A stretch of DNA of 64,000 bases, from NCBI GenBank assembly GCA_031416075.1, contig JANOSY010000092.1, positions 1 through 64,000 of the forward strand, written 5' to 3'. The DNA comes from Candidatus Tenderia sp. (GTDB lineage: Bacteria > Pseudomonadota > Gammaproteobacteria > Tenderiales > Tenderiaceae). Shown piece by piece: positions 1-64,000 of this stretch. A program made the translations under genes and the position numbers. How positions within the stretch are numbered: position 1 is the stretch's first letter; each line of letters begins with the position of its first letter. Under the pieces are notes generated by a model. That model was given only the letters and a program-made list of their open reading frames with translations, had not been told where the DNA came from and made no database searches.

Positions 1-1558
1 CGTCGCTGCCGATGTTGGCGCTGCTGAGCAGGGAGCCGTCGCTGGCGATGAAGCGGACGATGTAGTCGCCCGGCATGAGGTTGCTGAAGCTGTAGCTGCC
101 GATCGGGGCGCTGCCCGTGCCGTCGGCGGTGGTGGTGCTGCCCACCAGGGTACCGGGGAGGCCGTTGACGCAGGTGTAGAGTTCGACGGTGACGCCGGCC
201 TTGCCCACTTCGTTGCTCTCTTGCAGGCCGTTGCCGTTGGCATCAACCCAGACGCTGTCGCCGATGCGGGCACTTGGCGCTGCCGATTTGTTATAGCCAA
301 AATCGATACTGAGGTCACTGCTACCCGAAGTAAGCAGTGCAGGAGTCGAGCCACTGGGGGAGACGTTACTATCCAATTCTGGGTTGCCACCCTGCAATGC
401 AGGGCTGGCAACATAACCTTCCAGCGCTCCGCCAGCATCAAAGTTGCTGGGGGCAACGGTGATCTGATAGGTACCTGGAATTAAATCCGCAAACAGATAG
501 CTACCATCTGCTGCCGTTACAGTTGTCAGTGCCACCGATTGACCACTGCCTGTTGTGCCTGTCAACGTCAGCGTGACGCCGCCAATACCAACGTTACCAC
601 CATCATTTTGAATACCATCGTTGTTAACATCATTCCAGACGTAATTGCCAACAGACCCCTTGTTGTAGAAACCGGAGTCTATAGATTGGTTATACTCGCC
701 TGCGGTTAGCACAAGCACGTTCGAGGTCAAACCATCACTGTTATTGTCCGATGTGGTACTGCCATCCACTTGCCGCGGACTGGTGTTGCTATAACCTGTC
801 GGGGTAAAAAACTGGACTTGATAATCAAGGCCTGGGGTCAATCCCATAAACGAGTAGTTACCATTGGCATCCGTTACAGTGGACGCCAGAACTTCGTTCA
901 GATCGTCAAAATCGCCATCGTCATTGAGGTCACGCACCAACCTGACTAACGCACCCGAAATGCCTGTCTCACCCGCATTTTGAATACCGTCTGCATTCAG
1001 ATCATGCCAGACACGATCACCAATTTTGGCGGCCAGCATCTCCACCACCAAGGGCTGCAAGTGAACGCCATTGGCATCTACCGGGTCGAGAATGACACCT
1101 ATTTTTTGATTAACATCGGGAACAAAACCATCGTTGGCCAGCGCTAGCGAATAAAGATTATCAATATCAACAGTATCAACGGCACCCAGGAATACGGAGT
1201 ACTGTGTCCAATCCTCACCCAACAACTTCCAGATAGTCGCCTGCACCTCTTGATACGAGATGCCAATGTTGGTGCCGTCGTAATAATTTAGCAGCCAGTT
1301 AACAGAGTCCAGATTGTCGAGAAAGCCATTGGTATTGCCCAACGTTGGCATGCCCGCACGCAGAATAGCCAGTTCGGTACTGGAGTAGAGTGTTGCCGAG
1401 TATGTGCCTGGGGTATCTATATTAATGGCAGGATCGAGGCACCAGCCGTCATACATCATGCTATTGATCGTGTTGGGATAAAAGGTTATATCAAACAGGC
1501 TTGGCTCAAGCGCAGGGCCGGGGTAAACAACACTAATCGTAACTATTGGCTGTGACAT
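1..1558 (-). CDS. Large adhesin, partial (runs off the window): thioester-domain (TED)-like N-terminus followed by SdrD B-like repeats
   Basis: Not in the ORF track. My translation from ATG 1558 (AGGAG upstream) gives MSQPIVTISV...YDGWCLDP...VQATIWKLL...HLQPLVVEML. Repeats follow: IGDRVWHDLNADGIQNAGETGISGALV...TDANGNYSF, VGNYVWNDVNNDGIQ..., IGDSVWVDANGNGLQ.... The frame is open to position 1. Confidence 0.85.
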   Translation of the reverse strand, partial: MSQPIVTISVVYPGPALEPSLFDITFYPNTINSMMYDGWCLDPAINIDTPGTYSATLYSSTELAILRAGMPTLGNTNGFLDNLDSVNWLLNYYDGTNIGISYQEVQATIWKLLGEDWTQYSVFLGAVDTVDIDNLYSLALANDGFVPDVNQKIGVILDPVDANGVHLQPLVVEMLAAKIGDRVWHDLNADGIQNAGETGISGALVRLVRDLNDDGDFDDLNEVLASTVTDANGNYSFMGLTPGLDYQVQFFTPTGYSNTSPRQVDGSTTSDNNSDGLTSNVLVLTAGEYNQSIDSGFYNKGSVGNYVWNDVNNDGIQNDGGNVGIGGVTLTLTGTTGSGQSVALTTVTAADGSYLFADLIPGTYQITVAPSNFDAGGALEGYVASPALQGGNPELDSNVSPSGSTPALLTSGSSDLSIDFGYNKSAAPSARIGDSVWVDANGNGLQESNEVGKAGVTVELYTCVNGLPGTLVGSTTTADGTGSAPIGSYSFSNLMPGDYIVRFIASDGSLLSSANIGSD

Positions 1559-1702
1559 TTGATAACACTCCTAAATTTTATCCATTCCATTTGCATGTAG
1601 GCAATCAAAGCACTGATGCTGGCAAACATACGGCTATTAAAATCACAACAATCCCACCGCGCCAGGAGGCACGTTCATTTGATGCTGGTAAGGTAGTTGT
1701 GC

Positions 1703-1733
1703 CATATGGCCACCCACCTAAGGCGGCCATATG
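1703..1733. other. Intergenic stem-loop between the PEP-CTERM peptide gene and the adhesin gene
   Basis: CATATGGCC...GGCCATATG inverted repeat. No U-tract follows it in the transcribed (-) direction, so it is not a classic terminator. Confidence 0.5.
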
Positions 1734-1741
1734 AAAAACGG

Positions 1742-1885
1742 TTACTTGCGACGACGGGCAAACAACAAGGCGGCAGCGCCTATGGCAAAAAGGGCCAAAG
1801 ATTCAGGCTCAGGAAGCGGATTGGGCAGTGCCAATGCTGGCACAGAGGCGGACATCAAAATCACAGCTGGAAGTAAATAGCGCAT
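1742..1885 (-). CDS. Minimal 47-aa PEP-CTERM protein
   Basis: MRYLLPAVILMSASVPALALPNPLPEPESLALFAIGAAALLFARRRK*. It has a signal peptide ending ALA, an LPEP motif, a hydrophobic helix and an RRRK tail. SD AAGGAG lies upstream. It is below the ORF-track size cutoff. Confidence 0.88.
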   Translation of the reverse strand: MRYLLPAVILMSASVPALALPNPLPEPESLALFAIGAAALLFARRRK

Positions 1886-1960
1886 AATTAACTCCTTGAG
1901 AAAAAAGGCAACAATATTTCACACAATTGCAAAATATTAACATTCAGCGGCTAGTCATTA

Positions 1961-1976
1961 AGCAAAAATCAGACCA
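1961..1976 (-). promoter_or_regulatory. Sigma-54 (-24/-12) promoter for the PEP-CTERM gene
   Basis: Minus strand TGGTCTGATTTTTGCT is GG-N10-GC, about 75 bp upstream of the ATG. Confidence 0.75.
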
Positions 1977-1994
1977 CTTTTAAAAAAAAATAAT

Positions 1995-2007
1995 AATCAA
2001 TGAGTTA
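1995..2007 (+). promoter_or_regulatory. IHF binding site
   Basis: AATCAATGAGTTA matches WATCAANNNNTTR and has an upstream A-tract. It lies between the enhancer and the sigma-54 site. Confidence 0.65.
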
Positions 2008-2038
2008 CATGAAAATCCAACCCTAACCAACATGTCTG

Positions 2039-2055
2039 TGTAAACAATACCGACA
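2039..2055. promoter_or_regulatory. PEP-CTERM-box-type enhancer (PrsR-like activator site)
   Basis: TGTAAACAATACCGACA is TGT-N11-ACA, the motif type known upstream of sigma-54-dependent PEP-CTERM genes. Confidence 0.7.
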
Positions 2056-2311
2056 TCCGAATATTGCACTTTAATTAACCGTAATGAAACAACCAGTCCT
2101 GTCAGTAGTGACACACATCAACCACCCCAGTGATGGGCTGTGACTTCTTAGGTTAAGAGCTCATTTTTTCCATCCACGCAGTAGAGAGTCCACACCACAA
2201 CAGCGTGCTTCTCACCATCAAAACCAACACCCTACTTACGAACAAACTGGCTGACGCGTCTATTTTGTTAGCCTATACTAGCCGCCCTCATTTCATTAAG
2301 CGGTATAAAGC

Positions 2312-2629
2312 ATGGCCAACGGTCGGGACGAAAAAAAGTATGTCGGCATCCTGAATGATCAGAAAGGCGGCATGACCGACTCCGGGAAAATTATCCGCGA
2401 TGCATGGGTCTTTGGCCTGATTGCTGAAACTGAGACCTGTGAGGGCTGGGTAATACAGGGCATTCAGGCGCTCTGGGAACAGACCGAGGCGGAATGGGAA
2501 AAATACGGTTTTTTGGTCAACAATCTCCCGCCAGAGCTGCGTCAACGCTTCGACCGCATTCAGGGCGAAGCTATTATCCGTGCCAAGCAGTCGGGATGGG
2601 ATCCTGAGCGCGACCTCGACAGCGATTAA
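2312..2629 (+). CDS. Hypothetical protein (105 aa)
   Basis: Clean ORF with protein-like composition. No family recognised. Confidence 0.75.
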   Translation: MANGRDEKKYVGILNDQKGGMTDSGKIIRDAWVFGLIAETETCEGWVIQGIQALWEQTEAEWEKYGFLVNNLPPELRQRFDRIQGEAIIRAKQSGWDPERDLDSD

Positions 2630-2769
2630 AAAATGTATGCTGCCTGGAAAGGGCGAATGCGGTTCCCATTCCAGCATGGCCAGCATGGCCAGCATTACGC
2701 TTTTACACCCGAGTTGACGATAAGATGACATAAAGGCAGTTCCTACCTACTCCTGGAGGCCCGCTCATC

Positions 2770-3696
2770 ATGTCCCAACCCAATACCACAGAGCCGCTGA
2801 CATTCCAGCAGGTCCACATTGATGCGGCGCGTAACTCCAGTGACGATTTCAACCTGTTTCATGACCGCTGCAAATGGGCACGGATTCATGGCAACCCCTT
2901 TGGGGGTCCCATCGCGCTTGGCTTTCAACTGGAGTGCCTGATTGAAGACCAGATACGGCTTTACCGTAACCAGCACGGTGAAACGTCGTTGATTGAGAAT
3001 AACAATCTCCATTTCAGCAACTACCAGTTCACCTTCGCCAGCGTGGTTAAGCCAGGGGAGACCGTTCATGTGGAGGTCAAAAACTCACAGTTTAAAACCG
3101 GTGAGAACTGCACTCTGAGCAATCGGGTCGCGATCAAGGGGCCATCTGGGCTGGTGATGTTTGGTTTCAAAAAAGAGTCGCAATCGGCGCTTTTTTTAAA
3201 CGACGCCCCTCTCCCACAGCTACCCGACCTGACCCATCAGCCAGATCGCAGCTATGTGGCAGGTACCCACTTCTTCTACAAACGTAAGTTTATGAGTACC
3301 GGCAACGCAAAGAATTTTCTCTCTGGCTCCCTGGCAGACCAATCGGCCTATTTCGACGAGATTGAGGAACGGGTTAACTTTCCAGAGATCTATCCTGCGG
3401 GGCTTATCTCCTGTGCCCTACTCGAACGCGCCCGCCATAACCATCACGATTTCGAACGGGAGCCGATGGTCTACACCTCACACAATATCTCCATCGATCG
3501 CCGTCTGGCACGTAGCCTTCTCAGCAATGATGTCCTGCACCTGCTGGTTGACGAACCCACCGCGCTCACCCCAGAAAAGGGACCCCATCAATATCTTCAC
3601 CACTGTTATGGTCTGCTGCGCTCTGGTGCGATCCTGTTTCGTGCAGAGATCACCATGATGCCATTGGCGGCCATTCTGAAAACCACACACCCATAA
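2770..3696 (+). CDS. MaoC-like / hot-dog fold protein
   Basis: SD GGAGG. The N-terminal SSDDFNLFHD resembles the MaoC hydratase motif, and FASVVKPGETV matches a hot-dog strand. Confidence 0.6.
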   Translation: MSQPNTTEPLTFQQVHIDAARNSSDDFNLFHDRCKWARIHGNPFGGPIALGFQLECLIEDQIRLYRNQHGETSLIENNNLHFSNYQFTFASVVKPGETVHVEVKNSQFKTGENCTLSNRVAIKGPSGLVMFGFKKESQSALFLNDAPLPQLPDLTHQPDRSYVAGTHFFYKRKFMSTGNAKNFLSGSLADQSAYFDEIEERVNFPEIYPAGLISCALLERARHNHHDFEREPMVYTSHNISIDRRLARSLLSNDVLHLLVDEPTALTPEKGPHQYLHHCYGLLRSGAILFRAEITMMPLAAILKTTHP

Positions 3697-3728
3697 AAAA
3701 AGCCACACTGTCGAAGGTGTAGCTTTTT
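3695..3728. terminator. Possible bidirectional intrinsic terminator
   Basis: Imperfect hairpin AAAAAAGCCACAC...GTGTAGCTTTTT between convergent genes. Confidence 0.5.
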
Positions 3729-3750
3729 ATACCGTCACTACCAATAGCGC

Positions 3751-4254
3751 TTAATGTTTTTTGTGGGTCAACCAATCACCAATCGCAAACAGCAGACCAG
3801 AGATAACAAAGGTCAGGTGAATACCGACCTTCCAGGCCATCTGCTGATCTGTAAAGGCCTCCACATTCACAAATGCCTTAAGTAGCTCGATACCGGAGAT
3901 GGCGACGATGGAGCCCATCAGCTTCATCTTCAGATCAGCAAAACTGACGTGGCCCATCCAGTCCGGGCGATCTTCGTGGCCACCGGTATCGATCTTGGAG
4001 ACAAAGTTTTCATAGCCGGCAAAGATGATGATAATCAGCAGATTGGCCAGTAGCACCACATCAATCAACGTCAGTAAGCCAATTACCACATCGTTGCTAG
4101 TGCCGGTAAAGACAATATCCACAAAGTGCAGAAACTCCTTACCAAACTTCACCAGCAGCAAGGCGATGCAGGCGGCCAGGCCAAGATAAAAAGGCACTAG
4201 CAGCCAACGGCTGGCAAAGAGCACCTCTTCCACAAAAGTCTCAACTCTTTTCAC
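3751..4254 (-). CDS. UPF0114 / TIGR00645 (YqhA-like) membrane protein
   Basis: Motifs ASRWLLVPFYLGL, GYENFVSKID and LKMKLMGSIVAISGIELLKAF. Confidence 0.9.
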   Translation of the reverse strand: MKRVETFVEEVLFASRWLLVPFYLGLAACIALLLVKFGKEFLHFVDIVFTGTSNDVVIGLLTLIDVVLLANLLIIIIFAGYENFVSKIDTGGHEDRPDWMGHVSFADLKMKLMGSIVAISGIELLKAFVNVEAFTDQQMAWKVGIHLTFVISGLLFAIGDWLTHKKH

Positions 4255-4347
4255 AGCTTCTTCCTATTAATGTAATGGGGGGGTAGGTAACCGACGGCTA
4301 TTCTCCTGCTTCATCCTGGCACTAGCAAGGACCAATTGAGAGAATCT

Positions 4348-4842
4348 TTATTCGCTGCCAGCACCCCCTGCGGGCCGTACCCGGAATACCCCCACATCAA
4401 TCGACGCCACAGCCACCTTGGTGCCGACCTCAATCTGCTCCACCGCCGCACTATCATCGATCTCGACCCGCCACTCGATGCCCGAATATTGGGTCTTGCC
4501 TGGAGCAGCATGGGTGATGGTCTGGCCCAGACGGAACTCATGGCCGATAAAATCGCTGCTCAGATCGTGCCCAGTGAGTCCTTTCTGGCTCTGCAATCTC
4601 AACAGGGGCTTCCACAGCAGCAAGGCTGAAAGGGCGGAACAGAGGCCAAAACTACCGATACCGGCGGCCCAGCTCGCTGGCAACAGCCCCGCCCAGAACA
4701 ACAACCCAGTCGCCAACGCACCAATGCCGGCAAACAGCACCACCCCAGATGTAAAGCCAAAGGCCAGCGCCTCGATCACCAGCAGTGCAAACCCCACGGC
4801 AAACCAGAAGGTCTGTTGATTGGCATCAAAATAGTCGATCAT
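4348..4842 (-). CDS. NfeD family membrane protein
   Basis: N-terminal TM helices plus a C-terminal OB-like segment (GIEWRV). It sits directly downstream of the SPFH gene. Confidence 0.85.
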   Translation of the reverse strand: MIDYFDANQQTFWFAVGFALLVIEALAFGFTSGVVLFAGIGALATGLLFWAGLLPASWAAGIGSFGLCSALSALLLWKPLLRLQSQKGLTGHDLSSDFIGHEFRLGQTITHAAPGKTQYSGIEWRVEIDDSAAVEQIEVGTKVAVASIDVGVFRVRPAGGAGSE

Positions 4843-4845
4843 GGC

Positions 4846-5829
4846 TCACCTACCCGGTTTAAAGGCGTCGCTGTTGTTCATGGCCGCCACAATCGCCACC
4901 GCCTCCGCCACTGTGTTACTCGCGCCGCTCGACTTCTCATCCATCAGCACAATGGTGGACTCCTTGGCGATCATCCTTTTGGCATCGATGGCGAGGGTGG
5001 CCAGATCAAGCTGGATCGCCTTCTGCCCCGCCGGTGTCACGGCGCTCTCGCCGATGGTGCGAATGGCCGCGGCCTTGGCCAAGGCCACCAGCTCAATCGC
5101 CTTGGCCTCCCCTTCGGCATTCAGTATCTGCTGGGCACGCTGCGCCTCGGCCGCCAGCACCTGCGACTGTTTCTGTCCCTCGGCGACGTTGATGGCCGCC
5201 TGTCGCTCCCCCTCTGACTCAAGGATCGAGGCGCGTTTATCACGCTCCGCCTTCATCTGTCGCCCCATCGCCTCCAGCACACTGCGTGGTGGGGTGATGT
5301 CCTTGATCTCATAACGCATCACCTGCACACCCCAAGGCTCGGCCGCCATGTTGATGGAGTTGACGATAGCCACGTTGAGTGTGTCGCGCTCTTCAAAGGT
5401 ACGATCCAGATCAAGTTTGCCGATCTCGGAACGCATGGTGGTCTGCGCCAGCTGGGTGACTGCGTAGGTGTAATCCTCAACGCCGTAGCTGGCCTTGCTC
5501 GGTTCGATCACCTTGAGGTAGAGCACGCCGTCTACCGTCAAGCCGATGTTATCTTTGGTGATGGCGCTCTGGCTCGGCACATCAATCGACTGCTCCTTCA
5601 GGGTTCGCTCGTAAGCGATACGGTCGATAAACGGGATGACAAAGTTCAGCCCGCCCACCAGGGTTCCCTGGTATTTACCAAAACGTTCAATGATATAGGC
5701 GCGATTCTGGGGTACAAACTTGACCGACGTTTTCAGAATCACAATCAATACAATGGTCAGCCCGCCCCAAAAACTGAAGAGCAGATTGAAGAGTACATTG
5801 ATGAAGTCCAGTCCAGCCATATCCGCCAT
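4846..5829 (-). CDS. SPFH / stomatin-like (QmcA-type) protein
   Basis: Motifs ERFGKY, ITKDNIGLTVDGVLY, LAQTTMRSEIG and QMKAERDKRA. Start chosen at ATG 5829. Confidence 0.92.
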   Translation of the reverse strand: MADMAGLDFINVLFNLLFSFWGGLTIVLIVILKTSVKFVPQNRAYIIERFGKYQGTLVGGLNFVIPFIDRIAYERTLKEQSIDVPSQSAITKDNIGLTVDGVLYLKVIEPSKASYGVEDYTYAVTQLAQTTMRSEIGKLDLDRTFEERDTLNVAIVNSINMAAEPWGVQVMRYEIKDITPPRSVLEAMGRQMKAERDKRASILESEGERQAAINVAEGQKQSQVLAAEAQRAQQILNAEGEAKAIELVALAKAAAIRTIGESAVTPAGQKAIQLDLATLAIDAKRMIAKESTIVLMDEKSSGASNTVAEAVAIVAAMNNSDAFKPGR

Positions 5830-6028
5830 CCTTTGGTTTATATTGGTTAAGTCGCAACCCCTAACACCCACAACAGTGGAAACAGGCTACCCGATGCCCC
5901 ACAAAGAAGAAAGCATAGAAACCTATAGTCTGTATGGATACCCGCTCCCTCCCATTGATCCCATTAATCATTTCCACACTATGAACGTTAACCTGCTCAT
6001 CACCCACCACGGATATTAATGACGCACT

Positions 6029-7642
6029 ATGGCCATGTGGTCCCTTGCTGGAAAGAAGATCCTTCTCATCGACGACTACGGCGAGATGCGTTCAATGTTA
6101 CGCAAAATGCTCAGCGGTTACGGTGCCGAGGATATCAGCTCTACCGCCACCGGTGAGGAGGCGATTGAACTGATCGGCCACAACCGGTTTGACATCATCC
6201 TCTGCGACTACAATCTAGGCGATGGCAAAGATGGCCAGCAGGTGCTTGAAGAGGTCAAACACCGTGGCTACATCACCTACTCCACAGTATTTATCATGAT
6301 CACCGCCGAGAGCACTGCTTTTATGGTCATGGGGGCCTTGGAGTACCAGCCTGACGAGTACCTCTCCAAACCCGTTACCGCCACGGTATTACAGGCGCGG
6401 CTGCAAAAGCTGCTGGAAAAGAAGGAGAAGTTTCAGGCGCTATCCAAGGCGCTGGAAAACAAGGACCACGCCAAGGCGATAGAGCAGTGCGACCAGCAGC
6501 TCATCCACCACCCCCGCTACCGCTTTGAGCTGTTAAAACTGAAATGTGAACAACTCATTGAGCTGCAACAGTTCGACGCCGTGCGTGAACTCTGCCAGCA
6601 GGTACTGGCCGACCGTGACATCCCCTGGGCCAACATGGCGCTGGGCAAGATCCACTTTTACAACAACGAGTACGAAGCGGCGCAAACAATCTTCAAACAG
6701 ATCATCGCCCACAATGGATCATATGTCGCCGCCTATGACTGGCTCTCCCGCACCCATTTACAGCTCGACGACCATCGCGCCTCGCAAAAGGTACTGCAAC
6801 AGGCGGTGGAGTGGTCTCCCAAATCGGTGCAGCGCCAACGCGCCCTGGCAGAGGCGTCCGAACGTAACAACGACTACCACAGCGCCGAAGAGGCGCGCAA
6901 GAAAGTGGTCCGTGTTGGCAAAAACTCGGTCCTGCGCCAGGCCAGCGACTACGCCAGTCTGGCCAAAGTCCTGGTCAAAAACAACAACAGCAAAGAGGCA
7001 TTCCGTTTTATCGACATGATCAAACGCGAATTCAAAGGTGATACTGAGGCCGCACTCACCGCCGCGCTGACGAAAGAGAAGATCTATCGCGACAGCGGTG
7101 ATAAAAAGCGCGCCGCCGACGCCGCCCAGGAGGCATTAACCCTCTTCAGTGAACTGCCGGCCATCAGCTCCAGCGACCTTGCCATCGAACTCACCTCCGC
7201 CTGCCTGGCCCACGGCAAGGTCGATGAGGCCGGCCAGGTGGTGCAGCAGCTGGTCAACAACAACCATGACGATGATCAGGTACTGCAACAGATCAGCCAC
7301 ATATATAAAGAGTCCGGCCAGGAGCAGACCGCCACCCTACTGCTCACCCAGCTCCGCAAAGAGATGGTGGCCACCAACAATCAGGGGGTCAAACTGCTCA
7401 ACAGCGGCCAGGTCGAAGAGTCCATCGGCTTTTTTGAAAAAGCACTAGGCGACGCCCCCAACAACCCGGCACTGAACATCAATACCGCCCAGGCCTATCT
7501 CACCCTGCTGAAAAAGAGCGGCAACAACGCCGACCGGCTGCAAAAGACCCGCAACTGTCTCGATCTGGCCTACAGCGAACCCAAACTTCATGATCGCTAT
7601 CAAGTGCTTAACAAACTCTACTGGGAGATTGCCAACCGTTAA
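6029..7642 (+). CDS. Response regulator with TPR repeats
   Basis: Receiver domain (LLIDD, ILCDYNLG, ITAE, YLSKP) followed by helical TPR-like repeats. Confidence 0.88.
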   Translation: MAMWSLAGKKILLIDDYGEMRSMLRKMLSGYGAEDISSTATGEEAIELIGHNRFDIILCDYNLGDGKDGQQVLEEVKHRGYITYSTVFIMITAESTAFMVMGALEYQPDEYLSKPVTATVLQARLQKLLEKKEKFQALSKALENKDHAKAIEQCDQQLIHHPRYRFELLKLKCEQLIELQQFDAVRELCQQVLADRDIPWANMALGKIHFYNNEYEAAQTIFKQIIAHNGSYVAAYDWLSRTHLQLDDHRASQKVLQQAVEWSPKSVQRQRALAEASERNNDYHSAEEARKKVVRVGKNSVLRQASDYASLAKVLVKNNNSKEAFRFIDMIKREFKGDTEAALTAALTKEKIYRDSGDKKRAADAAQEALTLFSELPAISSSDLAIELTSACLAHGKVDEAGQVVQQLVNNNHDDDQVLQQISHIYKESGQEQTATLLLTQLRKEMVATNNQGVKLLNSGQVEESIGFFEKALGDAPNNPALNINTAQAYLTLLKKSGNNADRLQKTRNCLDLAYSEPKLHDRYQVLNKLYWEIANR

Positions 7643-7652
7643 TGGCAATACC

Positions 7653-8339
7653 ATGAACAACCTCAACCCCACCCTCGACATCACCACGCTGCTCGCCAGT
7701 GCCATCCACGACATGAAAAACTCCCTCGCCATCATCTTCAATACCATTGACGAGCTGGACCAACCGCCGGGCAGCACCACAGAACAGACGCCACTCACAC
7801 AGCTGCGCCACGAAGGGCAGCGGCTTAACAACCAATTCATTCAGATGCTCGCCCTCTACCGCATCCACCATGGCCAGTACACTGCCAGCATCAACGACAC
7901 CTCCATTTATGAGTTGCTGGAACAGATACAGCTGGAGAACCACACCACCCTGGCAGCACGCAATATCCGGTTAACCATCGACTGCGACGGTGAGCTGGTC
8001 TGGTTCTGCGACCGCGCCCTGCTACTCGGTGCTATCAATACCATCATCAACAACGCCTTCACCTTTGCCCGGCAGCAGATCCACCTCAGCGCCACACTCC
8101 AGAATCAGAGCCTCATCATCAACATCGACGATGACGGCCCAGGCTACCCGGCAGCGATGTTAACCAGCGCCCCCCAGCCGCAACGACCCATCGACTTTCA
8201 GGGGGGAGGCACCGGGCTGGGCATCTACTTTGCCAGCGTCATCGCCCACCTGCACCAGGCCAACCAGCGCCACGGCCACACCACCCTCAGCAACCACGGC
8301 CCCAACGGCGGGGGCCGCTTCACCCTCTGCCTGCCCTGA
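7653..8339 (+). CDS. Sensor-less histidine kinase (HisKA + HATPase)
   Basis: H-box IHDMKNSL, N-box INNA, DDGPG and GTGLG. Start moved to ATG 7653. Confidence 0.85.
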   Translation: MNNLNPTLDITTLLASAIHDMKNSLAIIFNTIDELDQPPGSTTEQTPLTQLRHEGQRLNNQFIQMLALYRIHHGQYTASINDTSIYELLEQIQLENHTTLAARNIRLTIDCDGELVWFCDRALLLGAINTIINNAFTFARQQIHLSATLQNQSLIINIDDDGPGYPAAMLTSAPQPQRPIDFQGGGTGLGIYFASVIAHLHQANQRHGHTTLSNHGPNGGGRFTLCLP

Positions 8340-8438
8340 AATACCCGCCTCAATTACTGCGCAAATTACCATTCAAATTAAAGGGTACGACAGCCCCTGC
8401 CGCTCTACTAACGTAAGAGCAGTAACGGAGAAGCAATC

Positions 8439-8870
8439 ATGATGTGGCGACTGCGAGAGATGCCCCGATATTCCACCACCAACAGCAGTGTTGGCCCCCG
8501 CCACTACAACCAGCTACGGCTGGCGCTACGACGACTGCCCAACCCCATCCGCATCACCCTCAGCGGACTGCCTCACATCGACATGATCATCGACAACGAC
8601 TCCTGGGTCTGTGTCGATACCAGCCTCAACGACCTGCCGGTGCTCGCCTGGACAGACTTTAACCACCGGGCGCGCCAGGGGCTGCATGAACCCATGGCCT
8701 GCAAACTGCACTACTTCCACTACCGGGCTGGCAATCTGGTACTCAATGCACTCGATAGCAGCGCCGCACTGCTGACCAAGCAGATGGCACAACTACCCCA
8801 CCATCCGCCAAATCAACACAGCCCCACCCGTCCACAAAACAGGCGTCATGGCCTGCATGTGGTCAACTAA
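8439..8870 (+). CDS. Hypothetical protein
   Basis: ORF with GGAG upstream and a globular core (WVCVD...PVLAW). Confidence 0.65.
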   Translation: MMWRLREMPRYSTTNSSVGPRHYNQLRLALRRLPNPIRITLSGLPHIDMIIDNDSWVCVDTSLNDLPVLAWTDFNHRARQGLHEPMACKLHYFHYRAGNLVLNALDSSAALLTKQMAQLPHHPPNQHSPTRPQNRRHGLHVVN

Positions 8871-8978
8871 GGCCATCGGCGGCCAGCAACAAAAGGGGCC
8901 GCCAACCCCTCCGCCGCAGCCCCTCATCAATGGTAGAATCGAACCCATACTGTCGATGGGGTGTATGAAGTGTCCGCC

Positions 8979-11900
8979 ATGAATTACCGTTTCTTAAATA
9001 AAAACAACATATTATCAGCCCTGCTCTGTCTCGCCAGTGTAGCCCTCCCCGGTATCGTCCACGCCGTTGACGACGATGTTGATGGCATTGATGACAGCAT
9101 CGATAACTGCCCTTTTGTCAAAAATCCCGACCAAAAAAATTGGGACGGTGACACCTGGATTCTCAACAACCCCGATACCGGCGGCGACGCCTGCGACGAA
9201 GATGACGACAACGACGGTTATAAAGATACCGTAGACCTCTTCCCCCACAACGCCGCCGAGTGGGCCGACAACGACAAAGATGGCATCGGCGACAACGCCG
9301 ACCCCGATGACGACAACGATGGCGTGCTCGACTTTAATGACCCCAAAACCGGTAAAAACGACAACTGCCCGTTGATCGCCAACAAAGATCAGCTTAATAC
9401 TGACGGCGATGGCATGGGCAACGTCTGTGATGACGATGATGACAATGACGGCTACCCCGACATCAGCGACGCCTTCCCACTCGACAAAAAAGAGTGGTCT
9501 GACCGTGATGGCGACGGCAATGGTGACAACGCCGATATCGACAACGACAACGATAGCATCCCCGATGATGAGGATGATGATGATGATAGCGATCTGAAAA
9601 AAGACAATGTCGACAACTGCAAGTGGATCAAAAACTTCGACCAGCTCGATACCGATGGCGATGGCATGGGTGACGCCTGCGATGACGATGATGACAACGA
9701 CGGCTACAAAGACATCGTGGACGCCTTTCCCAAAAATGCCAAACAGTGGAAAGATAGCGATGGCGACGGTGTAGGCGACAATAACAACACCACGGCCACC
9801 ATCGACCCAAAGGGCGACAAATTCCCCACCAATCCCAGCGAATGGGCCGATAACGATGACGATACCATCGGTGATAACCGCGACCCCGACGACGATAACG
9901 ATGGCATCCCCGACAGTATTGAGATCAGCTACGCCCTGAACCCCCAGGTTGCCGACTCTGCAGCCGGTGCCGACAGTGACGGCTTCAGCAATCTGGTGGA
10001 GTACCGTGCCGGTTCATCACCCAAGGTTACCGCCGACACCCCCAATACACGCCAGCCACGCCAATATAAACTCATCAACAGTCTGGGTATTCAGGGTGAC
10101 AGCCTCGGCGCTGCCGTTGCCCTGCTGGGTAGCACCGCCATTACGGGCGCGCCCAACGGCTATCTCATCAGCAATAACAACCAACTTGCCAGCCACCGTG
10201 GCGGTGCACTCCTGTTTACCACCGCTGACAGTGGTAGCTCCTGGCAACAGGGCGCAAAATTCATCCCCACCACCAGCGCCCATACCCGCCTGGGCAAGGC
10301 CGTGGCGCTGGCCAACAGCGGCAATGACCTCTTTCTGAGTGCCGATGGCACCAATAGCGCCGGCGTAGTCTTCCTCTACACCTTTAACAGTGGCAGCTGG
10401 GGCATCCACCAGACCCTGACCGCCGCCGACAGTGGCACCAGCAGCAATAACAATCAGGGGTTTGGCAACAGCATCGTTGTCTCCGGCAATACCGCGCTGA
10501 TCAGCGCCCCCGGCACCAGCAGCAGCGGCAATTTTGCCGGTGCGGCCTACATATATGTGCGTAACAACACCACCAACCTGTGGGAGTACAAAGCCACACT
10601 TAAAGGCAACGATACCGCCACCCAGCACTTCTTTGGCAGCAGCATCGCCCTGGAGGGTGGCAGGGCCGTCGTCGGCGCCAGCGGCGTCAGCAACAGGGGT
10701 GCCAACAGCGGCAAGGTTTACGTATTTGAAGGCAGCGGTGCAAGCTGGAGCCAGACCGCCAGTTTTCAGGATGACGATACCGGCGCTGGCCACTACTTTG
10801 GTAGCAGTGTCGCGCTCAGTGGCGACACAGTGAACCCTCCAGACACTCTGGTGGTGGGGGCCATTGGTGTCAGCGGCACCGGGGCCAACTCCGGCGCGGC
10901 CTATGTATTTAAACTTGGTAGTGGAGTCTGGACGCCGCAGCCAATACTTACCGCCCCCGCCTCAGACGCTGCCGCCCAGCTCTTTTTTGGCTACAGCACG
11001 CTGATGATCGACAACCAAACCCTCATGGTCGGCACCCCCTGGGCTAACAGCCGTGGCAAAAGTAATACCGGCGGCCTCTACATCTACCGTCTGGTCAGTG
11101 GCAATTGGCTGTTTAATGGCAAGATGCAGAGCCACGACCAGCAGTCCGGAGACTATTACGCCAGCAGCGTCGCCTACAGCCTGATCAATACCACCCCCAC
11201 CCTGCTGGTGGGTGCCCCCGGCGTTAATGATAACGGCGACGGGGCTGGCGCCGCCTACAGCGTCAACCTCAGCACCATCAATGTCGACAGCGACGGCGAC
11301 AACATCGCCAATGCTTTTGATAACTGCCCTGACAACAGCAACCCCAATCAGGAGGATCTGGACAACGATGGTTTTGGCGACATCTGCGATCCCGACAGGG
11401 ATGGTGATGGGGTGGACAACGGGCCGGACATCTTCCCCGACGATCCGAACGAACGGCTCGACAAAGATATCGACGGCATGGGCGACAACATCGACCCCGA
11501 CGCCGATGACGACGGCATTCCTGATCGTATCGAAGTCGCCCTCGGCCTGAACCCACTTGATGCCAGTGACAAACTGCTAGACCTGGATGGTGATACCTAC
11601 AGCAATCTTGACGAGTACCGCGCCGGTACCGCCATCAATGACAAAAACGATAACCCTGGCAAACTCACCGCCAGTTACAGCAAGCTGATCACCAAAGATG
11701 GCACCCTCAACGACCGCTTTGGCAGCAGCAGCGTCATCTCCGACAACTACGCCATCATCGGCGCTGTTAATGGCAAGAAAAACGGTGTCAGCACCGGTGC
11801 CGTCTACGTCTTTGAACGCGACACCGGCACGGGCAAATGGCTACAGAAAGCCAAACTGTTTGCCAGCGATGCCACCAACGTCGCCCGATTTGGCAGCAGC

Positions 11901-14465
11901 GTTGCCCTCTTTAACGATATCGCCGTGGTAGGTGCACCAGGTGCCACCAATAACAGCAGTACCAACGCCGGGGCCGTCTACCTTTTCCAGCGCAATATCA
12001 CCACCGGTAACTGGGAAGAGATCAAAAAACTGACCGCCAGTGATGTCGCCACCAACCACGCCTTTGGCAGCAGTGTTGCCATTAACAGCAGCAGCCGTGT
12101 GGTAGTGGGTGCGCCAGGTGCCCATAAAAACAGTAGTGTTGCCAATACCGGTGCCCTCTACCTGTTTAATTTTGATGGCAGCGACTGGCAGCAGCAGAGC
12201 AAACTCACCGCCTTTGACAGCAAAAGTGGTGACGGTTTTGGCACCAGCGTAGCGGTATCGGGGGATCTGGTGATGGCCGGTGCCCCCCTGGCAGACAGCA
12301 TTAACTACGCCACGGGGGCGGTCTACCTGTTCCGGCACGATGGCGGTGGCAGCTGGAGTGAAAAACGGAAGCTGGTCGCCAGCAACGGCCTCAAAGGTGA
12401 CCGGTTTGGCAGCAGCATCGCCTTTGGCACCCTTATACAGACGGTCGCCACCATCCCCACCTACTTTGGCACCCTTGCCGTGGGTGCGCCGGGGCGCGGT
12501 GATAATGGTGCCAACGCCGGTGCCGTCTACGCCTTCAACTACAGCTCAACGGGCAACTTTAACGATGATAGCCGCTGGCTCCAGGAGAGCAGCCACTTCA
12601 AGGCGCGGGATGGCATGTTGCTCGACGGCCTGGCTGGCAGTGTGGCACTCACCTTTACGGTGGATGGTGATGGCAAACGCAGCGCCACCATCGTCGCCGG
12701 TGCGAAACTGCGCGACAGTAAACAGGTCGACAGCGGTGCCGTCTATCTGTTTACTCAGACATCCGGCAACAGCTGGGTGCAGCAGACCCCACTCACCAGC
12801 AGTAGCAGCCGCAGCTACGACTCCTTTGGCAGCAGTGTTGCCATCAACAGCGGCAAACAGCTGCTGATCGGGGCCAATGGCAGTGACGATAACGACTTTG
12901 ATGCCGGCGCTGCCTTTATTGTCGGCTACAGCGATGCTGACAATCCGGATGAAATCGACCCGGCCATTACCAACCCGGCAATCAGCAATAAACGCCCGGA
13001 CGGCATTTACACCGCCTTTGATAACTGCCCTGACATCTTCAACCCCGACCAGCTCAATAACGACCAGAACTTCACCAATGGCGACAATCTGGGCGACGCC
13101 TGTGACGACAATGATGATAACGATGGGGTAAAAGACGTCGATGACACCTTCCCGTTTGACCCCAGGGAGTGGCTGGATACCGACGGCGATGGCATCGGCA
13201 ATAACTCCGACGATGATGATGACAACGACGGCATTCCTGACATCGCCGAAATAGCCGCTGCCACAAAGCCGCTGGTCAACGATGCCCATGAGGACAAGGA
13301 TGGTGACGGCCTGAGCAACCTGAAGGAGTTCCAGCTGGGCACGGGGATCAACAAGCCCGACTCCGACGACGATACGTTTAACGATGGTGTAGAGGATTAC
13401 TACGGCACCAGCCCAAACAATCAGGGAATCACACCGGTCTCCATCATCTCCAAGTCACCGTTAAAACCGGTGATCAAGCCGATCGCCTCGCCGCTGCCAC
13501 TCACCACCCGCAGCTTTGATACCGAACCGTTCGGTGATACCGGTAATAATGATAGAGACAAGCAAGAGATTATCGAAAACCCCGCAAATAGCCAGAAAGA
13601 TTACCTGACGGAGAGTGACTGGGAGATCAACTCATTTATCACCTTCTCTGACAGTGGTCGTATCCTGCGCCGCAACCTGCGTGGCATCACCTCCGCCGCC
13701 GATGAGATCAAGGTCCGTAAACTCACCATTGCCGACGGCATTCTGCTGCCCGGTGGCCGCTACTGGATCCGCACCCGCCACCGCGACGGGACCTATTGGT
13801 CTTTATGGTCAGACCCTGTGGAGATCAACGTCTCCACCGAAGGCAGCCACGACAGTGACAAAAACGGCGTGGATGACCGCTACGACGCCGGGCTGGGCTT
13901 TGATGTTGATGGCAATGGCACAGTTGACCCTGAGACCATCGAACCCGCCATCATCAAGCTACGCAATGCCGGCGATAACAGCATCATCGGTATCCAGCTC
14001 TCCAGCGGCGCGCGGTTCAGCCAGCTTACCGCCATCCCCTTTAGCGCCCTGCCTGCCAGACACGCCGCCAACGGGCGAATGCCCTACGGCCTCATCAACT
14101 TCCGTATTGAAGACCTGGTATCCACCGACACCAGTCCGGCACAGGTCACCATCTCGTTCTACCTGCCCACGGCACCCGACGCTACTGGCCGCTGGTATAA
14201 ATACAACCCCAGCGACGATACCCTCACCGATATGACAACCCGGGTTGAGATTATCGATAAAAAGGTCAACCTCACCCTGAAGGATGGGGAGGAGTTTGAT
14301 GCCGACGGCGTCGTCAACGGCGTGGTGGTGGACCCCAGTGGGCTCTACTTCCTGCTCACCGACGAGGAGAAGCTCAGCGGTTACAAAGCCGGAGCGCTCT
14401 CGCCCCTGCTACTGCTGGGGCTGCTGCTGTGCTGGCCACTGCGACGGCTGGGCCGCAGAAGGTAA
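8979..14465 (+). CDS. Large surface protein: thrombospondin type-3 repeats, two FG-GAP blocks, choice-of-anchor-U-like C-terminal domain and sorting tail
   Basis: Signal peptide, many DNCP...NPDQ.D.DGDG.GDACD repeats, and FG.SVA...VGAP...GAVY repeats. The C-terminus has PYGLINF...WYKY...DADGVVNGVVVDPSG and the tail AGALSPLLLLGLLLCWPLRRLGRRR. Confidence 0.9.
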   Translation: MNYRFLNKNNILSALLCLASVALPGIVHAVDDDVDGIDDSIDNCPFVKNPDQKNWDGDTWILNNPDTGGDACDEDDDNDGYKDTVDLFPHNAAEWADNDKDGIGDNADPDDDNDGVLDFNDPKTGKNDNCPLIANKDQLNTDGDGMGNVCDDDDDNDGYPDISDAFPLDKKEWSDRDGDGNGDNADIDNDNDSIPDDEDDDDDSDLKKDNVDNCKWIKNFDQLDTDGDGMGDACDDDDDNDGYKDIVDAFPKNAKQWKDSDGDGVGDNNNTTATIDPKGDKFPTNPSEWADNDDDTIGDNRDPDDDNDGIPDSIEISYALNPQVADSAAGADSDGFSNLVEYRAGSSPKVTADTPNTRQPRQYKLINSLGIQGDSLGAAVALLGSTAITGAPNGYLISNNNQLASHRGGALLFTTADSGSSWQQGAKFIPTTSAHTRLGKAVALANSGNDLFLSADGTNSAGVVFLYTFNSGSWGIHQTLTAADSGTSSNNNQGFGNSIVVSGNTALISAPGTSSSGNFAGAAYIYVRNNTTNLWEYKATLKGNDTATQHFFGSSIALEGGRAVVGASGVSNRGANSGKVYVFEGSGASWSQTASFQDDDTGAGHYFGSSVALSGDTVNPPDTLVVGAIGVSGTGANSGAAYVFKLGSGVWTPQPILTAPASDAAAQLFFGYSTLMIDNQTLMVGTPWANSRGKSNTGGLYIYRLVSGNWLFNGKMQSHDQQSGDYYASSVAYSLINTTPTLLVGAPGVNDNGDGAGAAYSVNLSTINVDSDGDNIANAFDNCPDNSNPNQEDLDNDGFGDICDPDRDGDGVDNGPDIFPDDPNERLDKDIDGMGDNIDPDADDDGIPDRIEVALGLNPLDASDKLLDLDGDTYSNLDEYRAGTAINDKNDNPGKLTASYSKLITKDGTLNDRFGSSSVISDNYAIIGAVNGKKNGVSTGAVYVFERDTGTGKWLQKAKLFASDATNVARFGSSVALFNDIAVVGAPGATNNSSTNAGAVYLFQRNITTGNWEEIKKLTASDVATNHAFGSSVAINSSSRVVVGAPGAHKNSSVANTGALYLFNFDGSDWQQQSKLTAFDSKSGDGFGTSVAVSGDLVMAGAPLADSINYATGAVYLFRHDGGGSWSEKRKLVASNGLKGDRFGSSIAFGTLIQTVATIPTYFGTLAVGAPGRGDNGANAGAVYAFNYSSTGNFNDDSRWLQESSHFKARDGMLLDGLAGSVALTFTVDGDGKRSATIVAGAKLRDSKQVDSGAVYLFTQTSGNSWVQQTPLTSSSSRSYDSFGSSVAINSGKQLLIGANGSDDNDFDAGAAFIVGYSDADNPDEIDPAITNPAISNKRPDGIYTAFDNCPDIFNPDQLNNDQNFTNGDNLGDACDDNDDNDGVKDVDDTFPFDPREWLDTDGDGIGNNSDDDDDNDGIPDIAEIAAATKPLVNDAHEDKDGDGLSNLKEFQLGTGINKPDSDDDTFNDGVEDYYGTSPNNQGITPVSIISKSPLKPVIKPIASPLPLTTRSFDTEPFGDTGNNDRDKQEIIENPANSQKDYLTESDWEINSFITFSDSGRILRRNLRGITSAADEIKVRKLTIADGILLPGGRYWIRTRHRDGTYWSLWSDPVEINVSTEGSHDSDKNGVDDRYDAGLGFDVDGNGTVDPETIEPAIIKLRNAGDNSIIGIQLSSGARFSQLTAIPFSALPARHAANGRMPYGLINFRIEDLVSTDTSPAQVTISFYLPTAPDATGRWYKYNPSDDTLTDMTTRVEIIDKKVNLTLKDGEEFDADGVVNGVVVDPSGLYFLLTDEEKLSGYKAGALSPLLLLGLLLCWPLRRLGRRR

Positions 14466-14492
14466 GAGTCAATATCGTTTGAATAAATATGG

Positions 14493-15212
14493 TTAATCAG
14501 AACGCCCGGGCAGATCGGCCCGGGCGCAGAGCCATAGCTCCACCCACTCCACCCCCGCCTGTTTCAGCGCCTTGGCCAACAGTTCGGCAGTGCTGCCCGT
14601 CGTCATCACATCATCCACCACGATCACCCGCCGGATACTGGCAGGATCAGGCATAGTCACGGCAAACGCCCCGTTAAGGTTACGGCGACGCGCTTTGGCA
14701 CTCTGCCCCAGTTGCGGTGTGGTATCCCGCAACCGCTGGCTGAGCTGTGGCAACAGCGGTAGCTCTAACGCCTTGGCCAGTGGTCGCGCCAGCTCCAGCG
14801 CCTGATTAAAACCGCGCTGCCGCAACCGCGCAGGGTGCAGCGGCACCGGCACAATGGCATCAAATTGCATGGCGGCACTGCCCTGCCAACGCTCAGCCAT
14901 CAGCTGTCCCAGCAGGCGGGCGTTATGGAGCTTGCCACCAAACTTTAACCCTTTGATCAGCTGGTCCAGCGGTTCACGATAGTAAAAGAGCGCCCGCGCC
15001 GCATCAAAGCTAGGCGGCGATTGCTGGCACTGACCACACACCCCCGGCGCGGGCAAGGGAATGGCACAGCGCTCACAGGCAATCCCGATATAAGGCAGCT
15101 CTGCGGCACAGCCGTCACAGAGGTCGTGCCCCGCCACCCCCATTCGGTCACAGAGGATGCAGGTATCCGGCAGGAGCCAATTGTGGGTAATTTTTAGCCA
15201 GTTGTTAACCAT
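14493..15212 (-). CDS. comF: ComF family amidophosphoribosyltransferase-like protein
   Basis: Zn-finger CxxC pairs, RGFNQA and VVDDVMTTGST. Divergent from bioB, the usual gammaproteobacterial arrangement. Confidence 0.9.
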   Translation of the reverse strand: MVNNWLKITHNWLLPDTCILCDRMGVAGHDLCDGCAAELPYIGIACERCAIPLPAPGVCGQCQQSPPSFDAARALFYYREPLDQLIKGLKFGGKLHNARLLGQLMAERWQGSAAMQFDAIVPVPLHPARLRQRGFNQALELARPLAKALELPLLPQLSQRLRDTTPQLGQSAKARRRNLNGAFAVTMPDPASIRRVIVVDDVMTTGSTAELLAKALKQAGVEWVELWLCARADLPGRSD

Positions 15213-15233
15213 GGGCAATATTTGGGTTGACAG
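15202..15233. promoter_or_regulatory. BirA operator (bioO)
   Basis: TTGTTAACC-N14-GGTTGACAG palindrome upstream of bioB, overlapping the comF start codon. Confidence 0.8.
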
Positions 15234-15329
15234 TGGTGGCGCAGCCGTTAAGATCAGCGCCAACGAATTAATAGCGAATATCGCTGAATATACCCCAGAA
15301 TCTATTCACGAATAGAAGGAAACAACCCC

Positions 15330-16358
15330 ATGGACAGTACCATCTTCACCCGCATCGACGAACTTACCCAGCGCGCCCTCAACGGCGGCACAGTGACAGC
15401 CGCCGAAGGGCGCTGGCTGATCGGCCTGGATGACGACTACACCCCGTGGCTGATGGCCGGTGCCGACCGCATCCGCAAAACCTTCCGTGGCAACGAGATC
15501 GAGGTCTGCGCCATCTCCAATGTCCGTTCCGGCAACTGCTCCGAAAACTGCTCCTTCTGTTCGCAGTCGGGCCACAGCAAAACGGCCGCGCCAGCCTACG
15601 ACTACATCCCCAAGGAACAACTGTTAGCACAGGCGCGCCAGGCCCGCGAATGGGGCGCGGCCGACTTTGGCATCGTCTCCAAGGGGTGGGGCGTGCGCTC
15701 TGAAAAAGAGAAGGCCAAGCTGCAAGAGTACTTCACCGCGATGGATGGCGAGTCCGATATCGGCCGTTGCGCCAGCCTCGGTGCGCTCGACAAAGAGACC
15801 GCCGTGATGCTGAAAGGGATGGGGCTGGAGAACTACCACCACAACCTTGAGTCTGCCGAGAGCTTTTTTGACAAAGTCTGCACCACCCACACCTACCAAG
15901 AGAACATCGACACCATCAAACACGCCCGCGACGCCGGTCTGCGGGTCTGCGCCGGTGGCATCCTTGGCATGGGTGAGTCGCTTGACCAGCGCATTGAGCT
16001 TGCCGAGACACTGCGTAACCTCGGCGTTGAATCGGTGCCGATGAACTTCCTCAACCCCGTTGCCGGCACCCCCATGGCCAACGTCGAACCGATGAAACCT
16101 TACGACATCCTGCGTTCCATCGCCACCTACCGTTACCTCATGCCCAAGGCCGAGATCCGCATCGCCGGTGGCCGCCAGTTCCTCGGCGACATGCAGGCGA
16201 TGATCTTCATGGCCGGTGCCTCAGGCGTGATGATCGGCGACTACCTCACCACCAAGGGCCGCAGCGTGCAGGACGACCTGAAGATGATCCGCGATTTGAA
16301 GCTGGAGGTGCGGGGTGATACCCAGCAGCGGCGTGAAGTTACTGCAACATCGGCCTGA
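15330..16358 (+). CDS. bioB: Biotin synthase (radical SAM), type II-like ligand set
   Basis: CSENCSFC radical SAM motif, YHHNLE, VCAGGILGMGE and GDYLTT. First gene of the bio operon. Confidence 0.95.
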   Translation: MDSTIFTRIDELTQRALNGGTVTAAEGRWLIGLDDDYTPWLMAGADRIRKTFRGNEIEVCAISNVRSGNCSENCSFCSQSGHSKTAAPAYDYIPKEQLLAQARQAREWGAADFGIVSKGWGVRSEKEKAKLQEYFTAMDGESDIGRCASLGALDKETAVMLKGMGLENYHHNLESAESFFDKVCTTHTYQENIDTIKHARDAGLRVCAGGILGMGESLDQRIELAETLRNLGVESVPMNFLNPVAGTPMANVEPMKPYDILRSIATYRYLMPKAEIRIAGGRQFLGDMQAMIFMAGASGVMIGDYLTTKGRSVQDDLKMIRDLKLEVRGDTQQRREVTATSA

Positions 16359-16406
16359 GCGGCAACTTGTCGGAATCATCCCCATCTCACCGAAATTCCC
16401 CGATAG

Positions 16407-16500
16407 CCCCCCTCTTTGTTAAAGAGGGGCTGGGGGAGATTTAATGCACACAGCAATCACTCAAAATCCCCCTCAATCCCCCTTTTTCAAAGAGGGAAGT
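16407..16500. repeat. REP/REPIN-like paired palindromic element, copy 1
   Basis: Left arm CCCCTCTTTGTTAAAGAGGGGCTGGGGGAGATTT. Inverted right arm AAATCCCCCTCAATCCCCCTTTTTCAAAGAGGGAAG. A similar element lies at 63574-63691. Confidence 0.75.
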
Positions 16501-16523
16501 TATCGTGCTTCGAAGATAGGTTC

Positions 16524-17672
16524 ATGCTAGACCTTCGCACCGAACTCACCCGCCTGCACGAGGCAAACCTCTACCGCCAGCGCCGTATCAGCGCCAGCGC
16601 CACCGGCGTTCGTGTGCAGATCGACGGCCGTGAGCTGCTCTCCTTCTGTAGCAACGACTACCTCGGCCTTGCCAACCACCCCGAGGTGATCAAGGCGATG
16701 CAGGAGGGCGCGGCACGCTGGGGTGTCGGCAGCGGCGCATCCCATCTGGTCAACGGCCACACCTCCGCTCATCACGCCCTTGAGGAGGAGCTGGCGGCAT
16801 TTACACAACGGCCCCGCGCCCTGCTCTTCTCCACCGGCTACATGGCCAACCTCGGCGTCATCGCGGCGCTCTGCGGCCGTGGTGATTTTGTCTTTGAAGA
16901 TCGACTCAACCACGCCTCGCTGCTCGACGGTGCACGGCTGTCACAGGCACGGCTGCAACGTTATGGCCACAACGATGCTGAGTCGTTGAAGCAAAAACTG
17001 AACGCCCATGAGCGTGGCGAAAAGCTGGTGGCCACCGACGGCGTATTCAGTATGGATGGCGACATCGCCGCCCTGCCCGAACTGTGCAAAATCACACAGC
17101 AACACCAGTCATGGCTGATGGTGGACGACGCCCACGGCTTTGGTGTGCTGGGTAAAACGGGCGGCGGTTGCGTCGAGCAGTTTGGTTTGAACATCGACGC
17201 GGTGCCGATCCTCATCGGCACGTTGGGCAAGGCGTTTGGCACCTTTGGTGCCTTTGTGGCGGGCAGCGAAGCGCTGATCGAATTCATGATTCAAAAGGCG
17301 CGCCCCTACATCTACACCACCGCTCTGCCCCCCGCCGTGGCCGAGGCGAGCCGTGTCAGCCTGCGGCTGCTGCAAAGCGAAGGGTGGCGGCGTGAGAAAT
17401 TACAGAGTCTGATTCAACAATTCCGCAACGGTGCAAAACAACTTGGTCTGCAATTGATGGAGTCACAAACGCCGATCCAGCCGCTGCTGATCGGTGACAA
17501 CGGTAAAGCAATGGCAATGAGTGCAGCCTTAAAACAACAGGGCATCCTGATCACCGCCATCCGTCCGCCCACCGTGCCCGACGGCACAGCACGTTTACGT
17601 ATCACCTTCAGCGCCGACCACAGCGAAGCCGACGTGGTGCAGCTACTGAACGCCCTGGAACAGATCCGATGA
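16524..17672 (+). CDS. bioF: 8-amino-7-oxononanoate synthase
   Basis: [21 protein letters not shown] and GTLGKAFG. Start at ATG 16524, because the longer ORF reads through the repeat. Confidence 0.95.
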
Positions 17673-18442
17673 GCTCTCTTCACAGCGAAGCCTTTGGCCA
17701 AGGACCAGACTTGGTACTGATCCACGGCTGGGGTCTGCACGGCGGCATCTGGCAGCCGCTGATCGAGGCACTGCAAGATCGTTATCGCCTCACCGTCATC
17801 GATCTGCCCGGCCACGGCCACAGCGCCCTGCCTGCCGGTGGGTTTGATCTCGACCGTCTTTCACAGATGCTGATGGATGTTGCCCCCGCCCATGCCAGCT
17901 GGATCGGCTGGTCGCTCGGTGGCATGGCAGCGCTCAACGCCGCACTGCACTGGCCACAACAGATCAACAAGGTGGTGATGGTGGCCGCGCAACCGCAGTT
18001 CATCAAAACAGATGACTGGCCGCACGCCACACCTGGCAACAGCCTGGCCGCCTTTACTAAGAGCTTGGTCAACCATACTGAACAGACATTGAAACGTTTT
18101 CTCAGTCTGCAAGTGCGTGATAGCAACGATGAAAAAGCGCTGTTGCGGCGAGTACGCAGCATCGTTGAAGAGCGGCCATTGCCGCAAGGTGAAGCGTTGC
18201 GACTGGGATTGGAGATTCTGAAAACCGCCAACCTGCGGCCACAGCTGCAACAGCTGCAACGGCCGATACAGTTCATCCTGGGTGAACGCGACATGCTGGT
18301 GCCGGTGCAGTGTGCGGAGTCCATTCAGCTTCTCCTGCCCAAGGCCCGCATCGAGATTATGCCCGGCGTGGGCCACATCCCGTTTCTCTCGCACACCGAT
18401 GAGTTTCTGCAACTGCTGTTGCCTTTTATAGAGCAGAGATAA
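17669..18442 (+). CDS. bioH: Pimeloyl-ACP methyl ester esterase
   Basis: IHGWG, GWSLGG and GHIPFLSH, plus its operon position. Confidence 0.92.
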
Positions 18443-19320
18443 TGGACAACACCCCTTACCAACTCAACAAACGTCTGGTGCGCGAATCCTTTGATCGCGC
18501 CGCGCCGGGTTACGATGATGTGGCGCTGCTGCAACAGACCATCGCCCAGCGTCTGCTAGAACGACTTGACCTGATCAAGCTACAACCGCAACGCATCCTC
18601 GACGTCGGCGCTGGCACCGGCCAGCTCACCCTGCAACTCACCCGCCGCTATAAAAACTGCGAGGTTATTGCGCTCGACCTTGCCCCCGCCATGCTCAAAC
18701 TGGCGCGACAACGGTTAGGCATGCTCGACAAGTGGTTTGGCAAACAGCGTTTCATCTGTGGTGATGCGGACCATCTGCCACTGGCCGACAACAGCGTCGA
18801 CATGATCATCTCCAACTTCGCCATTCAGTGGTGCAGTGATCTTGACCAGACCTTTACTGAGTTCCAGCGGGTACTCAAACCCGACGGCCTGTTGCTCTTT
18901 ACCACCTTTGGCCCTGACACCCTGAAGGAGCTACGCCAGGCGTGGCGCACGGTGGATGATGCCATTCACGTCAACAGTTTTATCGACATGCACGACATCG
19001 GCGATGCCATGATGCGGGCAAAATTTTCCGACCCGGTGATGGATACCGAACGCCTGACCCTGACCTACAAAGATGGCATGGCAGTGATGCGCGACCTGAA
19101 GGCGATGGGGGCGCACAACGTCAGCGCCGGGCGCAGCCATGCGCTCACCGGCAAACAGAAGTTGCAACAGATGCTGTGTGCCTACGACAAATTCAAAAAC
19201 AGCGATGGCCTGTTGCCCGCCACCTATGAGGTGGTCTACGGCCACGCCTGGGGCGCAGCCCCCGCCCCCCAGCACCACGATGGTGAAATACACATCCCCC
19301 TCACCCAAATCGGCCGTTGA
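18442..19320 (+). CDS. bioC: Malonyl-ACP O-methyltransferase
   Basis: LDVGAGTG, FGPDTLKEL, DMHDIGD and YEVVYGHAW. Confidence 0.95.
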   Translation: MDNTPYQLNKRLVRESFDRAAPGYDDVALLQQTIAQRLLERLDLIKLQPQRILDVGAGTGQLTLQLTRRYKNCEVIALDLAPAMLKLARQRLGMLDKWFGKQRFICGDADHLPLADNSVDMIISNFAIQWCSDLDQTFTEFQRVLKPDGLLLFTTFGPDTLKELRQAWRTVDDAIHVNSFIDMHDIGDAMMRAKFSDPVMDTERLTLTYKDGMAVMRDLKAMGAHNVSAGRSHALTGKQKLQQMLCAYDKFKNSDGLLPATYEVVYGHAWGAAPAPQHHDGEIHIPLTQIGR

Positions 19321-19399
19321 GTTCGGGCTCTCGTTTGATCAGCCATTTTTTGATCACATCAAAGAGAAACATCACATCGATGTAGCGCTGCACCTAGCC

Positions 19400-19430
19400 G
19401 AAGGAAGCAGTTTCTTCCTTCAGTTTTTTT
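19400..19430 (+). terminator. Intrinsic terminator after bioC
   Basis: GAAGGAAG-CAGTTT-CTTCCTTC hairpin followed by AGTTTTTTT. Confidence 0.6.
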
Positions 19431-19439
19431 AGTTCCCTC

Positions 19440-20408
19440 TCATACCCCACCCAGCATCACAATCAACTGCGCCTTGTTACTGATATTCAATTTTTTGTAG
19501 ATATTTTTGAAATGGGATCGAACGGTCTCTGGCGAGATTTTCAAGACCTGACTGATTTGTCGATAATCTTTCCCTTGCGCCATTAGGTGGGCGATATCCG
19601 TTTCCCGCTTTGACAGCGCATCGACAGGCAAGCGCGCTCGTGCCTTTAGAAAGAGCAGTCCGGCGCTCTGGCGACACTGGATCACTAGCGTTCTTCCGGC
19701 GTAGCGACCCGAGCCACCCAAGCTGGCTATCAGATCAGTAGGCAAACGGTCTGTTGCCGAGCTTCGAAACTCCTCGCGTAGCAGCCCCATAAATCCACTC
19801 TCGGCATGGTAGAGCATGCCCCGCTTATCGGCGATGGCAAGCTGGAAACGGCGTTGGCTGCCATTGAGATGTTTCAGATGAATCAGGCGATTGATCGACA
19901 GCGATTCTATCAGATGCGGCAACAGCATCCGCATTAGATGTTGGTCTCTCTCGCTGTAATCTTTGTCAGCATTTGCCCGAAACAGGGTAACAAAATTCGT
20001 AAAGCCATTGTCCGGATTGAAATCGGCGCTCAATAGCATGTTTCCGATATTGTGATTTTTCAGAAAATGACGAGCTTCGAGAGACTTTTTTTTGTCACTA
20101 TACACGGTGGGCATGTGAAAGCGATAAATGCCGCCTCCTTGAGCCAGCACCGTAGGGGGGGCAATATCCTGATCTTTTACCTCCTCATATCCAGTGAGAA
20201 ACTCAGGCGAGACATCATGCAACTGAACGGCATTGACAGATAGATCGTAACCAGCAACATCGCCTACCAAACAACCACTCCCCCACCATCCAGAATCAAA
20301 GGCGAGCAGGGGTTTGATCAACTCCAACGCCGCCTGCTGAAACTCCTCCACAGGCAGTTCGCTCGATGCGCGATAGAGTGCCAGCACCAGATCATTGGCT
20401 GTCGCCAT
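19440..20408 (-). CDS. LuxR-type HTH transcriptional regulator
   Basis: C-terminal LSKRETDIAHLMAQG...ISPETVRSHFKNIYKKL. The N-terminus is a putative sensor domain. Start at ATG 20408. Confidence 0.85.
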   Translation of the reverse strand: MATANDLVLALYRASSELPVEEFQQAALELIKPLLAFDSGWWGSGCLVGDVAGYDLSVNAVQLHDVSPEFLTGYEEVKDQDIAPPTVLAQGGGIYRFHMPTVYSDKKKSLEARHFLKNHNIGNMLLSADFNPDNGFTNFVTLFRANADKDYSERDQHLMRMLLPHLIESLSINRLIHLKHLNGSQRRFQLAIADKRGMLYHAESGFMGLLREEFRSSATDRLPTDLIASLGGSGRYAGRTLVIQCRQSAGLLFLKARARLPVDALSKRETDIAHLMAQGKDYRQISQVLKISPETVRSHFKNIYKKLNISNKAQLIVMLGGV

Positions 20409-20518
20409 TTTTTCTCCAAGAGTCACCGTTAAATCCCCCCCTGATGATTTCCAAAGCATTTTTTTATAGGAGTATGGCCACGGATATTTTCAAAATCAAC
20501 GTGCATATTCACAAAGTC

Positions 20519-20768
20519 AAATACCCCCGACAGAGCCGGGGGCTTGATCCAGCGCCTCAAAGGCGCTCAAGAGCTGAGATGTCTTCATGCTTTCAGCTAC
20601 CGTCAGAATGAAAAAGAAGAGCACCGCTCCCCCAAATAGTTTGTGTTTATTATGAGAACCCCCCCTTGAAAGGTGACTCAAAACTTCATTACATCGGCGT
20701 GCTAAAAAATCACGACCGCCGCATAGGTCAAACCTTTGTGAGTCCCCCGGCAGAGCCGGGGGTTTACC
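20519..20768. mobile_element. Non-autonomous IS200/IS605-family remnant (both end hairpins, no tnpA)
   Basis: CCCCCGACAGAGCCGGGGG (20524-20542) and CCCCCGGCAGAGCCGGGGG (20744-20762) are in direct orientation only about 200 bp apart, too close to enclose a TnpA gene. Confidence 0.65.
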
Positions 20769-20883
20769 TCACTTAATTACCCCATCTGCGGGATGCCCAA
20801 GTAGATTTTGAGGGGGTAGTATTGTGATACGGACCTATACCAAGCAACGGGCCGCTCCAGAGACCCATGTAGAGAAAAAACAG

Positions 20884-22377
20884 ATGCACTACAACAAAAA
20901 ATTTTTAGCCACCCTCGTAGTTTTGGCACTGACGGGTTGTGGTGGTGGGAACGATCCAACACCAAGCGTTAGTCCAACGCCAACCACCAATACCCAAACC
21001 GGTATCTTCACCGATAGCGCCGTGGCGGGGTTACACTATGTCTCCAAGAACGCGAGCGGTACCACTACCCGCTCTGGAACCACCAATGCCAGTGGTGAAT
21101 ATCGCTATGAATCTGGCGATAGCGTCACCTTCTCTATCGGCGGTATTACCTTTCCGCCTGTCACCGCCAAGTCCAGAGTGACCCCCTTGGACGTAGCGGG
21201 CACAGACGATATTCACAATACTGCCGTCGTCAACATCGCGCGTCTGTTACAGACACTTGATTCCGACGGCGATCCTAGCAATGGTATTAAGATTGGGGAT
21301 GCGGCGCACACCGCCGCTACAGGTATGAGTGACTTGAATTTCGCTGGCACCACATTCGACACGGCGGTCACCAACCTTGTCGCTAATTCGGGCTCCAAAA
21401 ACACAGCGCTTGTCGATGCCGATAGCGCCATCAAGCATTTTACCGAGTCAACCTTTGGTATTAAGGGTGGTATTCCCAGTAAATTTAGCGTGGAGTGGTT
21501 GAGCGGGAGAACGTTGTACCTTGTTTGGTTCGGCACACCAGATGAAAGTGGCAACCCCAATCAAACCGCGTTAGCTCGGGTGACCAAAATGGAATATGGC
21601 GATAATAATACAGTGACGGTCACGGGGCTCCTAAACATCATAGCAAATCATGAGGCTATACCGTATAGCGTAGTAGACGGAGTGCATGCCAATGATGGTA
21701 CTTGGCGTGACACCATTTGTGACAGCTCGTCGAAATATGTAAAAGCGCGCGTCACTGAAAATGCTGATTTTGTACTCACCGAATTATTTTTCTTCAATGA
21801 AGCCAACGCGATGGCTTATGCCGCCACGCTCACAAAACCTATTGAACCGTGCAAAGATAGACCCAGCCCTTCGCCCACTACACCCAGCCCTTCGACGCCT
21901 ATCGATCTAGAGGTTGACGTCGAAATCGTTGGTCAGTCCAAGATAGTTGGGTCGCCCATCAAAATGACATTTAGCAGCTGCGGGGGCGCCTGCACAGAGA
22001 CAGCCGATCTGTTCTGTACACCGCCATACGAAGTGGGGGAGCGGGAATCATTCGTTGGTCGGCTTGCTCTCAATTCGCTATCGGGTACGGCAACACTATC
22101 GGATACGGCAACACTTGATCAAGCTTCGGGCACTTATGACTCCAAAACGCAGTCAGTGCTACTTACCGAGGTGATCCCCAAAGAAGAGGTCACTCCTGCA
22201 AACTCAAGCGTTCGATATTTTTCGGAAGGCACACTACGGATAGAAGCGAATGTCGATTTGGCCACCAAGGTTGTTACAGGAATGGTTTACGATACCGTCG
22301 CCACATCCTGGGAACTCGATTCTCGAAAGGTTGAATGTTCATCGATAGCGACCTTCATATCCAAACCAAAAAAATAA
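20884..22377 (+). CDS. Putative outer-membrane lipoprotein
   Basis: Lipobox LTGC followed by GGG, Pro/Thr linkers and a conserved-looking N-domain (DSAVAGLHY...NIARLLQTLDSDGDPSNGI). Confidence 0.8.
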   Translation: MHYNKKFLATLVVLALTGCGGGNDPTPSVSPTPTTNTQTGIFTDSAVAGLHYVSKNASGTTTRSGTTNASGEYRYESGDSVTFSIGGITFPPVTAKSRVTPLDVAGTDDIHNTAVVNIARLLQTLDSDGDPSNGIKIGDAAHTAATGMSDLNFAGTTFDTAVTNLVANSGSKNTALVDADSAIKHFTESTFGIKGGIPSKFSVEWLSGRTLYLVWFGTPDESGNPNQTALARVTKMEYGDNNTVTVTGLLNIIANHEAIPYSVVDGVHANDGTWRDTICDSSSKYVKARVTENADFVLTELFFFNEANAMAYAATLTKPIEPCKDRPSPSPTTPSPSTPIDLEVDVEIVGQSKIVGSPIKMTFSSCGGACTETADLFCTPPYEVGERESFVGRLALNSLSGTATLSDTATLDQASGTYDSKTQSVLLTEVIPKEEVTPANSSVRYFSEGTLRIEANVDLATKVVTGMVYDTVATSWELDSRKVECSSIATFISKPKK

Positions 22378-22465
22378 GCGAAATTCGAAGACACCATAAC
22401 TCTATATTCGATCAGGCCTTTGGCGACACAGAGGTTGCTGCGGTCATAAGCAAACAGGGGGTGCC

Positions 22466-22568
22466 AAAGCGTTTTCTGAAGGTCGCCAGGGTGTCGTGAT
22501 CCAGATGAAGGGTGCAAGCGACATACCGGAATATCCACGCTGCCTTTCAATGCTCGCCGCTGAACAAT
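22466..22568 (-). pseudogene. Degenerate IS1182-family transposase fragment
   Basis: The minus-strand frame reads FRYVACTLHLDHDTLATFRKRF, resembling the IS1182 N-terminal motif FR.ia....PDHdTiatFRkRF. An in-frame stop lies just upstream. Confidence 0.55.
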
Positions 22569-22685
22569 AATCGGGGCATTCAGCAAACTCTGTTTATGTT
22601 TTTTGGCAAAGCCAAAGATACGAGTTTGCTTTTTTATTACAACCCCTTATAGCAAACCGTCAACTGGCCCTGGGGAATGAGATAA

Positions 22686-23429
<744 letters not shown>

Positions 23430-23620
23430 AAACATCAGGTCAACGATTCACACCATACTGTGCAGAAGGAGGTGCCTCCTTAAGTATCAAAAAGACGCTG
23501 TTGCCGTACAGATGACTCCCATAATAGAGTCCCGTTAAGATCAGCACCAACAACCAGATTCTCAGCACAAAAACCTCTCACATCCCAGCAACTAGCGCGC
23601 TACCATCACCCGATATCTCC

Positions 23621-24439
23621 TCAGATAAACTTGGGGCGGTGCGTGCGACTGGTTAGGTGGGCGGAGTTAAACGACGACAGTGCATCACCACCAATCAGCT
23701 GCCACAGATCCGCCCGGGTGCGTCTGATATTCTCCAGATTACCGGCGGTGATCACTGCGGGCACACGCAAACCATGATAATCCACGGTCTCTCCCAAGGT
23801 GGAAAACTGAATACCAAAACGGCCAAGAAAACGGAGCAGCGTTGACTCCATCACGGCATAGCAGTAGTAGATTCCATGGGTCGCGCACATACGGATAAAG
23901 GCTGCAATCAACCCAAGTGTAATGTGTGGTAACAGACGGCGGTCAAAATTTGGATGGACCTCGCGCCCATCTCCACTCACGCCATAAATCAGCCCCTCTT
24001 CAACAAGGCGGCGGCGGAACACTTTGGAGACAGAAAAACGGGAGATTTCGCCAACTTGGCTACGCGGTGCAGCGGCCAGCTGTGGGTGCGTTTTTGCCAG
24101 ATCCAACTGACAGTGGCGCTCCATGGGTAAGGAGGCATACGCCCCGCCACACTCCGGCAATATCAACCGCACTACACCGACGTAGATTCCGCTGTCGCGG
24201 TGGCAGATCAGACTGTGCACTGAGCGCCGGTCATACTCATCATACTCACGCCCATCTGGATAGGCCGCCGCATCCTCGTAACCTTTCTCTTCACAATAGA
24301 CCTGATAACGCAGCTTATACGCCTCATCGATCAACATCGGCGTATTGGCACTGACAATCTCAAAGTTCTGTAAAAAAGGGGTGTTAATGTTCTGCGTTGG
24401 ACCATTCTGGGCAGTGCTCATAACAGATAGATTATGCAT
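23621..24439 (-). CDS. PEP-CTERM/exosortase-associated acyltransferase (N-acyl amino acid synthase-like GNAT)
   Basis: AYKLRYQVYCEE, DEYDRRSVHSLI, GVVRLI, EISRFSV and VDYHGLRVP. Confidence 0.8.
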   Translation of the reverse strand: MHNLSVMSTAQNGPTQNINTPFLQNFEIVSANTPMLIDEAYKLRYQVYCEEKGYEDAAAYPDGREYDEYDRRSVHSLICHRDSGIYVGVVRLILPECGGAYASLPMERHCQLDLAKTHPQLAAAPRSQVGEISRFSVSKVFRRRLVEEGLIYGVSGDGREVHPNFDRRLLPHITLGLIAAFIRMCATHGIYYCYAVMESTLLRFLGRFGIQFSTLGETVDYHGLRVPAVITAGNLENIRRTRADLWQLIGGDALSSFNSAHLTSRTHRPKFI

Positions 24440-24498
24440 GCAACAACCCTCTGGTTAGGTATGAATTATCAGTCAAACAGGTGTGTGTATCGACCATC

Positions 24499-24651
24499 TC
24501 AATTCAACCCACGGCTGTGTGTGGTGTAACTCAGAGGCAAAAACCCCGTTTCAGATGCCGAGACAAACTCGCGGACTGTACTACAAAAGATATGAACCAC
24601 CAGACACGCGCCAGTAAACCAGATTGCCAATAAAAAAGTCGTCAACACCAT
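24499..24651 (-). CDS. Putative 50-aa single-pass membrane protein
   Basis: MVLTTFLLAIWFTGACLVVHIFCSTVREF.... AGGGG lies upstream. It sits between the sigma-54 promoter and the acyltransferase. Confidence 0.4.
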   Translation of the reverse strand: MVLTTFLLAIWFTGACLVVHIFCSTVREFVSASETGFLPLSYTTHSRGLN

Positions 24652-24743
24652 TGAGTTCAGTCCCCTACTGTTGGATCTGCATTGTGAGATAGGTTCCTTA
24701 TCGGATTGGAAACAGCACACCGATTATCACACGAAACCGGTAA

Positions 24744-24760
24744 AGCAATTTCCGAGCCAA
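24744..24760 (-). promoter_or_regulatory. Sigma-54 promoter
   Basis: Minus strand TTGGCTCGGAAATTGCT (GG-N10-GC). A near-consensus IHF site, TTTCAATGTGTTA, lies at 24779-24791. Confidence 0.75.
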
Positions 24761-24843
24761 CAATGAATCCACAATTGTTTTCAATGTGTTAGAAAAAAAC
24801 GACCCGCAACCACCGCAAAAAACAGCCTCAACCTGGCTCAATA

Positions 24844-24929
24844 TGTCGCCAATTGGCAACAACATAAAAGAGCCATATCGGGTAAGCCACTGTCCCGGCA
24901 ACAAAAAATCATGTCTCCATATGGAGACA
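24844..24929. promoter_or_regulatory. Two GlrR-type binding sites (TGTC-N10-GACA)
   Basis: Perfect palindrome TGTCTCCATATGGAGACA (24912-24929) and TGTCGCCAATTGGCAACA (24844-24861). Confidence 0.72.
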
Positions 24930-24933
24930 TCAA

Positions 24934-26280
24934 TCACTGTTTGAATAGTGCGGGTGCCAGATGGTGCCTGTTCAACAATTTATAAAACTCTGTACGATTG
25001 CGATGGGCCAACCGCGCTGCCTGAGTCACATTGCCATTGGTGATCCGCAATATCTGGGTCAGATAGTCACGCTCAAACTGCTGCCGCGCCTCAGCAAAGG
25101 GGACAATCTCAAGCACCTGACTTTTTAAACCACGCTGTACCAATTGAGCCGGAATAATCGAGCTGGTGGCCAATACCAATGTCTGCTCCACTACGTTATA
25201 GAGCTGGCGTACATTGCCGGGCCAAGGGGCCGCAAGCAGTAGCTCCATCGCATCAGGCGCAAAACCTTTGACTGTTTTTTTGCCACCACGCTGGAGCTTA
25301 TCGAGGAAATGGCTGGCCAGGAGGGGAATGTCTTCGCGGTGTTGAGCCAATGTGGGCATCTCCAGTGCCACCACATTCAGGCGGTAATAGAGATCCTCGC
25401 GGAACTCCTCCTCTTTAACCGCCTCTTCCAAATTGCGATGGGTGGCTGAGATCACCCGTACATCAACGGCAATTGACTCAACCGAACCCACCGGGCGCAC
25501 TTGGCGCTCCTGCAATACACGCAGTAGCTTCGACTGAAATGCAGGGGGCATATCGCCCACTTCATCCAGAAACAGTGTGCCGCCGTGGGCCGCCTGAAAC
25601 AGCCCTTTGTGATCCTGCATGGCACCGGTGAACGCCCCTTTACGGTGACCAAACAGCTCTGACTCCAGCAACGGCTCGGGAATGGCGCTGCAATTAATCG
25701 CAATAAAGGGCGCTTTGCTGCGTGGGCTGGCGTTATGGATCGCACGCGCCAGCAACTCTTTACCAGTACCACTATCACCATAAATAAAAACGCTGGCATC
25801 ACTGACTGCCACCAGACGTGCCTGGCTCAACAGCTCTTCCATAACAGGGCTGCGTGTCACGATCTCCTGCCGCCACTCGCCCTGCCCTCCCCGCGCAGCG
25901 ACATCGGGCGCACCACTCAGCGCCACCGCCTGCGCCACCAGCGCCAGCAACTCTTTACTATTAAAGGGTTTGGTCAGAAATCCAAAAACTCCACGGTTTG
26001 TGGCAGCTACCGCATCGGGAATGGTGCCATGGGCGGTCAACATGATCACCGGCAGGGCTGGATGGCGTGCCTGAATAGCCCCAAACAGCGCAAGCCCGTC
26101 CATACCACCCATTCGCAGATCAGTCACTACCACCTGTGGCCGCGACACCGGCAGCTGCGCCAGCGCCTCTTCGGCACTGGAGGCGCAGACCGCTTTGTAA
26201 CCCGCTGCATCCAGTCGCATAGAGAGCAACCGCAGCAGACCAGGATCGTCATCAACCAACATTACCTTAGGAGGGTTCAT
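24934..26280 (-). CDS. glrR: Sigma-54-dependent response regulator GlrR (QseF/YfhA)
   Basis: Receiver domain, GDSGTGKE, GAFTGA and the family-typical C-terminus RNRTEFYKLLNRH. Confidence 0.9.
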   Translation of the reverse strand: MNPPKVMLVDDDPGLLRLLSMRLDAAGYKAVCASSAEEALAQLPVSRPQVVVTDLRMGGMDGLALFGAIQARHPALPVIMLTAHGTIPDAVAATNRGVFGFLTKPFNSKELLALVAQAVALSGAPDVAARGGQGEWRQEIVTRSPVMEELLSQARLVAVSDASVFIYGDSGTGKELLARAIHNASPRSKAPFIAINCSAIPEPLLESELFGHRKGAFTGAMQDHKGLFQAAHGGTLFLDEVGDMPPAFQSKLLRVLQERQVRPVGSVESIAVDVRVISATHRNLEEAVKEEEFREDLYYRLNVVALEMPTLAQHREDIPLLASHFLDKLQRGGKKTVKGFAPDAMELLLAAPWPGNVRQLYNVVEQTLVLATSSIIPAQLVQRGLKSQVLEIVPFAEARQQFERDYLTQILRITNGNVTQAARLAHRNRTEFYKLLNRHHLAPALFKQ

Positions 26281-26345
26281 TATTGTGTCTCGTTATCATC
26301 ATGGCTAAGGGCGCGAGAACTCGGTACAGATCTCCCCCCGGTCGG

Positions 26346-26900
26346 TCACCGCTTTTGCAAACTCTTCTCAATAGACATAAGCGCCTCTAGCTTTTTTGCC
26401 AGGGCATCCGCACGATTACGCTCGTTTTCCAACTGCTTGCTAACGGTGCTCACTTTGGTCTCAGCTGTGCTCAGTTTAGCCTCAGCTGTGCTCAATTTAG
26501 CCTCCGCGCTACCAATCTGGACCTCTGCCTGCCCCTGATCTTTCAACACCCCCGCCAACATCTCAGCAAACAGTAGCTGCTCTGGCGTATGGTCATTGGG
26601 GTTTTTAGTAATCCCATCAAACAGCCGCAATGCACGTTTAACATCCACCGCCTTGCCTTTGCCAAAACCCAGGGCCAGCGCTAACCGCATACGGTTGATA
26701 CCGGCAGGAGATGCCGCATACAGCCGCTCACGTTCCCCCACCGCCAGCTCGGTCTGTGCCGCAGTCCAACCAGACACCTGTTTATACTCTTCCAACAGGG
26801 TACGCTGGGAGGAAGGGTGTAAGTTCATATTGGCACACCCGGCCAGCAGTGCCAAAGCCATCACTGCCCATAGGCGCAAAAACCGACCTGACATACTCAC
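26346..26900 (-). CDS. QseG/YfhG-like lipoprotein
   Basis: Lipobox LAGC and a coiled coil ending KLEALMSIEKSL. It lies between glrK and glrR. Confidence 0.75.
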   Translation of the reverse strand: MSMSGRFLRLWAVMALALLAGCANMNLHPSSQRTLLEEYKQVSGWTAAQTELAVGERERLYAASPAGINRMRLALALGFGKGKAVDVKRALRLFDGITKNPNDHTPEQLLFAEMLAGVLKDQGQAEVQIGSAEAKLSTAEAKLSTAETKVSTVSKQLENERNRADALAKKLEALMSIEKSLQKR

Positions 26901-28348
26901 GTCAACTCCTGCTGTAAAGGTAGGGTGACTCGCATGTGCGCCCCCACATCATCCTGAATGGCCGCAATGGTACCACCGTGTGCCTGCACATATTCACGGG
27001 CTATGGAGAGACCCAGCCCACTCCCCTTCACATGCCCCGTGTAAGGGGCACTCCCCTGATAGAACGGTTCAAAAATTCTGCTCCGCTGTGCCTCTGCAAT
27101 GCCCGACCCCTGATCAATCACATCCAGCTGTAACTGTTTAGCCTGGGCTGTTAGCACCACGTGAATGGTCCCTCCGGGCGGCGAGAACTTAATGGCGTTG
27201 GAGAGCAGGTTATCCACCACCCCCCTCAATTTGTCACAATCCCCCGTCAGGCCCACCTGCTCGAGCGCCAACTCAAAACGAATATGTCGTGCCATCACAA
27301 CAACCCGGGACTCCTCCACCAGGGCCGTCACCAATTCGTGCAGCTGCACAACCTCAAGATTGAGGATTAAACTGCCGCGCTGACTGATACTGTTAAATTT
27401 CAACAGATCCTCTATCAACCGCTGCAGCTGCACACCATTTAGACACAGCAGCTCTACAATCTCACGCTGCTGCGCCGTCAATGCCCCTGGTATCTCCTCA
27501 CGCAGCAACTCAGACCCTTCACGCAAGGTGGTCAACGGGGTTTTCAGCTCATGGGAGAGGTGACGCAAAAAACGCAACTTCTCCTCGTCTACTTCCAGCA
27601 AACGTCCGCGCATCCAGTCCAGCCGCTCCCCCAGCTGCTGTAAATCACGTGGCCCGCTCAGCGCCACCGGCTGGGTAAAATCGCCCGCCCCAAGGCGGCG
27701 GATTGCCTCATCCAACCGTTGCAATGGTCGGGTAATAATCACAACAAAAAAGATCAATAACAGCAGTGCCAGCGGTACCAGTGCCGACGCCTGTATTAAA
27801 AGGGTGTGTTGTGTCTGCTGTGCCGAGTCACGATTACCCTCCACTTCCGCATCAATCAGCGCCTGGCTCTGTTCCAGCACATTTTGAGCCTTGATGGAGA
27901 GCGACATAAACAGGTTTTGTGCAAAGTATTGCGATACCTTAACCTGCTGTTCCGCGTGCATATGGGCGTAAAACTCCGCCTCCTCCACCATCAGCTGCTC
28001 CAGCAGATGGCTTAACGGGTCGGGCAGTGGTAACTCGTCCAGCCACTTTAACGTCACCACATACTGCTGACGATTATCTTCATACGCCTGCAGCAGTCCA
28101 TCATCCATCAATACCTGATATTGACGCACATTACGCTCCATCTGGGTAATCTGCTCAATCAAAGCACGACTCCCCTGTATCGCCTTTACCGCATGGGTCA
28201 CCACCCGCTCACTCTGCTCCGCCAGTCGATCAACCGATACCACGGCGTAAAGTAGCGCCACCACTAGTGGCAAAACTGCCAGGGTGAAGCCAACCAGAAT
28301 CAGTTGAACAATGGAGTTAGGGCGAAAGTGTTTCACAACACATATCAA
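26897..28348 (-). CDS. glrK: Sensor histidine kinase GlrK (QseE/YfhK)
   Basis: Two TM helices, HAMP domain, SHELKTPL, NLLSNAIKF and GSGLGL. In an operon with glrR. Confidence 0.85.
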   Translation of the reverse strand: MICVVKHFRPNSIVQLILVGFTLAVLPLVVALLYAVVSVDRLAEQSERVVTHAVKAIQGSRALIEQITQMERNVRQYQVLMDDGLLQAYEDNRQQYVVTLKWLDELPLPDPLSHLLEQLMVEEAEFYAHMHAEQQVKVSQYFAQNLFMSLSIKAQNVLEQSQALIDAEVEGNRDSAQQTQHTLLIQASALVPLALLLLIFFVVIITRPLQRLDEAIRRLGAGDFTQPVALSGPRDLQQLGERLDWMRGRLLEVDEEKLRFLRHLSHELKTPLTTLREGSELLREEIPGALTAQQREIVELLCLNGVQLQRLIEDLLKFNSISQRGSLILNLEVVQLHELVTALVEESRVVVMARHIRFELALEQVGLTGDCDKLRGVVDNLLSNAIKFSPPGGTIHVVLTAQAKQLQLDVIDQGSGIAEAQRSRIFEPFYQGSAPYTGHVKGSGLGLSIAREYVQAHGGTIAAIQDDVGAHMRVTLPLQQELT

Positions 28349-28517
28349 ATAGCCTCAAGGGTCAGCAGCGGTGCCGCAGAATAGCGCTATTGGGCCACAA
28401 CCCCCTATGCCCTGCAAATATTTGTCGGACAGGAAAGGGGGGGCACAGAAACTTGGCGCTGCTGAACAGTCCGTTTTAGCGTAAAATCCCCCCCTTCTCA
28501 GATTCCAGGCTATTACC

Positions 28518-29837
28518 ATGAAGAACTCCATCCCCAAGGTTGGTTTTGTCAGCCTCGGCTGCCCCAAGGCGCTTGTTGACTCCGAACAGATCATCACCCA
28601 GCTGCGTGCCGAGGGGTATGAGATCTCCTCCACTTACAACGATGCTGACCTGGTGGTGATCAATACCTGTGGATTTATCGATGATGCCGTCACCGAATCG
28701 CTCGACGCCATCGGTGAGGCGCTGGCGGAGAATGGCAAGGTGATTGTCACCGGTTGCCTCGGTGCCAAGGGCAATGTGGTATTGGAGAACCATCCGCAGG
28801 TGCTGGCCGTCACTGGCCCACACGCCAAGGATGAGGTGATGCTGGCGGTGCGCAAACATCTGCCGCCGCAACATGACCCCTACATCAGCCTGATCCCACC
28901 ACAGGGGATAAAACTGACGCCCAACCACTACGCCTACCTGAAAATTTCCGAAGGGTGCAACCACCGCTGCACCTTCTGCATCATCCCCTCCATGCGGGGT
29001 GATCTGGTGAGTCGCCCGATCGGCGATGTGTTGCAAGAGGCGGAAAATCTGGTCAAGGCCGGCGTCAAAGAGCTGCTGGTGATCTCGCAGGACACCAGCG
29101 CCTACGGTATTGATGTGAAGTACCGCACCGGCTTCTGGAGTGGTCGCCCGGTGAAGACACGTATGACCGAACTGGCCCAGGCGCTAGGAGAGATGGGCAT
29201 ATGGGTACGGATGCACTACGTCTACCCCTACCCCCATGTCGATGAGATCATCCCGCTGATGGCCGAAGGCAAGATCCTGCCCTACCTCGACGTGCCGCTA
29301 CAGCACGCCAGCCCGAAGATCCTCAAGGCGATGAAACGCCCCGGCAATATCGAAGGGACGATGACACGCATCAAAAAATGGCGCGAGATCTGTCCCGACA
29401 TCACCCTGCGCAGCACCTTCATCGTCGGCTTCCCCGGCGAGACCGAGGATGATTTTGAACAGCTGCTCGAATTCATCGACGAGGCGCAGCTCGATCGCGT
29501 CGGCGCCTTTGCCTACTCACCCGTCGAAGGGGCCAGCGCCAATGCCCTTGCCGACCATGTATCGCCAGAGCTACAACAGGAACGCCTCGGCCGCTTTATG
29601 GAGCTACAGGCCGAGATCAGCGCTGCAAAACTGCAACAGAAGATTGGCCGCGAAGTAGAGATACTTATTGACGAAGCGGATGACGAAGGGGCCATCGGCC
29701 GCACCAAAGCGGATGCCCCCGAAATCGACGGCCGCGCCTATCTTGAAGGGGTAACTGATCTGAAGCAGGGCGATATCGTCCGCGCCAAGGTGATGGAATC
29801 GGGCGAACATGATCTTTGGTGTGAACTCATCAACTAA
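28518..29837 (+). CDS. rimO: Ribosomal protein S12 methylthiotransferase
   Basis: [22 protein letters not shown] and a C-terminal TRAM domain. Confidence 0.97.
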
Positions 29838-29851
29838 CGACCCGCCTGACA

Positions 29852-31033
29852 ATGCCCAATACTCCACAACAAGAGCAACAGTTCTTAGATGCACTCGAAG
29901 AGAGTATTGCCCAGAGCAGTCTGAGCAAACTCGTATTGAGTAAACCTTCCGGTGCAGAAGAGGGGTTAGTACGCATCGTGGTCCGGCAGGTCAGCATCAA
30001 AAATCAGCCTCAGCTCTGTTTTGTCTACCGTTATAAAACCCGCGACATCACCAAAAATTTTGCACTGCCTGAAGGCATCACACTCATCAATGAACTACTG
30101 GGAAACTCATTCAGAAACGCCAATCTCTTTACCACCGGTGAAGAGCTACAAATCAGTTTCAGTAAAAAGGGCAAACCACTGTTGCATCGCAGCACAAATA
30201 GGCAGAACAGCGCCACCACACACAACCACGACCGCGATAAACAGCGCTATCTCGAACTTGACCGCCCGTTTCTAACAGCACTGGGAGTCACCAACGATCA
30301 GCAGCAACTGATCCCGGCGATGTCACGTAAGTGGAAACAGATCAATAAATTTATCGAACTATTTCAATACGCCTTTGATTCATCAACATTGAAAGAAAAA
30401 GAGTCTATACAGGTGCTCGACTTTGGTTCTGGCAAAGGTTATCTCACCTTCGCACTTCACGACTTTCTCAACAACAGCCGCCACATCAACGGCCAGGTGA
30501 CTGGCGTCGAGCTGCGCACAGAGATGGTAACACTCTGCAATAACAGCGCTGCCAAGCTCCATCTTAACGGGCTACACTTTCATCTGGGGGATGTCAGAAG
30601 TTACACCCGCGATACCGTCGACGTCATGATCGCTTTGCACGCCTGCGACATCGCCACCGACCACGCCATTCACATGGGCATTCGCTCCAACGCCACCATC
30701 ATTATGTGTGCCCCCTGCTGCCACAAAGAGATCCGACCCCAAGTGCAGACACCGGCAGTGCTGCAACCCCTGCTGCAATACGGCGTTCACCTGGGCCAGG
30801 AGGCGGAGATGATCACCGATACCCTGCGCGCCCTGCTATTAAATGCACACGGCTACGATACCAAAGTGCTGGAATTTGTCTCCCTGGAACATACCAGCAA
30901 AAACAAAATGATTTTGGCGGTCAAACGTGAACAGAGCCACAAAAATGATGACACACTCGCACAAATCAGATCACTCAAGGCGTTCTATGGCATCGAAAAA
31001 CAGTGTTTAGAGGGGCTACTAACATCCGCGTAA
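29852..31033 (+). CDS. SAM-dependent methyltransferase (Methyltransf_32-like)
   Basis: LDFGSGKGYLTF, IALHACDIATD and PCCHK. Confidence 0.88.
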   Translation: MPNTPQQEQQFLDALEESIAQSSLSKLVLSKPSGAEEGLVRIVVRQVSIKNQPQLCFVYRYKTRDITKNFALPEGITLINELLGNSFRNANLFTTGEELQISFSKKGKPLLHRSTNRQNSATTHNHDRDKQRYLELDRPFLTALGVTNDQQQLIPAMSRKWKQINKFIELFQYAFDSSTLKEKESIQVLDFGSGKGYLTFALHDFLNNSRHINGQVTGVELRTEMVTLCNNSAAKLHLNGLHFHLGDVRSYTRDTVDVMIALHACDIATDHAIHMGIRSNATIIMCAPCCHKEIRPQVQTPAVLQPLLQYGVHLGQEAEMITDTLRALLLNAHGYDTKVLEFVSLEHTSKNKMILAVKREQSHKNDDTLAQIRSLKAFYGIEKQCLEGLLTSA

Positions 31034-31145
31034 CGTCCCCGTTTCTACCTCTTTAGCCGCATTGATTGTGGCCAAATTTGTATTCCATCACTCCATCGGC
31101 ATATAGATTAAATCTCGCGCACGCAGAAAACTTTATATACAGAAT

Positions 31146-32462
31146 TCAGATCAGACGCATCTTTCCTGGCTTCATACAACGTTCAAACGCCTGAGCTACG
31201 CTTTCAACTTCGGACACTGAGATGTCAGCGATGCCGATTCGTATCCCGGGGGAGCTACGAATACGGAACACCTCACCTGCCTGAACCGCCCACCCTTGCG
31301 CAAGCATGCCCTGTACAACCTCGCTCTCACGCTGAACCGGGACCCAGACATGAAGACCAGAAGCACCTTGTGAGTCTATGCCCCGTTTCGCTAACGCCGC
31401 GCAAAGCGCAATCCGTCGCACCGAGTAAGCTGCCGCTGCGTCAGCTATCAGTTTACCTGTGCCCGCATCCGACCATACCCTCCACACAAGTGTCTGGAGT
31501 ATATGGCTCACCCAGCGAGGCCCTAACATTTGCAGACCCGATATTCGCGCTATTGTTGTCTCGTCGCCAGCTAACACCGAGAGCCGCAGATCTGGACCTA
31601 AAAATTTTGATACTGAACGTATGACCAGCCATGGGCGTGACACAATCGAGGGAGCAGCGGAGAAGCACTCACTCCCTGAAATGGAACTCGCGTGATCATC
31701 TTCAATGAGCAATACCTGCGGGTGGCGATCCAGGATGCGGCGTATGTCCTTCGCCCGCTCACCAGTAAAACATGCACCCGTTGGATTCTGTGCTCGGGGG
31801 GTTAAAACCACGGCTTTTGCCCCAGCTTCAATTGCAGCTTCAACAGCACTCGGCTCGGCTCCCAACCGATCAAGACTCATGGGTACCGGCCTGAATCCTA
31901 GTGCACGCACGAGATGCAGAGCTGACACGAAGCAAGGGTCTTCCATTGCCACCAGATCTCCTGGGCGCAGACGAGAACGCAATGCGCGTTCCAGCGCGTC
32001 CATTGCTCCCGAGGTGACGGCTAACGATTTGGCAGCAATGCCATCAGCCTCAAATACCCCTTTTACCAAAGCCAAAAGCCGCCCATCGTTCTCCGCCAAC
32101 TCATACCCGGACGGAGGCATGTCTAGTTTGACCAGAAATGGCCTCAAATCGGGTAACAGCCTAGAATCTACATTGCCCGAAGCCAAATCGCGCGCGCTAG
32201 CCTGAAGTGGTGCTCTGTAGGCATCGATAAATGGAGCGCCGACTACGCGCGACCCCTGCCTGCCTGAGCCGACGATTAGACCAGCGTCTCGAAGCTTGGC
32301 ATAAGCAGCAGCGACCGTATTTCGATTAACGCCTAGCTGTTCAGCAAGCTCACGAACCGACGGGAGTTGCTGGTCACGCTTTACCTCCCCATCTTGGATA
32401 GCCGCCTCAATATCTCGAAATATTTTGGCAGCTGAGCGCCCACCAATAGTTAGTTTATTCAT
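31146..32462 (-). CDS. MocR/GntR-family PLP-dependent regulator (PtsJ/DnfR-like)
   Basis: wHTH LPSVRELAEQLGVNRNTVAAAY plus an aminotransferase-like domain (PRAQNPTG, IEDDH, RSVSKFLGPDLR). Confidence 0.92.
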   Translation of the reverse strand: MNKLTIGGRSAAKIFRDIEAAIQDGEVKRDQQLPSVRELAEQLGVNRNTVAAAYAKLRDAGLIVGSGRQGSRVVGAPFIDAYRAPLQASARDLASGNVDSRLLPDLRPFLVKLDMPPSGYELAENDGRLLALVKGVFEADGIAAKSLAVTSGAMDALERALRSRLRPGDLVAMEDPCFVSALHLVRALGFRPVPMSLDRLGAEPSAVEAAIEAGAKAVVLTPRAQNPTGACFTGERAKDIRRILDRHPQVLLIEDDHASSISGSECFSAAPSIVSRPWLVIRSVSKFLGPDLRLSVLAGDETTIARISGLQMLGPRWVSHILQTLVWRVWSDAGTGKLIADAAAAYSVRRIALCAALAKRGIDSQGASGLHVWVPVQRESEVVQGMLAQGWAVQAGEVFRIRSSPGIRIGIADISVSEVESVAQAFERCMKPGKMRLI

Positions 32463-32744
32463 AACAATTATTCAATGTCCTAGAAGAATAACCTCAATAG
32501 GATAGGCTGATATCTTCATCTAGCCCAGAAAGAGCCAACATTATACATTTTAAACCTTGATAGGGCTGCGGTTACTGCTGCCACAACACAAGATTAAGAA
32601 CCAACCCCCTGCAGCACAAAATTAATATACATAAAATCAATAGCATATAGTATATCCAAGCATAAAATATGAAATAACCTACAACTACTCAGCATAATAA
32701 AAAGAAATAAAAAGGCCCTACACCCCTGTCGTGAAGAAAACCTA

Positions 32745-32810
32745 TTGACAACAAAAATGATGCAAACATAAGATTAATTCATGACATAAAAATATATGTC
32801 ATGTGACATT
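32745..32810 (+). promoter_or_regulatory. Sigma-70 promoter with adjacent putative MocR operator
   Basis: TTGACA (32745)-18 bp-TAAGAT. A perfect inverted repeat CATGACATA-N6-TATGTCATG (32780-32803) follows, plus a third TGACAT half-site. Confidence 0.7.
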
Positions 32811-32908
32811 AAAATAGTCTATAGTGATCATGTATTGGTAGCGCAGCTAATACTGGTACCCTCAGCTAAAGGATCAGTAGCGTAGGTGAATGCGCATGGA
32901 GCTAGGCG

Positions 32909-33601
32909 ATGAAAATTAATACAGAACTGCTTTACCTGCTCAGGGGAAAGGCTACAAAAATTGACTCGGCCGGGACTTTAAGCGGGATAAAAAAATCACC
33001 CGTTAAAGAGCCCCTGGCTCTCAACCAGTTCGGCCTAGAGGGCGATGAGCAAGCAGACCATCGACATCACGGCGGTCCTGATAAGGCCATTCACCACTAC
33101 GCTCTTGAGCACTATCGCTTTTGGGAAAACTCTCTTTCCGCAGGCTCACCTGCACTTAAGCTACCCGGCGCTTTTGGCGAAAATTTCTCCACACTCAATA
33201 TGACAGAGGCGACGGTCTGTATCGGGGATGTACTGTCGGTCGGAACTGCAGTGGTTGAAGTTTCGCAAGCGAGGCAACCCTGCTGGAAACTCAACCAACA
33301 CTTCCAGTGCCGTGACATGGCACAGCAGGTTCAATCGAGTGGTTACACAGGCTGGTACTACCGAGTGCTACAGCCGGGGGAAGTTTGTCCTGGCAACCAG
33401 CTGACTCTTCTTCAGCGCCCAAACCCCCATTGGACTTTATCGCGCCTGCTAAAGACCCTCTATGTTGACGCTCTTAATTTTGCAGAACTAGAGCAAATCG
33501 CACAACTGCAAGCACTTCCACTGCGGTGGCGCCAATTGGCAGAGAAACGGCTCGCATCTGGGAAAATAGAGGACTGGAGCGCAAGAATCAGCGGCACCTA
33601 A
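32909..33601 (+). CDS. yiiM: MOSC-domain protein, YiiM-like
   Basis: GDEQAD..HGGPDKA, GAFGEN, SQARQPCWKL, GWYYRVL and a C-terminal 3-alpha domain. Confidence 0.88.
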   Translation: MKINTELLYLLRGKATKIDSAGTLSGIKKSPVKEPLALNQFGLEGDEQADHRHHGGPDKAIHHYALEHYRFWENSLSAGSPALKLPGAFGENFSTLNMTEATVCIGDVLSVGTAVVEVSQARQPCWKLNQHFQCRDMAQQVQSSGYTGWYYRVLQPGEVCPGNQLTLLQRPNPHWTLSRLLKTLYVDALNFAELEQIAQLQALPLRWRQLAEKRLASGKIEDWSARISGT

Positions 33602-33672
33602 CTAAAAACAGGTGCTTCACACATGGGAACATATCTGTCACTCATCAAGACCCCCAATCTTAGGACTTAAAA

Positions 33673-34968
33673 ATGCTAAATCAGGACAATCTTTTAAAGT
33701 CTGACCCTTCTGTCGCAGCAGCTCTCAACGGAGAGAAGCGACGCCAAAGCGATTCCATAGAGCTGATCGCATCTGAAAACTTTGTATCAGCAGCAGTGCT
33801 GGAAGCACAAGGCAGCGTGCTGACCAATAAATATGCCGAGGGGTATCCTCAGCGCCGCTATTACGGTGGCTGCAAGTTTGCAGATGTAGTAGAACAACTA
33901 GCGATTGATCGTGCTTGCGCACTTTTCGACTCGCCTTACGCAAATGTACAGCCGCATTCAGGCTCGCAAGCGAATCAATCGGTCTTCCTCGCACTGTTGC
34001 AACCAGGGGATTTAATCATGGGCATGGACCTGTCTGCAGGTGGACACCTAACCCATGGTTCTAGCGTCAACATTTCAGGGAGATGGTTTAAGCAGGTAGC
34101 CTATACCGTCAGACCAGATGACGGAATCATTGATCTCGATCAGGTTTCTGCGCTCGCTCAGCAGTATCGCCCAAAACTCATCATTGCTGGTGGCTCTGCC
34201 TATTCCAGAATTATTGATTTCAAAGCATTCCGCAAGATTGCAGACAGCGTTGGCGCGTACCTCTTGGTTGACATGGCGCACTTTGCTGGACTTGTAGCCG
34301 CCAGACAGTATCCAAATCCCGTTCATCATGCACACGTAGTCACCACAACCACACATAAAACCCTTCGGGGACCTAGAGGTGGCTGCATCTTTACCAACGA
34401 TTCGAAAATCGCCACCCTCATTGACAAGGCCGTATTTCCAGGGCTTCAAGGTGGGCCGCTCATGCACGTGATAGCAGCTAAAGCAGTAGCCTTTGGGGAA
34501 GCGCTGCAACCGTCATTTCAGCAGTACATTCATAACGTCATAAAAAATGCGCAAGTGCTATCCGAGACACTTTTAAACGGCGGATTGAATATAGTATCTG
34601 GCGGAACAGACACTCACCTTCTTCTCGTCGACCTTCGACCTTTAAAGTTAACCGGAAACGTCGCAGAGACGACTCTGGAAGAGGTCGGTATCACTTGCAA
34701 CAAAAATAGTATTCCATTCGACTCCGAGAAGCCCGCATTGACTTCAGGCATCAGATTGGGGGCCGCAGCATGCACTACCAGAGGATTTGGTGCGGAAGAG
34801 TTTCGAGACATCGGGAAATGGATCCTGCGCATCCTACACTCACCATCTGACGCACAATCCGATCGTGCGTTAGTTAGTTCAGAGATAAAAACTGAAGTGC
34901 AAAATCTTTGCACACGAATCCCCCTATACCCAAAGTCTCTATCCAGTGACCGCTGGACATGCAAATGA
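33673..34968 (+). CDS. glyA: Serine hydroxymethyltransferase (accessory copy)
   Basis: ELIASEN, NVQPHSG, GGHLTHG and [14 protein letters not shown]. Confidence 0.95.
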
Positions 34969-36143
34969 ACATATTATCTGACGCCTTGATGGAGATCACA
35001 TCACGGCCGGACATTATTTTTGTTGAGGGCAAGGGTTCCTGGCTCACAGATACTAACGGAGCCAAGTACCTCGATTTCTCGCAAGGGTGGGCAGTCAACT
35101 CCCTAGGCCACAGTCATGATGAAATTGTGCGAGCGCTGTCTGACCAAGCCGCACGCGTTATAAATACAGGCCCCGCATTCTACAACGCACCTATGCTAGA
35201 GCTTGCAACACTCATTACAAAACACAGTTGCTTCGACGAGGTGTTTTTCGCTAATTCAGGAGCGGAAGCGAATGAGGGGGCAATAAAGCTCGCTCGAAAA
35301 TGGGGCGCAAAGCACAAGCATGGCGCACACGAGATTATAACCATGCATAACGGTTTTCACGGGCGAACGCTTGCAACTATGTCAGCTTCTGGCAAGCCCA
35401 ACTGGGAAACACTATATGAGCCCAAGGTTCCTGGATTCCCTAAAGTTCCTATAAACGATTTATCGGCGGTCGAGTCGCTAATTACTGATCGCACCGTGGC
35501 CGTAATGCTAGAGCCAATACAGGGCGAGGCGGGAGTGATTCTGGCTGAAAAAGAATACCTGCAAGGTCTTCGAAGACTCACCGAAGACAAAGAAATTTTA
35601 CTGATAGTTGATGAGGTTCAGTCTGGAGCAGGCCGTACAGGAGACCTCTTCTCATATGAATTTTATGGGATCGAACCCGACATTATGACGCTGGGCAAGG
35701 GGCTGGGTAGCGGCGTTCCTATATCAGCCTTGTGCGCAAAACGTCGCTTCTGCACTTTTGAATATGGAGATCAAGGAGGGACCTATAACGGTAATCCACT
35801 TGTCTCAGCAGCTGCGTGCGCAGTGCTTCGCGTGCTACTTAAACCGGGTTTTCTTCAGGGTGTTCGTGATGCTGGAAATTACCTTCAACATAAACTCAGT
35901 CAACTAATACGCACATTCGGGGCTGGCCACACAAGAGGCCGAGGTTTATTGGTTGCACTTATTTTAGATGAGCCAGTGGCACAGATAATAGTGGAGCAGT
36001 GCCTGAAAAATGGCTTAATTCTAAACGCACCTAAACCCAATATCATTAGGTTCACCCCATCTTTAATTACCGATAAAAAAGAGATAGATCAGATGGCAGA
36101 TATTTTAGAAGGGGTTATGAAAACGACGCTTAACTCGCAGTGA
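34959..36143 (+). CDS. Class III aminotransferase, acetylornithine aminotransferase-like
   Basis: [28 protein letters not shown] and LGKGLG. Confidence 0.9.
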
Positions 36144-36312
36144 GATTGAGAGCAGTACAGAGAATCAAGAACTGGATATATATTATCCCCAGCCCTAAAT
36201 AGGCACCATGTTGGCGACATGGACTATTTTGGGGGTAGGGTTTATATGATGCTCAAGCCCAGTGTTTGGGAGTCAACAACGCAAGTGGTAATTCAATCAA
36301 ATGGAGTAAACC

Positions 36313-37272
36313 ATGAATACAGCAACCGTTAGCGAAATTGAAACCAACGATTCAAAATGCAGAACTTTACTTGGACGGATAGCCGACACGTGGGGGACAA
36401 GAGCTCAAGTACGACGGCCGGAATTAATAATGGACTTTAACCCTTCTATCCCGGACTTTCTAGAAAATCTTCTGCCATTCCACAAACACCCCAATTACAC
36501 AAGGCTGGACGATAGACAAAAAAGTAAAATCCTCTCCTGTGGCTGGCTCGCTTATAACGAAAAAACCGTGGCTATAGAAACAGCAATCGTTACCCCATCC
36601 TGCCTGGACATACTCGAAGGACGGATACCTGGACTGAAGGATGAAGTGACGACGAAAATTGTTTGTGAAACACTAGTGGATGAAGCCTATCATCTCCTTC
36701 TGGTCAAGAACGCAAATGAAGTTTGTCGCTCACGCAGAGGACTTGAGTCAATTAACATACCCAAGTTTAACCTCGTAAAATACATGGAGAAGGAAAAATC
36801 TCTACACTCAGAACCATGGAAGAAGATTCTTATTCAGCTTGCCACTACGGTGGTATCCGAAATATTTGTCAGCGATTATCTTAATCTACTTTCGGATAGC
36901 CAGGAAATTCAGCCATTTAATCGGTTAACGGTTTCTGCCCATCGTCATGATGAACTGACACATAGCAAGATATTTAAAAGTTTCACGCAACAATTCTTCC
37001 CTGCATTTAATCCGGAGCAGAAGGCATTCTTCGCACAAATCCTGCCAAAACCCGTGCTTTGGTTTGCTGATCTAGAACTCGACTTGTGGCACGACCTGCT
37101 ATCCCAACTAAAAATAAAGGATGCAACGACGATCATCGAGGACTCTCGTGAACTCAATCGGGCAGCCCACAAGAGGGTCAATTACACGGAGGTAGTTGCT
37201 CTGGCCGAAGAGATAGGCATGTGTGAAAAACATGATAGCCGATTCATGTTCCCAGAGATCGAACTTCATTAA
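36313..37272 (+). CDS. AurF/CmlI/DnfA-family diiron N-oxygenase
   Basis: W..RA.V, LLPF..HP, W.AYNEKTV.IE, the two ExxH motifs DEAYH and DELTH, SE..V.DYL and IQP. Confidence 0.88.
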   Translation: MNTATVSEIETNDSKCRTLLGRIADTWGTRAQVRRPELIMDFNPSIPDFLENLLPFHKHPNYTRLDDRQKSKILSCGWLAYNEKTVAIETAIVTPSCLDILEGRIPGLKDEVTTKIVCETLVDEAYHLLLVKNANEVCRSRRGLESINIPKFNLVKYMEKEKSLHSEPWKKILIQLATTVVSEIFVSDYLNLLSDSQEIQPFNRLTVSAHRHDELTHSKIFKSFTQQFFPAFNPEQKAFFAQILPKPVLWFADLELDLWHDLLSQLKIKDATTIIEDSRELNRAAHKRVNYTEVVALAEEIGMCEKHDSRFMFPEIELH

Positions 37273-37286
37273 CCAGGAGAATTACC

Positions 37287-38021
37287 ATGAAAGCAGTTGT
37301 TATTCGACATGTAGCATTCGAGTCGCTCGGCAACATTGAGCAGCATTTGATTAACCGCAACTTCGATATCGAGATAATGAATGCGGCGCAGAACAAAGTA
37401 ACCCGTCTTCTCGGCAATCAACCAGATCTATTGATTATTCTTGGTGGACCTATCTCCGTCAACGACATCGAAGATTACCCATTTATCGCAGATGAGATTG
37501 AAGTGCTTAGGCAACGACTCACTCTCGGCCTTCCAACACTAGGCATCTGCCTGGGAGGCCAGTTGATTGCAAAGGCACTGGGGGCAAGTGTGTACCCGAA
37601 CAACAGCAAGGAGATTGGTTGGGGGCCCCTTACAACGATTAAGAATGTTGACTATTGCCCCGCCATAAGACACTTGTCAGCTGATAATACTAATGTTTTG
37701 CATTGGCACGGTGAAACATTCGACATACCCGCCGGGGCAATTCATTTGGCGTCGACAACCAAATGCAAAAACCAAGCTTTTGTATTCCGAGGGAACACCT
37801 TGGCCCTCCAGTTCCACCCTGAAGCGACGGCATCAGACTTGGAGGATTGGTTTGTCGGACACACCGCTGAAATCGCGTCTACAGACGGTCTATCAGTGAC
37901 ACAACTTAGACGAGAGACTCGTGAAAATGCAGACACACTGAACGAAGCAGCACAGAGCTTCTGGTCAGAGTGGTTCGATTCAATTACGAGTAGTCAGAAA
38001 GCCCAAGTTGCTTACACGTAA
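37287..38021 (+). CDS. Class I glutamine amidotransferase-like protein (DnfC-like)
   Basis: RHVAFE.LG, LGGPIS, GICLG (catalytic Cys), HWHGETF and QFHPE (His-Glu). Confidence 0.9.
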   Translation: MKAVVIRHVAFESLGNIEQHLINRNFDIEIMNAAQNKVTRLLGNQPDLLIILGGPISVNDIEDYPFIADEIEVLRQRLTLGLPTLGICLGGQLIAKALGASVYPNNSKEIGWGPLTTIKNVDYCPAIRHLSADNTNVLHWHGETFDIPAGAIHLASTTKCKNQAFVFRGNTLALQFHPEATASDLEDWFVGHTAEIASTDGLSVTQLRRETRENADTLNEAAQSFWSEWFDSITSSQKAQVAYT

Positions 38022-38122
38022 AGAGAATTAGCCAACATGAAGCTTAGATGACCAAGAAACCTCCAGCTAAATGTATCCGTTTGGCTGGAGGAACAATAAC
38101 CACCTACCTCGAGGACAAAACA

Positions 38123-38320
38123 ATGAAAATGAACAACCATAAAGTATGGCAATGCATTCTCTGTGACTTCCTCTACGACGAATATCTAGGGCTGCCGGAG
38201 CATGGCATAGCACCCGGCACCCGCTGGCAAGACGTACCTGATGACTGGGAGTGCCCCGACTGCGGGGTCGGGAAAGCCGACTTCGAAATGCAGGAGCTAC
38301 AAACAGCGATAACCGCTTAG
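38123..38320 (+). CDS. Rubredoxin
   Basis: WQCILCDFLYDE.LG.PEHGIAPGTRWQDVPDDWECPDCG. SD GAGGA precedes ATG 38123. Confidence 0.93.
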   Translation: MKMNNHKVWQCILCDFLYDEYLGLPEHGIAPGTRWQDVPDDWECPDCGVGKADFEMQELQTAITA

Positions 38321-38372
38321 CCGTATAGGTGGATCAATTCAGCTACGCAACAAATTTGAAGGAGTCTTATTG

Positions 38373-39608
38373 ATGAACGAACCAATAGTAATCATCGGCG
38401 CGGGTCAAGCGGGTGCAGAGCTTGCCCTGGCGCTGCGTCGAGGTGGGTGCACTCAGCGTATTGTAATGAAAGGAGACGAACCTTACTTACCTTACCGCCG
38501 CCCCGCTCTTTCCAAAGGATTTCTATCAGGAAAGGTGCCTGAAAGTACCCTTTACCACACCACGGCTGAGCGGCTTGCCGATAACCACATAGAGTTCATG
38601 CCAGGCTCACGGATAGCCCACGTCGACCCGGCTCGTAAACTGATCACATCCGCTGACCAAAAAGTCCTTAGGTACAGCAAACTGGCATTTGCAACGGGCG
38701 GTAGCCCCAGAAAAATAAAATGTCCTGGGGCTGATTTATCGAACATCAACTACCTTCGGACAATCGATGACGCACGTATACTCAGAAAGACACTCACCAG
38801 CGGGACAAAGCTCGTGGTCATTGGGGGCGGATACGTTGGCCTTGAAATCGCAGCAACCGCTAAAGAACAGGGCGCAGACATAACGGTACTGGAAGCTGGC
38901 CCACGGGTCTTACGTCGCAGCACCTGCGCAGAGATTGCTGCATTTATCAGCGAGCAGCATCGATCTGCTGGAGTGAAGATAGCTGTCAATAAGCAGGTGC
39001 GAGCCTTTCACTCTTTAGGCACCAAGGCAGTCACAGCGGTTGAATGTGTCGATGGAACTGTTTACCCCGCGGATCTAGTGGTCGTTGGAATTGGACTCAT
39101 TGCCAATGATGAACTTGCGGCGTCAGCTGGCCTCAATGTCGACCGAGGAATCACCGTGGATGAGCTGGGCCAGACGTCTGATCCGGATATTGTCGCCGTA
39201 GGTGATTGCGCAAACAGTATGAACACGTTTTGCGGATATCGTTTGAGACTAGAGTCAGTTCAAGGTGCCATGGAACAAGCGCGAGTGGCGGCAATGACTA
39301 TGCTAGGTAAAGGTATCGCGGCCCGCTCGATCCCGACGTTCTGGTCAGATCAGTATAATTTGAAACTGCAAATGATCGGGGTACCCACCGATGCCGATCA
39401 AATCATTACACGGAGCTATCCTAACAGAGAGTCTTTTGCGGCATTTTATGTTAGAAATGGCATATTGAAAGCAGCACATTTTATCAATGGCTCGTCAGAT
39501 ATCATGGCCGCTCGTAGGCTGATCATGGAAGAGATCCCTGTTTCTAATAAAAATTTGATCAACCCCTCAATGTCCCTGAACTCACTGCTTACAGAAACCG
39601 CAGCCTAA
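38373..39608 (+). CDS. FAD-dependent ferredoxin/rubredoxin-NAD(H) reductase
   Basis: IGAGQAG, PYRRPALSKGFL, IGGGYVGLE, RLESVQGA and FWSDQY. Confidence 0.9.
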   Translation: MNEPIVIIGAGQAGAELALALRRGGCTQRIVMKGDEPYLPYRRPALSKGFLSGKVPESTLYHTTAERLADNHIEFMPGSRIAHVDPARKLITSADQKVLRYSKLAFATGGSPRKIKCPGADLSNINYLRTIDDARILRKTLTSGTKLVVIGGGYVGLEIAATAKEQGADITVLEAGPRVLRRSTCAEIAAFISEQHRSAGVKIAVNKQVRAFHSLGTKAVTAVECVDGTVYPADLVVVGIGLIANDELAASAGLNVDRGITVDELGQTSDPDIVAVGDCANSMNTFCGYRLRLESVQGAMEQARVAAMTMLGKGIAARSIPTFWSDQYNLKLQMIGVPTDADQIITRSYPNRESFAAFYVRNGILKAAHFINGSSDIMAARRLIMEEIPVSNKNLINPSMSLNSLLTETAA

Positions 39609-39936
39609 TCGCTATGTGAGTACCACATCATTCACATTACGTTTTTTGGCATTGGACGAAAGAGCGACAACTCCTGGTCACGATATTGAACTGTGCGCTT
39701 ACAAAAAATAACGCTCTAGTGGCTCGCCTTACGAGCCATCTTCATCCTAAAAATATAGGAATATTTATTTTCATGCAGCACATACAACCGGCCGCGCCGA
39801 TCAACTTGCTTTTAGCTCCCAATGATATTTCGTCCGATCAAATCCTGATCTTCCGCCTTGTCATATGCGCACTCTGCAAGATGAATGGAGGTATATGAAA
39901 GTAAGATAAGTTCCGCTTTCGCAGTAGGCTTGGTTG

Positions 39937-40272
39937 TTAAGAGCTTCCTATCTCCACATCTAATGTTTTGATCTGATCAATAATACAAATTAACTTTTCA
40001 CCATTTTCCGTGAGCGAATATTCTGTTCTTGGCGGAACCTCAGCATAAGTAAACTTTTTCAATAATTTATAGTCAGTTAGTTTACGCAGCCTCTCAGATA
40101 AAACCTTTTTTGAAATCCCCTCTATATATCGCTCCATTTTTCCCGGCCGAGTGATGTTGTCTGCGACCGCCTTCAATACAGACACTGACCACTTACAGCC
40201 TACCACCTCTTCAAGCTGATTGTAGGTTAGCTGCTTTGATTTTCGTGCATTTATTTTTTTCTTTATTATCAT
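39937..40272 (-). CDS. HxlR/DUF24-family transcriptional regulator
   Basis: GCKWS, GISKKVLSERLR and EVPPRTEYSLTENG. Confidence 0.88.
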   Translation of the reverse strand: MIIKKKINARKSKQLTYNQLEEVVGCKWSVSVLKAVADNITRPGKMERYIEGISKKVLSERLRKLTDYKLLKKFTYAEVPPRTEYSLTENGEKLICIIDQIKTLDVEIGSS

Positions 40273-40400
40273 AATTTTACACCAGTAAGTCCCTATGGAA
40301 CCAAAAAGTACCTACTTATAGGAAGGCAAAAAAATATCTACAATTTTGTAGTGCCAGTTACATCGGCACTTATAACTTAAATTAATTTTGGAGAAAAGCA

Positions 40401-40637
40401 ATGATAACTAAAGCATTTTTTTACCATGCTGGCTGTCCTGTATGTGTGGCAGCAGAGAGAAATGTAGCAAATTCTCTTGACCCTAAGAAATGTCATGTTG
40501 AAATTGTGCATTTAGGTGAAAATAAATCTCGCATACGGGATGCTGAAGCAGCGGGAATTAAGTCTGTACCGGCCCTCGTATTGGATGGTGCTGTATTCCA
40601 TATAAATTTTGGTGCGGATATAGGCGCACTAAAATAG
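40401..40637 (+). CDS. Small thioredoxin/glutaredoxin-like protein
   Basis: FYHAGCPVC motif and SVPALV cis-Pro loop. Confidence 0.85.
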   Translation: MITKAFFYHAGCPVCVAAERNVANSLDPKKCHVEIVHLGENKSRIRDAEAAGIKSVPALVLDGAVFHINFGADIGALK

Positions 40638-40663
40638 CGTATTCATAGCTTCATTTTATTTTC

Positions 40664-40694
40664 GGGTATTTACCTTATGGCAAATACCCTTTTT
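40664..40694 (+). terminator. Intrinsic terminator
   Basis: GGGTATTT-loop-AAATACCC followed by TTTTT. Confidence 0.6.
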
Positions 40695-40768
40695 GTCTGT
40701 TTAACACTAACCGTCAGGGTAGCTTGCAAGTTTCGCTGTATTTCTCCCTTCACCTCATCCACATAAAC

Positions 40769-41245
40769 TCACGTTTTATTACGGAACCCCAGCCGGTCAC
40801 TGCCCTCTGGTGGCAGACGAAGCGCCACAACAGAGCTGATTTGACAACACAACGAACCATCCTTCTGATAAAAGCCATACTCAAACGTATAGCGTGCACG
40901 GCCATGCTCTTTCAGTGTGCTAGCAATCTGCTCTACCGCATCACTGGGGAACTGAAACAGCAGTTGCAGATCCCCCGTCCCTGGCTGAATAAAATCAAGT
41001 GCCAGCTTCTTGGTCCAGATCTCATAGGCAGGAAAATAACTGGCACAGGCCAGCGCGGCAATAGGATCAGCTAATGCGGCCATCGCCCCCCCAAACATCG
41101 TGCCCCCTGGATTGACGTTGTGTTCATTCATCGGCAATAACAGACGCACCTCATGCCACAACACATCAAACGCAACCACCTTAATTGCCAAACTTTTAAA
41201 CGGCGGGAAGCTTTCAAACTGATCAATAGGGCTGTGTGTCACCAT
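40769..41245 (-). CDS. PaaI/DUF4442-type thioesterase
   Basis: NVNPGGTMFGGAMAALADP hot-dog motif. The start overlaps the upstream stop codon. Confidence 0.8.
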   Translation of the reverse strand: MVTHSPIDQFESFPPFKSLAIKVVAFDVLWHEVRLLLPMNEHNVNPGGTMFGGAMAALADPIAALACASYFPAYEIWTKKLALDFIQPGTGDLQLLFQFPSDAVEQIASTLKEHGRARYTFEYGFYQKDGSLCCQISSVVALRLPPEGSDRLGFRNKT

Positions 41246-43869
41246 TATTCTTTCACCAACAAGGCTTTATCTGCCTCATGGCCAATACCAAACTTGGCGT
41301 TGCCGACCCAGCGCGAAGGCAACTGGGGAAACGCACTCACAGTAGAGACAATCAGCGCACAGCAATAAGGGATGGACTGCACCAGCAGCACAATGATCCA
41401 CATCAACATATCCAGCGTTTCCGTACCATGCAGCCAGAAGAGTGCCGCCGCCAACAGCCACATCGAGGTCATTAGGATAGCCTCATCCCGCGAATCGGCC
41501 AACGCCTTCAACAGACGTTGGCTACTGGCCAGTTTTGGTGTGCGGATGAAGGGTTTGTCCTTTGTTACAACACCACTCAGAATCGCCAGTGAGATGGTAT
41601 GTGCCAGCGCCAACCCCGCCAATGCTGCCGCAATCGTCTGCCCCACACTGGCGTTAACACGGGAGCGGTAGAGATAGATCAGCTTCGCCAGCTTGAAACT
41701 AAAAAAGGCTAACGGCAATAACGAAAAGACCAGCTCTGGTGCATCCACTTTGCTTGGCAGTATCAACATCGCCAGCGACCAACAGAGTGCTGCTATGTTA
41801 AATATCAGATTCATCCCGTCAGCCAGCCATGGCAGCCAGCCGGCAATAAAGTGGTAGCGCTGACCACGTGTCAGATGGCTCTCTTTTCGGCCCAGTAACT
41901 CGCCTGTATGGCGACGCAATATCTGCATAGCACCGTAGGCCCAACGGAAACGCTGTTTTTTGAAGTCGGCAAAATTGTCCGGCATCACCCCACGGCCGTA
42001 ACTTTTAGCGATATAGGTCGCTTCATACCCTTGTTCAAAGATACGCAGCCCAAGGTCCGCATCTTCAGTGATGCACCACTCGCCCCACCCCTTCACCTCT
42101 TCCAACGCCTGACGCCGTACCAGTGTCATGGTACCGTGCTGAATAATGGCGTTACGCTCGTTGCGGGTGATCATGCCAATATAGAAAAAACCACGGTACT
42201 CGGCATAACACATCGCCTTAAAGGCGTTGTCTGCTTCATCACGATAATCCTGTGGTGCCTGAACAATCGCAACGCTGGGACGCTGAAACTGTGGCACAAG
42301 ATCCGCCAGCCAGTTAGCGTCAACAATATAATCACTGTCGATAACAGCAATCACCTCTGCCGCCGCATCCGTCTGTGCCAACGCAAAATTGAGCGCGCCT
42401 GCTTTAAAACCGGCCAACGGACTCACATGAAAGAAGCGAAACCGTTCACCCAACGTCTCGCAGTGGCGCTGTACGGGCTGCCAGACCGCCTCATCCTTGG
42501 TATTGTTATCGATAACAATCACTTCAAAGTCAGGGTAGTTCAGCTTAGCCAAGCTATTCAGTGTCTCAATCACCATCTCTGGTGGCTCGTTGTAACAGGG
42601 GACGTGGATCGACACCAGTGGCAACTCATCATCAGGCAGTTGTGTCGGACGAGCTAAACGGGCGTGCCCACCGACCCAATGTGCTTCGGCCCACTCATGG
42701 GCCTCCGCCAACAGCACAACGATGACGCCCACCATGCCAATGAGCAGTAAAACACCCACGATGATCGTGCCAATGGTCAGGTATTGCTGAGTATAACCAT
42801 AGGTGATCCAGACCGCTGTCGAGGCGGCCACATACGCCATAATCGCCAGAAAACTACGGCCGCTGTGGTTAAGTTTATGGCTATCGGCAAAGATAACAAT
42901 CAGCATACTGCTAGCCATCACCACCGAGATCAGCGCCAATATCCACCAGTCGGGGGTATTCACCACTGGGGTATCAAACGCAAACTTGGGCTGGCGCTCA
43001 ACATCATATACCCCCCAATACGCCCCGACAGCCCCTTCCGATACCTGTTTCCAGGGTTGATCAAACGCCTCCATCACAAAATAGTCATAGTGCTGGCGTT
43101 CGGCATAACTGAGAAAACGACGCAGAAAAATCGCCTCATTGGCCTGACTGGCGGAGGCCTGCTGGCGGGTGCGGCCATTACTCGGCCACCCCACCTCCCC
43201 AATGACAATCTGTTTACCAGGAAAGGTCTCCCGCAGCAGATTAAGGCGCTCAATGACATGGGGCACCGCCTGGTCGATATTAATTCCCTCCCAGTAGGGC
43301 AGCATATGCACGGTAATAAAATCGACATGCTGCGCCAGCTCCGGGTGGCGCAGCCAGACATCCCAGGTCTCCGCAGTGCTCACTGGCACTTTCACCAGTG
43401 CCCGCGCCCGATCCAGATAGGCGATCAGATCAACCTTGGTAAGATTGGCCCGCAACAACACTTCGTTACCCACCAGAAACTGGGTGACGTTGTCATTGTT
43501 ATTCACTACCTCAACCGCCCGCAAAAACTCCGGCTCGTTACGCTCAATACGATCATCAAGCCAAGCCCCCACCGTCACCTTGAGGTCATGTTTGGAAGCG
43601 AGCGCCGGGATTGCCGCCATTGTATCGGCCACCGTATAGAAACGGATCGCCTTGGCCTTGCCCTGCAACAGGGTCAAATCCTCATCAATCTCTGCAATTG
43701 AGGGGTAGATATCCCGTGACGCATCCTGATCCGCACGCATAGGGGAGAAGGCAAAACCACTGATCTTGTCCGGCCAGGCAGGCTCAGGCTCAGGCCGATT
43801 AAGCAGGGCAATCAGCGCAATCATCAATGCCGCCACGCCCATCGTAATAATCACACTAACACGTATCAC
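41245..43869 (-). CDS. NdvB-like GH17/GT2 (cyclic) beta-glucan synthase
   Basis: GH17 domain (VGNEVLLR, GEVGWPS), TM helices and a GT2 domain (IDSDY, TEDADLG, QRFRW). Confidence 0.88.
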   Translation of the reverse strand: MIRVSVIITMGVAALMIALIALLNRPEPEPAWPDKISGFAFSPMRADQDASRDIYPSIAEIDEDLTLLQGKAKAIRFYTVADTMAAIPALASKHDLKVTVGAWLDDRIERNEPEFLRAVEVVNNNDNVTQFLVGNEVLLRANLTKVDLIAYLDRARALVKVPVSTAETWDVWLRHPELAQHVDFITVHMLPYWEGINIDQAVPHVIERLNLLRETFPGKQIVIGEVGWPSNGRTRQQASASQANEAIFLRRFLSYAERQHYDYFVMEAFDQPWKQVSEGAVGAYWGVYDVERQPKFAFDTPVVNTPDWWILALISVVMASSMLIVIFADSHKLNHSGRSFLAIMAYVAASTAVWITYGYTQQYLTIGTIIVGVLLLIGMVGVIVVLLAEAHEWAEAHWVGGHARLARPTQLPDDELPLVSIHVPCYNEPPEMVIETLNSLAKLNYPDFEVIVIDNNTKDEAVWQPVQRHCETLGERFRFFHVSPLAGFKAGALNFALAQTDAAAEVIAVIDSDYIVDANWLADLVPQFQRPSVAIVQAPQDYRDEADNAFKAMCYAEYRGFFYIGMITRNERNAIIQHGTMTLVRRQALEEVKGWGEWCITEDADLGLRIFEQGYEATYIAKSYGRGVMPDNFADFKKQRFRWAYGAMQILRRHTGELLGRKESHLTRGQRYHFIAGWLPWLADGMNLIFNIAALCWSLAMLILPSKVDAPELVFSLLPLAFFSFKLAKLIYLYRSRVNASVGQTIAAALAGLALAHTISLAILSGVVTKDKPFIRTPKLASSQRLLKALADSRDEAILMTSMWLLAAALFWLHGTETLDMLMWIIVLLVQSIPYCCALIVSTVSAFPQLPSRWVGNAKFGIGHEADKALLVKE

Positions 43870-44107
43870 CGATTAAAAACCCACTCAAAAACCAACCTGA
43901 ACAGTGCAGGCCCACACCACTTCATCAAACAGCAGTGACCTATGATGCCAAAAACTCCGGCAGTATACCCCCACAAGCCACCGCTAAATATAGGCCACAA
44001 TAGATAACCGCGTCACAACCGCCACCTTTTGATCAAAACTGAACAACCACGACCAAACAAGATCCGATGTTGATATTGATCCCCAAAGAGACGACACTGA
44101 CAGCCCT

Positions 44108-44884
44108 ATGCAAAATGCCAATCGAACCACACTCCGTACAGCCTACTGGCTTAGCTGTGTAAGTGCCATCCTTCTACTACTAACCGGCACCGCCAATGCC
44201 GGGTGTGGTGCCCCGGCCTCTCCCAAAGTCAACTGGAAGGGGTGTGACAAACAGAATCTGGATCTGAGCGGTGCCGATCTCGGTGGAGCCATTCTCGACA
44301 AGGTCAACTTCAACGGCGCCAATCTCAGCAAGGCCAACCTGCGCAACGCCTATATCGGTCAGGCCGATCTGCGCAACGCCAACCTCAGCCACACCACTCT
44401 TGTCGACGCCTATCTGGTCGCCAGCGACCTTAGCGGCGCCAACCTCAGCAACGTCAGCGCCAAAGGGGCCAACCTGGAACGAGCGCGTCTTGAAAAGAGC
44501 AACCTGCACCAAGCCAATCTGAGCCAAGCCAAGCTCTACGACGCCAAACTACGCCAAGCAGACCTGAGTGGAGCAACATTGACCGAAGCCAAGCTGCAGC
44601 AGGCCGATTTAAGCCAGACCAACCTCAGCAACGCTGACCTGAGCCGGGCCGACCTGACACGTGCCAAACTTGAAAAGACTCTCTTTAGAGGGGCCAATAT
44701 GGAGAGCGCCAAACTCGAACGCAGTCGCATGAATGGCACCGACTTCAGCAACGCCAACCTCACCCGTGCCAGCCTTGCCGATGCCGAGGTCATCAACATC
44801 ATCATCACCGGCGCCAAGCTGGACTACACTACCTGGTACGACCGCCGCCGCTGCCGCTCCGGCTCGATCGGCGAATGCCAATAA
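44108..44884 (+). CDS. Secreted pentapeptide-repeat protein
   Basis: Signal peptide, long A(D/N)L(S/R)x repeats and terminal Cys pairs. Confidence 0.9.
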   Translation: MQNANRTTLRTAYWLSCVSAILLLLTGTANAGCGAPASPKVNWKGCDKQNLDLSGADLGGAILDKVNFNGANLSKANLRNAYIGQADLRNANLSHTTLVDAYLVASDLSGANLSNVSAKGANLERARLEKSNLHQANLSQAKLYDAKLRQADLSGATLTEAKLQQADLSQTNLSNADLSRADLTRAKLEKTLFRGANMESAKLERSRMNGTDFSNANLTRASLADAEVINIIITGAKLDYTTWYDRRRCRSGSIGECQ

Positions 44885-44903
44885 CCAACTCAAACAGGAA
44901 AAG

Positions 44904-45908
44904 ATGCAGATGAGCGAACTCCCACCACTACTAACCGCACAACAAAAATTCATTGATATCATCAGCGCTGGCACCACCGGCACCGAAAGTGTCTCACTCA
45001 CTCAAGCCCTCGGCCGCACCCTCGCCCAACCACTCCAGGCGCAAGAGGATGCCCCCGCCTACCATCGCGCCATAGTCGAAGGCTTTGTAGTACATGCCGC
45101 CGCTACTCAGGGCGCATCGGAAGAGAACCCCATCAGCTTCAAAATCATCGGCAACGTCCGCCCCGGCGACGCCCTCTGCCCCAGCTTCGCACCCGGTGAA
45201 GCAGTCGAGGTCAGCACCGGCGCCATCGTCACCGATGGTCCAGTCGCCATCGTACGGATGTGGGAGGCCAAGCGTAACGGCGACAGCTTCACCATCAACC
45301 GCCCCTTCCCACCACGTTTTTTTATTGAAGAGCAAGGCTGCGACATCAAAAAAGAGACCGAGATCATCGCCGCCGGCACCCTGCTGCAACCCCACCACAT
45401 CGGCACCCTCGCCAGCCTTGGCATCAACACCGTTGAAGTGGGCCGCCAACCGCACGTCACCCTGTTCGCCTCCGGCGATGAAGTGATCCCCCACACCGGC
45501 GCATTTCGCCCCGGCCTGATCCGCGACTGCAACAGCCCCATGCTCGCCGCCGCCGTCACCGCCACGGGTGGTCTGCCACAAAGCGCCGGCATCATGGGTG
45601 ACAACTTCGACACCTTTGTCAGCGCAGTAAAAAAGGCATTAGAGACCGCAGACATGCTCATCATCGCCGGCGGCACCGCCATCGGCGGCCGCGACTTCAT
45701 CTCCGACCTGATCCGTGAAGTGGGTGAGCTGGTAGTAGACGGCGTACCAATGAAATCAGGCCGTCCGCTGATCATGGGCATAGCCAACGGCAAACCCATC
45801 GTCTGTGTAGCAGGCCATCCGCCTGAAGCACTGCGTGGCTTCCGCCTGTTTGGCGCACCAACAATTGCCAAACTGATGGGGCAACAGGTCGAACTGCCTG
45901 CTGATTGA
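44904..45908 (+). CDS. Divergent MoeA-like molybdopterin molybdotransferase
   Basis: ALGRTLA, EVSTGA, ASGDEV, RDCNSPML and MKSGRPL. It is shorter than canonical MoeA. Confidence 0.75.
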   Translation: MQMSELPPLLTAQQKFIDIISAGTTGTESVSLTQALGRTLAQPLQAQEDAPAYHRAIVEGFVVHAAATQGASEENPISFKIIGNVRPGDALCPSFAPGEAVEVSTGAIVTDGPVAIVRMWEAKRNGDSFTINRPFPPRFFIEEQGCDIKKETEIIAAGTLLQPHHIGTLASLGINTVEVGRQPHVTLFASGDEVIPHTGAFRPGLIRDCNSPMLAAAVTATGGLPQSAGIMGDNFDTFVSAVKKALETADMLIIAGGTAIGGRDFISDLIREVGELVVDGVPMKSGRPLIMGIANGKPIVCVAGHPPEALRGFRLFGAPTIAKLMGQQVELPAD

Positions 45909-45981
45909 TTCAGAGAGCAATGGGCAACCCGTTGTGTGGGTTGCCCACATCAGCAAACACAATCACGGGGCAAATAGGGCG

Positions 45982-47475
45982 ATGGATTTTACATGGGTCG
46001 AAGACAAGGAAAATGGGTTTTCAAAAGACCGTCTTGGTCGCACCAATATTGCCGAATTCTTGACCACCTACCTCGTCGCCGAAGGCACAAAAAGAAATTA
46101 CGTCCTCAACGTCAATGCCGAATGGGGTGCAGGCAAAACCTACTTCCTCAAACGCTGGCAACACACCATCCAAACAAGTCACCCCGTCGTCTACATCGAC
46201 GCATGGCAACAAGACTACTCCGATGACCCACTGCTCACCGTTGTCTCCTCCATCATCAGCCAATTACAGGGGCAGCACGGCAGCCCCGGCGATGTAACCA
46301 TTCACAAGGCTGCCCGTGGACTACTTGGGTTCTTCAAGATAGCCGCGCCATTTGTCACCAAAGCCGTTGTTAAAAAATTCTCCGGCATTGGATTTGATGA
46401 TCTAGCTGACGAACTAAAAGTAAAAGAGGAGAATGGTTTTGACATGGCCGCCTCAGAAGTCGCTGGTAAAGTTGTGGATGGACTGCTTAAAGACCACTCC
46501 AGCAAAAAAATGGCCATTGATGGTTTCAAAAAGGCCATCAAGAAGTGGGCCGCAGAAATAGAAGACACAACAAGTCTCAAACCACCTGTATTCATCTTTA
46601 TCGACGAACTAGACCGCTGCCGCCCCACTTACGCCATAGAGATGCTTGAGGTAATCAAACACCTGTTTGATATGGAAGGGGTCGTCTTTGTCGTCGCCAC
46701 CGACACCCAGCAACTCCAACACGCCATCAAGGTCATCTACGGCGCAGGGTTTGATGCCAGCACCTACCTCGGTCGTTTTTTCAATCGTCGCATCACCTTA
46801 AAGTGTGGCGCGATCCGCGACTACGTGCAGAACCTACCGCAGTTTGAATCATTAAAAACCTTGGTCATCGACCAAGAGGGTTTCTGGCCCTGCAAACTAG
46901 AGCTGGCAGATTTACTGGAACAGCTTTGTGTCCCCATGGAATGCTACGAACTCGACCTGCGCACCACCGACCGAATCGTCGACCGGCTAGTGGCGATACT
47001 GGATCACACCAAAGAAAAGTCATTGCAGATCGATATTCTGTTCCTAATGACGCTGCTGTGCATCAATGAGAAAGACCACTCTTTCTATGAAAAAATTGTG
47101 AACAAGAGTGTTGATATTACTTCCGGTGGCCTCGCTGCAGTATGGCATCGCCACTGTGAAAACAGTCACAGCAAAAAACCGATTAGCTTAGAAATAAAAA
47201 ACCATGCAAACATACCCCTTCGAGATCAAAGGGGTGTGCTTGTGAAAAAGAAAGTTATATTTATTGAGTACCTCCAACAAAGATTGGAACAGCTACAGAG
47301 TCCAGCACCCTACATAAGACTTCTTGACCAAGAGTTTAGTAATAGTGATGGAGAAGCCATGACTGAGAGCTTTATTCTTCGTGCCTCACTCATCAAAAAT
47401 AATGGGATTAGAAAATTGGCAACATGGTCTAACTACACTAATTGGGTAGAACTGGCCAACTCATTTGATGAATAA
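45982..47475 (+). CDS. KAP-family P-loop NTPase
   Basis: Walker A AEWGAGKT, Walker B IFIDELDRC, IKHLFD and YLGRFF. Confidence 0.9.
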   Translation: MDFTWVEDKENGFSKDRLGRTNIAEFLTTYLVAEGTKRNYVLNVNAEWGAGKTYFLKRWQHTIQTSHPVVYIDAWQQDYSDDPLLTVVSSIISQLQGQHGSPGDVTIHKAARGLLGFFKIAAPFVTKAVVKKFSGIGFDDLADELKVKEENGFDMAASEVAGKVVDGLLKDHSSKKMAIDGFKKAIKKWAAEIEDTTSLKPPVFIFIDELDRCRPTYAIEMLEVIKHLFDMEGVVFVVATDTQQLQHAIKVIYGAGFDASTYLGRFFNRRITLKCGAIRDYVQNLPQFESLKTLVIDQEGFWPCKLELADLLEQLCVPMECYELDLRTTDRIVDRLVAILDHTKEKSLQIDILFLMTLLCINEKDHSFYEKIVNKSVDITSGGLAAVWHRHCENSHSKKPISLEIKNHANIPLRDQRGVLVKKKVIFIEYLQQRLEQLQSPAPYIRLLDQEFSNSDGEAMTESFILRASLIKNNGIRKLATWSNYTNWVELANSFDE

Positions 47476-47564
47476 ATATCCATCGAATATGAAAAAAACC
47501 ACGTCAGTTATATTAATTGTAGTAGTCGCGGCTTGATCTGACACCTCACTTAAAAAAGAGAAAC

Positions 47565-48620
47565 CTACCAATCTGCACTCCCAAATTTTTTCAGTTCAAT
47601 CGACTCTTTATCGTTGTATAACCGTATCTTGATCTGCGACCGGGGCAGACGCGGTTCAAAATTAAGGTAGACCTTTTGGCCGTTAGCACCGAGCTTTTCA
47701 AAGGCGGCCATGGTTTCGAACTCATCGAACTTGACCTCGAATATCACCTTTCTATCACCAATAGGTGCTGTGAATAACATCTGACTCGGCACTGGGCGCG
47801 GTTTATTCACGACATTTTTATCGTTCCAAAACCACTCGCGTTCACTCTCACCGTTCACAAAGCTGACAGTAATATCCTCTGTTTGATTAATAGCACCACT
47901 GGGCAGCCACTCGTAGCGGTTGCGGTAACGGGACCAGAGATCAAAGGGAACTCCGTCTCTTTTTAAGGACTCCAGCTCTGCTGGCGTGAGTACACCCTCC
48001 ATCACCTCCTTAACATAGGTATCACTCTGTTCCTTGTCCTTAAAGGGGAGTGCAAAGGCAGCACTGGGATCCAGATTTATTTTTTCGGCCTGACCAAAAA
48101 AGACCTCGATGTAGTTACCACTCCCACCCACCCAGACCGCCACCACCCCGCCAGGGGCAATCCCCGCCATAATTACACTGTAATCAGGGGCATAATCTTT
48201 CTCAGCAGGATCATTCCTTGCCTTGTGCATAGCAACCCCTTCTCTAAAGAGGGCCAGAATCTTGTCGTAGGGCAGGGCAAACTCCCCTTTATAAAACTGT
48301 CGCTCCGCATAGGAGTAGAAGGTGATCTTCAACCGGTCTGGCAGCGGTTTAAATTTCGGCCCCACCACATGAGACGAGATGGATTCCCCCCACCCTTTTC
48401 TCAATGTTCCACCGCTCGGAATATAAAGGCCACGCTCTGCTTCATCTTTATAGATAAACCTGCCTGTGATGATCTCCATCGGGTAGTGTTTGGGCGCACT
48501 CTCTGTAGCTTCCCAATCAAATGTAGTACTGTTTTTGCTCATGGCATGGCTGCAACCTGTTAGAACAGACATAACGGCAGTGATTGCCAACCGACAAACA
48601 TGTTTGAATATCATTCCCAT
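47565..48620 (-). CDS. DUF2931-family lipoprotein, T6SS immunity paralog 3
   Basis: LTGC lipobox, WEATESAPKHYPMEI and GIAPGGVVAVW. Confidence 0.85.
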   Translation of the reverse strand: MGMIFKHVCRLAITAVMSVLTGCSHAMSKNSTTFDWEATESAPKHYPMEIITGRFIYKDEAERGLYIPSGGTLRKGWGESISSHVVGPKFKPLPDRLKITFYSYAERQFYKGEFALPYDKILALFREGVAMHKARNDPAEKDYAPDYSVIMAGIAPGGVVAVWVGGSGNYIEVFFGQAEKINLDPSAAFALPFKDKEQSDTYVKEVMEGVLTPAELESLKRDGVPFDLWSRYRNRYEWLPSGAINQTEDITVSFVNGESEREWFWNDKNVVNKPRPVPSQMLFTAPIGDRKVIFEVKFDEFETMAAFEKLGANGQKVYLNFEPRLPRSQIKIRLYNDKESIELKKFGSADW

Positions 48621-48708
48621 GACGTATATTCCGGGCGGCTTTGCATTCCACGGTTAAGGTGTAACAGGCACCCTATCCATACTTGATCGAATGGAACAGC
48701 CATTGAAA

Positions 48709-49755
48709 CTACCAGTCTGCACTCTCAAATTTTTTCAGTTCAATCGACTCTTTGTCATTATATAACCGCACCTTAATCTGTGACCGTGGCAGGTGTGGTT
48801 CAAATTCAAGCTGCACTTTTTGGCCATTGGCACCGAGCTTTTCAAAAGCCGCCATGATTTCTAACTCGTCAAAATTCACAATAAATATTTTTTTCTTCTC
48901 ATTTATGCGTGTATTAAATGACACTTTTCTCGGAACAGGGCGCGATTCATTTATGTCTCTGTTATCGTTCACAAGCCAATCACTAATATTTTCGCCATTA
49001 AGAAAAGAGGAATTAACATCTTTCAAGCTGTACCCCACGCTGGCCGTAGGTATCCAGTCATAGCGATTTCGGTAACGCGCCCACAGACCAAACGGAATGC
49101 CATTCTGTTTTATCGATTCGAGTTCTTCAGGTTTAAGCACGTCTTCTAGTACGTTTTTAATATAATCATCACTCTCCTGTTTATCTTTAAAGGGCAACCT
49201 AAATGCCGCACTTGGATTCAGATCAATCTTTTGTGCCTGACCAAAAAAAACTTCAGCTTTTTTGGAACCTATAACCCAAACCGCCACTACGCCACCAGGC
49301 GCAATTCCCGCCATAATTCTGCTGTAGTGAGGATGCGTCTCACCATTGGGAAAAACTCGGGGATTGGCAACTCCATAACGAAATAGAGCGAGGATATTTT
49401 CATACGGCAAATCAAAATCACCTTTATAAAATTGCTTTTCTGTATAGGAAAAAAAGATAATCTTCAATCGATCGGGTAGGGGTTTAAATTTATCACCCAC
49501 TGCATGGGATGAAATAGGCTCCCCCCAACTTGACCTCAAAGTGCCACCATAGGGAATATACAACCCCTGATCGGACTCGCCGTGATAAAAAAAAGTTCCC
49601 TCGATAATTTCCATTGGATATGGTCTTGGTGCACTCTCTGTAGCATCCCAATAAAACGTGGTGTCATTTTTACTCATGGCGTGGCTGCAACCTGTTAGAA
49701 CAGACATAACGGCAGTGATTGCCAGCCGATAAACATGTTTGAACATCATTCCCAT
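48709..49755 (-). CDS. DUF2931-family lipoprotein, T6SS immunity paralog 2 (divergent)
   Basis: Same motifs as its neighbours but a divergent core. Confidence 0.85.
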   Translation of the reverse strand: MGMMFKHVYRLAITAVMSVLTGCSHAMSKNDTTFYWDATESAPRPYPMEIIEGTFFYHGESDQGLYIPYGGTLRSSWGEPISSHAVGDKFKPLPDRLKIIFFSYTEKQFYKGDFDLPYENILALFRYGVANPRVFPNGETHPHYSRIMAGIAPGGVVAVWVIGSKKAEVFFGQAQKIDLNPSAAFRLPFKDKQESDDYIKNVLEDVLKPEELESIKQNGIPFGLWARYRNRYDWIPTASVGYSLKDVNSSFLNGENISDWLVNDNRDINESRPVPRKVSFNTRINEKKKIFIVNFDELEIMAAFEKLGANGQKVQLEFEPHLPRSQIKVRLYNDKESIELKKFESADW

Positions 49756-49843
49756 AACTTATATTTCGGGCAGCTTTGCATTACACGGTTAAGATGCAAC
49801 AGATACCCTATCCATACCAGATCGAATTGAACAGCCATTGAAA

Positions 49844-50911
49844 CTACCAGTCTGCACTCTCAAATTTTTTCAGTTCAATCGACTCTTTATCGTTGTATAA
49901 CCGTACTTTAATCTGCGACCGTGGCAGGCGTGGTTCAAAATCAAGATATACCTTTTGGCCATTGGCACCGAGTTTTTCAAAGGCGGCCATGGTTTCGAGC
50001 TCATCGAACTTTACCTCGAATATTACATTTCTATCGCGGCCTTTATCACGAATAGGCGCTGTGAATAACACCTGACGTGGCACTGGACGCAATTTACTCA
50101 CGGCATTTTTATCAGTCCAAAACCACTCGCGCTCAGACTCACCGTTCAGAAAACTAATAGTGACATCATCTGTTTGATTAATAGCACCACTGGGCAGCCA
50201 CTCGTAGCGGTTGCGATAACGGGACCAGAGATCAAACGGAATACCATCCCTTTTTAAGGATTCAAGCTCTGCGGGTGTGAGTACATTAACCAGTTGTTTT
50301 GCTATATAGGCATCACTATCCTGTCTGTCCTTAAAAGGAAGCGCAAAGGCGGCACTGGGATCCAGATTTATTTTTTCGGCCTGGCCAAAAAAAACCTCGA
50401 TGTAGTTACCACTCCCACCCACCCAAACCGCCACCACCCCGCCAGGGGCAATCCCCGCCATAATTACACTGTAATCAGGGGCATAGTCTTTCTCAGCAGG
50501 ATCATTCCTTGCCTTGTGCATAGCAACCCCTTCTCTAAAGAGGGCCAGAATTTTATCGTAGGGCAGGGCAAACTCCCCTTTATAAAATTGCCGCTCCGCA
50601 TAAGAGTAGAAGGTGATCTTCAACCGGTCTGGCAGCGGTTTCAGTTTCGGCCCCACCACATGAGACGAGATGGATTCCCCCCACCCTTTTGTCAATGTGC
50701 CTCCACTCGGAATATAAAGGCCACGCTCTGCTTCATCTTTATAGATAAACGTGCCTGTGATGATTTCCATCGGGTAGTGTTTTGGCGCACTCTCTGTAGC
50801 TTCCCAATCAAACGTGGTGTCATTTTTACTCATGGCGTGGCTGCAACCTGTTATCAAAAGTAAGAGCGGGGTCATGCTGATCTTCAAAATCCGTTTAAGC
50901 ATCATATTCAT
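49844..50911 (-). CDS. DUF2931-family lipoprotein, T6SS immunity paralog 1 (likely cognate)
   Basis: ITGC lipobox. The start overlaps the effector stop codon region. Confidence 0.85.
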   Translation of the reverse strand: MNMMLKRILKISMTPLLLLITGCSHAMSKNDTTFDWEATESAPKHYPMEIITGTFIYKDEAERGLYIPSGGTLTKGWGESISSHVVGPKLKPLPDRLKITFYSYAERQFYKGEFALPYDKILALFREGVAMHKARNDPAEKDYAPDYSVIMAGIAPGGVVAVWVGGSGNYIEVFFGQAEKINLDPSAAFALPFKDRQDSDAYIAKQLVNVLTPAELESLKRDGIPFDLWSRYRNRYEWLPSGAINQTDDVTISFLNGESEREWFWTDKNAVSKLRPVPRQVLFTAPIRDKGRDRNVIFEVKFDELETMAAFEKLGANGQKVYLDFEPRLPRSQIKVRLYNDKESIELKKFESADW

Positions 50912-52292
50912 ACCGTGTACGCCTGTGCTGTTTGGCCTTGTTGTCCCACGCAAAGCGCGGCGAATAACCGATGCCGGTTTTGGCTGAAAAATGGAGATGT
51001 TTGTGTCGTACCTCTTTCAACGTAGCATCATTTAACCAATCCTCTGGTTTTGAGTTTTTGTTGGAGGCAATGTAATTCCTGATCTTCGCCTCTAACGGTG
51101 CCAATAGGCCATAAATATCTGTATTAAGAATCCTGTTGGCTCTATCTTCCAACTTCTCATTTATCTTTAAATTTATCTCAGGTTGACGGGCAAACTCCGC
51201 CATGATTTTTAAGGGGATGTTGCAATAGGCGCTGCTAATGGCATTACGTTTGACTGTGAGGGTAGCGTGATTGAGGTATTCATACTCATCGTTCTCAACA
51301 ACCTCCAGCATGATTTCATTCTCTTTATACCACCCCTGTTTCAATAAATAGTCACGGTCCTGCTCCATCCGTTGCGGGTCGCCGCTGTTAATGGTCATCT
51401 GTTCATCACTGGTCAGCATGTACACCTTTTTGCTCTCATCGGTCTCTTTCTCCAGCAATTTTTCATTGGCCAGGTTATAACTACCGCCGATGTCGGAGTG
51501 TACGCCCGGAAGAAAATACTCCTCCCCACCTTTGCATTTTGTACTTTTTATATTGTGCAACGGAAAGTCTTTACGATGCTCCTCGGCAGCGGCAAGCTGC
51601 ACCACTTTTTTGGCCAGAACCACGGCCTGCTGCTCCAGCACATTATTGGTAAACGTGAAGTACTGGCTGCCATAGTAGGAGAGCACAGTATCAAACAGGC
51701 CAACAAAACAGACCTCAACCGCCGACTTTTCAATATCATAACCCAACGCTTGCAACCGATTACAGATCCGGTCTTTATGTTTTAAGAGCAGAAAGATTGC
51801 ATAGCGCGCGGTAGCAGCTCCACGGCTAAAACCGAACAGGTCAAATGTCAACTTCTGAATATAATGTTTCTCTTTTTTTATCTTATCGTTTTTCTTGATT
51901 TTTTCAATTGCTCTCACAATTCCCAATTCAGCCCGGGCAGCAACCCCCGACTCGCCGCCACCCAGGGAGTACCCGACAATACTATCCCCTTCAAGGTTTA
52001 ATGTACCCTGCCCTTCGATGTAGACTTTATAAAAATAATCATAACCGTCAGCAGTTGACCCAATATAGTTATCCATAACTGCAATATTGGTGCGGCCATT
52101 ATCATAACTATTGGGCCCTTTAGATCTATTCTCCTGGTAGATATCGCTATTGGCCTCGCGCTCTTTGATATTGATAAGGTTGTTTAAGGTGCCATCAAAA
52201 AGCAGGTCGAAACGAATTTTCAGCGGTTTTTTTCCATCCGTACGTTCATCCTCTGGTGCTGGCAGCAGCACTCCCTCGCAGATTTCTGTCAT
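50895..52292 (-). CDS. Tle1-like (DUF2235) phospholipase effector
   Basis: FDGTLNN, GFSRGAATAR, GLFDTV and PGVHSDIGGSY. Confidence 0.88.
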   Translation of the reverse strand: MTEICEGVLLPAPEDERTDGKKPLKIRFDLLFDGTLNNLINIKEREANSDIYQENRSKGPNSYDNGRTNIAVMDNYIGSTADGYDYFYKVYIEGQGTLNLEGDSIVGYSLGGGESGVAARAELGIVRAIEKIKKNDKIKKEKHYIQKLTFDLFGFSRGAATARYAIFLLLKHKDRICNRLQALGYDIEKSAVEVCFVGLFDTVLSYYGSQYFTFTNNVLEQQAVVLAKKVVQLAAAEEHRKDFPLHNIKSTKCKGGEEYFLPGVHSDIGGSYNLANEKLLEKETDESKKVYMLTSDEQMTINSGDPQRMEQDRDYLLKQGWYKENEIMLEVVENDEYEYLNHATLTVKRNAISSAYCNIPLKIMAEFARQPEINLKINEKLEDRANRILNTDIYGLLAPLEAKIRNYIASNKNSKPEDWLNDATLKEVRHKHLHFSAKTGIGYSPRFAWDNKAKQHRRTRYEYDA

Positions 52293-52304
52293 GATTTTTA
52301 TCCC

Positions 52305-53384
52305 TTACGATTGAGTAGTAGCCAGATCTAATTTTTCTACAACAATAGCACCGCGTTTTGCGGTGTCTGATGAACTGTACACCAGATGGGTTTGTTCTCT
52401 TGAATATTTGAGCAAACTTTCAGCCGCTAATGCTATTAATAGCGGGGCTGTTGCTGCCCCTACATCACCATAACATTCGGCGGGGTGTTCGATTTCCACC
52501 TTATCCTGAAAAGCTGGTTTATTGCGGATATAGGCTACGCCATACTCTTTGGCCCAGTGATTTTCACCATTCATGCTGCTGTAAATCGTGTGAATGTTTG
52601 GCTGCGCATGGTTGATGAGCGCTTTTTTAAACGCTTGATCGAGACCATCTCCCCTATAAGGCTCATCACTGCCCAAATGCCCCGCTTCATCGGCGATGCC
52701 GGGTGGGTTAAGTGCGATGATCTTGCCATTACGCTCCATTGCCAGTCCGGGGTGGCATGTCAGTAATAAAAAGCTCGCCGCTTCGCCAGGTGCAAAGCCG
52801 TCTTTGTTGCCTTTTTTCAGCAGTCGATCCATTTCATTGAGTGGACCCAATCGTGCGTAATCACGATACGAGTCACTGCCACCAATCAGTATGAAGTCGT
52901 TTGGTAACTCGTATAGATAACGAAAGGCAAAATCTATCGCCTCCATTCCCGCTGCACGACCACTGTGTATGCTGCGATATTGGGCTGTACTTACCCAGGG
53001 TTTGCAATTGTGCTCGAGATTTTGTGCCAGTGAACTAAGACCTTTAATATCTGCCTGCTCTTCAGGCATGGCAAACACTAAAGGGATGGGGTGTTGCGTA
53101 GTCTGTTGTTCACAAGCTTCTCGAATTGCAAGGATGGCCATTTTGGTAACACGATCATGACGTTCGTTGTATCGACTACCTCCGTCAATCTCTGCATCGA
53201 TTTTATCAAATATGACATTTGGCACCGATGCCATGGTAATGAGTTCGTTATCTTTTCCGTAATAGCTGGATATTTCATATGCGCTAATCTTCGCCCGCAC
53301 AGCAGCGGCAGTCATTGCCGTATTAAAACCCACCGGGGTGATCATGCCCATCCCGGCGATATAGAGCTTTGGCCTATCACTCAT
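52305..53384 (-). CDS. Thiolase/ketoacyl-synthase-like T6SS accessory protein (PRK06147-like)
   Basis: GMITPVG...TAAAVRA, PGEAA, YRGDGL, MNGE..WAKE and GDVGAA. Confidence 0.85.
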   Translation of the reverse strand: MSDRPKLYIAGMGMITPVGFNTAMTAAAVRAKISAYEISSYYGKDNELITMASVPNVIFDKIDAEIDGGSRYNERHDRVTKMAILAIREACEQQTTQHPIPLVFAMPEEQADIKGLSSLAQNLEHNCKPWVSTAQYRSIHSGRAAGMEAIDFAFRYLYELPNDFILIGGSDSYRDYARLGPLNEMDRLLKKGNKDGFAPGEAASFLLLTCHPGLAMERNGKIIALNPPGIADEAGHLGSDEPYRGDGLDQAFKKALINHAQPNIHTIYSSMNGENHWAKEYGVAYIRNKPAFQDKVEIEHPAECYGDVGAATAPLLIALAAESLLKYSREQTHLVYSSSDTAKRGAIVVEKLDLATTQS

Positions 53385-54648
53385 GCTGCAGCACCCTGCC
53401 CTGTATATTGTAAAAACCATGGGCTGGATCGGTCAACGCCAGCTCCAGAGCAGCGGCGCATCGCTGGCGTTGATTGGCATGTTCAAGTAGTTTAAGTAGC
53501 CAAGGGGTGCTAATCAATTGGCCCATAAAGTAGCGTTGGCCGATAATAAAATTACGGCCCTGTTGTTGCCAAAACATGGTTATTTTTTCGGCATCTGGCC
53601 AAGGCAGTTTGTCATCTTCATCCATGGCGACATTGTCATCATCAACACTATCATTAGGCATTGATTCAAGATTAACAGGCATCGCTTTTGTCAGACTGTG
53701 TTGTATTAAGTCGATACCGGTGATCATGGTTATGGCTTCACCCGCAACTCTGGCTGACGCGGGTTCTTTCATCTTCTGGATCAACCAATTTACGGCATGA
53801 GGATCGCCCAATACCGCCGTGGCCTGAATTACAGCGCGGCCGAGCGTTTCATCCTTGGCCATTTCAGAGATCCATTGCCGAGCCTGGTCAACGGGCAAAA
53901 CTCTAAAGGCAATATGAAGGGCGCGGCGCTGATGAGCATCACCATTGAGCAGATACCCCTTAATATTGTTTACCGCTGATCTATTACCCAACAAGATCGC
54001 CGACCAGTTTGCCCAAAAAGCGACATCCCGATCATCGGAGGAAATTGCCTGCTTGAGGGCAGGCATCAGATCCTGCCGCCTCAGTTCGCCGATTAGTCGT
54101 AGCGCTCTGGCATATAGTTTTTTATGTTGCTGGCAATCGTCGCGAAATAATATTTTTGCCAGATAATCACCGACATCGTGGCGCCTGACACTACAGGCCG
54201 CCAACCCGAGATATTTGTGATCAAGATTTTTACTGATGAGAAATTTATTTATCCAAGGGTTGACTAATTCAGCTGTTAACCACCCCAGCGCCGAGACAAG
54301 CCCCTTAAAGGTTTGATCATCCTGCAAACCTGCGTCCACCACTAATTCTATTTTTTTAACTTCGTGACTTTTGAAGGCTGTGACAGCGGCGGTAAACACC
54401 TCACCCGACTCTCCCATGGCAAGAGCAGATTCACAGACACGCCAACCTAAGTCCATTGATGACATCAAGCCATCAAGGTTGTACTCAATCCGTCTTTCAA
54501 GCTTGGTAATATCATCTTTGCTATAGTTGGGCTGCTTAACGGCAATCGTTCGCAAAATCCACAGGAATGAAGCGTCATCAACATATCGCGAAAATATATT
54601 TTGGTAACTATAGTTAAAGTCTACTGTGGCAGGCATCTGCTGACTCAT
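53377..54648 (-). CDS. TIGR02270-family T6SS accessory protein
   Basis: DDASFLW.LR, LGDP..V.WLI, ARVAGEA...ITG, LPWPD and NQRQR..AALEL. Confidence 0.85.
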   Translation of the reverse strand: MSQQMPATVDFNYSYQNIFSRYVDDASFLWILRTIAVKQPNYSKDDITKLERRIEYNLDGLMSSMDLGWRVCESALAMGESGEVFTAAVTAFKSHEVKKIELVVDAGLQDDQTFKGLVSALGWLTAELVNPWINKFLISKNLDHKYLGLAACSVRRHDVGDYLAKILFRDDCQQHKKLYARALRLIGELRRQDLMPALKQAISSDDRDVAFWANWSAILLGNRSAVNNIKGYLLNGDAHQRRALHIAFRVLPVDQARQWISEMAKDETLGRAVIQATAVLGDPHAVNWLIQKMKEPASARVAGEAITMITGIDLIQHSLTKAMPVNLESMPNDSVDDDNVAMDEDDKLPWPDAEKITMFWQQQGRNFIIGQRYFMGQLISTPWLLKLLEHANQRQRCAAALELALTDPAHGFYNIQGRVLQHE

Positions 54649-54665
54649 TAATCAATTGTATTCAA

Positions 54666-55046
54666 CTAACCCACGATATTTTTTTTATTATGAAACAACG
54701 GGTCGCCCAGCCTGCAAACGTTTTTTCCTTCGAACATAACGTCAAACGAGTACATCATAAATTCACACTCGCCCTTAACCGTACCACTCACGATCCCTTT
54801 TTTGCTACCCGCCTCATCGCCAGTGCTTGTTGTGTAAATCGCCCCTTTTACCATTGGCATCTCGCCATCAAGCGTCACTGACTTTGGACCTTTGGCCGTG
54901 TCGGCAGATTTGCCTGTGTTTGGATAGGGAATAGGCACCACTGGTTTTCCTACCTGCGTTAAACAGACATCTGGAAAAACCGTACTGATACCACCACTGC
55001 CTTTATGAGCGATACCACGTGTATTCGCAAATGTTGTTTGGGCCAT
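54666..55046 (-). CDS. DUF4150 PAAR-like spike protein
   Basis: FPDVCLT...PIPYPN, STGDEAG and EGKNVCRLGD. Confidence 0.9.
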   Translation of the reverse strand: MAQTTFANTRGIAHKGSGGISTVFPDVCLTQVGKPVVPIPYPNTGKSADTAKGPKSVTLDGEMPMVKGAIYTTSTGDEAGSKKGIVSGTVKGECEFMMYSFDVMFEGKNVCRLGDPLFHNKKNIVG

Positions 55047-55079
55047 ATCATCATCTCAACAAAATATTCAGGATAAGTG

Positions 55080-56072
55080 TTAACGCAAGATATTGATCTT
55101 TACACTGCCAATTTTTAATGTTTTTTTATCACAGGGCACAGCCCCTTTCCAGACCATACTCATCTGCAATATATTAGGTTCTAAAATCAGCGTCTCCACA
55201 TTCATCACCGCCTTTTTTAATATACCCCCCACATCAGCCACCACCGCAAAACGTACTGTTGGCACTTCAAACTGAAGTCCACCCTCCGGATGCATATGGG
55301 TGATTTTCACCGCTTCCCCCCCTTGCAAAAACTCGGGGTAAATTAAATCCGGATGCGCCATATTAAAAAACCGTTTATCAAAATCATCAGGCAGATAAGG
55401 CGCACGCTCACGCTTCCAAACACTATCATAACTACCCGCATAGCTCGCCCGGGGGTGCCAATGGGGGGCGCAAAACCCAAAACAGGCAGGCATTGGTTTA
55501 TCCAGATAGCGCTCAATCAGCTCTGTCGGGTTTTCGAGATTTGGCAACAACATCCCGTTAATCGCTGATGCCTCACTTTTCTCGGCGTACCCGCGACCAA
55601 CAGGATTTCTCACATCCTCAGAAACTGTCACCCCATCCTTCGCATACACACCGCCAAACGCACGCTCGTATACCATCGGCATCATATCAAACGGCTCAGG
55701 CGCACTCATTTGACCCTCATGCCAATACCGGTCTCCAAAAACACGTACACTTTTACGTAACTCCGCAACCTGCAAAGCCACATCCAGACGTGTCACCGTC
55801 ATCCCTTTAGGTGCATGGGCATCCCCCACCATCACAATGTCGGTGCATGGCTTACCCAAATGGTGGTCTGACCCATACTTAAGACTCGACTCGCCCGGCT
55901 CGCCCCAGTAGAGATCCGACTCCTGCGGCGGTATTTGCACATCACTCAATCGTAACGAAGCGCCGACGTCAAACGTCGCCTTGATCGTAATATAGAGCGT
56001 ATCGATAGCATGTTCGTCCGGCGATAACATCATGGACGCAGCAAAGGGAGTATTATTTTTCAGTTGTAACAT
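55080..56072 (-). CDS. DUF2169 T6SS adaptor
   Basis: KPCTDIV, VFGDRYW, YERAFGG, NPVGRG and PDDFD.RFFN.A. Confidence 0.9.
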   Translation of the reverse strand: MLQLKNNTPFAASMMLSPDEHAIDTLYITIKATFDVGASLRLSDVQIPPQESDLYWGEPGESSLKYGSDHHLGKPCTDIVMVGDAHAPKGMTVTRLDVALQVAELRKSVRVFGDRYWHEGQMSAPEPFDMMPMVYERAFGGVYAKDGVTVSEDVRNPVGRGYAEKSEASAINGMLLPNLENPTELIERYLDKPMPACFGFCAPHWHPRASYAGSYDSVWKRERAPYLPDDFDKRFFNMAHPDLIYPEFLQGGEAVKITHMHPEGGLQFEVPTVRFAVVADVGGILKKAVMNVETLILEPNILQMSMVWKGAVPCDKKTLKIGSVKINILR

Positions 56073-56105
56073 TCAAGAATGTCCGCGCTTACAGATAAAA
56101 GGGGT

Positions 56106-56651
56106 TTAATTAACTTGAACAGCGCCCCCCATAATACGGTTGACACCACTTGAGCGGCTGAGAAGATATTTACCACGAATCAAAATTCTTCCCGCCTTTG
56201 TCAGCGTGATACTTGCCTCTCCACACTTCAAGACAATCTCATCCTCACCCTCAATCACAATGTGTTTACCATCCACTTTAACAACATCCATTGGCGACGC
56301 AGACACCTCATGCTCAGTACTCGTCACACCCGCTGTCTGTAAATTCAGTTCAAAGCTATCAATCAAGGCATTCAACGGATTATGAATCAACCCCATAATC
56401 ACTGGCTGACGTGGGTCCCCTTGAGCAAACAGCAGTGCAATCTGACGCCCAACATGTTGATGAGTAATGCTCAATGTCGACACAGCTGCCAACGCTTGAA
56501 AAGTGGGATTTTCTGGGTAGTTAACCAACGGGGCACCATCATGATGAATAGCTTCAACAACACCAATCACTATTTCACCCGGCGCAATACCTGAAAACAG
56601 CTGGGTAGTATCATCATCATGGTCTACCTTGTGATCACCGTCCATGACCAC
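56106..56651 (-). CDS. DUF6484-like protein
   Basis: LF..GDP..PVI.G and EIVLKCGEASITL...G.I.IRG. Confidence 0.75.
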   Translation of the reverse strand: MVMDGDHKVDHDDDTTQLFSGIAPGEIVIGVVEAIHHDGAPLVNYPENPTFQALAAVSTLSITHQHVGRQIALLFAQGDPRQPVIMGLIHNPLNALIDSFELNLQTAGVTSTEHEVSASPMDVVKVDGKHIVIEGEDEIVLKCGEASITLTKAGRILIRGKYLLSRSSGVNRIMGGAVQVN

Positions 56652-56659
56652 ATACCACC

Positions 56660-58594
56660 TTAGTTAACACTGGTTTTACTCCCCTTCACAACCACATTGC
56701 CCGAGCCTTTAACATTGATATTGCTGCCGCTCAACGTAATATCACCATTGCTTTTCATCACAATCGTTGCTGAACCTGTTTTAAATACAATCTCTTTATT
56801 GGCTGTCAGAGTGATAGCGTCCGCTCGCAACGCATACTCTTTAGTGACACTTTCAGAGTACTTGCCCTCTACCGACTCCTGAAGATTGCCACCAATAGTA
56901 ATCATCATATTCTTGCCAACACTTTCAGTATGATCTACACCCACCTCAATGGATTTATTCTTACCGATAGATTCACTCTGATTATTGGTCACGGTTTTAT
57001 TACGGTCATTACCAATGTTTGAGTTCTCATCATGTTTGATCGTTTTTGTACGGTCGTTGTCGACCGTCAATGTTTCGTTATTTTCAACTTCCACATCCAT
57101 ATCTTTTTCAGCATGGATAAAGATCTGTTCAGAATCTTTTTTATCTTCAAACCGTAATTCATTATAGTTTTCAGCGCTGCCACCCTTGGTCGAGCGCGTT
57201 TTGATCCCACTCTGAGTCTTGGCACTGTAAGGCGGCTTGTTTGCACCGTTATAAACAGAACCGGTGACCAACGGACGATCCGGATCACCGTCAAGAAAAT
57301 CGACAATCACCTCATGACCAATTCGCGGAACAAACGAAGCACCCCACTTATTGCCCGCCCAGGACTGCACTACACGCAGATAACAAGAGCTGTTCTCGTC
57401 ACTTTTACCTTCACGATCCCAGATAAACTGGACCTTAATCCGTCCAAACTCATCAACATGAATCTCATCTCCGGCAGGCCCCGTCACCACCGCCGACTGT
57501 GGCCCCTTCATAGTAGGCCTAGTATGCTTGCGAGGCGGACGAAAATTCACACTATCAGGAACACAAGAAAACGAATTGTGGTAACCAGACCCCACATCAC
57601 TACCACCGTAGTAACTATTATCATTGGCCTCATGGTATATGTTAACGATTAAATAACCACCGTTCTCACTCTTGCTCTCATGCTCAATTAAATTAAACAG
57701 CCCACCTGCATAAAAACTGGAACAATCGCCTTTGGCTTCCACCAAATCACTCAGCGCCTCCTCTGCATCTGCGCGAAAATCTACAATCTCTTTGCCCGCA
57801 GACAAGTGGTGCAATCCGGGATATTCGTAATGTTCAAAACTGCTGCTACTTTTAAATTTTGCACTTGTCGGTGTCTGAACCAGTAGTTTTTTTGCTGGCT
57901 CTTTAAAATTATAGTCATTGATGGCCCACACACCTGTTCCAAAGTGATGGGCATGTTGCCAATAACTTAGCTGACTCACCGTCTGATTTCCGGAAGAGTA
58001 TTTCACCTCAGACTCTGCACACACATCAAAAGCAGACTTCTGATCAACAATCATCATGGTATGCTTATCTGACTCCTGCTTAAAATAATAAGCTATACCC
58101 TCCTCTTCAAGCAGCCGCGATACAAAATGAAAGTCTGATTCACCATACTGTATGCAATACTCTCGTGGTGTATTGCCACCCTTAATATTAAAGGCATAAT
58201 CATTAAAACCAAGCGCCGCAAACACCTGAGAAACGATATCCTTAACACTTTTATTTTGAAAAATTCGCTGATTATGTGTTTTTGAGAGAAACCAAAGCCA
58301 GGGAACCACCGTGAGATTGTAGGCTCGCAAGCCATTTGACTGAACTTCGCCAAATGAAAACTGACTGACATAACCGTTAAAGGTACGCGCCTGATCATTC
58401 AGGATGTTAACGGTCACCTGTTCTCCAATCAGGTCATGGGGATCAATAGCAGGATTCGTAGATAAAACACCAACATCAAACTCAAACAACGCCGAAATAT
58501 GCTCACTCCCCTTAAAAGAGGTCAACAGCAGTTCATCCTTGGGCAAGGGCGTCACAATTGAAATAAAGCGATTCTCTTGAGCAAAAAAACCCAT
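56660..58594 (-). CDS. vgrG: T6SS spike protein VgrG
   Basis: REYCIQYGESDFHFVSRLLEEEG, GPQSAVV, PRIGHEVIV.FLDGDPDRP and gp5-like repeats. Confidence 0.95.
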   Translation of the reverse strand: MGFFAQENRFISIVTPLPKDELLLTSFKGSEHISALFEFDVGVLSTNPAIDPHDLIGEQVTVNILNDQARTFNGYVSQFSFGEVQSNGLRAYNLTVVPWLWFLSKTHNQRIFQNKSVKDIVSQVFAALGFNDYAFNIKGGNTPREYCIQYGESDFHFVSRLLEEEGIAYYFKQESDKHTMMIVDQKSAFDVCAESEVKYSSGNQTVSQLSYWQHAHHFGTGVWAINDYNFKEPAKKLLVQTPTSAKFKSSSSFEHYEYPGLHHLSAGKEIVDFRADAEEALSDLVEAKGDCSSFYAGGLFNLIEHESKSENGGYLIVNIYHEANDNSYYGGSDVGSGYHNSFSCVPDSVNFRPPRKHTRPTMKGPQSAVVTGPAGDEIHVDEFGRIKVQFIWDREGKSDENSSCYLRVVQSWAGNKWGASFVPRIGHEVIVDFLDGDPDRPLVTGSVYNGANKPPYSAKTQSGIKTRSTKGGSAENYNELRFEDKKDSEQIFIHAEKDMDVEVENNETLTVDNDRTKTIKHDENSNIGNDRNKTVTNNQSESIGKNKSIEVGVDHTESVGKNMMITIGGNLQESVEGKYSESVTKEYALRADAITLTANKEIVFKTGSATIVMKSNGDITLSGSNINVKGSGNVVVKGSKTSVN

Positions 58595-58660
58595 TTACCT
58601 AATCCTCGGCGAAAAAAGAGTGAAGCTCATAGTGTGTCACTCATTTGAGGCATACCCATT

Positions 58661-58694
58661 AAAAAAACAGGCCGCTCCAGATCAATGGAGCGGC
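58661..58694 (-). terminator. Intrinsic terminator between hcp and vgrG
   Basis: GCCGCTCCA-N6-TGGAGCGGC hairpin followed on the minus strand by CTGTTTTTTT. Confidence 0.75.
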
Positions 58695-58713
58695 ACAATG
58701 AGTACACGTCAGC

Positions 58714-59196
58714 TTACAGTGGTTTGGCAGTTGCCAGATCGTAACCCACACGCTGTGGATTAGATGTTTTATTCTTGGCATCAAAGTCATTGTAACTAAT
58801 CATAATCTTTGAAAAGCTAAGAGTAATATTCTCTACAGGCTCACCCTCGGCATCAGCAGAGAGACTAAAACCACTAACCAGACAGTTCTCAAGTGTATAG
58901 TTCATATACTCCTGAACCTTGTCACCACCAGTACGCACAAGCTTAATCACAACAGTCTTACCTGCAGAACCGGTAACAGACTCTTTGAACAGTGACGTTA
59001 CAGACGCATCTGCAAACTTGGTAATGCTCACTTCACTGATAGTAGGACGAGTCGCTTCACGATTAGTCAGATTGCCCGCTTCCATGCTGATACCACGCCC
59101 CACACCAAAACTCACTGAGTTAAGCGCAATGTGATTTGCATAACTATCAGCCGTTACATTGCCATTGATCCCATCATACTTCATGTATATAGCCAT
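58714..59196 (-). CDS. hcp: T6SS tube protein Hcp
   Basis: MAIYMKYDGING, ITKFADAS, YTLENCLVS, ENITLSFSKI and GYDL. Confidence 0.92.
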   Translation of the reverse strand: MAIYMKYDGINGNVTADSYANHIALNSVSFGVGRGISMEAGNLTNREATRPTISEVSITKFADASVTSLFKESVTGSAGKTVVIKLVRTGGDKVQEYMNYTLENCLVSGFSLSADAEGEPVENITLSFSKIMISYNDFDAKNKTSNPQRVGYDLATAKPL

Positions 59197-59409
59197 TTAT
59201 AACTCCTTCAAAATTAAAAAATTAACAACAATCAAATGAGGCCACAAAAGAACTTTGGCAACCACTGCCAATCAGCTTCATTACCAGTAAATGCCAGCTT
59301 GATATCACTCAAGCCAACCACAACAACGAATAGTACACACCCTTCTTAACAATCGCTAACAATAATGGTGTTTTATTACCGTTTCACACACCCAGCGCGA
59401 AAAAAGACA

Positions 59410-61299
59410 CTAAAAACTATATTGAACATCAAAGATCACTCGCATATCGCTTTCGTTGGAGACCACATCCGGCTTGGAAAATTTATTCTTCACAGGAAAC
59501 GCAAGCTGTAAATCCCCCTTCAGTTGTGACCCATACGCAAACTGAAATCCAAGACCCGCGCTAGCCAGTTGCCCCTGAGTATCTGCTTCTTCCGGCACCA
59601 GTGAATACTGCTTTCCCCATCCATAATCAATAAACACCATCGGCTTAATCGACTCTTGCAACAGCGTGTTTTTAAACTTATTAAAACCCAACAGTGCCGG
59701 GTTGTTAAACACCCAATCCACGCCTGCATAAACAGCATCATCCGCCGAATATAAGTTAGGCGAAAACGCCCGGACCCGCGATGCACCCGCCAATGAAAAC
59801 CGCACAATCGACGAAAGATTTGCACCTGCATACTGTGCATTAGAACGGACAATAATACGTGTATCACTGCCAAACAGCGGCAGCCGCCAGAACTTCAGCG
59901 CAGTGTAATCGGCTGACAAAATCTTATAACGACTATCCTGCCCAGGGTCAACACCAAACACAAAAGAACCACTGGTCAACTTAACATTCCCCTGATGCAA
60001 CATATGTGATGATTCATTAAGCACATCATAATCAAACTGAATCGATAAATTCTGCAACTCTTCATCCAGGCGACGATCAACATCCGGCGTATTCCCCACC
60101 TGCAGATCTGACTCCACCCTGTCATATGAAAAAGCCACGCTATAATTTTCCAGCCGGCTCCGCTTCATCACATAGGTAAGCCCCAAGTCTTTAACGTTAA
60201 CCACGCCACTCAAATCAACACTGGTCAGTACAATAGACTGATCTACTATAAACTGATTTTTTGAAATTCCAAGACCCAATTTAAATCTCGGATTAAAAAG
60301 CGACATCTGATAATTCAATCGCCAATATTGGGTATTGTTGGGGCGCGAAGCCCCCAACAAACTCAACTTAAGAAGATCCGCATATCCTAATAGATTATTT
60401 CCCTGCAACTCACCATACAGACGATACAACCCTGTCTGATCGGTGCCATGGTTATCAAGCCTGATATTTGCGTTATAACGATCTTCATTTTTAACGTTAA
60501 TATTTATCTTTGTATCACCCACCTGCTGCCCAGGTTCAAAATAACCATCCGCACTGATGCCAGGGTAATCATTGATAAGGTACAACTTCTCCTCAACAAC
60601 CTCGCTGGTCACCGGCTTTGTCAGCACATCCTTAAATACCGCCGTCAACAACTGATCTGAATAGAGCCGATTGCCATGTGTCTTAACCTCACCCAACACA
60701 CCCACCAGCAGCGTTAAATTCACTACCCCATCCCGCACCTTCTGTTTGGGGATGTACGCCTTGGCTAAAATAAATCCACGCTCACGATAAAACTGCGTAA
60801 TTTTATCTGCCACAGCCTCTATCTGACTCAATAAAATACCGCGTCGGGACTGCTGATCACGCACCAGCCAGACAAGCCGCTGCACATCCGTTGAGGTCAC
60901 GTGGCGGTCCCGCGTCTCATCCTCAATATTACCTAACAGATCCGATATCTCACCCAGCTCATTGATTGTATATCCCGACGGCAGATACTCATCCTCCGCC
61001 ATCAGCTCCACACGAATCTCCTCAACCATCTGCCCCAGGGCCTCTTTTGTAATCCCCAACTCAGGATACTCAAGCAGACCCTGAATCCGGAACTGCGACA
61101 CCGCCAAGCGGGGACCCGACAACGGATCAATCTCACGCTTTTTAACACCGGGTATATTCAGATCGCGCACCAGCGTCTTTTTTTCAAGCACCGGCACATC
61201 CACAATCTCTGGCATCTCAACAACCCCCGACATCGCCGGGAGCGAAAAGAGCAGACCACCGATGGCCAATATAAAACCTCTATTTATTATCTGTCGCAT
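59410..61299 (-). CDS. ShlB/FhaC/HecB-family (TpsB) outer-membrane transporter
   Basis: Signal peptide, POTRA motif ITQFYRERGFILAKAYIPKQ, DNHG, VRAF and a terminal Phe. Confidence 0.82.
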   Translation of the reverse strand: MRQIINRGFILAIGGLLFSLPAMSGVVEMPEIVDVPVLEKKTLVRDLNIPGVKKREIDPLSGPRLAVSQFRIQGLLEYPELGITKEALGQMVEEIRVELMAEDEYLPSGYTINELGEISDLLGNIEDETRDRHVTSTDVQRLVWLVRDQQSRRGILLSQIEAVADKITQFYRERGFILAKAYIPKQKVRDGVVNLTLLVGVLGEVKTHGNRLYSDQLLTAVFKDVLTKPVTSEVVEEKLYLINDYPGISADGYFEPGQQVGDTKININVKNEDRYNANIRLDNHGTDQTGLYRLYGELQGNNLLGYADLLKLSLLGASRPNNTQYWRLNYQMSLFNPRFKLGLGISKNQFIVDQSIVLTSVDLSGVVNVKDLGLTYVMKRSRLENYSVAFSYDRVESDLQVGNTPDVDRRLDEELQNLSIQFDYDVLNESSHMLHQGNVKLTSGSFVFGVDPGQDSRYKILSADYTALKFWRLPLFGSDTRIIVRSNAQYAGANLSSIVRFSLAGASRVRAFSPNLYSADDAVYAGVDWVFNNPALLGFNKFKNTLLQESIKPMVFIDYGWGKQYSLVPEEADTQGQLASAGLGFQFAYGSQLKGDLQLAFPVKNKFSKPDVVSNESDMRVIFDVQYSF

Positions 61300-61350
61300 A
61301 AAACTCTATTCTTAAAAAAATCATTCAGCCGCCATAAAAACAGCAGACTG

Positions 61351-62502
61351 CTACTTAATACCACGCAACGCCTGCGCTGCTGCCTCTGTCATTTTACGCA
61401 TTAACCGCTCAAGGATGGTGCGCATAAAGGCGCGCGTCAGCTGCTCAACTGACTCGACAATTTTCATGCCCAACGCCTGCATCATTTTACGCATCACTCG
61501 CAATACCCAGATCCCGGTATCTTTGGCAAGGTCGATACCTTTGTGCAGTATCAGGGCGATTCTGTCTGCCAGGGTGGAAAGATTCATGGCGTGAGCCTGT
61601 AAAGATTCCAGCGCATTGACCATAATTCCTTTCAGCACCCACTGTAATCCGGCGTTAATAAACGCCCAGGTCTCAGGGTTAAAGGGGTTAACAGGCCTGT
61701 CTGAGGTCAGCCATTTTTGAATCATCGCTTCATTGCTGCTCAGCGGTGGTGGGCGTTTGATTTTATCCCATGTCGCCGCCTTCGCCTTTGTTATCGAAGT
61801 AACATACGATCCTATTTTATGAGCCTCTAAACTCACAATCTGATTTGTCGAAAAATAGTAACCATACCCTGGCAGCGGGGTATGTGAGTAGGGATAAACA
61901 GGCACCATTGGCACCGGGTCACTGTCGTGGTAAAGGCGGTGGATATTAGAGGCCTTCAGTTTTTTCGTCAGCTGTTTTGAGAAAAACTCAAAACCAACAC
62001 GGGGCGCGCCAAAGGTATAAAGTTTAACAGCCAAGCTCGTATGGGATTTCACCCAGTCCGCCGCCAGTGTCGCCACGGCACCGCCCAGACTGTGACCAAT
62101 ACAGTGAATACGGTTAACGTCCTTCAGGTTGGTGCTGATATAGGTTCGCAGCTGTGTAAGCATACTGGTAAAGGCGTGGTTAAAACCGATGTGAACCGGC
62201 AGTCCGGTCACGGAACGTTCATTTCCCAGCCGTGCATTGCTGATCCAGTCGGCCAGCCGGTCTGTACCGCGAATGATGATAAAGAGGTCATGTTCGTACC
62301 CTTTGCCGCCCCGGGCGCAGATGGCAAAGCCGTCCGTGACGGAGATCAGGCGTCCGCCTACCTCAGCCTTGAGCAGGGTTTTGCTTTTGGGGTCGGAGGC
62401 AAAAATTTTATCTGTTAAGAATATTTTTAAGCGCCTATCATCTCTAACCTGATATACACTCTTAGCCAACCGCGCAGCCATCAATGGCGTGATCTCTATC
62501 AC
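61351..62502 (-). CDS. Class 3 lipase, putative antibacterial effector
   Basis: IRGT, VHIGF, GHSLGGA, YTFGAPRVG and DPVPMVP. Confidence 0.88.
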   Translation of the reverse strand: MIEITPLMAARLAKSVYQVRDDRRLKIFLTDKIFASDPKSKTLLKAEVGGRLISVTDGFAICARGGKGYEHDLFIIIRGTDRLADWISNARLGNERSVTGLPVHIGFNHAFTSMLTQLRTYISTNLKDVNRIHCIGHSLGGAVATLAADWVKSHTSLAVKLYTFGAPRVGFEFFSKQLTKKLKASNIHRLYHDSDPVPMVPVYPYSHTPLPGYGYYFSTNQIVSLEAHKIGSYVTSITKAKAATWDKIKRPPPLSSNEAMIQKWLTSDRPVNPFNPETWAFINAGLQWVLKGIMVNALESLQAHAMNLSTLADRIALILHKGIDLAKDTGIWVLRVMRKMMQALGMKIVESVEQLTRAFMRTILERLMRKMTEAAAQALRGIK

Positions 62503-63014
62503 TTCACAAGCTCCTCTCTAATTGAGTCCCAAACGCAAGAGGTGCCAAGAAGCCCTCCTTTTGCATCGACAGAAACCAACTCATCTGTTAATTCGCATCT
62601 GAAATTGACAGGCACACCTCCTAATTCACCATACGTTTCACCCTTATCATGCTTAGACATAATCCATACAGCATATTCCTGCCCCTGATAATGAACAAAA
62701 ATATCCTGAAAAGCGACAATCTCAACTGGGAGAACACGCCTGATTTTCCGATTAACTGTGGAAAGAGCAAACCTCCCTTGATCATCCGCTATAACAAAGT
62801 CTGGCTCCCCTTTTTCCTCGTTGACATTTACATGTCTCACCACCTTGGCCCCTGCAGCTGGTTTACCTTGAAAGGTCAACGTCCCCTCCATAGCAGAAAA
62901 GAGACAGTAATTTTCAGCTTGAAACAACATATTATCCTCCTCACCTTTACAGCCGCCCAGCAACAGCAACGTGATTAACGCTGCCCACAGGCCACTCCGT
63001 TTTATATTAGCCAT
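62499..63014 (-). CDS. Lipoprotein (DUF6795-like), putative lipase immunity protein
   Basis: LGGC lipobox, EGTLTFQGKPAAGAKV and CELTDE. The stop overlaps the lipase start (GTGA). Confidence 0.75.
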   Translation of the reverse strand: MANIKRSGLWAALITLLLLGGCKGEEDNMLFQAENYCLFSAMEGTLTFQGKPAAGAKVVRHVNVNEEKGEPDFVIADDQGRFALSTVNRKIRRVLPVEIVAFQDIFVHYQGQEYAVWIMSKHDKGETYGELGGVPVNFRCELTDELVSVDAKGGLLGTSCVWDSIREELVK

Positions 63015-63050
63015 CACAGCCATCCTATTGATATAGTGCTCTATCAAACG

Positions 63051-63253
63051 TTATGCCCATCCCTTTAACCAGCTTAAACACATACCCGTAACGGTGATCA
63101 GGCGTCCGTCTACCTCAGCCTTGAGCATGGCTTTGCTTTTGGGGTCGGGGGCGAAGATTTTTTTGCTAAAAAAATTTTTAGCTGGATTGGGTCCCTTGCC
63201 CCATACACATCTCTTGCGAGTTCCGCTGCTGTTGTTGGTATGATGTCTATCAT
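63051..63253 (-). pseudogene. Truncated, frameshifted paralog of the lipase N-terminus
   Basis: MIDIIPTTAAELARDVY...LKIFL, then a 1-nt slip in a homopolymer run, then IFAPDPKSKAMLKAEVDGRLITVT. This matches the lipase N-terminus. Confidence 0.8.
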
Positions 63254-63423
63254 TTCAACACTCCCTTATCAATGGAATCCCAGACGCACGATGTTGCTAA
63301 AAGCCCATTTTCAATCTCCACACCAAACACCAGTTCATCCGTTAATTCACATTTTACGTTCACTAGTTTGCCACCAAAATCCTCATATTTTGGGCTACCG
63401 ACTTTGGACATATACCAGATCAT
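63250..63423 (-). pseudogene. C-terminal fragment of a second immunity lipoprotein
   Basis: MIWYMSK...GGKLVNVKCELTDELV...GLLASCVWDSIDKGVLK* is homologous to the C-terminus of 62499-63014. An in-frame stop lies upstream. Confidence 0.78.
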
Positions 63424-63573
63424 TGCTGTCCCGTTAACATCAGACTAGTGGTCCATGCGGTTAATTGTGTAACGAATTTTTTCACGCTCAGCCGAAGCCA
63501 AAAGAGGTATACGCATTTACGCATCATATATAGAAATATTATTAATTACATAACTTTCCGCATGAACCACTAG

Positions 63574-63691
63574 CTCCCCTCTTTAGCAAAGAGGGCTTGG
63601 GGGAGATTTGAAGGCTGACAGGGATATCCGTTATATCAGTTAGCTGCAAAGTTTTTAAATCCCCCTCAATCCCCCTTTTCAAAGGGAGAGG
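63574..63691. repeat. REP/REPIN-like paired palindromic element, copy 2
   Basis: CCCCTCTTTAGCAAAGAGGGCTTGGGGGAGATTT ... AAATCCCCCTCAATCCCCCTTTTCAAAGGGAG, similar to 16407-16500. Confidence 0.75.
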
Positions 63692-63888
63692 TCGTAATGG
63701 CCTGTTTTGAATGTCATGTCCATTTTTTTAAAATTCGTAATTTTCTGATCATTATCACGAAACAGTCTCTTTTCAGACGTTAACGGAACAGCATGGCCTG
63801 CTCCTCTCCTTTACAACCGTTCAGAAATAATAGTGTGATGAGCAATAGTGCAGTTCTGTTAGGTAATAGATTTATCATCATCACTGCT

Positions 63889-63981
63889 TTATATACGCGC
63901 ATTTTTTTCAACATGGCCGGGGGGCAGTCTGTATACATCGCTGGCCAGCTCCGCTGCTGTTGTTGGTGTGATATTTATCAT
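63889..63981 (-). pseudogene. Third lipase N-terminal remnant
   Basis: MINITPTTAAELASDVYR with SD GGAG. Similarity is then lost and a stop follows after 30 codons. Confidence 0.65.
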
Positions 63982-64000
63982 TGCGATGCTCCGTTATTAT

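Follow-up and report, generated by a model that had tools for sequence, protein, structure and literature searches.

The window, a stretch of 64,000 nucleotides, carries a divergent eight-gene locus whose core (36313-39608) pairs an AurF-family diiron oxygenase with a DnfC-type amidotransferase, a rubredoxin and an FAD reductase, and whose most likely function, judged on balance from the sequence, is glutamine-dependent hydroxylamine formation. Profile searches of the window ORFs back each of the eight assignments with both Pfam and NCBIfam, bearing out the gene order and content proposed in the first-pass annotation: a MocR gene on the minus strand lies opposite a plus-strand run of yiiM/MOSC, SHMT, aminotransferase, oxygenase, class I glutamine amidotransferase (GATase), rubredoxin and FAD reductase genes. 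The features are:

31146..32462, minus strand: MocR-type regulator (GntR HTH and PLP aminotransferase-like domain; Pfam, NCBIfam)
32463..32908, no strand: divergent control region, AT-rich (GC 0.361; promoter-like site, repeats)
32909..33601, plus strand: YiiM-type MOSC molybdoenzyme (MOSC 120.8 bits, plus YiiM_3-alpha)
33673..34968, plus strand: second SHMT, cluster-dedicated, DnfT2-type (PF00464, 547 bits)
34959..36143, plus strand: class III (ArgD-like) aminotransferase, an extra paralogue (PF00202, 348.5 bits; NF002985, 606.5 bits)
36313..37272, plus strand: AurF-family diiron N-oxygenase, clade D (PF11583, 158 bits)
37287..38021, plus strand: class I GATase, DnfC clade (PF00117, 82.6 bits; NF005458, 282.8 bits)
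38048..38320, plus strand: rubredoxin (PF00301, 71.3 bits)
38370..39608, plus strand: FAD/NAD(P)H ferredoxin/rubredoxin-type reductase (Pyr_redox_2, 217.9 bits; Reductase_C, 89.1 bits)
39937..40272, minus strand: HxlR-type regulator (PF01638, 69.4 bits)
40402..40638, plus strand: small thioredoxin-like ORF (CPVC motif read from the sequence)

We propose that the core is a four-protein module that would work like DnfABC. Electrons from NAD(P)H would enter the FAD reductase, pass to the rubredoxin, which would stand in for the 2Fe-2S domain of DnfB as the carrier, and reach the diiron centre of the oxygenase. With O2, the oxygenase would hydroxylate the amide nitrogen of L-glutamine to gamma-glutamyl hydroxamate, which the GATase would split into glutamate and free hydroxylamine. 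The MocR protein would control the divergent operon, and YiiM would protect the cell by reducing hydroxylamine-derived N-hydroxylated by-products. The additional SHMT and aminotransferase could serve as reserves for PLP enzymes that hydroxylamine has poisoned or, alternatively, perform a step common to canonical dnf clusters. Conversion of hydroxylamine to N2 is no part of the proposed function; N2 production cannot be inferred and, as described in PMC13753816, is disputed even for Alcaligenes.

The model draws on the dnf systems. The dnfT1RT2ABC cluster is described as encoding a transaminase, the MocR-like DnfR, an SHMT, the diiron DnfA, DnfB and the GATase DnfC (PMC9136411). In vitro, DnfAB hydroxylates glutamine and DnfC hydrolyses the hydroxamate (as cited in PMC11160463 and PMC13753816), and dnfABC of Shewanella sp. 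AS16, the DnfA of which is 37% identical to that of Alcaligenes, is reported to yield hydroxylamine in E. coli (PMC13753816). The dnf mechanism is itself disputed, three models being set out in the same source (PMC13753816).

The oxygenase and its amidotransferase partner

The seven ligand positions of the oxygenase (E89, E124, H127, E183, H210, E214 and H217) are invariant in alignments of 21 and of 51 sequences, and the DEAYH and DELTH motifs picked out earlier are real and supply four of these residues (E124/H127 and E214/H217). Identity to canonical DnfA is 25-29% and to the group IV enzymes 32-34%, and in two trees the protein belongs to a separate clade, D, apart from both. The unrooted split that sets canonical DnfA plus group IV against the arylamine-type enzymes plus clade D has support of 100/99 in the two trees, and clade D itself of only 81/68; the arylamine-type clade C, on the side of clade D, is linked to pabAB/NRPS genes. 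This split and the low identity mean that phylogeny does not group the window oxygenase with the assayed enzymes, and the tree suggested at the outset to place it relative to DnfA shows that it is not a DnfA orthologue but sits on the arylamine-type side. S182 and D188 flank the iron ligand E183. The Ser/Asp pair is found in 20/20 canonical, 6/6 group IV and 39/40 GATase-linked clade D oxygenases, in 6/20 clade D loci that lack a GATase and in 0/4 of the arylamine type, AurF and CmlI having Ala/Ala, although the related sequences in these counts are not independent and the signature may simply be ancestral.

The companion tree, of the GATase, gave the opposite outcome: the window protein branches off first in a clade of 35 rows (100/99*), which also contains the DnfC proteins of Alcaligenes, Delftia and Pseudomonas and group IV DnfC, so that it falls inside the DnfC clade. 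Its 244 aa make up a class I domain that stands alone, without a synthase partner, its gene starts 14 bp past the end of the oxygenase gene, its triad (C88/H177/E179) is invariant in nine aligned sequences, and it exceeds the NF005458 cutoff of 250 bits, whereas the TrpG/PabA models of NCBIfam give at most 27 bits, far under their cutoffs. A GATase gene of this type adjoins the oxygenase gene in 40/59 clade D, 19/20 canonical and 6/6 group IV loci, and in 0/4 arylamine-type loci; the other 19 of the 59 clade D loci show no GATase, some of them being short contigs. Each of the four class relatives examined also has a DnfC-clade GATase away from any complete AurF-family gene, and in two of the four no AurF gene passes the cutoff. 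L026 and L048, the loci whose gene sets match most completely, have a GATase outside the DnfC clade.

In Halochromatium glycolicum (L036), as in a related MAG (L035), the genes for the oxygenase, the GATase and a rubredoxin-reductase fusion follow one another in this order, and next come genes for an HAO that scores 589 bits against N. europaea HAO and for a HaoB-like protein (146 bits, under the cutoff of 200). A true HAO gene directly downstream in two clade D loci ties the clade D module to hydroxylamine.

Electron supply, accessory genes and regulation

The rubredoxin has both Cys pairs (CxxC and CPxC), and, to judge from its sequence, its translation may in fact begin at Met 26 or Met 28. 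Its gene lies 26 bp, and that of the reductase 49 bp, downstream of the respective preceding gene. The best NCBIfam models for the reductase are ferredoxin-NAD+ reductases, under their cutoffs. The reductase is not DnfB-like (Pyr_redox_2 and Reductase_C), and no homologue of Delftia DnfB was found in the genome, which is 99.98% complete. Rubredoxin genes are present in 11/59 clade D loci and in 0/26 canonical and group IV loci; a reductase homologue follows the rubredoxin in 11/59 clade D loci, and the two are fused in Arhodomonas and Halochromatium. In one relative (L018) the reductase carries a C-terminal Rbx_binding domain, the window protein having Reductase_C instead. A rubredoxin and rubredoxin reductase chain, AlkG/AlkT, also feeds the diiron oxygenase AlkB, and in both cases a chain of two proteins, running from NAD(P)H through an FAD reductase to rubredoxin, is encoded beside a diiron oxygenase; AlkB, however, is a membrane enzyme, whereas the window oxygenase is a soluble AurF-type four-helix bundle.

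The MOSC protein scores 173 bits against NF008577 (6-hydroxyaminopurine reductase; cutoff 294), MoaE is encoded in the genome, and MOSC genes accompany 14/59 clade D and 5/6 group IV loci. In E. coli, YiiM and YcbX are described as detoxifying HAP and NH2OH (PMC3831636). The window protein thus likely reduces N-hydroxylated compounds in self-protection. The other SHMT of the genome, on contig C24, scores 586 bits. The SHMT encoded in the window shares a clade (99/98*) of the SHMT tree with the copies from the gene clusters of Aureimonas, Tistrella, Delftia and two Pseudomonas, the Delftia and Pseudomonas members being the copies beside dnfA; the non-cluster, housekeeping copies of Delftia, Aureimonas and the genomes G000 and G407 fall outside this clade. 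The aminotransferase exceeds the cutoff (568) of the acetylornithine transaminase model NF002985, and the genome encodes four further class III aminotransferases. Class III enzymes, 31-38% identical to it, are found in 7/59 clade D and 5/20 canonical loci. Recurring links to PLP genes are common to dirammox and clade D loci: YggS is present in 8/20 and pyridoxal kinase in 4/20 canonical loci, and pyridoxal kinase also in one Aureimonas clade D locus.

The MocR protein (Pfam GntR, 52.7 bits; Aminotran_1_2, 71.8 bits) has the B6-salvage regulator PtsJ as its top NCBIfam model (393 bits, under the cutoff of 573) and is 52-60% identical to the MocR proteins encoded next to the oxygenase genes of Aureimonas and Tistrella. 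Against Delftia DnfR, blastp returned no match that spans at least half of DnfR at E<=1e-8, and the protein is of a different MocR subtype from DnfR. The control region contains a promoter-like site, TTGACA-18-TAAGAT, at 32745-32774; since 13 such sites were found against 12.6 expected from shuffles, it is not by itself evidence of function. A perfect 9-bp inverted repeat (32780-32788/32795-32803) and a 13-nt direct repeat (at 32782 and 32804) may represent an operator.

Relation to known systems and alternative readings

The cluster had been called dnf-like rather than aur/cml-like. The gene set, the GATase and SHMT clades and the absence of arylamine and NRPS/PKS genes uphold this; the oxygenase, the reductase and the MocR subtype do not. 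The dirammox clusters, dnfT1RT2ABCD/dnfABC (Alcaligenes, Delftia, Pseudomonas; groups I-II as described in PMC13753816), share with the window an AurF-family oxygenase adjoining a DnfC-clade GATase, a DnfT2-clade SHMT, a MocR-type regulator and an extra aminotransferase. In contrast to the window, their oxygenases belong to another clade, their DnfB is a FAD_binding_6/Fer2 reductase in place of rubredoxin and a Pyr_redox_2 reductase, their aminotransferase is SerC-like rather than class III, their MocR subtype is another, and the MOSC gene is an addition of the window. The group IV clusters, dnfA*BC (Shewanella, Motilimonas and Colwellia; as described in PMC13753816), are, like the window, low-identity dnf variants with a MOSC neighbour, and their GATases (48-51% identity) are closer to the window protein than canonical DnfC is. 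Unlike the window, they retain a DnfB-type reductase, their oxygenases group with canonical DnfA, and in Shewanella and Motilimonas DnfC is fused to a peroxiredoxin.

Among alternatives to hydroxylamine formation, biosynthesis of a small metabolite is the strongest, though unlikely. The oxygenase would again make gamma-glutamyl hydroxamate, or another N-oxygenated amine, but NHOH would not be set free as NH2OH: the GATase would load it onto an acceptor that the SHMT and aminotransferase had assembled, and the product would be a hydroxamate, a nitro compound or an N-hydroxy compound, by analogy with TsnB6/7/9 in the biosynthesis of trichostatin and benzohydroxamate. The route from glutamine through glutamyl hydroxamate to NHOH transfer is established for the Streptomyces proteins TsnB6/TsnB7/TsnB9 and SaAmOx-AS/SaAmOx/SaHAT, as described in PMC13418202 and PMC11160463, a dedicated SHMT and aminotransferase are conserved with the module, and clade D is frequent among cyanobacteria and Streptomyces, two groups known for their many natural products. 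By those published descriptions, however, a hydroxyamidotransferase moves NHOH to an acid acceptor, and neither such a gene nor the accessory subunit was recognised in the window, where the GATase stands alone. Moreover, the 14 ORFs scanned with Pfam (26.9 to 43.9 kb) include no Asn-synthetase-like transferase, ligase, NRPS, PKS, ADC synthase or exporter, the last four absences agreeing with the first-pass annotation; the neighbours of cyanobacterial oxygenase-GATase pairs (MutS, RidA, NUDIX and TPR) show no biosynthetic cluster; and the HAO and MOSC links point to free hydroxylamine.

Less probable still is a catabolic module under MocR control, degrading an amino or amide compound in the manner of the GABA, ectoine, rhizopine and taurine regulons, with the aminotransferase and SHMT working on the carbon skeleton while nitrogen is taken off by the oxygenase and GATase. 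The NCBIfam matches include MocR-like regulators of catabolism and of B6 salvage, an L-serine dehydratase gene follows the cluster in Arhodomonas, and the aminotransferases of different loci represent different subfamilies. Yet no transporter, dehydrogenase or hydrolase of the sort usual in catabolic operons was found in the segment, 40/59 clade D loci have the core pair but not these genes, and the MOSC and HAO links are left unexplained.

That the oxygenase acts on an arylamine or other amine supplied by the GATase, as an AurF/CmlI-kind enzyme, is the least probable reading: CmlI (5hyg, 144 bits) and AurF (3chh, 105 bits) are its best PDB matches, from the same Pfam family and with all seven ligand positions kept, and clade D is on the side of clade C in unrooted trees, but both score higher against clade C (183 and 153 bits), clade C shares their Ala/Ala pair, the scanned ORFs include no pabB, chorismate-pathway, other arylamine-supply or assembly-line gene, and the GATase is of the DnfC clade.

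Distribution and acquisition

The architecture, put forward as new, is so when set against the published groups I-V but is not the only one of its kind, related rubredoxin-type loci being present in several genomes. Because the published survey of dnfABC left out MAGs and made DnfB a requirement, rubredoxin-type clusters would escape it. The oxygenase gene was found in one of four congeners and in none of 12 other genomes of the family, and the segment 31034-40768 differs among the congeners while its flanks stay syntenic. This patchy occurrence between syntenic flanks supports the earlier suggestion of horizontal acquisition, the segment forming an acquired islet. The segment had also been described as more AT-rich than its flanks, which holds against the left 31 kb (GC 0.548, compared with 0.485 from yiiM to the reductase and 0.44 in the oxygenase gene) but not against the right 23 kb (0.479); the GC of the MocR gene is 0.551. 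The HxlR and thioredoxin-like pair (39937..40638), of uncertain membership in the cluster, has a GC of 0.395 and lies within the congener-variable segment.

Gene content and comparison with canonical dnf loci

Judged by sequence, the cluster resembles dnf in its accessory genes and in two of its three core components, but its oxygenase is not an ortholog of DnfA and it has no DnfB, the names referring to the oxygenase (DnfA), reductase (DnfB) and class I glutamine amidotransferase (GATase; DnfC) of the Alcaligenes "dirammox" cluster. Every gene named in the first-pass annotation was recovered, in the ORF list and with two profile libraries:

31146-32462, minus strand, MocR regulator
32909-33601, plus strand, YiiM/MOSC protein
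33673-34968, plus strand, SHMT
34959-36143, plus strand, class III aminotransferase
36313-37272, plus strand, AurF-family oxygenase (PF11583, 158 bits)
37287-38021, plus strand, class I GATase
38048-38320, plus strand, rubredoxin, with both Cys pairs present
38370-39608, plus strand, Pyr_redox_2/Reductase_C flavoprotein (the reductase)

The SHMT and aminotransferase genes overlap by 10 bp, a gap of 169 bp separates the aminotransferase gene from that of the oxygenase, and the GATase gene starts 14 bp 3' of the oxygenase gene. The DEAYH and DELTH motifs ascribed to the oxygenase are present in its sequence, and the seven residues at ligand positions, assigned from the AurF residues that we take to be iron ligands, do not vary among 21 close relatives or across the 51 aligned rows that represent all clades; in nine aligned GATases the triad C88/H177/E179 is likewise constant. 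The YiiM-type protein has both the MOSC and the YiiM 3-alpha domains (MoaE is encoded in the genome) and scores 173 bits with NF008577, under the cutoff of 294. Because the genome holds a second SHMT gene and four other class III aminotransferase genes, the copies in the cluster are extras. The statement that no NRPS/PKS, ADC synthase or exporter gene is present holds for the 14 ORFs scanned (26.9-43.9 kb), but the segment, described as more AT-rich than its flanks, is so only on the left (GC of 0.485 for the operon vs 0.548) and not on the right (0.479). Between the divergent MocR and yiiM genes, immediately 3' of the highest-ranking promoter-like site, a 9-bp inverted repeat without mismatches (spacer of 6 bp) overlaps a 13-nt direct repeat spaced 22 bp (32780-32816), and the two form a candidate MocR operator; the promoter and terminator scans gave counts at or under chance level.

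A recent survey reports complete dnfABC in 690 genomes of 26 genera, in five groups; DnfA, DnfB and DnfC were demanded in one neighbourhood, and MAGs were excluded (PMC13753816; mBio, October 2026). The same paper describes DnfB as closest to toluenesulfonate monooxygenase reductase and mosC, bioA and yggS as common dnf neighbours, and reports hydroxylamine formation from ammonium or glutamine in E. coli by seven dnf clusters, including the group IV cluster of Shewanella sp. AS16, whose DnfA is 37% identical to that of Alcaligenes; three models of the dnf mechanism compete, and biotic N2 formation is disputed (PMC13753816). The genes dnfT1RT2ABCD have been annotated as including a transaminase, a MocR-like PLP protein, an SHMT and a diiron oxygenase (PMC9136411). 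According to reports cited elsewhere, DnfAB hydroxylates the glutamine amide and DnfC hydrolyses the hydroxamate, and a parallel has been drawn between dnf and TsnB7/TsnB9 (PMC11160463). The word "rubredoxin" is absent from the main text of PMC13753816, and a full-text search gave, among the matches listed, no rubredoxin-type dnf cluster in print, the rubredoxin of PMC11160463 being an unrelated DUF35 protein.

The Delftia locus consists of SHMT, class III aminotransferase, YggS-like, BenE, MocR, SHMT, DnfA, DnfB and DnfC genes, and its DnfB has FAD_binding_6 and Fer2 domains. As in dnf, the window has a MocR gene, here divergent, and an SHMT of the DnfT2 clade, the counterparts of dnfR and dnfT2; however, the window MocR is not close to Delftia DnfR. 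DnfB-type domains (FAD_binding_6 and 2Fe-2S) do not occur among the 14 window ORFs, and a search of the genome (99.98% complete) for Delftia DnfB gave no match, whereas DnfB accompanies 19/20 canonical and 6/6 group IV loci, and 2/59 loci of the clade to which the window oxygenase belongs. With a TsnB-type hydroxamate transfer system in mind (a TsnB9-like hydroxyamidotransferase and a TsnB6-like oxygenase accessory subunit), the 14 ORFs were compared by domain, and no further amidotransferase or ligase domain was found among them.

Phylogeny of the oxygenase and its partners

The window oxygenase is 25-29% identical to canonical DnfA and 32-34% identical to the group IV enzymes. In a protein search its nearest relatives were metagenomic (74% and 67% identity), followed by named matches at 54-60% in Tistrella mobilis, Aureimonas, Sphingobium sp. 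CFD-1 and Aquabacterium soli (among the best 120 of 263 matches). Of related loci, a single-protein query gave two and an alignment query 66, the latter in named genomes. Direct searches with the window oxygenase did not lead to canonical DnfA; the canonical set came from a family search of 401 genomes around A. soli, which gave a strong match in Delftia tsuruhatensis, whose protein as query yielded 20 loci, including those of Alcaligenes sp. WGS1538, Delftia, Pseudomonas and Xanthobacter. A tblastn search against plasmids returned 13 records, which supplied the Tistrella locus and, for reference, one of arylamine type, and among which no canonical dnf cluster was found.

A first tree had 52 rows representing about 90 non-duplicate oxygenases (13 of the 20 canonical loci were omitted, as were near-duplicates, chiefly from cyanobacteria and planctomycetes), and a second had 41 rows, after removal of seven long-branch rows and four near-duplicates. 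Strong PF11583 matches in two genomes (G321 and G179), of a remote subfamily barely visible to the profile, were kept out of both. The oxygenase of locus L078, used as outgroup, had an end branch of 10, and the tree was therefore rebuilt without it. Both trees resolve the same four groups, with these supports in the 41-row tree: canonical DnfA (A, 100/100), group IV (B, 98/96), the arylamine type, including the B. glumae plasmid oxygenase (C, 100/100), and the window oxygenase with its relatives (D, 81/68). The window enzyme, a member of PF11583, is set apart from DnfA and group IV by an internal branch (A and B against C and D) with support of 100/99; AurF and CmlI, also named in the phylogeny proposed at first pass as a check of the dnf assignment, were compared through PDB bit scores as a proxy, the trees having no AurF, CmlI or TsnB7 rows. 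Because neither tree is reliably rooted, clade D would be either the sister of the arylamine type or, with the root on C, part of one group of all amidotransferase-linked clades. The CmlI/AurF scores are 183/153 bits for clade C, 144/105 for the window, 147/97 for a Streptomyces member of clade D, 144/130 for group B and 116/93 for group A; being highest for C, they place the solved arylamine enzymes nearest to that clade. Streptomyces loci ordered oxygenase, Fer2 reductase, GATase fall within D, adjoining the window's subclade at 99/93.

Two residues on either side of the ligand E183 of the window oxygenase, S182 and D188, occur in 20/20 group A and 6/6 group B enzymes and in 39 of the 40 GATase-linked enzymes of clade D, the single exception being a truncated ORF. 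The pair is found in 6 of 20 clade D loci without a GATase and in none of the four of group C, which have Ala/Ala, as do AurF and CmlI in PDB alignments. In these alignments S182/D188 is the sole residue-level feature we found that tracks GATase partnership across three deep clades, but the related sequences are not independent and the Ser/Asp state may be ancestral. Alignment columns 31, 49, 75 and 88 and an invariant K84 were also considered as markers of C against the other clades and rejected, CmlI agreeing with the window at the first four and differing at K84.

Genes found in the oxygenase loci of each group (blastp against the ORFs of the loci, E ≤ 1e-8, at least half of the query covered)
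Group A (20 loci): GATase 19, DnfB 19, rubredoxin 0, reductase 0, MOSC 0, SHMT 16, class III aminotransferase 5, MocR 19, HAO 0, PdxK 4, YggS 8
Group B (6 loci): GATase 6, DnfB 6, MOSC 5; rubredoxin, reductase, SHMT, class III aminotransferase, MocR, HAO, PdxK and YggS 0
Group C (4 loci): all eleven genes 0
Group D (59 loci): GATase 40, DnfB 2, rubredoxin 11, reductase 11, MOSC 14, SHMT 5, class III aminotransferase 7, MocR 9, HAO 2, PdxK 1, YggS 1

The complete gene set of the window recurs in a near-identical MAG (L004), and the same eight functions, in a different order and with a rubredoxin-reductase fusion, are found in an Ectothiorhodospiraceae MAG (L026) and in Arhodomonas sp. AD133 (L048), with an L-serine dehydratase gene downstream; Aureimonas pseudogalii and Tistrella have most of the set.

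The partner genes tie the window to dnf at the sequence level. In a GATase tree of 44 rows, likewise proposed at the outset, the window protein falls inside the DnfC clade, as the first branch of 35 rows united at 100/99. Every DnfC row from a canonical or group IV locus belongs to this clade, and so do the clade D partners, apart from those of L026 and L048; the window protein is, moreover, a stand-alone class I GATase adjoining the oxygenase. However, membership of the 35-row clade is no proof of partnership, because four of its GATases, from class relatives of the window genome, do not adjoin a complete AurF gene, one of them (in G457) lying beside a DnfA remnant of 38 residues and two being from genomes without an AurF match over the cutoff. 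In an SHMT tree of 14 rows, the window protein shares a clade (99/98) with SHMTs encoded in the clusters of Aureimonas, Tistrella, Delftia (the copy adjoining dnfA) and two Pseudomonas; outside it lie the SHMTs that the window genome, its congener, Delftia and Aureimonas encode away from such clusters. In G457, a genome of the window's class (L150:6457-9668), a MocR gene precedes the DnfA remnant, which is 55% identical to the Delftia protein; then come some 900 bp in which no gene was recognised and a GATase 63% identical to Delftia DnfC. The arrangement looks like a decayed canonical dnf cluster, and an AurF-family gene is also present on another contig. A Nitrosomonadales MAG (L018:9942-12872) has two GATases, one after the oxygenase (47% identical to that of the window) and one after a rubredoxin reductase with an Rbx_binding C-terminal domain (59% identical to Delftia DnfC).

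Possible functions of the module

On the sequence evidence we lean towards a clade D module in which a rubredoxin-fed oxygenase and a DnfC-type GATase make hydroxylamine from glutamine. Electrons would pass from NAD(P)H through the reductase and rubredoxin to the diiron oxygenase, which would hydroxylate the glutamine amide, and the GATase would then free hydroxylamine. By context, hydroxylamine formation by a clade D module is best supported in Halochromatium glycolicum DSM 11080 (L036:9001-15293) and a related MAG (L035), where the genes for the oxygenase, a DnfC-clade GATase, a rubredoxin-reductase fusion, HAO (589 bits to the hydroxylamine oxidoreductase of Nitrosomonas europaea) and a HaoB-like protein (146 bits, under the cutoff of 200) follow one another in this order on one strand. 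Through these relatives the glutamine route may be linked to classical hydroxylamine oxidation. Upstream lie SCO1 and genes for a MIP channel and for a protein like heme-copper oxidase subunit I. HAO and hybrid-cluster protein were not found in the window genome, for HAO a weak negative, as the search also matched no control genome.

The reactivity of hydroxylamine towards PLP bears on the accessory genes. A link to PLP homeostasis recurs among the loci, with pyridoxal kinase in 4/20 and YggS in 8/20 canonical loci, a pyridoxal kinase in the Aureimonas pseudogalii cluster (L007:12090-13061; TIGR00687, 230 bits, cutoff 144.5) and RidA after the oxygenase-GATase pair in Scytonema. Since, in addition, the closest match of the MocR regulator is PtsJ, a factor of B6 salvage, the extra PLP enzymes and PLP-homeostasis genes suggest that PLP metabolism may be shielded from hydroxylamine. 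A protective role of the YiiM-type protein would also fit, because YiiM and YcbX serve E. coli in the detoxification of NH2OH and of N-hydroxylated bases (PMC3831636); hydroxylamine can be misused in purine synthesis, giving HAP (PMC3831636).

A wider reading, which we put forward tentatively, is that the oxygenase-GATase pairs of clade D make up an extensive and so far unrecognised family of glutamine-dependent hydroxylamine synthases in Proteobacteria, cyanobacteria and actinomycetes, drawing electrons from any carrier at hand, here rubredoxin. With HAO and the HaoB-like protein they could provide purple sulfur bacteria with an AMO-independent path from ammonium through glutamine and hydroxylamine to oxidised nitrogen, and the recurrent PLP enzymes (the dedicated SHMT lineage, aminotransferases, pyridoxal kinase and YggS), with the PtsJ-like MocR, could confer self-resistance against PLP poisoning.

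The cluster might instead serve a pathway to a hydroxamate or N-hydroxy metabolite, which we hold to be unlikely. A MocR-controlled catabolic module is improbable. Lastly, an arylamine oxygenase, despite the possible sister position of clades C and D, is very improbable, as genes for arylamine supply (pabAB/ADC synthase) and NRPS/PKS genes were not found in 26.9-43.9 kb of the window, whereas the clade C locus of the B. glumae plasmid (L070) has pabB, a component II gene and NRPS/PKS genes beside the oxygenase.

To our knowledge, hydroxylamine formation by DnfABC is the sole known enzymatic route of heterotrophic ammonia oxidation via glutamine. If rubredoxin-fed, hydroxylamine-forming clusters of the window's kind are active, DnfB is a replaceable electron supply, and the published dnfABC inventory, with DnfB required and MAGs excluded, undercounts the trait, missing freshwater-sediment Gammaproteobacteria, Aquabacterium, Aureimonas, Tistrella, many cyanobacteria and purple sulfur bacteria. 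The Ser/Asp signature and the dedicated SHMT lineage offer testable handles on the disputed dnf mechanism.

Distribution and genomic site of the segment

The window oxygenase was found in 2 of the 61 genomes searched (the window genome counted, and one of the 61 unpublished), in one of four congeners and in none of 12 other genomes of the same family. The window arrangement, with RimO and a methyltransferase on one side and a thioesterase and a glycosyltransferase on the opposite side, is kept in three congeners, but between these flanks lie 6.2 kb (L134:2676-8852, G405), 2.6 kb (L135:4666-7269, G408) and 1.1 kb (L136:4002-5117, G406) of other DNA, compared with 9.7 kb in the window (31034-40768). 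The segment is thus cargo in a variable spot, and the methyltransferase-thioesterase site behaves as an integration hot spot. GC content was rejected as a weak sign of transfer. DNA of the segment is present in metagenomes classed as freshwater sediment, sediment and drinking water; five runs contain at least half of the sampled words, one of them perhaps the source, and no RNA run is listed among the runs with segment DNA. At 39937-40638, where the variable segment is richest in AT (GC 0.395), an HxlR-type regulator gene diverges from a thioredoxin-like ORF of 78 codons that has a CPVC motif; the pair may be separate redox-stress cargo.
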